Source: Camelus ferus | Lineage: Eukaryota | Length of the DNA stretch: 64,000 bases | NCBI RefSeq assembly: GCF_009834535.1 | Contig: NC_045705.1 | Location: 66,030,001 to 66,094,000, forward strand | Reading direction: 5' to 3' | Part shown: piece by piece, positions 1-64,000 of the stretch | Position numbering within the stretch: the stretch's first letter is position 1 | Layout: the number at the start of each line of letters is the position of its first letter | Translations under genes and position numbers: made by a program | Notes under the pieces: model-generated | What the model saw: the letters and a program-made list of their open reading frames with translations, nothing else | Told to the model about the DNA's origin: nothing | The model's database searches: none

Positions 1-1139
1 TCAGCTTAGCAGGTGAACTCAGGAACCCCCTCCCAGCGTTTCACCTCCCTCCAATTCCCTCCTGCTGGCCACTCTCCTTGGACACCAGAGTTTATCACAT
101 TGATTAAAGCAGATGTTCAAATAGTCCTCCAAACCGACCTATCCACAATTTTCATTTTCATTTTTTCCCACCAAATCAGCCTCCCCTTTTAAAAAGTGAT
201 ATGTCAGCAGTAAGCAAACATAACTCTGCCTACTGATTCTGGGCAAGAGGTGTTAACTGCCCTGTATCAGACTGGCTCTTTCCAGATCGAAAAGTAACTC
301 TTCCAAAAGAAGGTTTTATGGTTAAAATTAAACCACAGTCCAAAAGCTATTCGAACCTGGACTTTGGACAAATGCCAACGAGGACAGTCCTGGGCATCTT
401 TCTGAGAGAAAAGGAAAGACCCACTAAGAGGAAGAAATCTTCAATGATCATATAAAAAGATTAAGTAAAATGTTGGAGCCTGTTCAACCACCCTCCTTCA
501 GTTAGAAGGCACTTTTTAACAACATTAGGAAAGCGAAACTAGCTGTGGGTGGGGTGGAAATGCTGCCAGGTCATCCCGCCTGAAGAAAGCCAACAGTTGT
601 GCCTACATGACGGACGTGCCATGGTGGCACCACCGCACCACGCAGCCATGAGGACCACACTAGCATTTTTTGTGACTCCCGCCGGGGGCTATCCCAGTGT
701 TTTGGTGATCACTAGCTCCTCGCTTGAGGTGACTTGAGTCGCTGGCCCTGAGTTGTTATGTCGCGGCATGATTAAGAAACAATCATCTAGGAGAACACAG
801 ATGTACACATCAGTGTGTAAGAAAAGGCCCCAGGGTGCTGAGAGCTTGCTGGGTCGGGAGTCTCTGCGGGAGGGTGGGCAGGGAGGGGGCAGGAGGACAG
901 GACCCGGGGAGGCCCATGGAGGTGACTCTGAGGCCAGCCCAGCAGTGCCCTCCCCTGGGAGGCTGGGAGCACACCATCTGGGCCGGGTGGATACAGACCA
1001 GCCCAGCACGGGCAGGTCTTCTTCCAATCAAGTGCACAACTGCCCTCTATAGGGCAAAATGCTTTTCAGCTTTACCCAACAGCTGGCCAAAAGGAAACAT
1101 TAGCTATAACCCCGTCAGGTGGCATTAGGCAAGGCAGGA

Positions 1140-1250
1140 CCTTCTAAGCCTCAGCCTGTTTCCACATCTATAAAATGGGAGTGATGGTAACAGTATCTAT
1201 CCTTGCACACCTCCAAGGGTTGTTATCAGGAGGAAATGAGTGAAGTACCA
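1140..1250 (+). mobile_element. MIR SINE fragment (approximate boundaries)
   Basis: MIR core-like text CCTCAGCCTGTTTCCACATCTATAAAATGGGAGTGATGGTAACAGTATCTA...GGGTTGTTATCAGGAGGAAATGAG. Similar MIR/L2 fragments lie near 1540-1640, 2030-2500, 4460-4560, 6270-6390, 14290-14370 and 18510-18640. Confidence 0.65.
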
Positions 1251-1779
1251 CTGTTTTCTACCTTTTCCTGCCTTCCTACACTGCTCTGACATAATCCAGG
1301 CCACTTTCCTGGGGTGATCTTTCTCTCGAGCGTCTCTGAACCGAGAGCACAATTATAAAAACAATATAGTCATGTGATTCTAAGCTTTAATAGCTAGTGG
1401 CATCTCACTTCTAGAAGCTTTAATACTTTCACAAATGTTTTCAACATAATTTTCAAAGCATTTTATAAGCATTTATTATCATTTAAGTTAATTTTCTGAT
1501 AATTTATGTTCAGTCTCTAAATCCCCCACCAGATTATGAGTTCCCTAAATGCAGGGATGTGTGTGTCCTAGTATTTACCTAGAATAGTGCCTACTGCGCA
1601 GCAGACACGTGATAAATATCTGTTGAGTAAATGATGAATCATAGGAATTGGTGAAGGCCAATCAGAAACAGAACAGAAAGGGCACAGTCAGATATGGGGA
1701 AAATCTTTTTTCAAGAGTGGTAACATAGATTAATATTAAAAACGAAAGGCAGGGTGACGACAAAGTTTTGAGACTAAAC

Positions 1780-1890
1780 AGAGGTAGTGATTGCACAACA
1801 GTGTGAATGTACGAAATGCCACTGGATCGTACACTTTCAAATGGTTAATTATAGGTTATGTGAATTTCACCTTAATAATAAAAAAATGAA
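1780..1890 (+). mobile_element. L1M 3' end fragment
   Basis: GATTGCACAACAGTGTGAATGTAC...CACTTTCAAATGGTTAATTATAGGTTATGTGAATTTCACC followed by an A-rich tail, typical of L1MA/MB/MC 3' termini. Confidence 0.7.
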
Positions 1891-3566
1891 AGGACAGAAT
1901 TGTAATATAATAATTATGGTCCATGATGATTTAGACACTCTACAAAGACTTGATGAAGTCAATATAAAGAGAATGACTCTGATACAGTGCCTGATGGTTG
2001 GCATAAATTATTCATTTGTTCCTTGCCACAAGCCCATAGATTTTCAGAGGAGGAAACTGAGGAGCCTGGATGTCCAGGTCAGCGACTTCCTATTCTGCAG
2101 ACAGGCCAGGTGCACTCGCCACTGGGAGGCGCTGTCCCCACAGCTTCCTGCTTGAGATGGCCTTCTTTCAAACAGCTGCTTCTTAGCTCCTCTGAGCCCT
2201 GCTTGGAGAGTACCCTCATCAGAGAGGCCTTCCCCAACCACCTTCTCTAAAAGAGCAGCCTGCCTTCCCACCCTGTCATTCTTTCTCCCTTACCCTGCTT
2301 GGGGATTTTCCCACAAAATTCTTAGCTCATGTCACATATTGGCACAATTTTTCTGGCTCCTTCCACGACAGCATGAGCTCCAAGGGAACAGGGATATTTG
2401 TCAGTTTTGCTCTCCGTTATAATCCTGACTTCTGCAATAATGCCTGGCAAATAATAGGTGCTTAATAAACATCTGTCAAGTGAATGAATAAGTATTAGAA
2501 TTTTACCATGAACTTGGTTGGATCTTTTGGAGCCAAGGCTTTTAAAGGCCATACCACAAGAATGAAATTACAATGGGACTGAGATAAAACACCAGTTGTG
2601 TGAGTACTGTAACAAAGTGCCACCTGGTTCATGAATGAGTCCCTGAGTGCTCCTCTTGTCCCCAGGGACAGGGCACCTGTCTGTTGTATCCTTGGCTCCC
2701 AGCACAGTGCCAGCCACCTAGTATTGGGCACCTGTCTATATGATATCAGTAAGACACAAGGATTCTGGGAGGTACAGGTGAGGATGGAAGACCTGGGTGC
2801 AACACACATCCGGGTCCCACCCTAGGTGTGCACACGGGGTTGGGGAGCCCCTGAGGAGGAGGGGAAGGAGGAAGGAGAATGCGCTGAGCAGAGGTCAGAG
2901 TCCAAGGAACACCAGATTGTGGCCTTGCCAGCCCTGAGTACTCTGGGTAGAAAATGGCTCCCGAGACCAAAGCGATCTGCAATGCAAACCACGTGCCATC
3001 AGCCCTGGCCCTGCGGGGAGAGCTTACCTGGCTGGCCTCTTGAGAGTTGGGTCAGGGTAGGGCGGATGACCCTTAGGAGGTGGATGGTGAGCCTCTGAGA
3101 CCCACTGGCCTCCCAGAATAGTGCTCAGTGGCCTCTGAGAAACACATGGGCAGCAACACCCTTCCTCCAGGTCCTGCATCGGGCAGCCAGGCGTGGTGGG
3201 AAACTGCCTGGGGTCGCACAAAGGACACAGAACAGGGGTCAAACTCCTGAAGCTCTGGTGTCAGCTATTTCTTGCACCTGTTAGAACCTGTGTCTCTAAG
3301 TGCAGTTTACAAATTGCAAACAAACTCATACAAGCATATAATCCATCATTTGTCCAAACTGACTGCTGCCACGGTGACTGTCACATCTTAAATGAAACAA
3401 AACACTCAAAAGGGACAAATACCTATTTGCCATCCTGGGCTTCACGTTCTAACCTAATGGTACAGAAACCATGAAAACCATGTTTTTAAACTTTAGTAAA
3501 TCATAAGACTTTAAAAATAAGTTCTAAAACTGAATTTCTGCAGATACTTCCAAGCTACCTATGCTA

Positions 3567-3608
3567 GCGCGCACACACGCACACACACATGCATACACGC
3601 ACATATAT
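3567..3608. repeat. Alternating purine-pyrimidine (CG/CA/TA) microsatellite
   Basis: GCGCGCACACACGCACACACACATGCATACACGCACATATAT read directly. Confidence 0.85.
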
Positions 3609-6600
3609 TTTCTCTAGAAGCTTCCTTGTAATACGTCCAAAGTACACAGTTCAAAATTCAAGCAAATTATTAATTACAAAACAAATTAAACAGAAAAAAA
3701 AAATCACATCATGATTTGTAGAGCGGCCGCTGCTTTCGCTGTTTCCCATGGTACAATCGCTATTTCATTTTAACTGGTGCGGGTTTCAGGAACTACGACC
3801 GTTCAGCTTGGCCTGCACCGCCTCTGTGTAACCCTCTTCCCTGTGGGCTCTCAAGCACCAGTGGGTATTTGGTTATTCTCAATTCCCACAGCATGAAATA
3901 AAAAAAAAACAAACAAAGCAAAACACATGATTGTTTTTATCTCTTGTTCCCTAACATTCCAAAAGAGTATTTGGCCATCAGTGGAGGCCTGGGCTTCACG
4001 TGAGATCAAACGCAGCAGCACAGCCTGGCATCAGAATGGACAGGCAAACTCAGGCACCTGCAAAGGGACCCAGGCAGGCTGGCGGGCTCTGGCCAACTGG
4101 GGAGCCAGGCCCCAGCAGAAGGGGATGCAGACAGGCAGCAAGGGTGGCTGTATGGGCCCAGTGTGGCCAGATCTTCTTACTTTTCAAGAAAAACCAGAAA
4201 CCCAGGTTTTATTATAAACTCTAGACTTTTAAACATTAGCAATTAGTTTTAAAAACTGCTTTAAGAATATACTGCACGTCTGTGGCCGGATGCAGTGCTT
4301 AGGCAGCCTGTTTGTGAATCTGGGGAGCAGTAGGTGGTTCCAGTGGGTTCCAGCCTGAATCTGCTGCTCATTAACTGCTTCTTACGGTGGTCGCTTCACC
4401 TCCCTCCTTTGGGTTCGGATCCTAACTACTACCACAGCGTACGTGCCTGTCACTCTGACTGACCCCTCTCGGCCCCAGCTTCCTCATCTATAAAATGCAG
4501 ATAACAGTACAACCCCTCTAACATGGATCTTATGGGATTAAATGAGATACTGCAGGCAAAGCTCCCACCTGCAAAGTAAGGTGACAGATACCAGCTATTA
4601 GCAGCTGTAAGCCTGGTGCCTCCCTCCTCACCATCCATTCACAATTAATCAGCAAATCCTGTTAAATAAGTTTTCTAAAACTGTCTCCAACCTGTCCTCC
4701 TGTTTTCATCCCCACTCTCTCTGCCTTCGTTCATAGCCTCATCCTCTCAGCCCTGAACTGTGCATAACAGTGATCTAATAAACACGCCCCCTTCTTATTG
4801 AGCACCTACTCTGTGCCGAGCACCTACTTAGTGCCCACTTTGACCCACCCTCATGCTGCACCCAGTTGATTCCACCTCTTGGCTTGGCAAGTTATGTAAG
4901 CAAGGATCTGATGACGTCATTCTCCCTGTCAGCTACAGAACAAAGGTTAACTGCCTTAATCCTGCATTCAATGCTGGCCCCAGGCTCTCCTCCAGTTCAT
5001 ACCCTACCTACAGAGGGTGGCTATAACCCTCTCCCTGCTCCAGCCACACCCAAGTACTTTTCTTGCCTTTTCCTGAATAAGCCACATGGTTCCTGGTCCT
5101 CATACATCAGCAACACTATTCTTTCTGCTTAGAATGTTTGTTTGTCCTGTCCTCACCCAGTGTCAACCCCTTCTCACCCTTCTAAGTCCAGCCCCAAACG
5201 GTCATCTCCACCACAAAGCCTTCTCCGATCATGGCCCCAACCAGGCCCCACAGTCGCGCCCTCCCGCCTCTGCATTTCCCACCACACTTAGTACATAGGC
5301 CCTTCAAACCCATCTCACAATGCATGGTAACTGACACTGAGACACCTGTCTCAACAGGAGACAGGAAGCCAAGGGCCAGAAGCGGATGCCTTATATTTGT
5401 CACACTCCCAGTTAGCACAGAGTGAGTGTTCAGCGTCGGCTGAATGAATTCAGGGGACCAAGTGGGCATTTGAACAAAAGCCAAACAATAATGTCACTTT
5501 TAATATAACCTCTTGTTAGAAACAGGGATCTTTGGGAATATGCAAAGAAAGAATAATAAAACTACTTAAAATCACTCAGGAGCCCTAGATTCCCCAAAAT
5601 GTGTACATCTGGTTAATTTTAGTAAAAAATGGTATTTTATATATATATGAAGTTCCAGCTACCCAGATGATTGAAAATATCTGCACTTACAAGCTGGTGT
5701 CACGGTTTCTTGATCTTTGTGTTTTCTTTCTGTGGTCTCAGTGGAATGCATCTGATACTCCAGGAGAAAGTGTAATCCAGCCGAAGAGCAAGTCTGATTA
5801 TTTGGTTCACAATTTATATACTGTGCAGCGCAATCTGAGAGGCCCACACCACTGAAAACGGCCCGTCTTGACCTCATGCCCGTGAGGGCCTCTCATAAGA
5901 GAGGCAACCATTTCTCGGTACTCAGATAATCATCAGAGGAGGCCAGAAGTGGATGATCTCGGGAAGGCAGAGATCTGGGAAAGAAAATAAACATCACTGT
6001 TTTTTGGCATTTACATTCTGGAAAACTTGCCTCTGAAGCGCACATTCAACAAGCATTCACTGAATGAATGGAAGGGTTGTTCCACAGCCTCACTCCCCAC
6101 CCCCCAGGGCTGATGGCCGACCTCGCTTTGGCAGGCTAGGAAAGCGAGTTGTGGGGCTTGGCTAGTAAGAACAGAGGCAATTCAGCAAAGCGGTTTCCAG
6201 TGCAGGTCTGGGATCAGGCTGCCTGTGCTCAGAGCCCCGGCAGTTTCTACCTGGCAGATCTCATGGAGTAACAGTTCCTATCTCAGAGAGGTGTTGGAAG
6301 GAATAAATGATAGAGGACATATAAAGCGCTTAGCATGGTGCCCACGAAGTTATTCTGGTGGTTACAAGAATTCAGTACACGTTAGTCATCATCCTTGGTT
6401 AAAAAGATCCTACTGCTAGCATTGAGCCTTCTGTAGCTTATCTTTAAGACTCTGCCCACACCCAATATCTCTATTTTATTGTCTTAACTATGAGATCGGA
6501 GTTCCTAGAGAATGGAAGAAGGGAGCAAACTGTAAACTTCTGACCGATGAATAAGCCGAAACATTGGAGACAGGAAGAAAAAAGGCCACATGCACAGAAC

Positions 6601-7659
6601 ACCTGGTCGCGTACAGTGGCTCAGGCATGAAACAGATTTGGACTCTCGATGGCCGTGCTGGAAGGGAGATAACAAAGGGGCCTGCCTACAGACTGCTGGG
6701 GAAATGCTATACCTAGACAAGCTTAGACAAGCGCGGAATAAGGCATTTTCAGGCATTTGAGGCTTCGAACAACGTGAGATACGCTAAGGAACAGAGTAAA
6801 TTGTTCCCGCCATTTCTCAATAGATGTTAAATAGTATTGAGACAGGTAAAGTCATTGAATGTGAAGGACTGAGTCACACCACAGATACCTGCTGAGGGTC
6901 TACGAGGTGTGGGTTAGACAGCGGACTAGACCACGTAACCCAACAGATACACACTGATCCCTCACAGAGCCTACATTCTAGTGAGGAGAGAGAGACAGTA
7001 AACAACGACAGAAGGGAAACTCTGAGTCACAGGTTGATGAAGGTTCCAGAGAAAGGAACTGGGACCTAAAGACCCAATTCTGAGTATACAAGGACTGCGG
7101 GAGAGAGAACTGGTTATATGACATCATCTGGACACAAACAGATAAATCCAGAATGCTGACCTTTGAGAAGAAAACAGGTCAGGATTCGTTAAAAAGTAAA
7201 AGTTGTTAAAAACAAAATAACAGGGAGATTAATGTAGAATTAAAAATCCCATTCAATGTACAAGCCCTTGATTAGATCCTGGGCCAAGGGAAAAAAAGTT
7301 AAAAAAGATATTCTGGCGACAAGGAAGGACATTTGAATATAGATGGAAAGTTAGGTGATGTTAGGGAATTATTCTTAAATTTTAATTTATTAAATTAAAA
7401 AATTTTTAATTTACTTAGGTATTGTGGATATGTAAGAGAATGTCTTTATTCTTAGGAGCTATGTACTGAAATAGATAAAGCAAATAGGGCAAACTGGTAT
7501 CAACTGTTGAATCTAGAAGAGAATATTTAGTTGCTTATTGCACTAATCTTTCAACTTTTCTGTATATATGAAAATATCCAAAACAAAAAGCTGGATAAAA
7601 AGAAAAGGGGAAGAAATAAGCATAGATGACTTTTTGGAGGAATTCTACTGTAAAGGGAG

Positions 7660-8147
7660 TGTATTAATTTCCTAGAGATGCTGTAACAAGTTACTACAAG
7701 CTGGATGGCTTAAAAGCACAGAAATTTCTTCTCTCACAGTTCTGGAAACCAGAAGTCTTCAAATCAAGATATTGGCAGAGGCCACACTCCCTGCAGAGGT
7801 TCTAGGGAAGAAGTCATTCTTTGCCCTTCCAACCTCTGGTGGCTATTAACATTCCTTCACTTGTGGCTGCATCACCCCTGTTTCTGCCTCCGAGGTCACA
7901 CTGCCTCCTCCGCTTCTGTGGGTGTCTGATCTCCTTCTGTCTCTCTCTTATAAGGACACTTGTGGTGGCATATCAGGCTCACTCCGATAATACAGAATAA
8001 ACTCCTCCTCTCAAGATCTTTAACCTAAGCCCATCTTTCACTCTAGAAGGTAACATTCACTCTTACATCACGTGGGTGATACCCACAGGTTCCCGGGATT
8101 AGGAAGTAAATATGTATCTTTGAGGGGCCACTTTTGTGCCTAACACA
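7660..8147 (-). mobile_element. Solo MaLR LTR (MLT1-type)
   Basis: TG...CA termini. The reverse complement follows the MLT1 layout (TGTGTTAGG...GGCCCCTCAAAGATAC...CCTAATCCCGGGAACCTGTG...GTCCTTATAAGAGAGAG...AAATTTCTGTGCTTTTAAGCC...GGAAATTAATACA). 5-bp target-site duplication GGGAG at 7655-7659 and 8148-8152. Confidence 0.9.
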
Positions 8148-8269
8148 GGGAGGAAGAAAAATGGTCATAGCTAGAGGGGAATGTGGGGCCAGGAGAGGTT
8201 GGTTGTTTGTTTTAAGATGAGAGAAGTGACAACATGTCTACAATAACTGATTTGGGACAGTTTGTGGCA

Positions 8270-10330
8270 CACTGCAGTAGCAGTACAATAGCAGTTTATC
8301 TGTCCATTGTGTTAGCGACCGGAATGCAGGAAAACCCGTAAAGAAAATAGCAAAGTACCCTCAGGAAGAAAATCAGGGTTATTCTTTGAGCATTCAGTTA
8401 AGAACAATGAAAAGGTAATGGAGGAAGGAGACTTTTTGTCAAACTCAGCAGATTGAACAAATATATACATTTAATTCCAAACACCACCAAGATGAAGATA
8501 AAGGAATACATTTGGTGTAAAACTGTAAAAACAAAGAGGGCAGGAGAGCAGATGACAGTGGATCAGAGGGGTGAGCAAACTTTTGGAGTTGGAGGGGGAA
8601 CCACCTTAGCAGAGTGCAGGATGCTGGGATTTAATGCTCAAATTGGGGGATATAAACAAGAAAAGTTTATATTCTCACTCTACTTGTCCCTCCACCAAAG
8701 TTCAGGACCTGGATGGGCCAGATACCTCAGGTAAAAGGAGAAAGGCATGGAGCTGAGAACAGGGAAATGTTTACAAGACTGTATATAAAGCAGTTAAACT
8801 CATAAATCCCCTCTCCAACCCTTATTAGCCTAGCATTGGCCCCTTGTGGGGTATCAGAGGGTTATTCTCTGGAGAAACTGAATTTGCAAAGCATCGACTC
8901 AGGGACACCAGGCACGGCTGAGACTAGTGGTGAGCACTGAGCTGAAAACAAAAGGGCTGGGTGAAAATATATCTGCTGGGTGTGGGACCCACAACCCTAT
9001 TCCCCTGCCCTGCAGCCAGGATGTCAGCACTGGTGGCCATGCACATACTCCCCAGATAAGAGACTGGAGAATTCTTCTCTGGAGAAACTGAATAGTCCCA
9101 GCAATGTGATGTACAGATTCTGACATTTGAAGGTACCAAAAAACAAAAACAAAAACCCTGCTGCTCCATGTTAGAATGAAGCCCATCAATTAAAAAGCCC
9201 CATCTGTGCACACAGAGTTCCCAGTTAGTTCTGCCTAGCATCCTGTTCTTAAATATAAATAGACAAAGATCAAACATTTGAGAAAAACCTCCAACAACAA
9301 CACACATACACACACCCGAAAGGAGGGAGGGGAATTCAGAGGAAATAGTGAAAAACAGTGAAGACTTAAAAACAGGAAAATCCCTCAGAGATCTAAGAGA
9401 ACAGGTATAAGAAACAAAAGCAGAAATGTCATGTGTAAAAGAAAAGAAGCAATCAAGCAAACAAGAGAGTTAAAACGGAAAATCCAGTAGAAAGGACAAG
9501 AAGATAAAATTAAAATTTTCTATCCAGAGAGTAGAACAAAAATAGAAGGACAAAAGTAGAAAAAAAGTTAAAAGCTATAATTCAGGCTCCAATATCCAAT
9601 CACAGAAGCACTTGGAAGTTAGCAGAGCGTGGGAGCAATGCCTTTGAAATTCTAAGGGAAAAACATTGCCAACCTAGAATCCCATACCCAGTTAAACTAT
9701 CAGTCATATATGAGAGAAGAATCAATATTTTCAGACAGATAAGGTATCACAAAGTTTACCTCCCACAGTCATTTTCTCTGGAAGCTATTAGATGATGTGG
9801 CTGACCAAAATGAGGCTACAGAACAACAGAAAAGGAAGGTCTAAGATCCAGGCAGTAGGAGATCCAACACAGAGAAACAGAGAGAAGTGTTGTGAAGCTC
9901 AGGAAAGCAGCTCTGGAGCAAGCCTAGAATGCAGCCGCTCTCCCATCAGCCCCAGAGGACAAAGGGCTCCAAAAAGGAAATTGCCAGCGTGAAAAAATGG
10001 AATTGATACATCTGTTAGATTTGATTATACGAACAAAAATATAGCATGGGGTTTACTGACCTTTTGAAGGCTAGGGAATATTAGGAAAGGGTGTGTAGAA
10101 AACTAAACAATTAAAAAACACGAGGCTATTAGAAATGTGTTATGATACAATATTATGAAGTTTCTACCCTTTAGAAATTTTAGAGAATTTAAAAAGCATG
10201 TGGAGGAGAAAGGGTGAAGTATTCCTTTCATCTTACATATCCATGACTGCTTTTCACCACCTTTTAGATCCCTACCCAAGAGACAAACAGGATTGAAGAG
10301 CCTACGTCTTGATACTGATGTCTTGACCAT
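8270..10330 (+). mobile_element. Old L1M 5' region: 5'UTR, degenerate ORF1 and start of inter-ORF spacer (approximate boundaries)
   Basis: ORF1 C-terminal signature GCAATGCCTTTGAAATTCTAAGGGAAAAACATTGCCAACCTAGAATCCCATACCCAGTTAAACTATCA at ~9635-9705. A 19-bp direct repeat TTCTCTGGAGAAACTGAAT (8865-8883, 9075-9093) lies in the UTR-like part. A-rich + strand, no intact frame. Confidence 0.7.
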
Positions 10331-10460
10331 AGGTACTTAGGGAGTCCCCTCTCTTCCTGGGGAAGAGAGTGGCTGATGGATGACATGTGAAAGCCCCAAA
10401 GGAGACAGACACAGGGGAAAAGTCCATGCGATCAGATGAATAATTAAAAGTCAACGATGA

Positions 10461-10584
10461 GGGGGGAGGGTATAAGTCAAGTGGAAGAGCACATGCTTAG
10501 CATGCATGAGGTCCTGAGTTCAATCCCCGCTACCTCCTCTTAAAAAAAAAATAATAGACCTAATTACTTACCCCCACCAAAAAC
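10461..10584 (+). mobile_element. tRNA-derived SINE (camelid-type)
   Basis: GGGGAGGGTATAAGTCAAGTGGAAGAGCAC (A box), GAGTTCAATCCC (B box), A tail. 15-bp TSD AAAAGTCAA(C/A)GATGA at 10446-10460 and 10585-10599. Confidence 0.9.
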
Positions 10585-11507
10585 AAAAGTCAAAGATGAA
10601 AGCAATAATAATAATACAAAATAATTGAGACAATGCCAAAGCAAGTCCTAGCAATTCAAACGTGATATGGAGAGAAGGGCAATTTGCAGGAATGGTGATC
10701 ATGGTGAAGTGATCAAAACAGTGCAGCCCAGCAATGATTCTGGACACAATTTGGGGGCTAGTTAGAGGGAAGAGCAGTGAGGATAGGCCTGGTCCAGATA
10801 TACAGGGCCCTGTGAGAGGCCTGTCCCATTAGATTGTAAAATCAGCTACGCGGGAGAAGTGGGTACAGACATAGTGAAGGAAAAACTTTAAAATCCAACA
10901 AACATAATCACTGTTATGGGATTTGGCTTCTTACTTTTTTCTTCACTTCTTTATTTTCTTATCTCTGCTCTGGCTTTTGTCACTTCGGAGCTCCTCATTT
11001 TTCTTTCAGACCCTCTTTCAGAAATTGTGTTCGTTTACTCCAGCCTGCATCTTCTTTCACAACCTTCATTCTCTATCCTTATCTGGCTGTAACTTCCCAT
11101 TTTTCTCCCTATGCATTCTCCTACATCTCATAAACCCCATCATATGTTAAACTACATTCTTCTAGCCCATCCTAAATCCATTTCTCAAACCTTTCTCGAC
11201 AAGCTCCTCAGTCACAGCTCTTCTCCAAGAAACCAACATCCACTTTTCCTCTATCAACACACTAATAAATCTTCTCTTTCTTTTCACAATGTTCCATTTC
11301 ACTCTTTATCACTCTTCTTCACTTCCTTTGGTCCTGCTCTGTCTGCCTTCATTCCCAGTAACAATTCTCTTAAGCTCAGATGCTCTCCCTTCTCTCTCAT
11401 ATTTACCTTTTCCGGGTCAATAATGTTCTGCTTGGCTCTAATTTCTCCTTTTTGACTTGGCAATACTTCCCCTAGCTGCTTCTCTTTCCTTCTTTAGCTT
11501 AAATCCT

Positions 11508-12710
11508 TCATGTGCCTCCTTCATCAGTACCTTCCTCTGTAATCTCTTTCTCTTCCATAGAAACAGATTCATCAGTATTATCATTCCTTCCATCCAAGAC
11601 ATCCTCCTCAACCTCCACCCCTTCCTCAGTCTCTTCTAGCTCTTCATCAGTCTCCTCTACCCTTTCAGAAGGAATTTCCATCTCAGCATCAGTAATTTCT
11701 ATCAATCTTTCATCACTAGTAACTTCTACCACTCTTTCAATTTTCTTTTCATTTATGCTCCCCATTCTTAAACCCTCCAGCTTCTCTCCACTAGTCCCCA
11801 GCTTCTCCCTACTGGATCCCAGCTTCTCTGCAATTGACCGACGTCTATCTCCAGTGGATCTCAAATCCTCTCCACTAGACCCCAGCTTCTCTCCCCTGGA
11901 TCCCCTCTTCTCTCCCCTAAACACCAGCTTCTCTCCACTCTGCCTTAGCCTCTCTCCACTGGACCTCAGATTCTCTCCACTTGACCTTAGCTTCTCTCTA
12001 CTCAATCTCAGCTTCTCCACACTCGACCTCAGCTTCTCTCCACTTGAACTCAGCTTCTCTCCACTTGACCTCAGCTTCTCTCTACTCGATCTCAGCTTCT
12101 CCACACTCGACCTCAGCTTCTCTCCACTCAGCTTCTCTCCACTTGACCTCAGCTCCTCTTCATTGTGCCCTAGCTTATATCCTCGGGATCTCAAGTCCTC
12201 TCCACTGGTTTCCACTCCAGTGAACTTCAACCTCTCTTTAAACCCAGACCCTCGCCTAGACCCTGCATTCTCAGATTCAGCCCCTGTTTTGTGTCTCACG
12301 TCTTGCTTTCCTCCCACCTCCTTTGAGCTGTCTTTCCCCAAACCTGCTGAAGCCTGTAATGCACTTGCTACAGTGTGCACTCGTTTCACATCCATCCTCT
12401 CCTGACTCCGACCTAACTTTTCTCTCAAGACTGTCTTTCCCACATCTTCCAGTCTCCAGTACTCAGACTCAGGCTTCGGGTCCCACATCCTTGGCTTTTG
12501 CGTATTTCTAACCAGGAGCTCCATTCTCTTCCCAATCACAATGAGCCCGTTCCAAGGCATCCACAGTTTTTCTCGCATAATCTGCGCCCCTCTACTTCCT
12601 GGCTCCAGTTGCGACCGCCCGAGGACCCCAGCCTGGCTGAGGGCGCCCTGGCCGTGGGTCTTGTCGCGCCCCCTCGCTGCCCTGTGTGGCTTACCCCGCC
12701 ACTCCCTCAT
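11508..12710 (-). CDS. Uncharacterised intronless ~400-aa protein with a 7-aa (SSGEKLR) repeat domain and Glu-rich C-terminus
   Basis: The frame is open from 12749 (GTG). First ATG at 12710 has A at -3 (AACATGA); stop TGA at 11508-11510. The indel visible inside the repeat preserves the frame. The 5' end lies in the CpG island shared with SNX32. No homologue recognised. Confidence 0.6.
   Translation of the reverse strand: MREWRGKPHRAARGRDKTHGQGALSQAGVLGRSQLEPGSRGAQIMREKLWMPWNGLIVIGKRMELLVRNTQKPRMWDPKPESEYWRLEDVGKTVLREKLGRSQERMDVKRVHTVASALQASAGLGKDSSKEVGGKQDVRHKTGAESENAGSRRGSGFKERLKFTGVETSGEDLRSRGYKLGHNEEELRSSGEKLSGEKLRSSVEKLRSSREKLRSSGEKLSSSGEKLRSSVEKLRLSREKLRSSGENLRSSGERLRQSGEKLVFRGEKRGSRGEKLGSSGEDLRSTGDRRRSIAEKLGSSREKLGTSGEKLEGLRMGSINEKKIERVVEVTSDERLIEITDAEMEIPSERVEETDEELEETEEGVEVEEDVLDGRNDNTDESVSMEEKEITEEGTDEGGT
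11775..12209. repeat. 21-bp minisatellite, ~21 copies (unit CTTCTCTCCACTTGACCTCAG on + strand)
   Basis: Read directly. The reverse complement CTGAGGTCAAGTGGAGAGAAG encodes LRSSGEK. Confidence 0.95.
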
Positions 12711-13350
12711 GTTCCAGTAGGGAAATCCAAACGGAACCCGCTTGTCCACAGACAGCTCCTGCCCTCGTCCCTAGTCCGCCACCCCAACCCCGGCTCCCCA
12801 TTCCCACCCCACCGCACCCTCCCACCCAGACCACTGGCCCATCGCCCCACCCACCGCCTGGAGGGCGCGAGACTGGGCTAGTGCGCACGCGCAGACCGCG
12901 CGAGGCCGTTGGAAGGTGCGGCCCAGAGCGGCGGCTGGAGGGATTCAGCCAGCCTGGGGCGGGGGCTGACGGGACACGAGATGTCTGCGACCCTAGAGCC
13001 CCCACGAATCCAGCCCCTACGCCATAGCCCATTCCTGGCCCTTTTAGTTCCGTGCTTCCCCTTAAAATGTGGGGCCTGGGCACACGAACGACAGACCTTA
13101 CAGCCAATGGTGTCCCGCACCATAAATCTGGTATCCAATCAAAAGGCGAGGCTGCGAGGGCCCGGCGTGGGAACCACGCCCGACTTCAGGTGACTCTATG
13201 GCAGGGAGGGGAGAGTGTCTCCATCAGCTGATAGGATCCCCATTCCAGTCCGTTCTTCGGGGCGAGTTACTGGGGACCAAGCTGCGGGAGCGTGCGGGCA
13301 GTGTGACCTGTCGCGGAATCTTTGCGTGCTGTAGTCGAGGAGGAGAGTGA
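12560..13350. promoter_or_regulatory. CpG-rich bidirectional promoter (SNX32 / unknown ORF)
   Basis: CpG-dense. NRF1-like TGCGCACGCGCA at 12882-12893. CCAAT boxes at 13104-13108 and 13135-13139. Confidence 0.7.
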
Positions 13351-13463
13351 TGGAGGAGCATCAAGAGGCTGGGAAGGAGAGCAAGGTAGAGAAAGGATGC
13401 AACCCCCTCTGCCAACCTCCGCCTCACTCCATGATACCCAGTGATGCCCAATCAGGGAGTGGG

Positions 13464-13494
<31 letters not shown>

Positions 13495-16400
13495 TTCGCG
13501 CTCACGCGTGAGCTAGAGAGAGAAGATACCTGAGAAGGGGGGTTGGGCGCCTCTGTGGCATCTGCATGGGGACTGGTGAAGATGCCAAAGGAGGCAGGGT
13601 TTACCTTTGCCTTGACAGATGGAAAAGGACCTGTCACTCTTACTCCTTCCCTCCGCAAAATCGACGCATGCTGATTTGTTGGGGAAGAAGAGGGAAGGAT
13701 GTTAGGGATTGAGAAAGGGCTTGAGTACCTTCCTCCTTTCCCAAGGTGAGGGGAATCCTCAGCACTAGTGGCTTCACATGTGTATCTGTATTCATATAAT
13801 CGTAAGTCCATTCATTCTTCATTGTTTTCTCTTGACTTCATTTAACAAATAGTTTCTGAGCATCTTTGTGCCGAGGCTGATTGGGGCTGGACATACAGAG
13901 GTGCACACTTTTAGGGATTGGAGGCATATACCTGCGACTGAGGATAAGAATGCAGCAGCTATGGGCCATCTTTGAAGTCCCATCTTCTTCAAGCAGTTAC
14001 CAAGCAGTGCAGGTCAGAGCAGAGATACTAAGCTGGAAGCAGACAGGAGCGTTGGGGCCTACTGCACCAATGAGCCAGACTGTTTGTTTTGTGTGTGCGT
14101 GTGTGTGTGTGTGTTGTGGGGTGTGGGCAGTTGGACAGAGGAAGATCCTGCCCTAGGGATGTCAGAGAAGCCAAGAAGTGAGGATTAGGGTTCAAGTGGA
14201 GTTTGGAGAGGTGAGAGGGGTTTTGAGACACAAAGTATGGAACAGAAGGCATCTGTTTCAATGTTTATGTTCATATTCATGGTTAAATTAGTTGATATAT
14301 ATAAAATGCTTAGAGCAGTGCCTGTCATATAGGAAGAGCAAATATGTTAGCTATTATATTATTATTATTGTTATCATGTGGGATGCTATGTATTCTGAGG
14401 ATGTGCTGGGCTGTCAAACTAATGGGTGCACCCCCAACCTTTATAGGTGCCAGGCTGTCTGAAAGTCCACTCTTAGACCTTGTCCTCTAGAGTAAGCCAT
14501 TGACTTCTCCAAGATTCTCCTTTAAATATAGAGAAAGGAAAATAATAATAAATGAGTATGTAAGTAAAAAATATTGTAGAGGAGAAAATGAAATAATATA
14601 AAATACTTGACTGATCTAACAGAAGTCAAGAAAGAATGGATAAAGAAACAAAAGACAGATGGGACAAAGAGAAAACTAAAAGCAAGATGGCACGTTTATA
14701 GCCTACTATATCAGTAATTACAATGATGATGAATGGGCCAGACACTGCAATTAAAAAATAATTTCAGGTTGAATTTTTAAAAGACAACTGTATCCTGTTA
14801 AACAAGACATGCTTTATAAGGACACAGGAATACTGAAAAAAATAATGAAAAATAAACACTATGAGCAAACTAACCGAAAGAATGCTGGTGTGGCTTTATT
14901 AATTTCAGACAAAGTCAACTTTAAGATAAGAAAGAAGTATTACTAGAAATAAAGAGGGATATTTTATAATGATTAAATAATCAATTCAACAGCAAGATAG
15001 AACAGTCCTCAGTTTTATGCACCTAATAACATAGCTTCAAAATATGCAAAGTAAAAAATTACAGAATTAAAAGGAGAAATAGACAAACTTATAATTACAT
15101 TTAGCGGTTTAACACAACTTTCAGTAAGTGTCAACAGACAAAAAAATCAGTAAACATTTAGAAAATTTTAAATAACATGATTAATCAACTTGATAATTGA
15201 TCTGTATAGAACTCTATACCCAACTACTGTAGAAAACACATTCTTTTCAACTGTACATGAAACATATAATGTATTTTGGTAAATACATTGCACTATAGAG
15301 AAAGTATCAACAAATTTTAAAATACTGAATTCATATAGAATGTGACCTCTGGCGGGGAAGTTATAGATCAGTGGTAGAGTGGGTGCTTAGCATGCACTAG
15401 GTCCTGGATTCAATCCCCAGTACCTCCATTAAAAAAAAATAAAACTAATTACCCCACCCCCACCCCCTAGAAAAGAATGTGATCTCTGATCCAGTAGAAT
15501 CAACTAAGAATCAAAACAAAAAAGGAACTAGATTCTAAAGTATTTAAAAATTAACCAGCATACCTCTAAGTAATTCATAAGTCAAAGATATTATTATGGA
15601 AATTAGAAAAACTTTACAGAAATTATTTTGAAAAGATGACATATCAGAACTCATGAGATGCAGTTAAAGCAGTGTCTAAAGGGAAATTTATACCTCCAAA
15701 TGCATATTTTTGGGGAAAAACAAGGTTGAAAAGTCAGTGATCTAATTTTAATCTCAAGAAGCTACATAAAGAGGAGCAAATTGAATCCAAGAAAGTAAAA
15801 GGAAAGAAATAAAAAAGAGCAGAAATCAATAAATAGAAGATAACTTTACATATAGAGAAAATCAATAATGCCAAAAATAATTTTTTGAAAATGTTAATAA
15901 AATTGATAAGCCTCTAGCAAGACTGATAAAAGAGAGAAAGAGCAGGAGGGAGACCAAGAGGGTGAAAGGAAGAAAACATTGATTACCAATATCAGGAATG
16001 CTAAAGGGCACATCACTGGAGATGCTTCAGACATTAAAGAGATAATAAGAGTGTTTAATAACAAACTTACGCCCACAAATTAGAGAATTAAGATGAAAAA
16101 TAAACTCCTCGAAAAATGCAACTTACTGAACCTGAAATTAGAAGTAAAAAAATCTGAGTAGTCCTATGCCTATAATAGGAACTAAATCTGTAATTTAAAA
16201 CTTTTCCAAAAATACCTAAGACCAGGTAACTTCACATGTGAGTTCTTTGAAGCATTAAAGGAAAATTAATATTATTCTTATATAAATTATTCCAAAAAGG
16301 AGAAATGGAGGGCACAATTCCAATTTATCTTAGTAGGACAACATAACCTTGATACAAAACCCATCAAGAGAAGATGGACGATGATGATGGTTGCATAACA

Positions 16401-19400
16401 TTGTGAATTTACTTAATCCCACTGAACTGTTCACTTAACAATGGTTAAAATGGTAAATTTTATGTTATGTATATGTTAACACACACACATACACAAACCC
16501 ATCAAGAACATTATAAGAAAGGAAATATATGGGTTACTATCTCTTGTGAACATGCAAAGATGCAAAGATCACAAATAAAATATTAAGTTTAATAAGCAAT
16601 GTATAAAAAGACAATACGTCATGAGACAGGCCTTCTCTAAGGAATCCAAGGTGGTCTAATGTTTGAAAAATCAATCAGTGAAATTCAGCACATACACAGA
16701 ATAACAGGAAAATCTATATGATATCTAATAAAGGAAGGAAAAAAATCGATAAAACTCAAAACTTATTAAACCAAGCATAGAAGGGAGCCTCATTTACCTG
16801 ATAGAGTATCTAAAAACATCTTCAGGATTAAATTTTCAATGCATTCCCTCTGAGATCAGGAACAAGCCAAGAATTTTCTTTATAACCATATCACCACTTT
16901 TGAATTGTACTGTTAAGTCCTAGCAAGTACAGTAAGGCAAAAAATAAAAGCTATGAAGCTATGAATAAAAGCTTGGAAAGGAAGTCATTATTTTAGATTA
17001 TAGGATTGTATATATAGGGAATTCAAAAGAATCTACAAACTATTAAAAGTAGTAAGTAAACTTAGCAAGGTTCCTGGACACAAAGTACATATATAAAAAT
17101 CAGTTGTGTGTTTCTATATTCTAGCAACAATTAGAAAATGAAATTTAAAAAATATAATTTAAAATATCAACAACAGCAAAAAAAAAAAATACCTAGGAGT
17201 AAATCTAACAAAAGATATGCAAAACCTCTACAGAGAAAACTGCAAACTGTTAACAGAAAAATTAAAGAAGACCTAAGTGATTGGAAAGATATTCCACGTC
17301 CATGAATTGGAAAATTTAGTATCGTAAAAATGTCTGTCCTTCCCAAATTGATCCATAGTTCCAATGTAATCTCAATCAAATACCCACAAGTTTTTTTTCA
17401 GGTGGAAGTTAGCACACTGATTCTAAGATTTATGTTGAGATGCGAAGGATCTAAAATAGCCAAAATGATTTTGAAAAAGAACAAAGTTGATTCTATCTGA
17501 TTTCAAGTTTGCTTATCAATTACAGTAATCAAGAGAGTGTGATATTATCAAAAGTATGACCATATACATCAGTGGAACAGAGAATACAGAACTGATCACA
17601 CTTGGATCAATTGATCTTCTGCTAAAGTGTGCACCAAAGCAAATCAATAGTGAAAAGATAGTCTTTTTTAAACAGTGTTAAAATCACTGGATATTTAGAT
17701 GACAAAAAGGAATCACAACCCATTCCTTTACACTGTATACAAATGAATTGAAAATGGATCATAGACCTAAATATTAATATGTAAAAATGGATCACAGACC
17801 TAAAACTAATTTCTACAAGGAAAAAAATAAGAGAATATCTTCATAGCCTTGGAGTAGGCATGTTCTTCAAGAGTACACAAAAATCCTTAACCATAAAAGG
17901 CTGATATATTGAACTTGTAAAATTATAAGCCATTAAGAGAGTGAAAAGGCAACCCACTGAGTGGAAGATATTGGCAAACATATAACTGACGAAGGGCTCG
18001 TCTTCAGAATATGTAAAGTGTTTCTACAAATCACTAAGAGAAAGATGATTAGATTTTATAAAGAGGACGGCAGGGAGGAGCAAAAGACTTGAATAGGCAC
18101 TTTAAAAAAGAAGATATGAAAATGGCCAATAGGTACATAAGACAGTGTTCAAACTCATTCCTCACAATGCAAGTTAAAGCCGCAGTGCACTGTCACCGCA
18201 CCTCCACCGGTGTGGCTGAAGTTGGAAATAGCTCAATGCAAGAACAAACTAGTAACTTGGTGCCTCACCGATCTTTTCACTTAGAGAAATACGAGTGCTT
18301 GACCTACAAGTCAGGGCCTCTTGGCACTAAAAGTAGTGAATGGAATGGTCTCAGGACCCCCTCAAAACAGGTGGGAACATCTCATCCAACTCACTTTACA
18401 CCTGGTGAAAGTGCACCTGAGGTAACCCCCTGGGAAGGGGTGGGCAGGTAGCTGAGGAAGTGCCTGGGGTTTGGAAAAGAGAAACTCTGTTCAGATCTGG
18501 TCTGGACACTTTGCAGCCGTATAATCTTGGACAAGTTATTTTCTCTCTCTGGTGGTCTCAGAGCCCAGGCCTATAAAATGGGGAGAATTCTGCCTACTTC
18601 AGAGGATGGAAGGGTGAGAAAGTGTAACAGTAAAGCCATGAGCAGTGACTTCTCAGGATCCCTCTGGGGGTAGCCAGCTGGTGACCCCAGCTGTGTGGTG
18701 GAAGTGATGCCACTGAGGTGGGTTCCACAGGAGGACCAGAGCTTGTGGCGAGGTTGGGCAAAGGGGCAGTGGTCAGTCTTGTCAGGGGCCCCCTTCCCCC
18801 ACAGCCTTCCTCCATCTCAGCGGATCTGCCGGGAGACAGCTCCTTGTGGGTGGAGATCTCTGATGCAGTCAGCGAACGGGACAAGGTGAAATTCACTGTT
18901 CAAACCAAGGTGAGGCTGCTTGGGGAGAAAGGGGGTGGTTCAGATGGCTGCCAGTGGAGGCTTCCGGGGCCTGATGAGCCTGCTCCCCTTAGCTTCTGCT
19001 CAGCTGGGGGGCAGATGCCAACACAGCCTTGGGCCCTGTTCCTCAACCTAGCTCTTGCCCCCTGGCCCTCTGAGAAAGTGGGCATCTTGTCTAGTCTCTG
19101 AAAACCTTTGCCTAAGGCTCCAAATCCTAACCATCCCCTGTCCACCATCCTGAGGGAAATCATGTACACTTGATTCCCAACTTGGGCCTCACCTGGGATG
19201 TGACATTGGGGAGGCCCCAAAGTGGGTGTCCAGGAAGCTTGAGGGGTGGAGGTTTTGGAGAGGGGAGAAGAGACACCTCAACACAGGCTTCCCGGCTTTC
19301 AGAGCTGCCTCCCTCACTTCGCCCAGACCGAGTTCTCAGTTGTGCGGCAGCACGAGGAGTTCATCTGGCTGCACGATGCCTTCGTGGAAAATGAGGAGTA

Positions 19401-22400
19401 CGCCGGCCTCATTGTGAGGAGGGGCCGGTGGGCCGGGTGGCAGGGGCACTGGGCACTTGGGTGAGGAGGAAGGTCGGGCCAGGCTTCAGGGTGCGGGGTC
19501 ATGGCCATCTCGACAATGAGAGGCCTCCCAGCTCTGTCCCTCCTTTGAGCAGATACCTCCAGCCCCTCCAAGGCCAGACTTTGAGGCTTCAAGGGAAAAA
19601 CTGCAGAAGTTGGGTGAAGGGGACAGCTGTGTCACACGGGAGGAGTTTGCCAAAATGAAGCAGGAGCTGGAAGCGTGAGTGCCACTTCCCTTCCTTGTCT
19701 GTGACAAAGCCCTGGCCCCAGCTGGGGAACCCCAGTATTTTGCCCCTGACTCTCCCCTATGGGTGCTTAGAGACCGTGCTCCTCACCCCAGGGCTGCTGA
19801 GGGGGAAGAGAGCAGGGTGATCAGAGCCCAAGAGGGCCCTTGAGCAGCCTGCCATTCTCTGCAGGGAGTACCTGGCTATCTTTAAGAAGACAGTTGCAAT
19901 GCATGAAGTCTTTCTTCAGCGCCTGGCAGCCCACCCCACCCTGCGACAAGACCACAATTTCTCTGTCTTTTTGGAATATGGCCAGGATGTGAGCCGGGCA
20001 GGAGACCTGGGGTCACCCCTGGGGGTGGAGGGGCAGGGCTCTAAGTGGGCCCAGGCCTCCATCTCTTCAGCTCTGCCAGTGGCATGTGCCTGGGGCGGGA
20101 GGTGCAGATGCCCACCCTGACATCATTACCCTCCCCACGCATGCCTCAGCTGAGAGTCCGAGGAAAGAACAGGAAGGAGCTTCTTGGGGGGTTTCTGAGG
20201 AATATCGTGAAGTCTGCAGATGAAGCCCTCATCACTGGCATGTCTGGGCTCAAGGTGACTCCCGGGGCCCCTCTCTGGATGCAACCCAGGGCCTCAAGTC
20301 CACAGCAAACACTGAGGCCCAGGGTGGCAGTGGGAGGGAAGCCACTGGTGGGGCCTAGCCTAGACGGAGATTTGCCATCCCTGGGTGTCTGTGGCTGACA
20401 TGTTCCCGGTGACTTGGTGTAAGTGGGTCCTGTCTGGCTCCCTTAGGAGGTGGATGACTTCTTTGAGCATGAGAGGACCTTCCTGCTGGAGTACCACATC
20501 CGCATCCAGGATGCCTGCCTGCAGGCAGACCGAGTCATACACTCTCACAAGAGTACGCAGGGCCCGAGGGGCCCTGGATCTCCCACCCCCTCTCCCCAGT
20601 GGTCCTACTCCCTGGGGGGAGAAGAGAACAGAAATGCCCGGTGTCTGTCTGAGGCCACAGACACCAGGGATGGGGCTTGGCGTGCAGACTCTGATAGAGG
20701 GCTTTTCCCCAGCAGGCCTGGCAGAGGGTTTTAACCCTATCTCGGCTGCACTGAACAGTCTAGGAACACAGGAAGTCAACCAGCTAAAGACGTGAGGACT
20801 CCTCACCCACCCTGCTCTCTTTCTATGCCTGTAATACTGTGTCTGCCCATGAAGGGTCACTCTGTGGAAGCCTACTATCAGCTCCAGGTGGGAGGTGCAG
20901 AAGCTCCTGTTAGGCTTTGGGAGAGAAAGGTTTCCCCAAGAGAGGCCTGAAGGAAGAGAGGCTTTAAGCCCCACTAAGATCCCTGCCCTAACTCCTGCCC
21001 TCTGCCTCCTAGGAGCTTCTTCAAATTGGCAGAGCTCTTTGAACGGTTAAGGGTGAGTACTGCCTTCTGTGTTGAAAGGCCACCCAATGATCCATTGCAG
21101 GGAAGAGCGTCTGAGGAGAGGGGAAAGCTCCAGGTTCATTTTTGAATGTTCAGTGGTAACTTGGGCCTAGTGATGCCCTGACTCACTCTCCAGGATAGTT
21201 TACTAAGAGGTGGAGTGAAGACAGGGATCCAGCCTCAAGTGTGTGTCGTAAAGGAGGAGGTGGTGGCAGCCGGGCTGGCGAGGCACACACAAGGACGTGC
21301 CACGTGCCTCTGCCAGACTGCTGTGCTGCCAACATCCTTCCCCAGGCACACTCTTCCTAAACTCTTCTCCAAGAAAGTCACTGGAGTGTGTCAATCTTTC
21401 TAAAATGTCTGTTGGATTCCACCTCTTCCCTGCTCAAGGCCCTTCAGTGACATTGCCCCTTCCAGAAATTACCCAAGACACAAAGCCCAAAGTCCTTAGC
21501 TTGCATTTTGGACCTTTTGCAGTCTGGCCACTGCCATCCAAGTGCCCCCCACCCGCCCAATTAGGGTTCCCTGAAAACATATCAGGGCTTGCCACACCTG
21601 CAAAGCCTTTGGCTGTTGTCTAATCCCTACTCAACCCCCAAGATCCAGATCAGATGCCACCTCCTTTGTGAAGCCTTCCTCAGTCTGCTCCCCTGAATGT
21701 CAGGGTTTCACCTAGAGTGGCTGTCAAGTGACCCTGCTGGATGTTTAGATGAACAGCAGCACCCCAGCCCTTAGCTGCCCCTCTGCTAGCTCCCTCCCCA
21801 GCTTCCACCTTCCTGTTCAGAAACTAGAGAGCCGAGTGGTTTCTGATGAGGACCTGAAGCTGTCGGATTTGCTGAGATACTACATGCGAGACTCACAGGC
21901 AGCCAAGGTGAGAGGTGGCCCCAGAGCAGACCTCAGGGCTGGAGGCCAGTGGGACTGCAGCCACCAGGGAGGGCAGGCAGGCAGGTGAGGGCTGTGGGCC
22001 AGTGATCCTGCGCCCCTGCCGACCCCAGGACTTGCTGTACCGGCGGCTGCGGGCACTGGCTGACTACGAGAATGCCAACAAGGCCCTGGACAAGGCACGT
22101 ACCAGGAACCGGGAGGTGCGGACCGCGGAGAGCCACCAGCAACTGTGCTGCCAACGCTTTGAACGTCTCTCTGACTCAGCCAAGCAGGGTAAGCCCCACA
22201 GCCCTGGAGCCCCTGCCTGTAGGCTGCCTACCCTGCCAGGGTCCCTCTTCCTCTCCTCTCCAGAGCTCATGGACTTCAAGTCCCGCCGCATCTCCTCCTT
22301 CCGCAAGAACCTCATCGAGCTGGCAGAGCTGGAGCTCAAACACGCTAAGGTGAGCCCTGCAGCATTGTTGAGCCCTCTTGCTGTCTTCCTGGCTTCCCAC

Positions 22401-22726
22401 ACCTGGGTCTCTAGGTTCTTATCAAGTGTCTTGGAGCATAGGGCGGTGGGGGGAGGGTGCTGAGGGGAGGTTAGTAAGCCACAAGCAGCCCTAACTGTTC
22501 AGGGCCACGGTTCCCCAACTTGGGCCAAGACCCTTCCCTTATCATCAGTATGAGGCTTCCTTAAATGCTAGCTGTTATTGCTGAGGACAGGGATGTGGAG
22601 AGGGGACAGAAGGTGTGGAAAGAGCAGCAGGATGGCAGCAGATGGGACATCAAGAACCTGTCTCCTCTGCAGGCCAGCACCCTGCTTCTCCGGAACACCC
22701 TTGTCATCCTCAAGGGGGAGCCTTAG
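13350..22726 (+). CDS. SNX32: Sorting nexin 32 (PX-BAR, SNX5/6 family), 13 exons, 403 aa
   Basis: Exons 13350-13385, 18805-18909, 19303-19413, 19553-19674, 19865-19988, 20150-20254, 20447-20552, 20716-20791, 21013-21052, 21821-21907, 22029-22188, 22264-22349, 22673-22726. All GT-AG, 1212 nt total. Motifs [60 protein letters not shown] at 22972-22977. Confidence 0.97.
13468..13495. repeat. (GT)n microsatellite in SNX32 intron 1
   Basis: Perfect GT run about 80 bp downstream of the exon 1 donor. A second GT-rich run lies at ~14087-14113. Confidence 0.95.
15352..15473 (+). mobile_element. tRNA-derived SINE (camelid-type) nested in L1
   Basis: GGCGGGGAAGTTATAGATCAGTGGTAGAGTG...GGATTCAATCCCCAGTACCTCC plus A tail. 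15-bp TSD AGAATGTGA(C/T)CTCTG at 15337-15351 and 15474-15488. Confidence 0.9.
16370..16494 (+). mobile_element. 5'-truncated L1MA/MB 3' end nested in the older L1
   Basis: GATGGTTGCATAACATTGTGAATTTACTTAAT...GGTTAAAATGGTAAATTTTATGTTATGTATA. 13-bp TSD AAACCCATCAAGA at 16357-16369 and 16495-16507. Confidence 0.85.
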
Positions 22727-24652
22727 AGCCTGCTCTGGGATCTTTAGGGACAAAAGTCCCCCAGACTCCCCACCCCAGGAGCCACTAGTCATGCCCCATG
22801 ACCTCTCAGGGGAAGCCCCACCCCACCCCAAGGTGCCAGGCCCTGTAAGAGAACAGGGCCACTTGGGCACTGTGTTTGGCCACAGGTAAGCAGAGCCACA
22901 AACCTCCCTCCCTAGGGGCTGAGGGGCAGCCTCCACCCACCTCTGGCCCATTTGTTTCCAGCCTGTTCACAAATAAAAAGCCTGGATTTGTAGCAAGGAG
23001 GCCTGCTTGTCCTCACTTCCTGTGGCTCCAGGGCCACCAGGTACATCCTCTACCAGGGCACCATGGTAGAAACCCCATCTTGGGGGTGCACTACAGCTCT
23101 GTCTTCAGCCATTTTCCAGTGTCAGAGACTCTCTACAGGAAGGTAGAAGACCTAGCACTTGGAACCTGGGAGCAGTCTTCAAGGTGTGCAACCACCCCCA
23201 TAAACCCTGGCACAGACCACACATAAACCTCAACGCCCATTTTCTGATGGAACTACCCCCATCCTGCCTCCCTCCCAGAGATACTGGCAAGCTCCCAAGA
23301 ACTAAGGAACCAGCTCTAACTCCAGGCTTTCTTAGTTGACTGGGAGGAGAGGTATAAACCCTGTATTACTACCCCTAGGGCAAAGATGCCTTTATCTGCT
23401 AGGCAGGTGAAAGCCCAAAGTACAGGCTGGAAAGAGCCCTCAGCGATGCTGGCAAAAGGCTTGGGGCTCCAGCCAACACCCTCTTGGTTACACACGGCAA
23501 GGTGGGGCCCAAGACACCTGGGTCTGAAGTCCTGGGCTCCACCTGGCTAGCCCCACCCTGGACTCCAGCCACATCTGCAGAAGGCCAAAGGCTCAACCTG
23601 CTTCTGACTCACTGTAGCCACTGGACTCATCCCTCATAAATGAGTCAGCCATCCAGCAAAGAACGCAGAGAAAAGACCAGAGAATATCGGAAGGTGGAGA
23701 AAAAGAGGCAACTAGTAACTTGCAGTCTCACAGCCCACATCTGGGCAAAGCTGAGCAGGTAATCGGAGAATGGGCCTCACTATACTGGTGCCCACCTTGA
23801 TCAAAGCAACAGAAGAAAGCAGCTCAGGCATTAAGCCCTTCTGTTCAAGGAACCCCTGCAGCCAGTGGCAAACACTCCCTGGCTCAGCTACCTCCTAAAC
23901 AGCCAGTCTGGCACCGACTTTGGCACCAGAATACAAACAGTGGAAACTATCAAAAGGGAGGCTCAGTCACTGGGGCCAAGTGAATCTGTGGGGGCTGGAT
24001 GGAGGTAGGGTACAGAGAAGACATGCTGCTCATTCTCCCAGCCACCACTGCCCCCCACCCCACCAAGGTCCCTTGGGTCCCAACCTTGAAACAAACATCC
24101 CATTAGTGAGCCATTTTATTGTTGTGTGTTTTTCTTTTTCTTTTTTTAATTGAAGGTCCCTTACTGGTCCTGCTTCCATGAGTGGCTGTGACCAGGGGAA
24201 AAGGGGAGGGGAATCAGGCGGCGTGGGGAGGGGTCATCTCCACAACATTCCATTTATACACAGAACTAAACAGACAAGCACAGAGTCACTATTGCGGTTA
24301 GAAATTGGCAGCATGGGAAAGGAGAGGAACAAGTGGGGAATTGGGCTGTCGTTAAAAAAAATACAGGCCCCCCCAAACAGGGGTGCCTGGGGGGAACTTG
24401 GTCTGCATCAACCCAAGAGGAATCAGAAGAATCAAAAGCGGTTTGGGAAGGCCAGAACCTTCAGGGGTGGAGGAAGGAGGAGGAGGAAGGTCCAGGGGGT
24501 GAGGGGGCTGTTTGGCAACTGGGGTGAAGGGACTGTCCTCCCCCTGCTGGGATCCCCCCAGCCCCTCTGGTCTGGCAGGAAGGGGGCAGCTTGTAACCCC
24601 CGTGGGCAGGTCTGGGGCTGCCAGATGCTCCAGGCAGGGGGTTGGAGGGGGC

Positions 24653-27556
24653 TCACAAAGGCTTGCCCTCCAGGGAGATGACGGCGCTGCCCCCCAGCTT
24701 CTCAGCTAGGGTGCAGCGGTCCTTGACCTCCTCATAGCAGTTTGCTTGTAATTCATGCTTGATCCCTGTGGAGAAGAAGGAAGAGCATCTGTAAGGAGGA
24801 GGCACTGGGCTGGGGGTGGGAGGTGTGGCTGGGAAGGAGCCAGTCAGAACAGATGGAAGGGACTAGGCTCTCCTCCAGCAGGCACGGGAGAGGAGAGGGA
24901 GGGATCTTCTTTATCATGCTATGCACTCCAGCCTGCAGCCAACGCCTGAGCAGAAAGGAGGGGCACCACCAATGCTGGCCCTTACCTGTCAGCTTCTTCT
25001 TGATGGCATCCTTGGAGCTGGCATAGATCATTTTGCTCTTGAGGGGTGCACACTCAGGGGCCCTAGAGGGAAAGAGTGAGACAACTGGCAGCAAAGCCCA
25101 CTCCTCCAAGTCTAGCAAGTGCCCTCAAGTGTACATGACTTCCAGAAGCCCCTGAAATGGCCCTTAGCACTCAAGCTTTTATCAAGTTCCTCATTGACAA
25201 GAGTTCTGTTACAATGTCCTCCCCAAATGCACACCTTTGGGTTAACCAGGAGCCACAGACCTTCCTGTCCTGAGAAGGGGGTGTGGGACAGAGCTACGGC
25301 AGGTGACAGGAGAAGGTGCCTACAAGAGGAGCTTACCAGAAGATAAACACCAGGTCTTCCTTCTTGCTCTCCTTGGTCTCATAGGTGGCGTCGTAGAGGG
25401 CGTAGCGACAGTCCTTGTCTGGCAGCATCTTGACAAAGGTGGCATAGGGGTCGTCTACAGTCTGGCCCACATCACCTACCAGGATCTCCTTGCCCTCCTC
25501 CAAGATGATGTTCTTCTTGTCCTCACTCAGGCAGAAGAGCACGGCCTTCTTGCGCTTCTTCACCTCCTCTGGTGTCGACGACTTACGCACCTTCATGTCA
25601 TTGAACACCTTGATGACGCCATCAGAGACAGCCACACCGGAGGCCTAGAGGGCGAGCCATATGTACCTCATAAGGAAAAGGTTTCTGGGACTTGCCCTGA
25701 TGTTCATCCTTTGCTTTCTTAGAAGTTCTGTCTGGATGCTAACAAGGATAATCCCCAGCCCCAAGAGATCATTAATCCCCTTCCAAGACTGTCACTATTT
25801 CCCCACCCAAGTCACTGTCAAAGGACCAGATGTGACACAACCCCAGAATAGCACAGACAAGATCTTTGATCTCATAATTCAACATCATTCCTCCCCACCC
25901 CAACATCCTGCAGCCTAGAAATTGAAGGCCTCTGAGAAACAGAGCCTTGGCCAAGATGTGAGTCCAGAACTAAAAAAAACAAAAAAACAAACAAACAAAA
26001 ACCCAGACTCCTGGCGCGTTTCCTACTCACAGAATTCAGTATCAGCTTCTGCATAAAGTGCTGAATCAGAACTTCAGATAATAGAAGAGAACCCAGACAC
26101 CCAGATCACAATCACCTCTAGGAGAGAACCAGGACCCCACAACCCTAGATGGGACACCAACGGTGCTCAACAGTTCCAGCAAGGCCATCAGAACCATTTA
26201 GTGCTGTTATTACAGAAAGTATCCTCTCCTCTACTGGGATCTTTCTGAACCAAAGCAGGAACCACAAACCTCTAATTAAGGCACTACCTGACAACTCCCC
26301 GTTCACAGGGAAAAATGCAGGACCCAAACGTGGCTGATACAAGTTAGCAGTCGAAATTCAAGGGCCCACAGTCCTTGAGGGCTCTTTAAACTTATATTGT
26401 GGGTCGTGTTGGAGGACACCCTAGCCAGGAGTGAAATCTGCCCCCGCTCCCGGAACTGCAGAGGAAGCCGGCCACGTGATCGAGCCGCTTCCGGAGTAGG
26501 CGGGGAAAGGAGACCGGCTATACTCAGGGCCTCCCCGAGAAAAACCCGTACCCAGAGGCAGCAGCACCTCCAAGGCCTCAACCCCAAGGAATCACCTTTA
26601 GGGACCAACTTATCACTCCCCTCTGCTGCGGGCCCGGACAAGTTACACAATCTTCGGCTCTTGCAGCCGTCAAGCCGAACACAGGGGGCGGGGTGGTTTC
26701 CGGGCGGTGTCCGCCTGGGTCACTTCCCTAAACTCGGCTCCACCCTCAGGCCCCATCCGGGAAAGCCGACGGCTCCGCTTGTCCAGGGCTTGGGGCCCAG
26801 CAGCCAGGCCTGAGCTTGTGCGCACGCGCCGGCCGACAGCGCCGTTCCAGCCTTTCCCGGGTGTACTCGGCGGAGAACCCAACTCGCCTTATCCGCTCGC
26901 TCGCTCCCGAGTACGGCCGTGGTCTCTGCGGTGTCCACTCGGTGCTGGACGGTGCAAGCCCCTAATCCCAGACGCCTGCGCTCGAACCCAAACACCCCCG
27001 CATCCCCGCTAGCCGCCGCCCCCGCCCTTCGCGGGCATCCCTGCCACCTGCTCTCGAGACAGACCCGTCTGCGAGGGAGGGTGACGCGGAGACAGGAACA
27101 GCCCTTGGGTGGGGCGCGCGCGCCGAGACCGCTCGCGCGCTTTTCCTTCGCCGCCCCCGGGCCAAGTTAGGATGCCGCGTGCTCCCGTCGAGCGCGCGCC
27201 CTCGTGAACTGACTCGCTTCGACCCCGCCGCGGCGCGCGCCACCGGCTGCTCCGCCAAGGGCGGGCGCGCGCGTACCCTGGACCCCTCCCCCACGGCCGG
27301 TGTCCGCGCGAGCGCCACGGTGGGGGAAGGGAAGGGAGTCCAGGGGGCGCGCGAGCGACGTCCGAGCCAGCCCTCACCGGCGCCCGCGGGGGCGCACGCG
27401 CGTCCCGGCGCCGCCCGCCCCTTAGCACGAGACCCTCATCTCGCCCGGGGAGCTGGGGGAGGGGGTGCCGACGTCGCTCTCCTGTTCCCTCCCGCGCGCG
27501 CAGACGATCGACTGGCAGCCGCCTCCCCTCCGGCGCCGTGGCCTGCCGCTCACCAT
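24653..27556 (-). CDS. CFL1: Cofilin-1 (non-muscle), 166 aa
   Basis: Exons 27554-27556 (ATG only), 25337-25644, 24986-25062, 24653-24765; 501 nt total. [25 protein letters not shown]...[47 protein letters not shown]...EGKPL. Poly(A) signal at 24115-24120 on the minus strand. Confidence 0.99.
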
Positions 27557-28000
27557 GTTTCCGGAAACGAAAAGGAGATAGCAAGGCGAGCCAAAAAGAC
27601 AAGAGCCGCTGCAGCTGCTGCCGGGATCCGACTGAACGCGGCCTCTCCCGGCCCCTTCCGTTTAGTATGAGCCGCACAATGAGGGGCGGGGCTGGCTTCC
27701 GGCGCTCCCCGCGCGGGCCGACGGGAAATGAAGTCCAAGCGTCCTGCGCTGTCCTCGGGCTCGCTGGGTAACAGAGTCATCCTCGTTAGACAGCCTCCCA
27801 GCACCACGTTGCCTATTGGGACATGTAGTCCGAGAGAGCCGAGAGGGGCGGGCCTATGGTACGGAGAGCGCGCCCGTTGGTCGAATTTCCCAGGAAACGC
27901 TCTGGACTGAACGAAACCCCGGCATTGGGTAATGTGACCAGAAAATAAACCCCGACTTCGCGGCTCTTTACCCCGTAGCGGAACGGTTTTCCTAAGATCC
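26400..28000. promoter_or_regulatory. CFL1 CpG island (intron 1 and promoter)
   Basis: Very GC/CpG-rich. GC boxes, reverse CCAAT (ATTGG ~27815), and an Ets-like CCGGAA just 5' of the ATG. Confidence 0.85.
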
Positions 28001-28913
28001 ATCTTGGCACTTTCTAGATCCCTGGGTCTGAAAATTTTCAGTGAGCTAGTATTTTGCTTTTCTGAATTGAAGCAGATATTCATTGGCCTGGAATCCAGTC
28101 CTAGAGCAAGGAGAATCCCAAGTATAAGGAGCCTTCAATTCAATAAACATTCATTAAGCATCCTCCATGTGCAAAGCTACTCTTGTCCACTGAGAAAAGG
28201 CTGTATGCAACTTCAATAAAATAAGAGTAAATAAAAAAAAACACAAGGAAAAAGCTACAGGGAAGTCTTTGTACTTGTTTAAAGGTGTCTGGCAAATTCA
28301 CGAGGGCAGGAGTTCGTGCATTCAATTCAAGGATCATGTGCCTTTTTACTAGACAATGAAAAAAGAAAACATATTAAACCAGACTTAAATCTCGCTCTCG
28401 AGTTGATAACCAGCATATGGTTAATTTAATACCTGCAGAAATTGAGATATAACCTTCAAGAAAAGAAACTGGGTGGGGGACTCCGGGAAGATTTCGCTGG
28501 CCTAGAACGAAGACTATGTCTTCTTACTCTGCAGGAAAAGACGACAGGGTCGCAAACGAGAACTGGGGGCCCTGATCCTGAACGCGGAATAAAGAGTGTA
28601 AATGAATAACTGGAAGCCTGGTCTTTACGACCCGGGGAGCGACGCCCGAGAGTGGGATACGTCGCAGAGCATGCTGGGGGTTGTAGTCGGGGACATCCCG
28701 CTGCATTGCCCACCACCAAACTCCCCGGGGCCCCTGGTGGGGGCCGCAGCTCGACCGTCGCCTCCCGCAGACGACCCATCCCCTAGAAGAGACGGGCTAC
28801 ACCTTTTTTGAGCTTCGGAGTTTCCAAGAGCAACGAGGAGGGGGAGTTGAGACTTCGCAGTTACCCTGGAGACGCGCTCCCGCCCGCCCCTAGCTGCGGG
28901 ATGCCCTAGATGT

Positions 28914-29118
28914 CCTTATTAGGACATGAGACTAGAGGGGGCGGGGCCAGCCCGAAAGCCCGCTGGAGGCTCCTTATAAGGCAGCGTCGGGCGGGAGTGC
29001 GGAGCTGACTGGGGGGTGCGGGATCGAAGCCGGGTGGAATCTGGCGGGGCGGGCCTGGAGCTACCGCGCCCGCCTCCGCTCCTGTAAGGCCCCAGACCTG
29101 CACCTCGCCACTTCCGGT
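28914..29118. promoter_or_regulatory. Two CArG (SRF) boxes plus an Ets site between CFL1 and MUS81
   Basis: CCTTATTAGG at 28914-28923, CCTTATAAGG at 28972-28981, CACTTCCGGT at 29109-29118. GC boxes interspersed. Confidence 0.7.
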
Positions 29119-30059
29119 ATAGCAACTTGGGGCTGTTCTAACTTGCTGGTGAGACTCTCATGCTTAACTGGGACCCCTTTGCATTGTTCCCATTTTTACC
29201 GCCCTGAGGGTTCCCCACTTCCAACGAATCCCCGAAACAACGAAGTGTTCCCCCTTTGCCCGGGCTTCTCACCCCCAGGCTGCTACCCTGAATCCAACAA
29301 CGTGCCCATTTCAGCCCCTTCCACATGCCGCTATGCCTAGCACCTCCTACTTGCCCCCCTTCTACTTGTCCTCTGTCCCCCTTTCCCCAGTCTCCAAGCT
29401 TTGGTCTTTCCTGCGTGTCCCCGACTTCGCGACACTCCTCCACCACCTGGATGGGGGAGGCCCAGCTCGGCATCACCATTTCCTCGGAGGGTCCTTCAGC
29501 TTCTCACGCATTACCTTTGTGCCCTCGTCCCCTGTACCTAATTCCTAATGTCTGTCCTGGAAATATACCTGCACCCATTTACTCCCCCACCTCTCGGGCT
29601 CTACACAAGCCCAGTCAGTCCAGCGTTCTCGGCTAGAGTGAGACTGAAACTGACAGCCTCAGGTTACTCGGTTAAGTCCCGCCCCGGCCGGACCTCCCAG
29701 CCATAGGGAGGCGCTGTCCTCCCTCTCGCCTGCACAAAGAGGACCCCGCTCTCAAATCTGGGGTGGGAGGAAGGGGCGGATTAAGGCCTGGGTGGGGCGC
29801 ATCCAAAAGGTTGGTTCTGGCTGGGAGCGGCGAGAGGGCGAAAGGCCGGGAGACGGCAATAGGCCCCAACCACTTAGAGTAGTAGAGGGGCGGGGAGGGC
29901 AAAAGAAGACAGCCCTCCGGTTAGTGTCCCGCGCAGGACCACGTGATTAGAGAGGTCCCGCCCTCCTCCGCCGGAACCAGGTGTTCGAATCCCGAGTGCA
30001 GAACTGGCGGCGTCCCCATCCTGCCGGCGTGAGGCGCCCGAGGACCTGCCCTGGTGCTC

Positions 30060-33000
30060 ATGGCAGCGCCCGTCCGCCTGGGCCGGAAACGCCCGCTGCC
30101 AGTTTGCCCCAACCCGCTCTTCGTACGCTGGCTCACCGAGTGGCGGGACGAAGCAGCCAGCAGGGGGCGTCGCACGCAATTCGTGTTTCAGAAGGTAGGT
30201 TCTGGCTAGGCCTGATAAGGGACAGGTGCTGGCCGGGCTAGAGAACCAGGCCCACCTTGACCCGGTACTGTATCCCCTACCCACGCCAGGCGCTGCGCTC
30301 CCTCCGGCGGTACCCACTGCCCCTGCGCAGCGGCAAGGAAGCTAAGATCCTACAGCACTTCGGAGACGGGCTCTGCCGAATGCTGGACCAGCGGCTGCAG
30401 CAGCACCAAGCATCAGGTGGTAAGCCCTGGGAGCAGGGGTCGGTGGTGCCCTGGACCTCTCAGTTGCAGCCTCCGTAACCATATGGGATACCTTGGCTCC
30501 AGGCTCCCCACTCGTGTCCAAGCTGCTGTTTGACGTTGGGCTGATGGCTGATTCTTTCAGAGCCTCACTGCTCTCACAAACCACATGAATTGGCAGCATC
30601 CTACCTGGATTCCAGGGTCTGGAGTTGACTCTTTTCTGCTCCCACAGGTGACCATGCTCCAGGTTCATCTGGAGCGAACAGTCCAGCCCCGGAAAGGCTA
30701 CCTGCTGAAGTTCAGGACTCGTCCATGCCAGTGAGGAGGGGGCAAGGGAGTGGAGGGGAAAGCAAGAGTACCAGGAGTAAGATTTTCTGGCTTGAGGGAC
30801 TTAGCAGGGCAGGGTCCAGATCTCCCCACCAGTGATGCCTGGCCTTGGGCAAATGAATTCTATCTGATGCTTAGTTTTTTCATCTGTAGGTGTGGTGATT
30901 GACTTATAGTAGTGTCAGCTGAGAGAGTTCCGTGATCAAGTTATTCACAGGGCTAAACCCAGTAAATTGGAGAATATGCTGTCATTGAGTTTTCTTGCCT
31001 TACCCGTTCTGTCCTGCAGCGGGTGGTAGAACTGAGGCTGGGCTGGGCAGATTACACCCCCCACCCACTACGCCCTGAAGCTGTCCACTGGCTCATCTCA
31101 ACTTTGCAGGAAATCATTCCATCACGTGGCCCATTTTACAGATAAAGAAACTTGAGTGACAGCTGAGCGACTTGCCCAGGGCCACATAGCTACCTAAGAT
31201 AGAACCTGGACTTCAGCTCTGCCAGGAATTCAGTCTGTGACAGCTGGTTGGCTTTTGTGTTCAAAGCTTCCCCCGCCCCCGTACCTTTCAGGTTCCAGCC
31301 CAACTCAAAGCAGGAGGCTCTGGCAGCTACTGGCCAGCTCGGCACTCGGGGGCACGAGCAGTGCTGCTGCTGCTGTACCGGGAACAGCTGGTGAGCGCCT
31401 GGCTCCACCCGGAGTAGGGGGACTGAGGCAGTAGGGCATGAGGCTCCTGGAGGAGGCTGGCTCAGGCACTGAACCTACCTAGGTTACGTTTCTGCCTTGG
31501 TTCCAGAATCCCAGTGGCCCTGGCTTCCTAACCAAGGAGGAGCTGCTGCAGAGGTGTGCCCAGAACGCTCCCAGGGTGAGCACTGACGTGGGGAAGGACA
31601 GAACCAAGGGGCTCTGGATCTGACCCTGAGCCCACTGGAGGCTGCCGTTCTTGGGAGCAAGCCTTGGCATGGGACATATGGTAGCGCCAGGCACTCTCCA
31701 AGGGTCTTCTCCCCTCTGAACAGGTGGCCCCTGGCAGTGCTCGGCCTTGGCCAGCCCTCCGCTCCCTCCTCCACAGGAACCTGGTCCTCAGGACACACCG
31801 GCCAGCCAGGTGGGGCTGACTACATGGGATGCAGGAGGCAGGGAGGGGAGTATGCATGACATGCTTAGCGTGGCCCTGTGGTCTGAGAGGCACTTGCTGC
31901 AGACCCGGGCAAGTCCAGAAGAAGCTGCTGTGAAGGGCAAGAACATGGCTGGTGGGAGGAGGGTTTGGGAACCACTGGACTTGTTTGTGCAGGGTCGCCA
32001 AGGCTAATGAGGCCAGCGTAGCTGGGGGTAGGTAGGAGAGCCTGCCAAGTATGAGTGAAGAAGGAAGATCTGTGTTCTCTGTCTCCACCTTCCAGATATT
32101 CACTGACCCCAGGGGGTCTGGATCTGGCCCAGAAGCTGGCTGAGTCAGAGGGGCTGAGCTTGCTGAGTGTGGGCATAGGGCCAGAGGAGCCCCCCAGGGA
32201 GGAGTCCAAAGTGCCAGGAGCAGCCTCAGCTGAGCTGTAAGGAGGAGGGAGAAAGAGGGTAAACAGGAGAAGGAGGGGTCTCCTACAGCTGAGCTGTGGC
32301 TGCCCCCCTCCTATGGGTTGGGGGAAAGATGGCCCTGGCACAAGAGTTCTGGCCTCACACACACCCATCCCCTTCCCTACTCCTCTGTAGTGGCGCCAAT
32401 GAGGGGAGCGTCCAGCAGCCACCCTTGGAGCTGGGGCCTGGAGAGTACAGGGTGCTGTTGTGTGTGGATGTTGGCGAGACCAAGGGGTGAGTGAGGTGGG
32501 AGGAAGTGAGGGAGAGAACATGGGGGGCAGCCCTGGTCTACCCTGACTTGTGCCTCCCACCTTGGGACTCCAGGGCGGGGCACAGGCCAGAGCTGCTCCG
32601 AGAGCTGCAGCGGCTGCATGTGACCCACATGGTGCGCAAGCTGCATGTTGGGGACTTTGTGTGGGTGGCACAAGAGACCAGTCCCAGAGACCCAGGTAAG
32701 GAGCACGGAGAGGCAGGTGGCTGTCAGGGGCAGGGCCTGGTGGGTGGGGGGATGTGAGCCAACAGGACCCATCTTGGTCTCGGCAGCACGACCTGGAGAG
32801 CTAGTCCTGGACCACATTGTGGAGCGAAAGCGGCTAGACGACCTGTGTAGCAGCATCATCGACGGCCGCTTCCGGGAGCAGAAGGTTCTTCACTGGCCTC
32901 CCTGCACTCCCTGCCCCCTGCCTGCCCAGGGGCACGTCTGGGTGGCCCCAAGGCAGAGTCCCCACAACCCCAGCCACAACCCCTCTAGAGCTGCTCCAGG

Positions 33001-34964
33001 GCAGCCCTGAGATCAGACCTCCTTAGGCCCCACCAGGTGCGCAGGTGTGCAGGGTGTCTAGGCTGGGCTGTGGGGCATATTAAAGGTCTCTAGGGAGTCA
33101 AGCCCCTGCCGCCTGGGGAGCAAGGCTCACACCTCCACCTCCAGTGGTTGTATCTTGGTGCTGGCTGCTGAGCTGATCCCACTGACCCCACCGTCAGGCC
33201 ACGAATAGGCCAAGGGAGGCTTGAAGAATGGGCATCGTTCAGGGCTTTCCGTGCAAAAGTAATCCGGTGAGCAAAGGCATGGATGCTGCTCTGAGGCAGG
33301 TAGAGACTGGGAAGGTTGAGGAGGTGAACTGGTGGTACCAGGGTCTCACGGCAGTTTTGAGGGTGACATGACGGACACCTATCTTACGGGCATCCAGGCC
33401 TGACCCTGCCCTCCCTCCACGTCTGCCTCCCCAGTTTCGGCTGAAGCGCTGCGGCCTGGGGCACAGGGTATACCTCGTGGAGGAGCACGGCTCAGTGCAT
33501 AACCTCAGCCTTCCTGAGAGCACGCTGCTGCAGGCTGTCACCAACACTCAGGTGAGCCCGGAGGGCAGGGCCAGGCGGCAAGGGCCCTGTGGTATGTGAC
33601 TCCAATCAGGAGTCTCTCTCTCTTGGGCCGTCTTCCCCAGGTCATCGATGGCTTCTTTGTGAAGCGCACAGCAGACATTAAAGAGTCAGCTGCCTACCTC
33701 GCCCTCTTGACAAGGGCCCTGCAGAGACTCTGTCAGGTGAGCAGGTGCCTCTGTCCAGCACTGGCCCCTACTTGCTTGTGCTCCCTCAAGGAAGGTGAGG
33801 TGAGGGAGATCTCCGTTTCTAAGGCTGGCCCACTGAGGCCCAGGATTGGGCAAGGACTGCCTAGGGGTTGTCCCCTACAGCTCTGGCCTGGCCTCAGTTC
33901 CCTCTTCCCTCAGGGCCACACCCTCCGCAGCCGCCCCTGGGGAACCCCAGGGGATCCTGAATCAAGGACTGGGCCTTTCCCTAACCCTCTCTGCTCACTC
34001 CTCACCTTTGAAGACTTCAATGCAGGAGCCATCAAGAACAAGGTACTGCCTCTGCCCAGTTCCTCCTTGTGAGTCTGGCCTTGGACCACTCCTGACATGG
34101 TCCTCCCCTGACCCCAGGCCCAGTCTGTACGAGAGGTGTTTGCCAGGCAGCTGATGCAGGTGCGCGGAGTGAGTGGAGAAAAGGCAGCAGCCCTGGTGGA
34201 TCGGTACAGTACCCCTGCCAGGTAGGCCCCCGAAGAGCCCCTGTCCTCTGCCCCTGCCCTCCCTGCATGGAGTTTAATTCAAGCAATGCTTTGTGGAGTG
34301 ATCTGGCTCTGTGAGGGCTGGGCCGACCCAGCTGACACCTAGAGAATTCATTGGAGGTCAGGTGGTGAGGAAGACAGAGCCAGCCAGGAACAGTCAGAGT
34401 CTCAGGTGTTGGGAGGTGGGAGGGGACATTCTACTTGGTACAGCAGAGAGGCCTTCCTGGAGGAGGAGGCTTGGCCATGAAGACTAGGCCAAGAAGAGCC
34501 ATACTTGGGAAACATTTGCAGGAGCATGACAGGAGGGGGAGCAGGATGGAGCAGGGCCTTGAATGCCAGCTTCAGGAAGTGTGGCAGTGGTCCTGACTCC
34601 TCTAATCCATGCTGACCCCTTCCTGCCTGTCTCCCGTGATGCTGGCCCAAGCCTCTCAGGATGGGCCAGCAGTCAGCCATTGTCAAGATGTAGAAACTCA
34701 AACTCCTCACCCCATCTCCAGCCTTCTAGCCGCCTATGATGCCTGTGCCACCCCTAAAGAACAGGAAATGCTACTGAGCACCATCAAGTGTGGGCCACTG
34801 CAGAGGTGAGGGTGACAGACAGACCTGGAGGGAGTGGCTAGGGCTGGGGTTATCATCGCCCAGGGCCTGACCCTTACCTGCCTCTCTATTTGTGCAGGAA
34901 TCTGGGGCCCGCTCTAAGCAGGACCTTGTCACAGCTCTACTGCAGCTATGGCCCCCTGACCTGA
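30060..34964 (+). CDS. MUS81: Crossover junction endonuclease MUS81 (ERCC4/XPF family), 16 exons, 551 aa
   Basis: Exons 30060-30194, 30290-30419, 30648-30730, 31292-31390, 31507-31575, 31724-31809, 32096-32236, 32391-32486, 32574-32695, 32787-32884, 33435-33551, 33641-33736, 33914-34042, 34118-34221, 34722-34805, 34898-34964; 1656 nt total. Start [14 protein letters not shown], nuclease motif VERKRLDDL, HhH region [19 protein letters not shown] at 35039-35044. Confidence 0.97.
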
Positions 34965-35881
34965 GCTTCGCTGCGAAACAGGCCCCAGCCTCCATCTTCC
35001 CAGGCTTGCCAGCCTTTTAACTGGAATATTTGGGGTATAATAAAAATCTAAGTGTTTGCAGCTTTATGTGTTATAGAGGAGATGCCAGGTCCCAGGGATC
35101 TTTTAAAATACCCAGGTAGGAAGTGGGGAATCCATCTGGTCCAGTGGTTTTTAAATTGAGCTCCTCAGAACCTTTGGGGTTCCCTGGTGGAGCACTGAGA
35201 CTGCCAGGGAGATGGAGTCAGTGAGGCGTTCCAGCTTTGAATCTAGTTTATCAAAGTTCCCTGATCAAGTAAAATTTCCTTTGATAAGAAGTTCTGTAGC
35301 TTGGAAAAGAAAAGTTTAAAAAGCACTAACAGTCTAATTGCCCCATTTTATGGATTGGAAGACTGAGGCTCAAAGAGCTACTAGGCTTTGTCCAAGCTGA
35401 TAGTGTGAGGCCAAGCTAGGATTGAAAGCTAGGGTCTCCTGGCACTGTCTAGACCAGGACTTTTCAGGCCCCCTGCAGACCAGTCAAGCCTGAATTTCTG
35501 GGCTAGGGCCTGGAGTCTGCAGCCTTATGTCCTCCTTTCTCCAAGTGATTCTGTTGCCCATGATATGTAGGCCAGTCCCAGCCTTGGGGATGCAGCTCCC
35601 AGCTCCTGTCAACAGGGCCCCTGAGCCTGGGAGGAGACAACCCCCTTTAGGTGGACTTGGGCCACCTCCCATGAACCTGGCCTTTCTTCACCCTGGGCTT
35701 TACTGCAGTGTGACCCACCCCCCTCAGCCATCAGGACTCCTTCTTTGTCCCCTTTATTGCCTTTCTCTCTCTACCCTTCACAACAGCATCTTCCCTTTTA
35801 GCAGAACCCAGTCATCCCTGAGCCCCAGGCTCCTCGGCTACAGGGAACCACCCCCTCCCTGAGGGCTCCCCCACCCACTCC

Positions 35882-42200
<6,319 letters not shown>

Positions 42201-43169
42201 ACCCCAGACTCACTAGGGAGCCTCTAGGCCCTCACTTTGCACATCCCAATATGTCATTCTTCGCTCCCAGACCCTACCTAATCTGCGCCCCAAGAATTCC
42301 ATCCTGTGCACCCACATCTTAATGCCGGGGCCTCCAGACTTCCTGAGCCTCCCCGAATGTCATCCTGGGCAACCAGACCCCACCTGGGACTTCCAGATCC
42401 TCACTCTGAGCCCTCCGGAACGTTACTCTGGGCCCTCAGACAGTCTGGAAATACTAAATCGTCCCGGGTCCCCAGACCCTTGCCCTGAGACTATACACTC
42501 TGTCCATCTCTGTCCCATTCTCCCCTCCATCCCCAGGACTTTCTTCAGCCAGGTGGTCCCTTCACTCCAGGACAGCCTCCTCTGAGCCGAGCCCTCAGTC
42601 CGCGAGGCTACATCAGTCTGGGGAGGGGGCGGCAGTTCACTTTTCGCCCAGAATGAATGGAAGCCCCAGAGAAGGCAGGCAGGGCCGAACTAGGGAGTGC
42701 AGGACGCCAGGGTCCTGTGCCACCGCCTTCCTGGCCATCTCCCACCGGCATTCCCACCCCTTCAACACCCCCCACTCCTCTGCGGCCGGGTTTCTGCCTC
42801 CTCTCCGAGGCCAAGGGAGCGCCTCAAGAGGAGGAGTTTGGGCGGAGCTGGCTCCCAGGAAGGGGCGGGGTCTCGCCCTGCACACGTCTCAGGGCGGGGC
42901 CAGACGGGAAAGGGACGCGTGTCCAGGGATCCCTTGCCTGGAGGCAAACAGCGTGTGGGAACTACAGAGCCCTTAGTTCCTTCTCCCACCCCAGTTTATC
43001 CTCACGATCGCCCTTTAGCCCCTCTGGCCGGGGTAGGGGGTATGCAGAGCAGAGGACATTCGGGTGGGTCCTGAAGTGAGCCTTCCGGGTTCAGGGTGAA
43101 CTGGAAAGCGCCTCCCCCACTCCCAAATCCTTCCACCATTCCCCCCACCCCAGGTTAGGGCGAGGCTAA

Positions 43170-43771
43170 TAATAGTTACTTAAAAGCAAAAAGACAGACA
43201 ATAACAAGTGTTGACGAGGTTGTGGAGAAACTGAAACCCTCATACACTGTGGGTGGGAATGTCAGATGGGGCAGCCGCTGTGGAAAAGTCGAGCAGGTCC
43301 TCAAAATGCTACCACATGACCCAGCGATTTCACTCCTAGGTATATACCTGGGGAACTGAACATATGTCCACACAAAAAAATCTGTACACAATGTTCATAG
43401 CATTGAACCAAATTATAGAACCAACCCAATGTCCATCAATTGATGAATGGATTTTTTAAAAGTGTTCATACCATAGAATATTATTCAGCCATTAAAAAGG
43501 AATGAACTGACGTGCTATAACGTGGATGAATCTTGAAAATATTACACTAGATGAAAGAAGCCAGACACAAAAGTCCGCATATTCCATTTACGTAATACAT
43601 CCAGAACAGGCAAATCTGAAAGACAAAAAAAAAAGAGTTTTAAAAAATTTAAAAACTAAAGAAGAAAAGAAAAATTGAAAAAATGTTTAAAAGAAAAAAA
43701 TTGATATAAATCTGAGAGAAATAGATCAGTGTTTGCCAGGGGAAGGGGCACAGGGGAGTGACTTCTAATGG
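43170..43771 (+). mobile_element. L1M 3' region fragment
   Basis: AATAACAAGTGTTGACGAGGTTGTGGAGAAACTGAAACCCTCATACACTG...GACCCAGCGATTTCACTCCTAGGTATATACC...TGGATGAATCTTGAAAATATTACACTAGATGAAAGAAGCCAGACACAAAAG. Runs into an N gap. Confidence 0.9.
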
Positions 43772-43920
43772 NNNNNNNNNNNNNNNNNNNNNNNNNNNNN
43801 NNNNNNNNNNNNNNNNNNNNNNNNNNNNNNNNNNNNNNNNNNNNNNNNNNNNNNNNNNNNNNNNNNNNNNNNNNNNNNNNNNNNNNNNNNNNNNNNNNNN
43901 NNNNNNNNNNNNNNNNNNNN
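43772..43920. other. Assembly gap (149 N)
   Basis: Run of N read directly. Confidence 0.99.
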
Positions 43921-45863
43921 ATTTAAAAATATAATAAAAATATAGTTCTTTATTATCAAGATCTAACCATCCCAGGCACCAATGTGTACCTCATGTAATT
44001 CTCCTGCCAAGCCAGGGAAGGGGTGTCATTATTACCCTATTTCACAGGTGAGAGAGGCGAGATTTGTCCAGGCACAGCCAGAGTGGTAAGGACAGGATTT
44101 GAACTCAAGTCCTTCTGACTCCAAGACTCTTTGCCCCACAGTAGAGCATGAAGGATCCACCATTTGAACACCTACTCTGTGCCACTCATGGTGGTCAGTG
44201 TTCCACAAAGTGTCATTCCAGTTAAAGGAATCATTGCTGTCATTTGGCGATGAGGATCTGAGGCCCAGCTGGGAATGACTGGGTACCCAATTTGGCAATT
44301 CAAACTTAGACATGAACCTCCATCTTTGCACCATTAGGCCTGGGTGCACCTGCTGCTTGGAGTTGCCTCTGGGACCCTAATGACTTTCCCTGCCCTCATC
44401 TGTTCTGCACTGTAGCACAAGGCCTTATTTTGGTTAGTAGCACTCTCCTACCGAGTCGTGGGCTGCAGGATGAGCGGGTCAAGAGCCAATGAGTAAGAGT
44501 TCATTCATTCATTCATTTAGCAAATGTTATAGAGTGGCCACCATTAACCAGGCTTTGTGCTAGGCACCAGGGACACAGCACTGATCAAAAAAGACCAAAA
44601 TCTCCTGGCATCCTGGAATTCACATTCAAGGGAGGGAAGGAGGGAATCAAAGAGGAAGGCCACCCAGCTCAACATCCCTAGACCCTCCTCCCCTCACTCT
44701 CCCAAATTTCCACAATCCCCACCACCAGAGACTCATTTTATGACATCCCCTTTGGTGCCCATACTGGGACCTCCAGCTCTGAGAGCTGACATGGGGCCTT
44801 AGTCATAGGTCACATGCAGCCAAAAGCAGCTCAGCTTGGGACACATGACCGGGATCTAGACCCATACAGCCAGGTACGCCTCTGTGGATGGCCTGTCTAA
44901 TGCATTTTAATAAGGAAGCATCGCTCTTTTTTCCAAATAGAGGAGTCCCTTGACTTAATATCCGGTGTGTGTGTAGGGGAAGCTTAGGTGCAGCAAAATG
45001 GGGATTCACAGTTTTGGGAAGATTCCTAATGAATGAAGGAATGAGGTAGTGAACACATGAGTGAATGAATCCCAAATCAGAACCCCCTTCTCTTCCCCCC
45101 ACTCCCATCCCCATGGAACCCAAAGAAAGACAGTTTTTCCCTCACCCATCTCTGGTCTTGGATGCTGGTCCCTAGCCTGAGGCCCATGTGGGAGCTTCCC
45201 AACCCAAGGATCCACTTAAAACCAAGGCAGAAGTAACAGGTGTTAACACCCCTGCCTAGCCCTTAGCCTCTGGTCTTGCTCTGTCTAGGATGCTGACCCT
45301 GTTATTCTTCTGCCCCCTCATCCACATCCCCAGACTGTGACAGGAATGAGGAACAGGAGGTAAATAGTTGCCACTTGCTGTCCCTCAAACCCTGCACTTT
45401 CCTGTGTGAAACCCACAATGACCAACCACTCAGTCAACAAACTCCCACTGAGCCAGCTCTGTGCCGGGCCCCTTTCTGGTTGCTGAGGATGCACGTGCAG
45501 CACTCTGGTATGGTTGGGACACAGATGCCAAGTAGACACAGGCACCTCAGGACTTGAAGGGCTGCTGGTTACATCACAGGCTGGGGGAGCGGGAAGGCTT
45601 CTTGCAGGTGACCCTTGAGCTGACCGAGCTTTGTGGAAGGATAGTGAGAGTGCTTCCTGGAGGGGCACTGACCACCCTCCATCTTCGTCAGTCTTCAGGG
45701 GCCTGTGGCTCCCTGCTCCATAGACCCCTGGCTTCCCCTGAAGGCACTGATGGCCCTATATTGTCACTGCTCATGTAGGATCTGTCTCCTCCTGTCTCAT
45801 TAAGGGTAGACCCCTCTCAGTACCCGTGGAATTGCCCAGAACGAAGTGGGGAGAGCCTCTGTT

Positions 45864-46022
45864 TTGTTTTGTTTTTAATTTTTTTAATTCTTTAACTTTT
45901 TTTTTTTTTAAATGGAGGTATTGGGGATTAAACCAGGACCTCGTGCATGCTAAGCATGCACTCTACCACTGAGCTATACCTTCTACCACTTTTTTTCTTA
46001 AAAAATTTTTTTTTCAATTCAA
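45864..46022 (-). mobile_element. tRNA-derived SINE (camelid-type) ~200 bp upstream of the CTSW start codon
   Basis: Reverse complement reads GGTATAGCTCAGTGGTAGAGTGCATGCTTAGCATGCACGAGGTCCTGGTTTAATCCCCAATACCTCC plus A tail. 12-bp TSD AGAGCCTCTGTT at 45852-45863 and 46023-46034. Confidence 0.9.
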
Positions 46023-46229
46023 AGAGCCTCTGTTGAATACAGGCGTGGTGTGGAGAGCAGGCAGGCAGGGGGGCTGTGTAGGGACAAAAGCCTGAGGGCC
46101 TCTTGTGCTCCTTGTGCTGGGGAACCTCCCCAGCCTCGTTTCCCCCTCGTGGCTTTTCCAGCCCCGCCCTCTCAGCCCCTATAGCTTGGTCTGCACAGCT
46201 TCCTGCCCCATACACTAGTCTGCGGCATC

Positions 46230-49200
46230 ATGGCACTAACTGTCCACCTCTCCTGCCTCCTAGCGCTGTTGGTGGCAGGCCTGGCCCAAGGCATCAAGGG
46301 CTCCCTCAGGGGCCAGGTAAGTACCTTCATCCCCCTCCCCATACCCTCCCCATGCCTGGGGGTCACCCCTTTGGGAAAAATGCCTTGTTCCTATTTAGAG
46401 GGAGCAACTGAGGCTGGAGAGGTGACTGGCGTGCCCAGGCTCACACAGAGAGAAAAGCAGGCTCACCAGCTGCCCCCCAACGCAGTCCTTGAATGGCTGG
46501 GTGCTAAGGTGTAGTCCCAGCCATGACTCCTCCCCTCCTCCCCACCCCCACCCACTGCCCTTGGTTTTTCCCCAGGACCCAGGTCCCCAGCCTCTGGAGC
46601 TGAAAGAGGTCTTCATGTTGTTCCAGATCCAATACAATCGGACTTATTCGAACCCAGCAGGTATCACAGGGCACGTATGTCTCCAGTTCAAACCCCCTTC
46701 TCTCATTTAATAGTCATCTATTAATCAAAGCTCAGGATGGGGAATGTGCTTGGCCAAAGCCACTCAGCAGGACAGTGACAGGGCTGGGGTTTCCCCAATG
46801 CACAAGTGGGGACAGGATCATTCTTGGCTATTAACCTGGAGGGAGGTGGCAGTTATGGGGGGTCTGACTGGTCTGAGAACACTTTACTTCCACAGCCACT
46901 TTCCTGTGACTCCAGGAGGCAGGCAGGAGACCACCAGCTAGTCACGAGTTCACTCAGCAAACACCTGAGGATACTCATTTTGTCCCCAAGCTGGGGATTC
47001 CATCTCTAGCCCCAGGAGTTGCCGGCCATGCTCCTGCAGGGCTGGATCTCATCTCCCGCCAGGGGTGGTCTGTGGGCACTTTTCAGCCCAGGCCATGGAC
47101 CTGTACCCCACCCTCCCCCACCATGTTCCAGCCACAGACTTGTGGTCGGAGGTGTGAAGTAGAGATAGAGGAGATAACCTGACAGGAAGCTGGTCTCTGA
47201 CCACCCACCTTTCCCCTGAGTTACTATGCCTCTCAACCCTTTACCTGGCTTCCTCCTCTGGTGGGCAGACACCCCTTCCTGCCTTCTGGGAAAACATCCC
47301 AAGTGGTCTGGGGAGCCACTTTCTTAGCCCAGGTGTCTGTAGTGGGGTCTGCAAAGGCCTCAGGAAGGGAGCCAGTGCTCACCTGGGCAAGTGTGGCTAT
47401 TTCCTGCCCCGGGAGCTTGGGAGCCAGACTAGAACAACCTCCTTTTGGTCCAGAGTACGCTCGCCGCATGGACATCTTTGCCCAAAACCTGGCCAAGGCT
47501 CAGCGGCTGCAGGAGGAGGACTTGGGCACAGCTGAGTTTGGGGTGACTCCATTCAGTGACCTCACAGGTACTGGGACCCCCTCCCAGCCCCTAGCTGGTA
47601 GGTGGGGAAGCAGAACCTTCTTCAGAGATACTGTCAGATGGACAGGGCAACCTTGTGGCTTTCATTTCTCAGAGGCGCCCGGCAGACCAGAGGCCTGGGT
47701 GCTTGTCCTGAATCATAGAGATCAGGGGCAGGAACGCTGCAGGCCTGTGTCCCAGACCAGCTCAGGGGGAGGCAGCAGGTGAAGGGGCGTGCACCACAGC
47801 AAGGATCTCAGCCTCTCTCTAGGCCTCAGTATCCTTGCCTTTCTGTCTCCCAGGGTATTACGGGGACACAAACAGCTGGGGATGTGGCAAGCTGGAGTGG
47901 GAGGCAGAATGTGGGTGAGGGGGTAAAAACTGTGAACTTAGTGGCCCCATCTGTCCCCCAGAGGAGGAGTTCGGCCAGCTCTATGGGAATCGGAGGGTGC
48001 CTGGAGAGGACCCCAGTGTGGGCAGAAAGGTAGGGTCTGAGGAGTTGGGGTGGTCAGTGCCCCAGACCTGTGACTGGCGGAAGGCGGCTGGCATCATCTC
48101 ACCCATCAGGAACCAGGTATCTGCCCCGACCCAGCCTGGCCCAATCTAACCCTGGCGGTGGGAGGGGGAGGAGAGGGCAAGGCCTGGTCACCTTACCCTG
48201 CCCCCATCCTCTCACCACTAGAAAACCTGCAAATGTTGCTGGGCCATGGCGGCAGCTGGCAACATCGAGGCCCTGTGGGCCATCAAAAACCACAAGTCTG
48301 TAGAAGTCTCTGTACAGGGTATGGCTGGGGGAGGGGACCTGTGTGACTAGGGCAGTGGGGGTGGTGCCTGAGGCCTGGGCACTCACAATGTCCCTTTCTG
48401 CACCAGAGCTGCTGGACTGTGGCCGCTGTGGGAATGGCTGTGAGGGCGGCTTCGTCTGGGAAGCGTTCATAACTGTCCTCAACAACAGTGAGTGCCTGCC
48501 GCTGTGGGCAGCGGTGCAGTGGGAGGTGTTCAGGGGCTGAGCTGAGTCTCCTTCCTGGCCTTGCTTATCTCCAGGCGGCCTGGCCGATGAAAAGGACTAC
48601 CCATTCGAGGGTAAGGTCAAAACCCACAGGTGCCTGGCCAAGAGGCACAAGAAGGTGGCCTGGATCCAGGACTTCATCATGCTGCAGAACTGCGAGCAGA
48701 GTGCGGGCAGGGTGGACACTCGGGGAGAGGGGAGAGTGACAGGGACAGGCAGACCAGGACTGACGGGGCTACAGACACAGTGTAGGGGTCTGGGATGGGG
48801 CAAGGGGGTGGGAAAGAGAAAGAGAGACACCTATGAGCCAAGAGTAGAGGGCACAGGGCAGGCAGGGCCTGATAGCCCCTTCCATCCCTAGGCATTGCCA
48901 GGTACTTGGCCATCCACGGCCCCATCACCGTGACCATCAACATGGAGCTACTGAAGGTGGGGCAGGGTAGAGAATGGGGCAGGGGGAGGGGCACATGGGG
49001 GAGGTGGCCCCAGACTCCACCTCTCTGCCCCTGCAGCAATACCAGAAGGGTGTGATCAAAGCCACACCTGCCACCTGTGACCCCCGGCTTGTGGATCATT
49101 CTGTCCTGCTGGTGGGTTTTGGTAAAACCAAGTCGGCAGAGGGCAGACGGGCAGAGGCGGTCTCATCCCAGTCTCGTCCTCGTCCTCGCCACTCTATCCC

Positions 49201-49436
49201 ATACTGGATCCTGAAGAACTCCTGGGGGGCCAACTGGGGTGAGGAGGTGAGTGTGGACTGTTGGGGCGGCAGGGCAGGACAGGCCTCTCCCCATTGTCTG
49301 GCCCTGATGTCCCCTAACTTCCTAGGGCTATTTCCGGCTGTACCGAGGGAATAATACCTGCGGCATCACCAAGTACCCATTCACTGCCCGAGTAGACCTA
49401 CCTGCAAAGAAGCAGAAAGTCTCCTGCCCTCCCTGA
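46230..49436 (+). CDS. CTSW: Cathepsin W (lymphopain; papain family C1A), 10 exons, 376 aa
   Basis: Exons 46230-46316, 46576-46660, 47454-47567, 47962-48116, 48222-48318, 48407-48487, 48575-48700, 48892-48956, 49037-49246, 49326-49436; 1131 nt total. Catalytic motifs [40 protein letters not shown] at 49543-49548. Confidence 0.97.
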
Positions 49437-49813
49437 GCCCGCCTGGCTGCCCCTCAGCTCCCTCCTGCTATGCCAATTACCCCATTGCCCACCCCACCTC
49501 TAGGAGTTTGGCTTATTCTCCCAGTGTTCTTGCTACAGATTGAATAAACCAAGACAAGACCCCCGTCTTTGGAGTAGACTCAGCTTGGGTGGGGAAGAGG
49601 ATGGGAAGTGCATAGATACCATTCTCTGACACGTCCTAGTCCCTGCAGGGCCAACGTATACACACATTCTTACACACTGCGACACTTAAGAGACACACAC
49701 ATGCACACCTGCACACATTCCCACACATGGACCCATATGTGCACCCACTCACAACCTCCTCCAAAGTCATGGCAACTTTATTGTCAGTGTGGGCAGGGGG
49801 GTGGGAGGGGGCC

Positions 49814-52800
49814 TCAGTCATGATAGAGACGCAAGAGGCAGCCACGGAGGGTGCCCATGTAGCGGTCCCAGAGGGCCTGGTGCCTGCAATGATAACAATA
49901 ACAGTAGTGGCTGTTTCCTGCCTCCTCACCATCTCATGACACTGTCTAAGTGCTCTACACAACTTCACTCGTTTATTCCTCACAATATTCTTATGATCTC
50001 TGTCATTATTACTCCCAGCTTATGTATGAGGAAACTGAGGCACAGACAGGTTAAGGAACCTGTCCAAGGTCAGGTCCCAGCTTCTAAGAGGTGGAGCTGA
50101 ACCCTGGTCAACAGAGACTTCCACCCCCAGGGTGACAGAACAGGCATCTGAGTCTGTAAGAGGGCTAGGCCCTGGCATGAGGCTGGCTGGGGTGAGGTCA
50201 AGCTGGACAGAAGGCCTGGGGTCTCTCACCGGAAGCCATCCAGGGAGTGGACCGACGCTGAATACTGATTCAGGAAGAGCCGTACATCATTCAACGGCCA
50301 GTGGTCCGAGCGGCAGGGTTCTATGAACTGTGGATCAAAGGTAACATCTAGCACTGGTACAGCCCAGGGACAGGCCAGGAAGGGGATCAGAGGGCAGTGG
50401 GCAGGACAGCTCACCTTCTCCACGAGGTCCACAAACAGGTCTCTGACATCCTTAGTGTGGGTCAGCTTGGCGGCCACATTCACCAGCCCCCGGGACAGGT
50501 TCTGTGGGGCAGGGAGCCTGGGAGTTCTGCCTTCTGCCCCAGGGGCTGGGGGCTGAGCCCATATCTATCCACCTCCCTCAATCAAATAACTCCCCAAAGT
50601 TTAAGAGGTGGCTCCCCCCTCACAGACAGGCAGAGGGAGCAGCAGCACCACCTGCCGGTCAGTCTCAGGCATGAGCAGACTTGCCCGGGTGGACAGTGCT
50701 CTGGAGGCTGAAAATGCCCAAGGGACAGAGAGGCTGGCTTGGGCCACAGACCTTGAAGTTGGCTTCCATCTCAGAGAAGACACCAAGTTTTCCCCGGAGG
50801 GCAGTGCACACCAGGCTGTAGGGAGACAGAGTCAAGCCCAGAGCCTCCTGGGCCCCCACTTCAGGCCCTGCCCCATGGACCTCTAGAGTCACCTCTTATG
50901 CAGGTCCAGAAGGTCCTTGTCAGCCACAAGCACCTTAAGCTCCTTCAAGTCCTGGAGAAACTCCTTGTCTAAGTCCATGTCCATGTCGTCTACCTGAGAG
51001 TCTAAGTGAGGCCCACAAAGGGAGTTGGGGCAGGAGATAAAAACCCCTCCTGTGACATCCTAAGCCTTCCTCACCCACCATCTCATTGCACCCCATGAGG
51101 CAAAAAAGGAAGTGAAGTGGTAGAGGGGCGGAGTGACTGGCCCCAAGCCATAGAGAAGCCGTGGGCCCTTGGTCTGCACACAAGGTATGTGTGGGAACAC
51201 TGGACTGTGAGCAGAAGCGGCTGGGGAGGGCCCCTGAAGAAGAAAGGATGCTGGGAACTGAGGCCTGCAGGAGAAACTGCTGGTGGGGAACCAGGACCTG
51301 AGAAGGTGAGGGGGTGTCCAGGCACCTGGGTCAGTGGGGGCCTCACCCACGGCTCCGAGAGTCCAGTTCTGGATCATGAGCTCAGCACAGAAGGCAAAGT
51401 CACCAAAGCTCAGATACTGCAGTTTTTTCTTCCCTGTCTCAAAGCGATTGTTGGCAAAGAAGACGATAGCTGCATAGTCCCTACAGGGAGAGGAGAGTGG
51501 GTCCATCAGGGCTTGAAATTCCTTCTTAGCAAGCAGCTCCCACCTGCAACACTGGCTGGGCATCCAGGTTCTGGCCTCTCTCTACCCTAACTCACTGTGT
51601 GATGTGTTTCAGGTCCCTTCTCTCTAGGCCTCCTCCTCAGTGCAGAGAAGGTTTCAGCCCAGGTCTCCTAAAGGACACAACAGGAGACTGCCAGGGTAAT
51701 GGCTACCATTTACTGAGTCCTTACTAAGCAGGGTAGTGCCATCATGGCCTTTACATTGACACCTCACAACAGCCCAGGTGGTGAACGGCCAGGCTGCGAT
51801 CTGAACCCAGGCCAGTCTGGTCCAAAGTACAGACCAGGAGTGGGATAACCATCCCTGCAGCGCGGCCAGGAGGTTAAGTGGGTTGTGGGGAATGTGGACC
51901 AACCTCAGGAGCAAGGAAGGAGTGTTCAGGAGGGGGAGACAGCTGGCTCCCCGCCTGGCCCCTCACCTGGCTAGCCGGTCAGACAGGAGGAAGTGTTGCT
52001 GGATGTTATCGACCAGGGAGCCCCGCATTTCCTCCACCACCTTGAAGACTCGCTTAAAGTTGTCAAACTGCAGGGCAGTTAGGGGAGGAGGGAGGACTGG
52101 TCAGAGGTTGCTCACCCAGCGAACTGTTTATTGAACATCAGTTTATCACCTATCCAGGCAACATACACTGACTTAACATTTGTTGTTCCTTCAACAAACT
52201 ATTACTTAACACTTGTTATCAACTCAACAAGCATTTACTAGCTTCTATCATTTTGCCTCAGATAAATGTTTACATACTCTTATCTCTAAATTCACCCCTA
52301 TTTTAGCAACATGCCCTCTGGTTCTTCACTAGTTCGTCCTGGAAATGACTCTCCTGGCTAAGCCCCAGGAACTCAAAAAGAAAGCCAGGGGCTGGGGAAA
52401 TGTAAGCCTAGAAAGGTTGGCAGGGGCAGGATGACAGGAGAGCCTGAAGGTCAAGGCCAAGGAGCATGGCTGCTATCCAGGAGAGAGTAGGAGCCAATGA
52501 AAGTTTATGAGCAGAGGAAAGCTACGGTCAGATCTGGGCTTCTGAAAGTTCACTCTGACTGAAAAGTAGGGGATGGCTTGGAAGGGGCAAAAAAGAGAAG
52601 GAAGGAGAGCAGATATGAAGGAGGAGGCTGGAGCTGGGGCAGTGACCAAAGGGATAGTGTGAAGGGGCAGACTGCAGATGGATGCCGTGTCCACCTGTCT
52701 CCGGCAGCTCTTGAGGGTGATGCCTGTTTTGGTGCTGATGTCATCCAGATCCTTCTTGGTGCCCTTGGACAGCTTCTTGCCTAGGACCTCCCGCACAAAG

Positions 52801-53488
52801 GCCTCGTCAAAGGCATAGTACCTGTGAGGAGTCAGAGAACACTGCTGATTTTCCATAAAGGAGGAGAAAGGAGGACGGGCAGGACCTGGATTTGGTTCCT
52901 TCCGGCCTGGGTAAGTCCGGTCCCTCCCTGGGTCTCATTTTCAGTCTGCAAAATGGGTATATGGCCAGACTGGTTGGCGTCCCGACCATCCCACCAAGTG
53001 AGCACCTTTCGATAAGCAGTGCCTGTCGAGAGGGCGGGATCTGGAAGATGAGCTGGTGCAGCAGCTTGGGCGGTGCGTGTAGCAGGCGCTCAAGCATGTG
53101 GAAAGTACGGTAGTGGTCCATGGTGTCGCTCTGCAGCACCGCTGCTGTGGCGCCGGTCTGCTCCAGGATTCCCGAGCGCACCCTCAGGGCCACCGCGTCG
53201 CTCACTGGGGAGTGAGCGCCAGCATCAGGCCCTGCCCCGCTGACCCCAGAGGCTCTCCAAGGATTCAGCCCCGACCCTAGGTAGCCTGTACTCCCAGGCC
53301 TCTGCCCACTGCCGTCTAGGATGTCTAGTCCTGGCTCTGCCCACCACTACCATCCAAAACAACGCTCTGCCCGACTGTCTCCCCCAGATGGCACCCCACA
53401 GACCCGAGTAACCGTCCAGCCAGAGGCGATACACGTCCTCGTCGATGAGGGTCGTGTTCCCCACGAAGATGTCCAGCTCGCTGGTCAT
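49814..53488 (-). CDS. FIBP: FGF1 intracellular binding protein, 10 exons, 357 aa (364 aa with the alternative donor)
   Basis: Exons 53404-53488, 53006-53204, 52695-52821, 51967-52067, 51347-51480 (alternative end 51326), 50893-51001, 50752-50815, 50415-50501, 50230-50327, 49814-49883; 1074 nt total. [28 protein letters not shown]...[13 protein letters not shown]. Poly(A) signal at 49777-49782. Confidence 0.97.
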
Positions 53489-53567
53489 AGCGACGCCCGA
53501 ACCCGGGCGCTGCCGCAGCGCCCCAACAGGAGCGAGCAGTGCCCGGGCCGGGCGCGCCGCCGCCGGG

Positions 53568-53631
53568 CCACTTCCGGGAGCGTAGACATTCGGCTCCGGG
53601 CACCCGGAGCCAGAGAAGGACCACTTCCGGG
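53568..53631. promoter_or_regulatory. FIBP promoter: two Ets/GABP sites flanking an inverted repeat
   Basis: CCACTTCCGGG at 53568-53578 and 53621-53631. GGCTCCGGG-CA-CCCGGAGCC at 53592-53611. Confidence 0.7.
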
Positions 53632-54504
53632 ACAGAAAGCGTTGGGGTAGGAGGGGCGAGGAAACAGGCAGAGGCGGAGGCGCTAGAATAGCCCCTCCTC
53701 CCAGCGGAGGGGGACTCAACAGGCTTCTCTGTCTCCACCCCACCCCACCCGAACCCGGGGTGGGTTTGCTGGAGGGCGTCCAGAGTCCAGGCCTCCGGCG
53801 GGTACCCCCTGCCCTAGCAGCCTCCACCTTCAGATCCTCCTGGTTTTTCTCTGCCCTTTTGGGGACCTCCTTACTTTGACCTGTATCCTAAATTTAGGGG
53901 CTTCACAAGGCTCTATCCTAAATCTTTTCTCAGCAAAAAAGGTGTCTCACTCGTCTTCAAGGTCCCTCGCTGGGAGGCCCTCAGTCCATTCTGTGGATGA
54001 GCCGCTCTCCTGAGCATGGGGCAACTGCTCTCATAGTTTTAACACTTCCTCCCCCAAACTAACAAATGACCTCTCTAATTCTGCAGCTTAGACCTCTGCC
54101 TGGAAGTCCTCATTCAGAGGACTATCAGTCTGTGACTCTCTCCACCCGTCCCCCACAGGCTGCTCAAAAGCCAGACAGACCTGTTGGTCTCCCCAGTCTG
54201 TTTCGTTCCTGCATTCTTATCTCAGTAACAGCCCCAACATCCACCCTGTTCTCATACCAGAAACCTGGGCTTTCTCCCAGACACCTCTCTCCCCACATTC
54301 AGTTCTACTGATTTGCCTCCTGAATTTTTCTAGTGTCTGTTTTGTCCTCTCCACCCCTACTGGCACTGTCCCAGCCCAGTCCTTCTGCATAGCTCTCCTT
54401 GCCCATTGACACAGTGTTCTTAATAATCTCTCTGCCTACACCCCCTCCCTATGGTCCATCCCACACAGAGCAGCCCAAACAACTTTTTTAATGCATATTT
54501 TAAA

Positions 54505-54625
54505 TTAAAAAATTTTTTGTTTCTTTAAAAAAAAATTTTTCCCCTTTGCAGAGGCATTGGAGATTGTGGATCTTGTGCACACCAAGTACCGGCTCTACCA
54601 CTAAGCTATACACCCCCACCCCCCA
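54505..54625 (-). mobile_element. tRNA-derived SINE (older, diverged copy)
   Basis: Reverse complement reads GGGGGTGTATAGCTTAGTGGTAGAGCCGGTAC... plus A tail. 15-bp TSD AATGCATATTTTAAA at 54490-54504 and 54626-54640. Confidence 0.8.
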
Positions 54626-55711
54626 AATGCATATTTTAAAATGTTACTCCCCTGCTTAAATCCTTACTGGCCTGTGTAAATGCTCCAGCCTGGTTTTGAA
54701 AGCCCTTTAGAATCTGGCTTCTGACTACCTTTGTTGCCTCCCTCCCTCTGTTACCGCTTTCTCTATGCACCTGCTTTCAAAGCAAAATCAAGATACTCTC
54801 ACTCTTCAGAAAGCAGCTAGGCCCTTTCAGATCCCAGCGACTTTCATCATGCTCTTTCCTCTTCCTGAAATAGCTCTCTCATTACTTGCCAAAGTTTTAT
54901 ACATTTTTCAGGGCCCCTCAGATATCACCTCTTTGGGGAAACTTTTCACGGGCGGGGGGCGGTCCGTCAGAATGAGTTCTTCCTCCATTTGCTTCCTGTT
55001 TAACACTGCTTGTTTCCTCTGCCTTGTTTACGACTTCTCTGAGGAAAGTGCAAGGATCTTGATCAGAGTTTATTTCTGCATGGGCCTTACACACAATAAA
55101 GGTTTACTTAACAAACGAATCCCTTGTATGCCCCTCCCACCGGGCAGCAAACGCTCCGTGAGAGGGAGGGTACGCTAACGGTGAGCCAGTGTGTTGGGAC
55201 TTAGGGTACCGAGGACTGGGGGAGATGCTCAGTTATCGGAGATTCTCGAGTTCGAGCTGAGCTAGGAAGGAAGAAAAGGCGATCCGGCTGAGTTCCGTCG
55301 GTAGGGTGGGCAGGAGAGTCGGGGGCCGACACCCGAGTCTTGGCTCCCAGAAGGAGTCGAGAGGTCTATCCTCGAGCTTGAGGAGGTTTGGGGTTGACTG
55401 GCACGTTGGTCGGTGATGCCGGTACCAGACTCCGCTGTCCAGAATGCGCAAGGAACAGTCTCTCTCTGGGTGCTCAGGCCACGCCCCTTTCCTAGGAGGC
55501 TTGCCAGGATTGGCTGTCCTTCCTTAACGTCATGCGGCCCCGCCCCGGCGCGCGCACCGCCGCGTGCCCACCCCCGCGCGGAGCTAGCCTACGCTAGCTC
55601 CACCACAGACTGTCCGCCGACCGGGTTCCCGAGCCCAAGCGACGCGGAGCTCGTCGTGGGGCTCCTGGGCCGCGGCAGCGGGCAGGCGATGCTCCAGAGG
55701 CCTGAGCAGCC

Positions 55712-56311
<600 letters not shown>

Positions 56312-57813
56312 GGGCACAGCTTCGCGCCGACGTCCGCTCAGATTGCTTCCCAAGCGCCGAGACTGCGGCGAACCTCGGGATCTGGACGCCGCCCCGTTTG
56401 TGCACGAGGGTCCGCTGGCATGGACTTAGAAACCCTAAAACTGAGGAGGGCCCCTGGCTCTCGCTGGCGGGGCAGCAGGGGGATTGGAGGCTGGAGCGGA
56501 GGGACTTGCTGGGGGCTGGGTGGGGGCTAATAAACTGAGACGGAAGCAGAGCCCGTGGCCCGGGCAGCGTCTGTTTGGGACTTGCCGGCGTTGAGACGGG
56601 GGTGGGGACGTTGAGACAGAGTATCATTCCCATAAGGAGGGACTGCAGAACTAAGATGGATGACCCCCATTACTTCAATCCTGGGGCGGGATATGGGACC
56701 ATTGTTAGCCCCTGGGCCCCCCTATCTGGCTGGCCCCAGGACAGGCCGTGATCCGGCCCCAGAAGTGGCTCCAGCTCCCTTCCCGGCTCCTTCCTGTCCA
56801 AGACAATGGGGCAGGAAGCAGGTGTTGGGGGCCTAAAACCCACTCAGCTGCCTCCCTTGAGGCTAGAAGGGGCCATAACAGCGCCCTCTGTGGCACACGC
56901 GGGAGCACTGTGGGCCCCCACCAGGAGGAGGATGATAATCCTCTTGATTTGGCACCCCAAGGCACTTCTCTTCCTCCTCTCAATCCTGGAGATGAGGCGG
57001 AACAGATGTAGCCTCATTTGTCAGATGAGAAAGTCGAGGTCCAGAAATATCAGATAAATTGTCCAAGGTTGCATAGTGAGTTGGTGGAGCTGAGACGGCT
57101 TCTGGCTCCAAATGTTCTCCCTTTATCCTCTCGGTCCAATGAAAGCAAGCCAGAACTTCAAGCCTTTTATTCCATTTTGGCAGGTTTGTATAAAAATACG
57201 ATCTTTAGGAAAATAAATAGCTGCCTTCGCTGTGGAGGCTTGGATTCCTTGGAGCTAAAGTCTTCTCAGAGCTGGGGGCTGCAAGTCAGCTCATCACAGA
57301 AGCCGCTGGCACTCTCCTGAGCTGTTTCATTTAAGAGGGGCTGGCAGAGTGTCCTGGTTCAATAACCTGGTGCCGCTGGCAGTGGGGCTGGGTGAGTTAG
57401 TGTTCTAGGCTGGTAGAGTGTCACCTTCTATCAGGGATAGGGTTGGGTGGATCACAGGAAGAGGATGATGAAGACTATAGGGATGGTCTGCAGGGAGTTA
57501 GGGCTCCAAAGGACTTCTGGGGAATCTATAAAGTCCCTTGGGAGCTGCCAGGAGTTTTCTTGCACAAATGGGAAATATTTTGTCTCTGTTCTAGTGCAAA
57601 TTGTGCTAGAGAGTCCGGCTCTAGAGAAACAGTGGGCAGCTTTGTTGGCCCCCAAGCTAGCTCTACCAGGAAGCAAAATAAGCTCAGTCTCATCTGGAAG
57701 GAAGAAGAAGAAGCTGCTGGGGTTGAACATGGGATATGATCCAGACCAGCTGGACCAATGGGTGGGGAGATGTTGGTTAGGGTGGCACCTGCAGGGAGGG
57801 GGGCTGGAGTGCT

Positions 57814-62815
<5,002 letters not shown>

Positions 62816-62862
62816 GCCCTGGGCTGGCTGCTCTGTGGGGTCCGCGTCGGCGGCTTCGGTTC

Positions 62863-63145
62863 TGACTCACTCGCTCCTCGCGGATTCTTTTCTTTTTATG
62901 AATGAAAAGTCCGCGGGCTGAACCACTTCCACGGAGGAGGGGGGCGCGTTTCTCAGCGGCGCTGGTCACCTCGGGGCTCCACCTCTCCAGACGCGCTGCC
63001 TTTTGCTAGAACGCCCCGAACTTTTCGTTGCCTCCTATAGTCCCGTAGCCGCCTTTTGGTGGGGAAAAGGGGCGGACTTGGCGTCCCCCGGCGACAGATC
63101 CGCCCCCTCTGACGTAGCTGCCCATACATGGTGCAATTTCCTCGC
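62863..63145 (-). promoter_or_regulatory. FOSL1 proximal promoter (TRE, TATA-like, ATF/CRE, CArG-like)
   Basis: TGACTCA at 62863-62869; TATA-like CATAAAA on the minus strand at ~62894-62900; TGACGTA at 63110-63116; CCATACATGG at 63122-63131; TTTCCT (Ets) adjacent. Confidence 0.75.
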
Positions 63146-63594
63146 CGCACCCAGGTGGAGCGAAGGATTCCCCGGCGGCTTTACGCACCTGTGAGCCGCC
63201 GGGCGCCCCGCCCCGCCCCGCCCCGTCGGGCTCAGTCCCGGAGCTCTGACTGATACCCGGCCGCCCGCGCTCGGGAGCCCACTCACTGCCTGGTCTGGCC
63301 TCAGTGTTTGCATCCATAAAATGGGACGAAATAATCACATAGTGACCTTGCCACACGTGGGAGGCTGGAATGAAGAATGTGAAAGGGATCTGGAAACTGT
63401 AAAGTGGATTATAAATGTGACTGATGATAATATATTGTTATCAAATGGGTACTTATTTCATGCCGGGACCCATGCTACTGCCATCCAAGTCGCCGTGTAA
63501 GGCCCTTCCTCAGGCATTGTTGTAAGGTTCAGGTATACTAAAAAGTGAATAAATGACAAACCAGGGTTACAAAAACAGTGTGTATATATATATA

Positions 63595-63790
63595 TTTTAA
63601 TTTTTAGAATGTTTTTATTGAAGTATAGTCAGTTTACAATATTGCGTCAATTTCTGGTGTACAGCACAATACTTTAGTCTTATAGGAACATATATTCGTT
63701 TTCATATTCTTTTTCATCATAAGTTACTATAAGATATTGAATATAGTTCCCTGTGCTATACAGTATAAACTTGTTGTTTATCTATTTTTG
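63595..63790 (-). mobile_element. L1 3' end in reverse orientation
   Basis: TTTTTATTGAAGTATAGTCAGTTTACAATATTGCGTCAATTTCTGGTGTACAGC...GATATTGAATATAGTTCCCTGTGCTATACAGTA, the typical reverse-complement L1 3' terminus of laurasiatherians. Confidence 0.8.
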
Positions 63791-64000
63791 AATATTTTAG
63801 TGTAAAGTTTAAATGCTTACGATGACAAGTTAATGCTTTGAACTATCTGCACATACAATGCAGTATAGTTGCACTACTCATGGGATAATTTTAGGAGCTA
63901 TGATAAGTTTCAATTCAGAACCCCTATAAGCAGTGAGAGCCTGGACTGGGACACAGTTGTCCCATGGTCTGATAAATGCCATCTTCTTTAAAGACTATAG

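Follow-up and report, generated by a model that had tools for sequence, protein, structure and literature searches.

A gene head-to-head with SNX32 in placental mammals very probably encodes a predicted disordered heptad-repeat protein with a constrained tryptophan-rich core

Does the long open frame that lies head-to-head with SNX32 in the camel genome encode a protein, and if so, which part of that protein has been held by selection? We addressed these questions in a 64,000-nt stretch of Camelus ferus DNA, hereafter the window, to which all positions refer. The minus strand at 11508-12710 carries an uninterrupted ATG-to-TGA frame of 400 codons plus the stop (ATG at 12710-12708, TGA at 11510-11508), and a GTG-started extension of the frame reaches up to 12749. 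An earlier note on this DNA had described a 1203-nt minus-strand frame with an A at -3 of its first ATG, and such a frame was present, with the start context AAC-ATG-A. The three-part build proposed in the same note, namely a basic N-terminus, about 21 heptads of SSGEKLR and an acidic end, was confirmed with approximately 22 heptads and net charges of +15 in the N-terminal 168 aa, +14 in the repeats and -28 in the last 77 aa. The heptad-repeat region, with the consensus S-S-G-E-K-L-R, covers aa 170-323 (11742-12203, minus strand), and the acidic C-terminal tail covers aa 324-400 (11511-11741, minus strand). Within the N-terminus, a core motif at K48-D89 (KLWMPWNGLIVIGKRMELLVRNTQKPRMWDPKPESEYWRLED; 12444-12569, minus strand) showed the strongest constraint in the ORF. 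This charge pattern, in which a basic N-terminus, a heptad array and an acidic tail are combined in one exon, was common to the eight species that we compared. Taking together the results given below, we regard it as very likely that 11508-12710 is a real single-exon protein-coding gene with this architecture, a degree of confidence that applies to the gene and not to its inferred function. The gene product, about 400 aa long, would be intrinsically disordered and composed of three conserved parts: the core-bearing basic N-terminus, the heptad array and the acidic tail.

The earlier note had called the gene unrecognised, and this did not hold, as annotation pipelines already predict it in the wild camel (LOC116666689), in the dromedary (Cadr_000030314) and in dozens of placentals; yet it is unnamed, and no paper on it was found in the full-text literature using LOC and XP identifiers, peptide strings and the SNX32 context. 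Among 5.8 billion proteins searched, there were 86 matches, all from placentals except one weak match, and the best of them were 'uncharacterized protein LOC116666689' (C. ferus) and 'hypothetical protein Cadr_000030314' (C. dromedarius), the latter being 99% identical to the ORF protein. The ORF DNA was 100% identical to the locus in the Camelus ferus assembly GCA_009834535.1, and the complete CDS was identical to the LOC116666689 locus; the annotated C. ferus model is shorter (374 aa) and scores 87%. Other automatically predicted orthologues included LOC130850470 (hippo), LOC112659361 (dingo) and LOC104846807 (elephant). Matches were found in hippo, whales, ruminants, rhinos, carnivores, bats and a mole, in primates (macaques, colobus, orang-utan and lemur), and in rodents, rabbit, elephant, sloth and armadillo, so that the homologues cover Laurasiatheria, Euarchontoglires, Afrotheria and Xenarthra. 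These predicted entries share with the camel ORF the position beside SNX32, the core motif, the heptad array and the acidic tail, and are the same gene; they carry no function, family, Pfam domain or literature.

Some orthologues have been given borrowed names, namely 'protein Ycf2', 'cylicin-2', 'seminal vesicle secretory protein 2-like' and titin homolog, and the mouse orthologue is mis-named 'EF-hand calcium-binding domain-containing protein 5 isoform X2' (EFCAB5). Identity with cylicin, Ycf2, SVS2 or EFCAB5 was rejected, as there was no Pfam match to the domains of those families; the borrowed pipeline names stem from low-complexity similarity only. No Pfam family scored above threshold for the ORF protein, the best being UPF0449 (E=0.013, 16 bits against a cut-off of 27), and sequence searches of Pfam, NCBIfam and PDB gave only sub-threshold low-complexity matches. 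When a 34-species HMM of the N-terminus was searched against 1.84 billion representative proteins, 22 proteins were recovered, all orthologues except one, a bacterial TPR protein that matched on 'PWNGLGN' and was taken as a chance match. This profile search of 1.84 billion representatives gave no marsupial, monotreme or other vertebrate matches, and neither a paralogue nor a parent gene was found. On these data, the family is thus a placental-only orphan.

We then compared the loci of camel, hippo, dog, elephant, sloth, squirrel, a murid (Mastomys) and lemur. The ORF lies head-to-head with a gene for a PX+Vps5 protein in camel, hippo, dog, murid and lemur, and the syntenic position upstream of SNX32, which the earlier note had proposed as a check, therefore holds in these five species. 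In sloth the neighbouring gene is present without a Pfam record, and intact frames were also found in elephant, sloth and squirrel. By tblastn, the protein gave a single collinear match in seven loci and two overlapping matches in elephant. Of the 13-kb region, only a few segments, the ORF among them, could still be aligned between camel and murid, and the codon-model tree, which grouped camel with hippo, elephant with sloth, and squirrel with murid and lemur, with dog on its own, corresponded to the accepted mammal tree. Pipeline models for elephant and squirrel (elephant locus 6001-21378 and squirrel locus 6001-12517) add distant exons, giving 685 aa in elephant. These exons appear to be modelling artefacts or introns of the UTR, because the conserved protein is contained in one exon in both species.

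The neighbouring gene is called a PX+Vps5 protein in the public camel assembly as well, and its first coding exon, on the plus strand, lies at 13350-13450, with the SNX32 ATG at 13350 and thus 640 bp from the ORF ATG at 12710. The earlier reading of an intronless gene in divergent orientation to SNX32 was therefore borne out, both in the single exon and in the neighbour. A modest CpG island of about 900 bp (12500-13400; GC 0.58-0.72, CpG o/e 0.64-0.74) is common to the two genes; it spans the first ~210 nt of the ORF, the 640 bp between the genes and the SNX32 ATG, in agreement with the claim that the ORF starts inside the SNX32 island. The shared island is presumed to be a bidirectional promoter, from which the ORF gene would be transcribed divergently from SNX32. 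Several other features of the surroundings were recorded. A (GT)16 microsatellite lies at 13464-13495, right behind SNX32 exon 1. In the first intron of SNX32, a long AT-rich stretch (14500-18000; GC 0.27-0.32, with A exceeding T on the plus strand) aligns with the same intron in hippo, dog, sloth and lemur and may be an old repeat. Coding motifs of Cofilin-1 (CFL1) were found at ~25446-25617 on the minus strand, and they are followed by a CpG island (26000-28000; GC 0.69, o/e 1.09) that is the most pronounced in the window and presumably the CFL1 promoter. The gene order SNX32-CFL1, which we take to be the general arrangement, matches the motifs found.

Two alternating in-frame start sites were found among the eight species. 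Hippo, elephant, squirrel, murid and lemur have site A (M-S-V-E-K), and camel, hippo, dog and sloth have site B (M-R-E/D), so that at least one of the two was kept in 8/8 species and their turnover was complementary. The segment 12711-12770 (minus strand), an upstream in-frame extension in camel, is homologous to the alternative N-terminus MSVEKGVPFGF of other mammals. Because camel has CTG at site A (12755-12753), the camel protein probably starts at the second site, the ATG at 12710 (MREW). The stop position was the same within 3 codons in 7/8 species, the exception being hippo, which stops earlier, inside the tail (7039-7041 of the hippo locus). Truncation of the acidic tail was seen in both hippo and Rhinolophus. 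The most divergent members belong to vespertilionid bats (Pipistrellus and Myotis), with 181-254 aa, few repeats and an altered core in which W53 is replaced by F in Pipistrellus. The gene is thus eroded in some lineages, with shortened forms and a changed core in vespertilionid bats and a truncated tail in hippo and Rhinolophus.

An open frame in a purine-rich region could arise without coding function. According to this explanation, the 21-bp minisatellite, itself rich in purines, is part of an lncRNA or of a divergent promoter transcript, and the openness of the frame follows from composition and from a unit length divisible by 3. The minus strand is indeed strongly purine-rich over 10750-12750, and a change in the copy number of a 21-bp unit keeps the frame. 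However, purine-rich sequence of this kind is stop-rich. The camel ORF frame contained 0 stops, compared with a mean of 23.7 in 300 dinucleotide-preserving shuffles, none of which was stop-free, and the other two sense frames in camel contained 30 and 36 stops, indicating that the ORF is not an artefact of composition. Across the comparison set, stop-to-stop frames of 367-562 codons were intact in 8/8 species and contained no stop where 17-24 were expected, and the other sense frames had 18-38 stops; the open frame in other mammals, another check proposed in the earlier note, was therefore found throughout. The 640 nt after the stop served as a control. This 3' flank (10870-11507, minus strand), which is non-coding in 8/8 species and probably represents the 3'UTR, is as purine-rich as the ORF (0.62-0.73), and it had 8-25 stops in most frames. 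Since 7/8 species share the position of the stop, the flank, if it was ever coding, would have been so before placentals radiated.

The pattern of indels was examined in nucleotide-only alignments. All 15 indels in the non-repeat N-terminus and all 4 in the tail were multiples of 3, whereas this was the case for only 16/72 in the 3' flank, where 56/72 were not (19/19 vs 16/72; Fisher p=2e-10). The species were chosen from proteins predicted to be intact, so that both the indel and the open-frame tests are partly conditioned on this choice, and the argument rests on the number of lineages that keep the frame and on omega. At the rates seen in the neutral flank, no lineage should keep 1.2 kb open, yet dozens from all four placental superorders do so.

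The opposite strand was also considered. A plus-strand ORF at 11512-12405 (297 aa, rich in Ser, Leu and Pro) mirrors the repeat, and the low number of stops in this antisense frame (0-6) could be cited for the non-coding explanation. The frame is, however, broken in 7/8 species (2-6 stops, with 0 in lemur), and we rejected it as a gene; it is a by-product of sense codon usage. On the transcript side, three short Logan contigs start 30-100 nt upstream of the ORF, and none has an A tail past any poly(A) signal; because they pass such signals without an A tail, they were treated as genomic. No conserved polyadenylation signal was found in the 3' flank of the eight species, AATAAA at 10955 being common to camel, hippo and lemur only.

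Substitution patterns were quantified as omega with the GY+F3X4 model in IQ-TREE, with 2dlnL calculated against omega=1. The dN/dS below 1 that the earlier note had named as a test was obtained for the N-terminus (omega 0.55, 2dlnL 38.0) and not for the acidic tail (omega 0.85, 2dlnL 0.9), where the value was not significantly different from 1. The signal in the N-terminus was concentrated in the core K48-D89 (42 codons; omega 0.25, 2dlnL 34.9), and the remainder of the N-terminus gave omega 0.70 (2dlnL 11.0). By NG86, the median omega of the N-terminus was 0.52 in frame versus 1.03 and 0.67 off frame; in the tail there was no frame-specific signal, with similar NG86 values in all three frames. 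The near-neutral tail would be expected if the frame were non-coding. On the other hand, the N-terminus lies outside the minisatellite and so beyond the reach of the copy-number argument, and it shows both purifying selection and in-frame indels only. Taking this together with the stop-rich flank and the broken antisense frame, we consider the non-coding explanation largely refuted and very improbable.

It could also be asked whether the conserved element acts at the DNA level, as an SNX32 promoter, enhancer or 5' regulatory element, with the protein being incidental. The strongest conservation (12444-12569) is found at the margin of the SNX32 CpG island, less than 800 bp from the SNX32 ATG, and the segment 12711-12770, which in camel is probably not translated, is conserved as well; both are consistent with such an element. 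However, substitutions in the core were concentrated at synonymous sites, and in this frame only, a pattern not expected from DNA-level constraint. Regulatory function would also leave unexplained an open frame of 1.1-1.7 kb with nearly the same stop in most species. We therefore give this explanation, too, a very small probability and favor selection on the encoded protein.

To characterize the core, we aligned 20 and 34 orthologous sequences. The consensus W-x-P-W-N-G-L-I-V-I-G-K-R...L-L-x-R was found in the camel ORF and its orthologues, and residues W50, P52, W53, L56, V58, G60, L65 and R68 were invariant in 34 species. AlphaFold2 prediction of the full-length protein with the 20-sequence alignment gave a mean pLDDT of 40.7 and a pTM of 0.14 with no secondary structure, and the model of the N-terminus with the 34-sequence alignment gave a pLDDT of 50.8, no helices and a small beta bridge at residues 58-63. 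The core was the only pLDDT bump in the protein. The ESM Atlas model had a pLDDT of 0.39, and feature and structure searches of the ESM Atlas yielded no informative match (highest score 0.68, highest TM 0.30). These models predict that the ORF protein is disordered. Two readings of the core by motif were set aside. GLIVIGKR resembles a Walker A motif (G55-LIVI-G60-K61), and residue 62 is Arg, not Ser/Thr; a P-loop NTPase was rejected, as no folded domain was predicted and there were no Pfam or PDB matches. The other reading, in which WNGL would be a W-x-x-L (LIR-like) motif, is a conjecture. Because the selection pattern concentrates on the Trp-rich core, we regard it as the probable functional determinant. 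This 42-residue segment, the only strongly constrained part of the protein, would most likely be a short linear binding motif, possibly forming a beta-hairpin on binding.

The heptads are the most conspicuous part of the sequence. According to Tandem Repeats Finder (TRF), a 21-bp unit is repeated 18.5 times at 11778-12159, with copies that match at 72% and a higher-order period of 84 bp. When degenerate flanking units are included, the heptad region reaches 154 aa. Unit number varied from ~15 to 36 depending on the species. Position 7 of the heptad is Arg in camel, hippo, dog, sloth and lemur and Gly in elephant, squirrel and murid, and murids have a 14-residue unit with RRGS in which Leu is largely lost (5%). 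Unit diversity within the array, examined by codon position, was weakly informative.

The strict Leu periodicity invites a structural reading, in which the product is a coiled-coil sperm or testis structural protein, cylicin-like and located in the perinuclear theca or the flagellum, with the heptads forming a long alpha-helical rod. The autocorrelation of hydrophobic residues supports the periodicity, with values of 15, 13 and 13 at lags 7, 14 and 21 and 0-6 at other lags, and a gene that is single-exon, charge-rich and fast-evolving would suit this reading, as would the pipeline names 'cylicin-2' and 'seminal vesicle secretory protein 2-like'. Classical heptad coiled coils share the 7-residue hydrophobic periodicity with the ORF repeats, but they have hydrophobic residues at both a and d and are alpha-helical, whereas the ORF repeats have one hydrophobic residue per heptad, contain ~14% Gly and ~21% Ser/Thr, and were predicted to be non-helical (pLDDT ~40). 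Moreover, the names come from families to which there was no Pfam match, and a rod would be difficult to reconcile with the loss of Leu in murids. The coiled-coil check proposed in the earlier note was thus negative, and we consider a coiled-coil sperm protein unlikely, if slightly less so than the non-coding and DNA-level explanations.

The SSGEKLR array would instead be a flexible, length-variable and probably multiply phosphorylated Ser-rich spacer, and the weakly constrained acidic tail may serve to offset its basic charge and that of the N-terminus. S/T-x-x-E/D (CK2-type) sites were predicted in the array of every species, with 9-28 per array or ~8-12 per 100 aa, and R-x-S sites (4-10 per 100 aa) were less uniform across species. 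The density of Ser/Thr has thus been preserved together with the S/T-x-x-E/D spacing, whereas the length of the array and its exact unit have drifted. The earlier note had likened the repeat to an array for basophilic kinases; judging from these consensus sites, any phosphorylation of the array would be at least as likely to come from an acidophilic kinase of the CK2 type. The neurofilament-H KSP tail, Nopp140 and Treacle are multi-phosphorylated disordered repeat proteins, the last two having repeats with CK2 sites. The ORF protein resembles them in its long, predicted disordered, Ser-rich and charged repeats, in the recurring spacing of kinase consensus sites (RRGS-type sites in murids) and in a copy number that varies between species. 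However, there is no sequence relationship, the SSGEKLR unit and the Trp-rich core are unique to the ORF family, and the phosphosites of the ORF are predicted only.

In kind, the gene product is therefore ordinary, a lineage-restricted disordered repeat protein presumably expressed from a CpG-island promoter in common with a neighbour, and the one element without an explanation is the constrained core. As a tentative proposal, to which we give about one chance in four, the core would be a placental-specific interaction module and the protein a phosphorylation-tuned disordered scaffold that arose in the placental stem from the bidirectional SNX32 promoter and a coding minisatellite, with a role in male germ cells or in SNX32-related trafficking. 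Whether expression of the gene is biased to the testis is close to an even guess, made by analogy from what is expected of young, fast-evolving, single-exon genes.

For annotation, these results mean that the misleading names Ycf2, cylicin-2, EFCAB5 and SVS2-like deserve to be replaced by a single name for the orthologue group. The locus also provides an example of a coding minisatellite in which copy number changes and the unit drifts, from the 7-mer SSGEKLR in most species to the 14-mer with RRGS in murids, and the frame is kept. Although retained over approximately the entire radiation of placentals, the gene lacks a name, a domain, a structure and a paper, and the map of selection directs experimenters to the 42-residue core, not to the eye-catching repeats.
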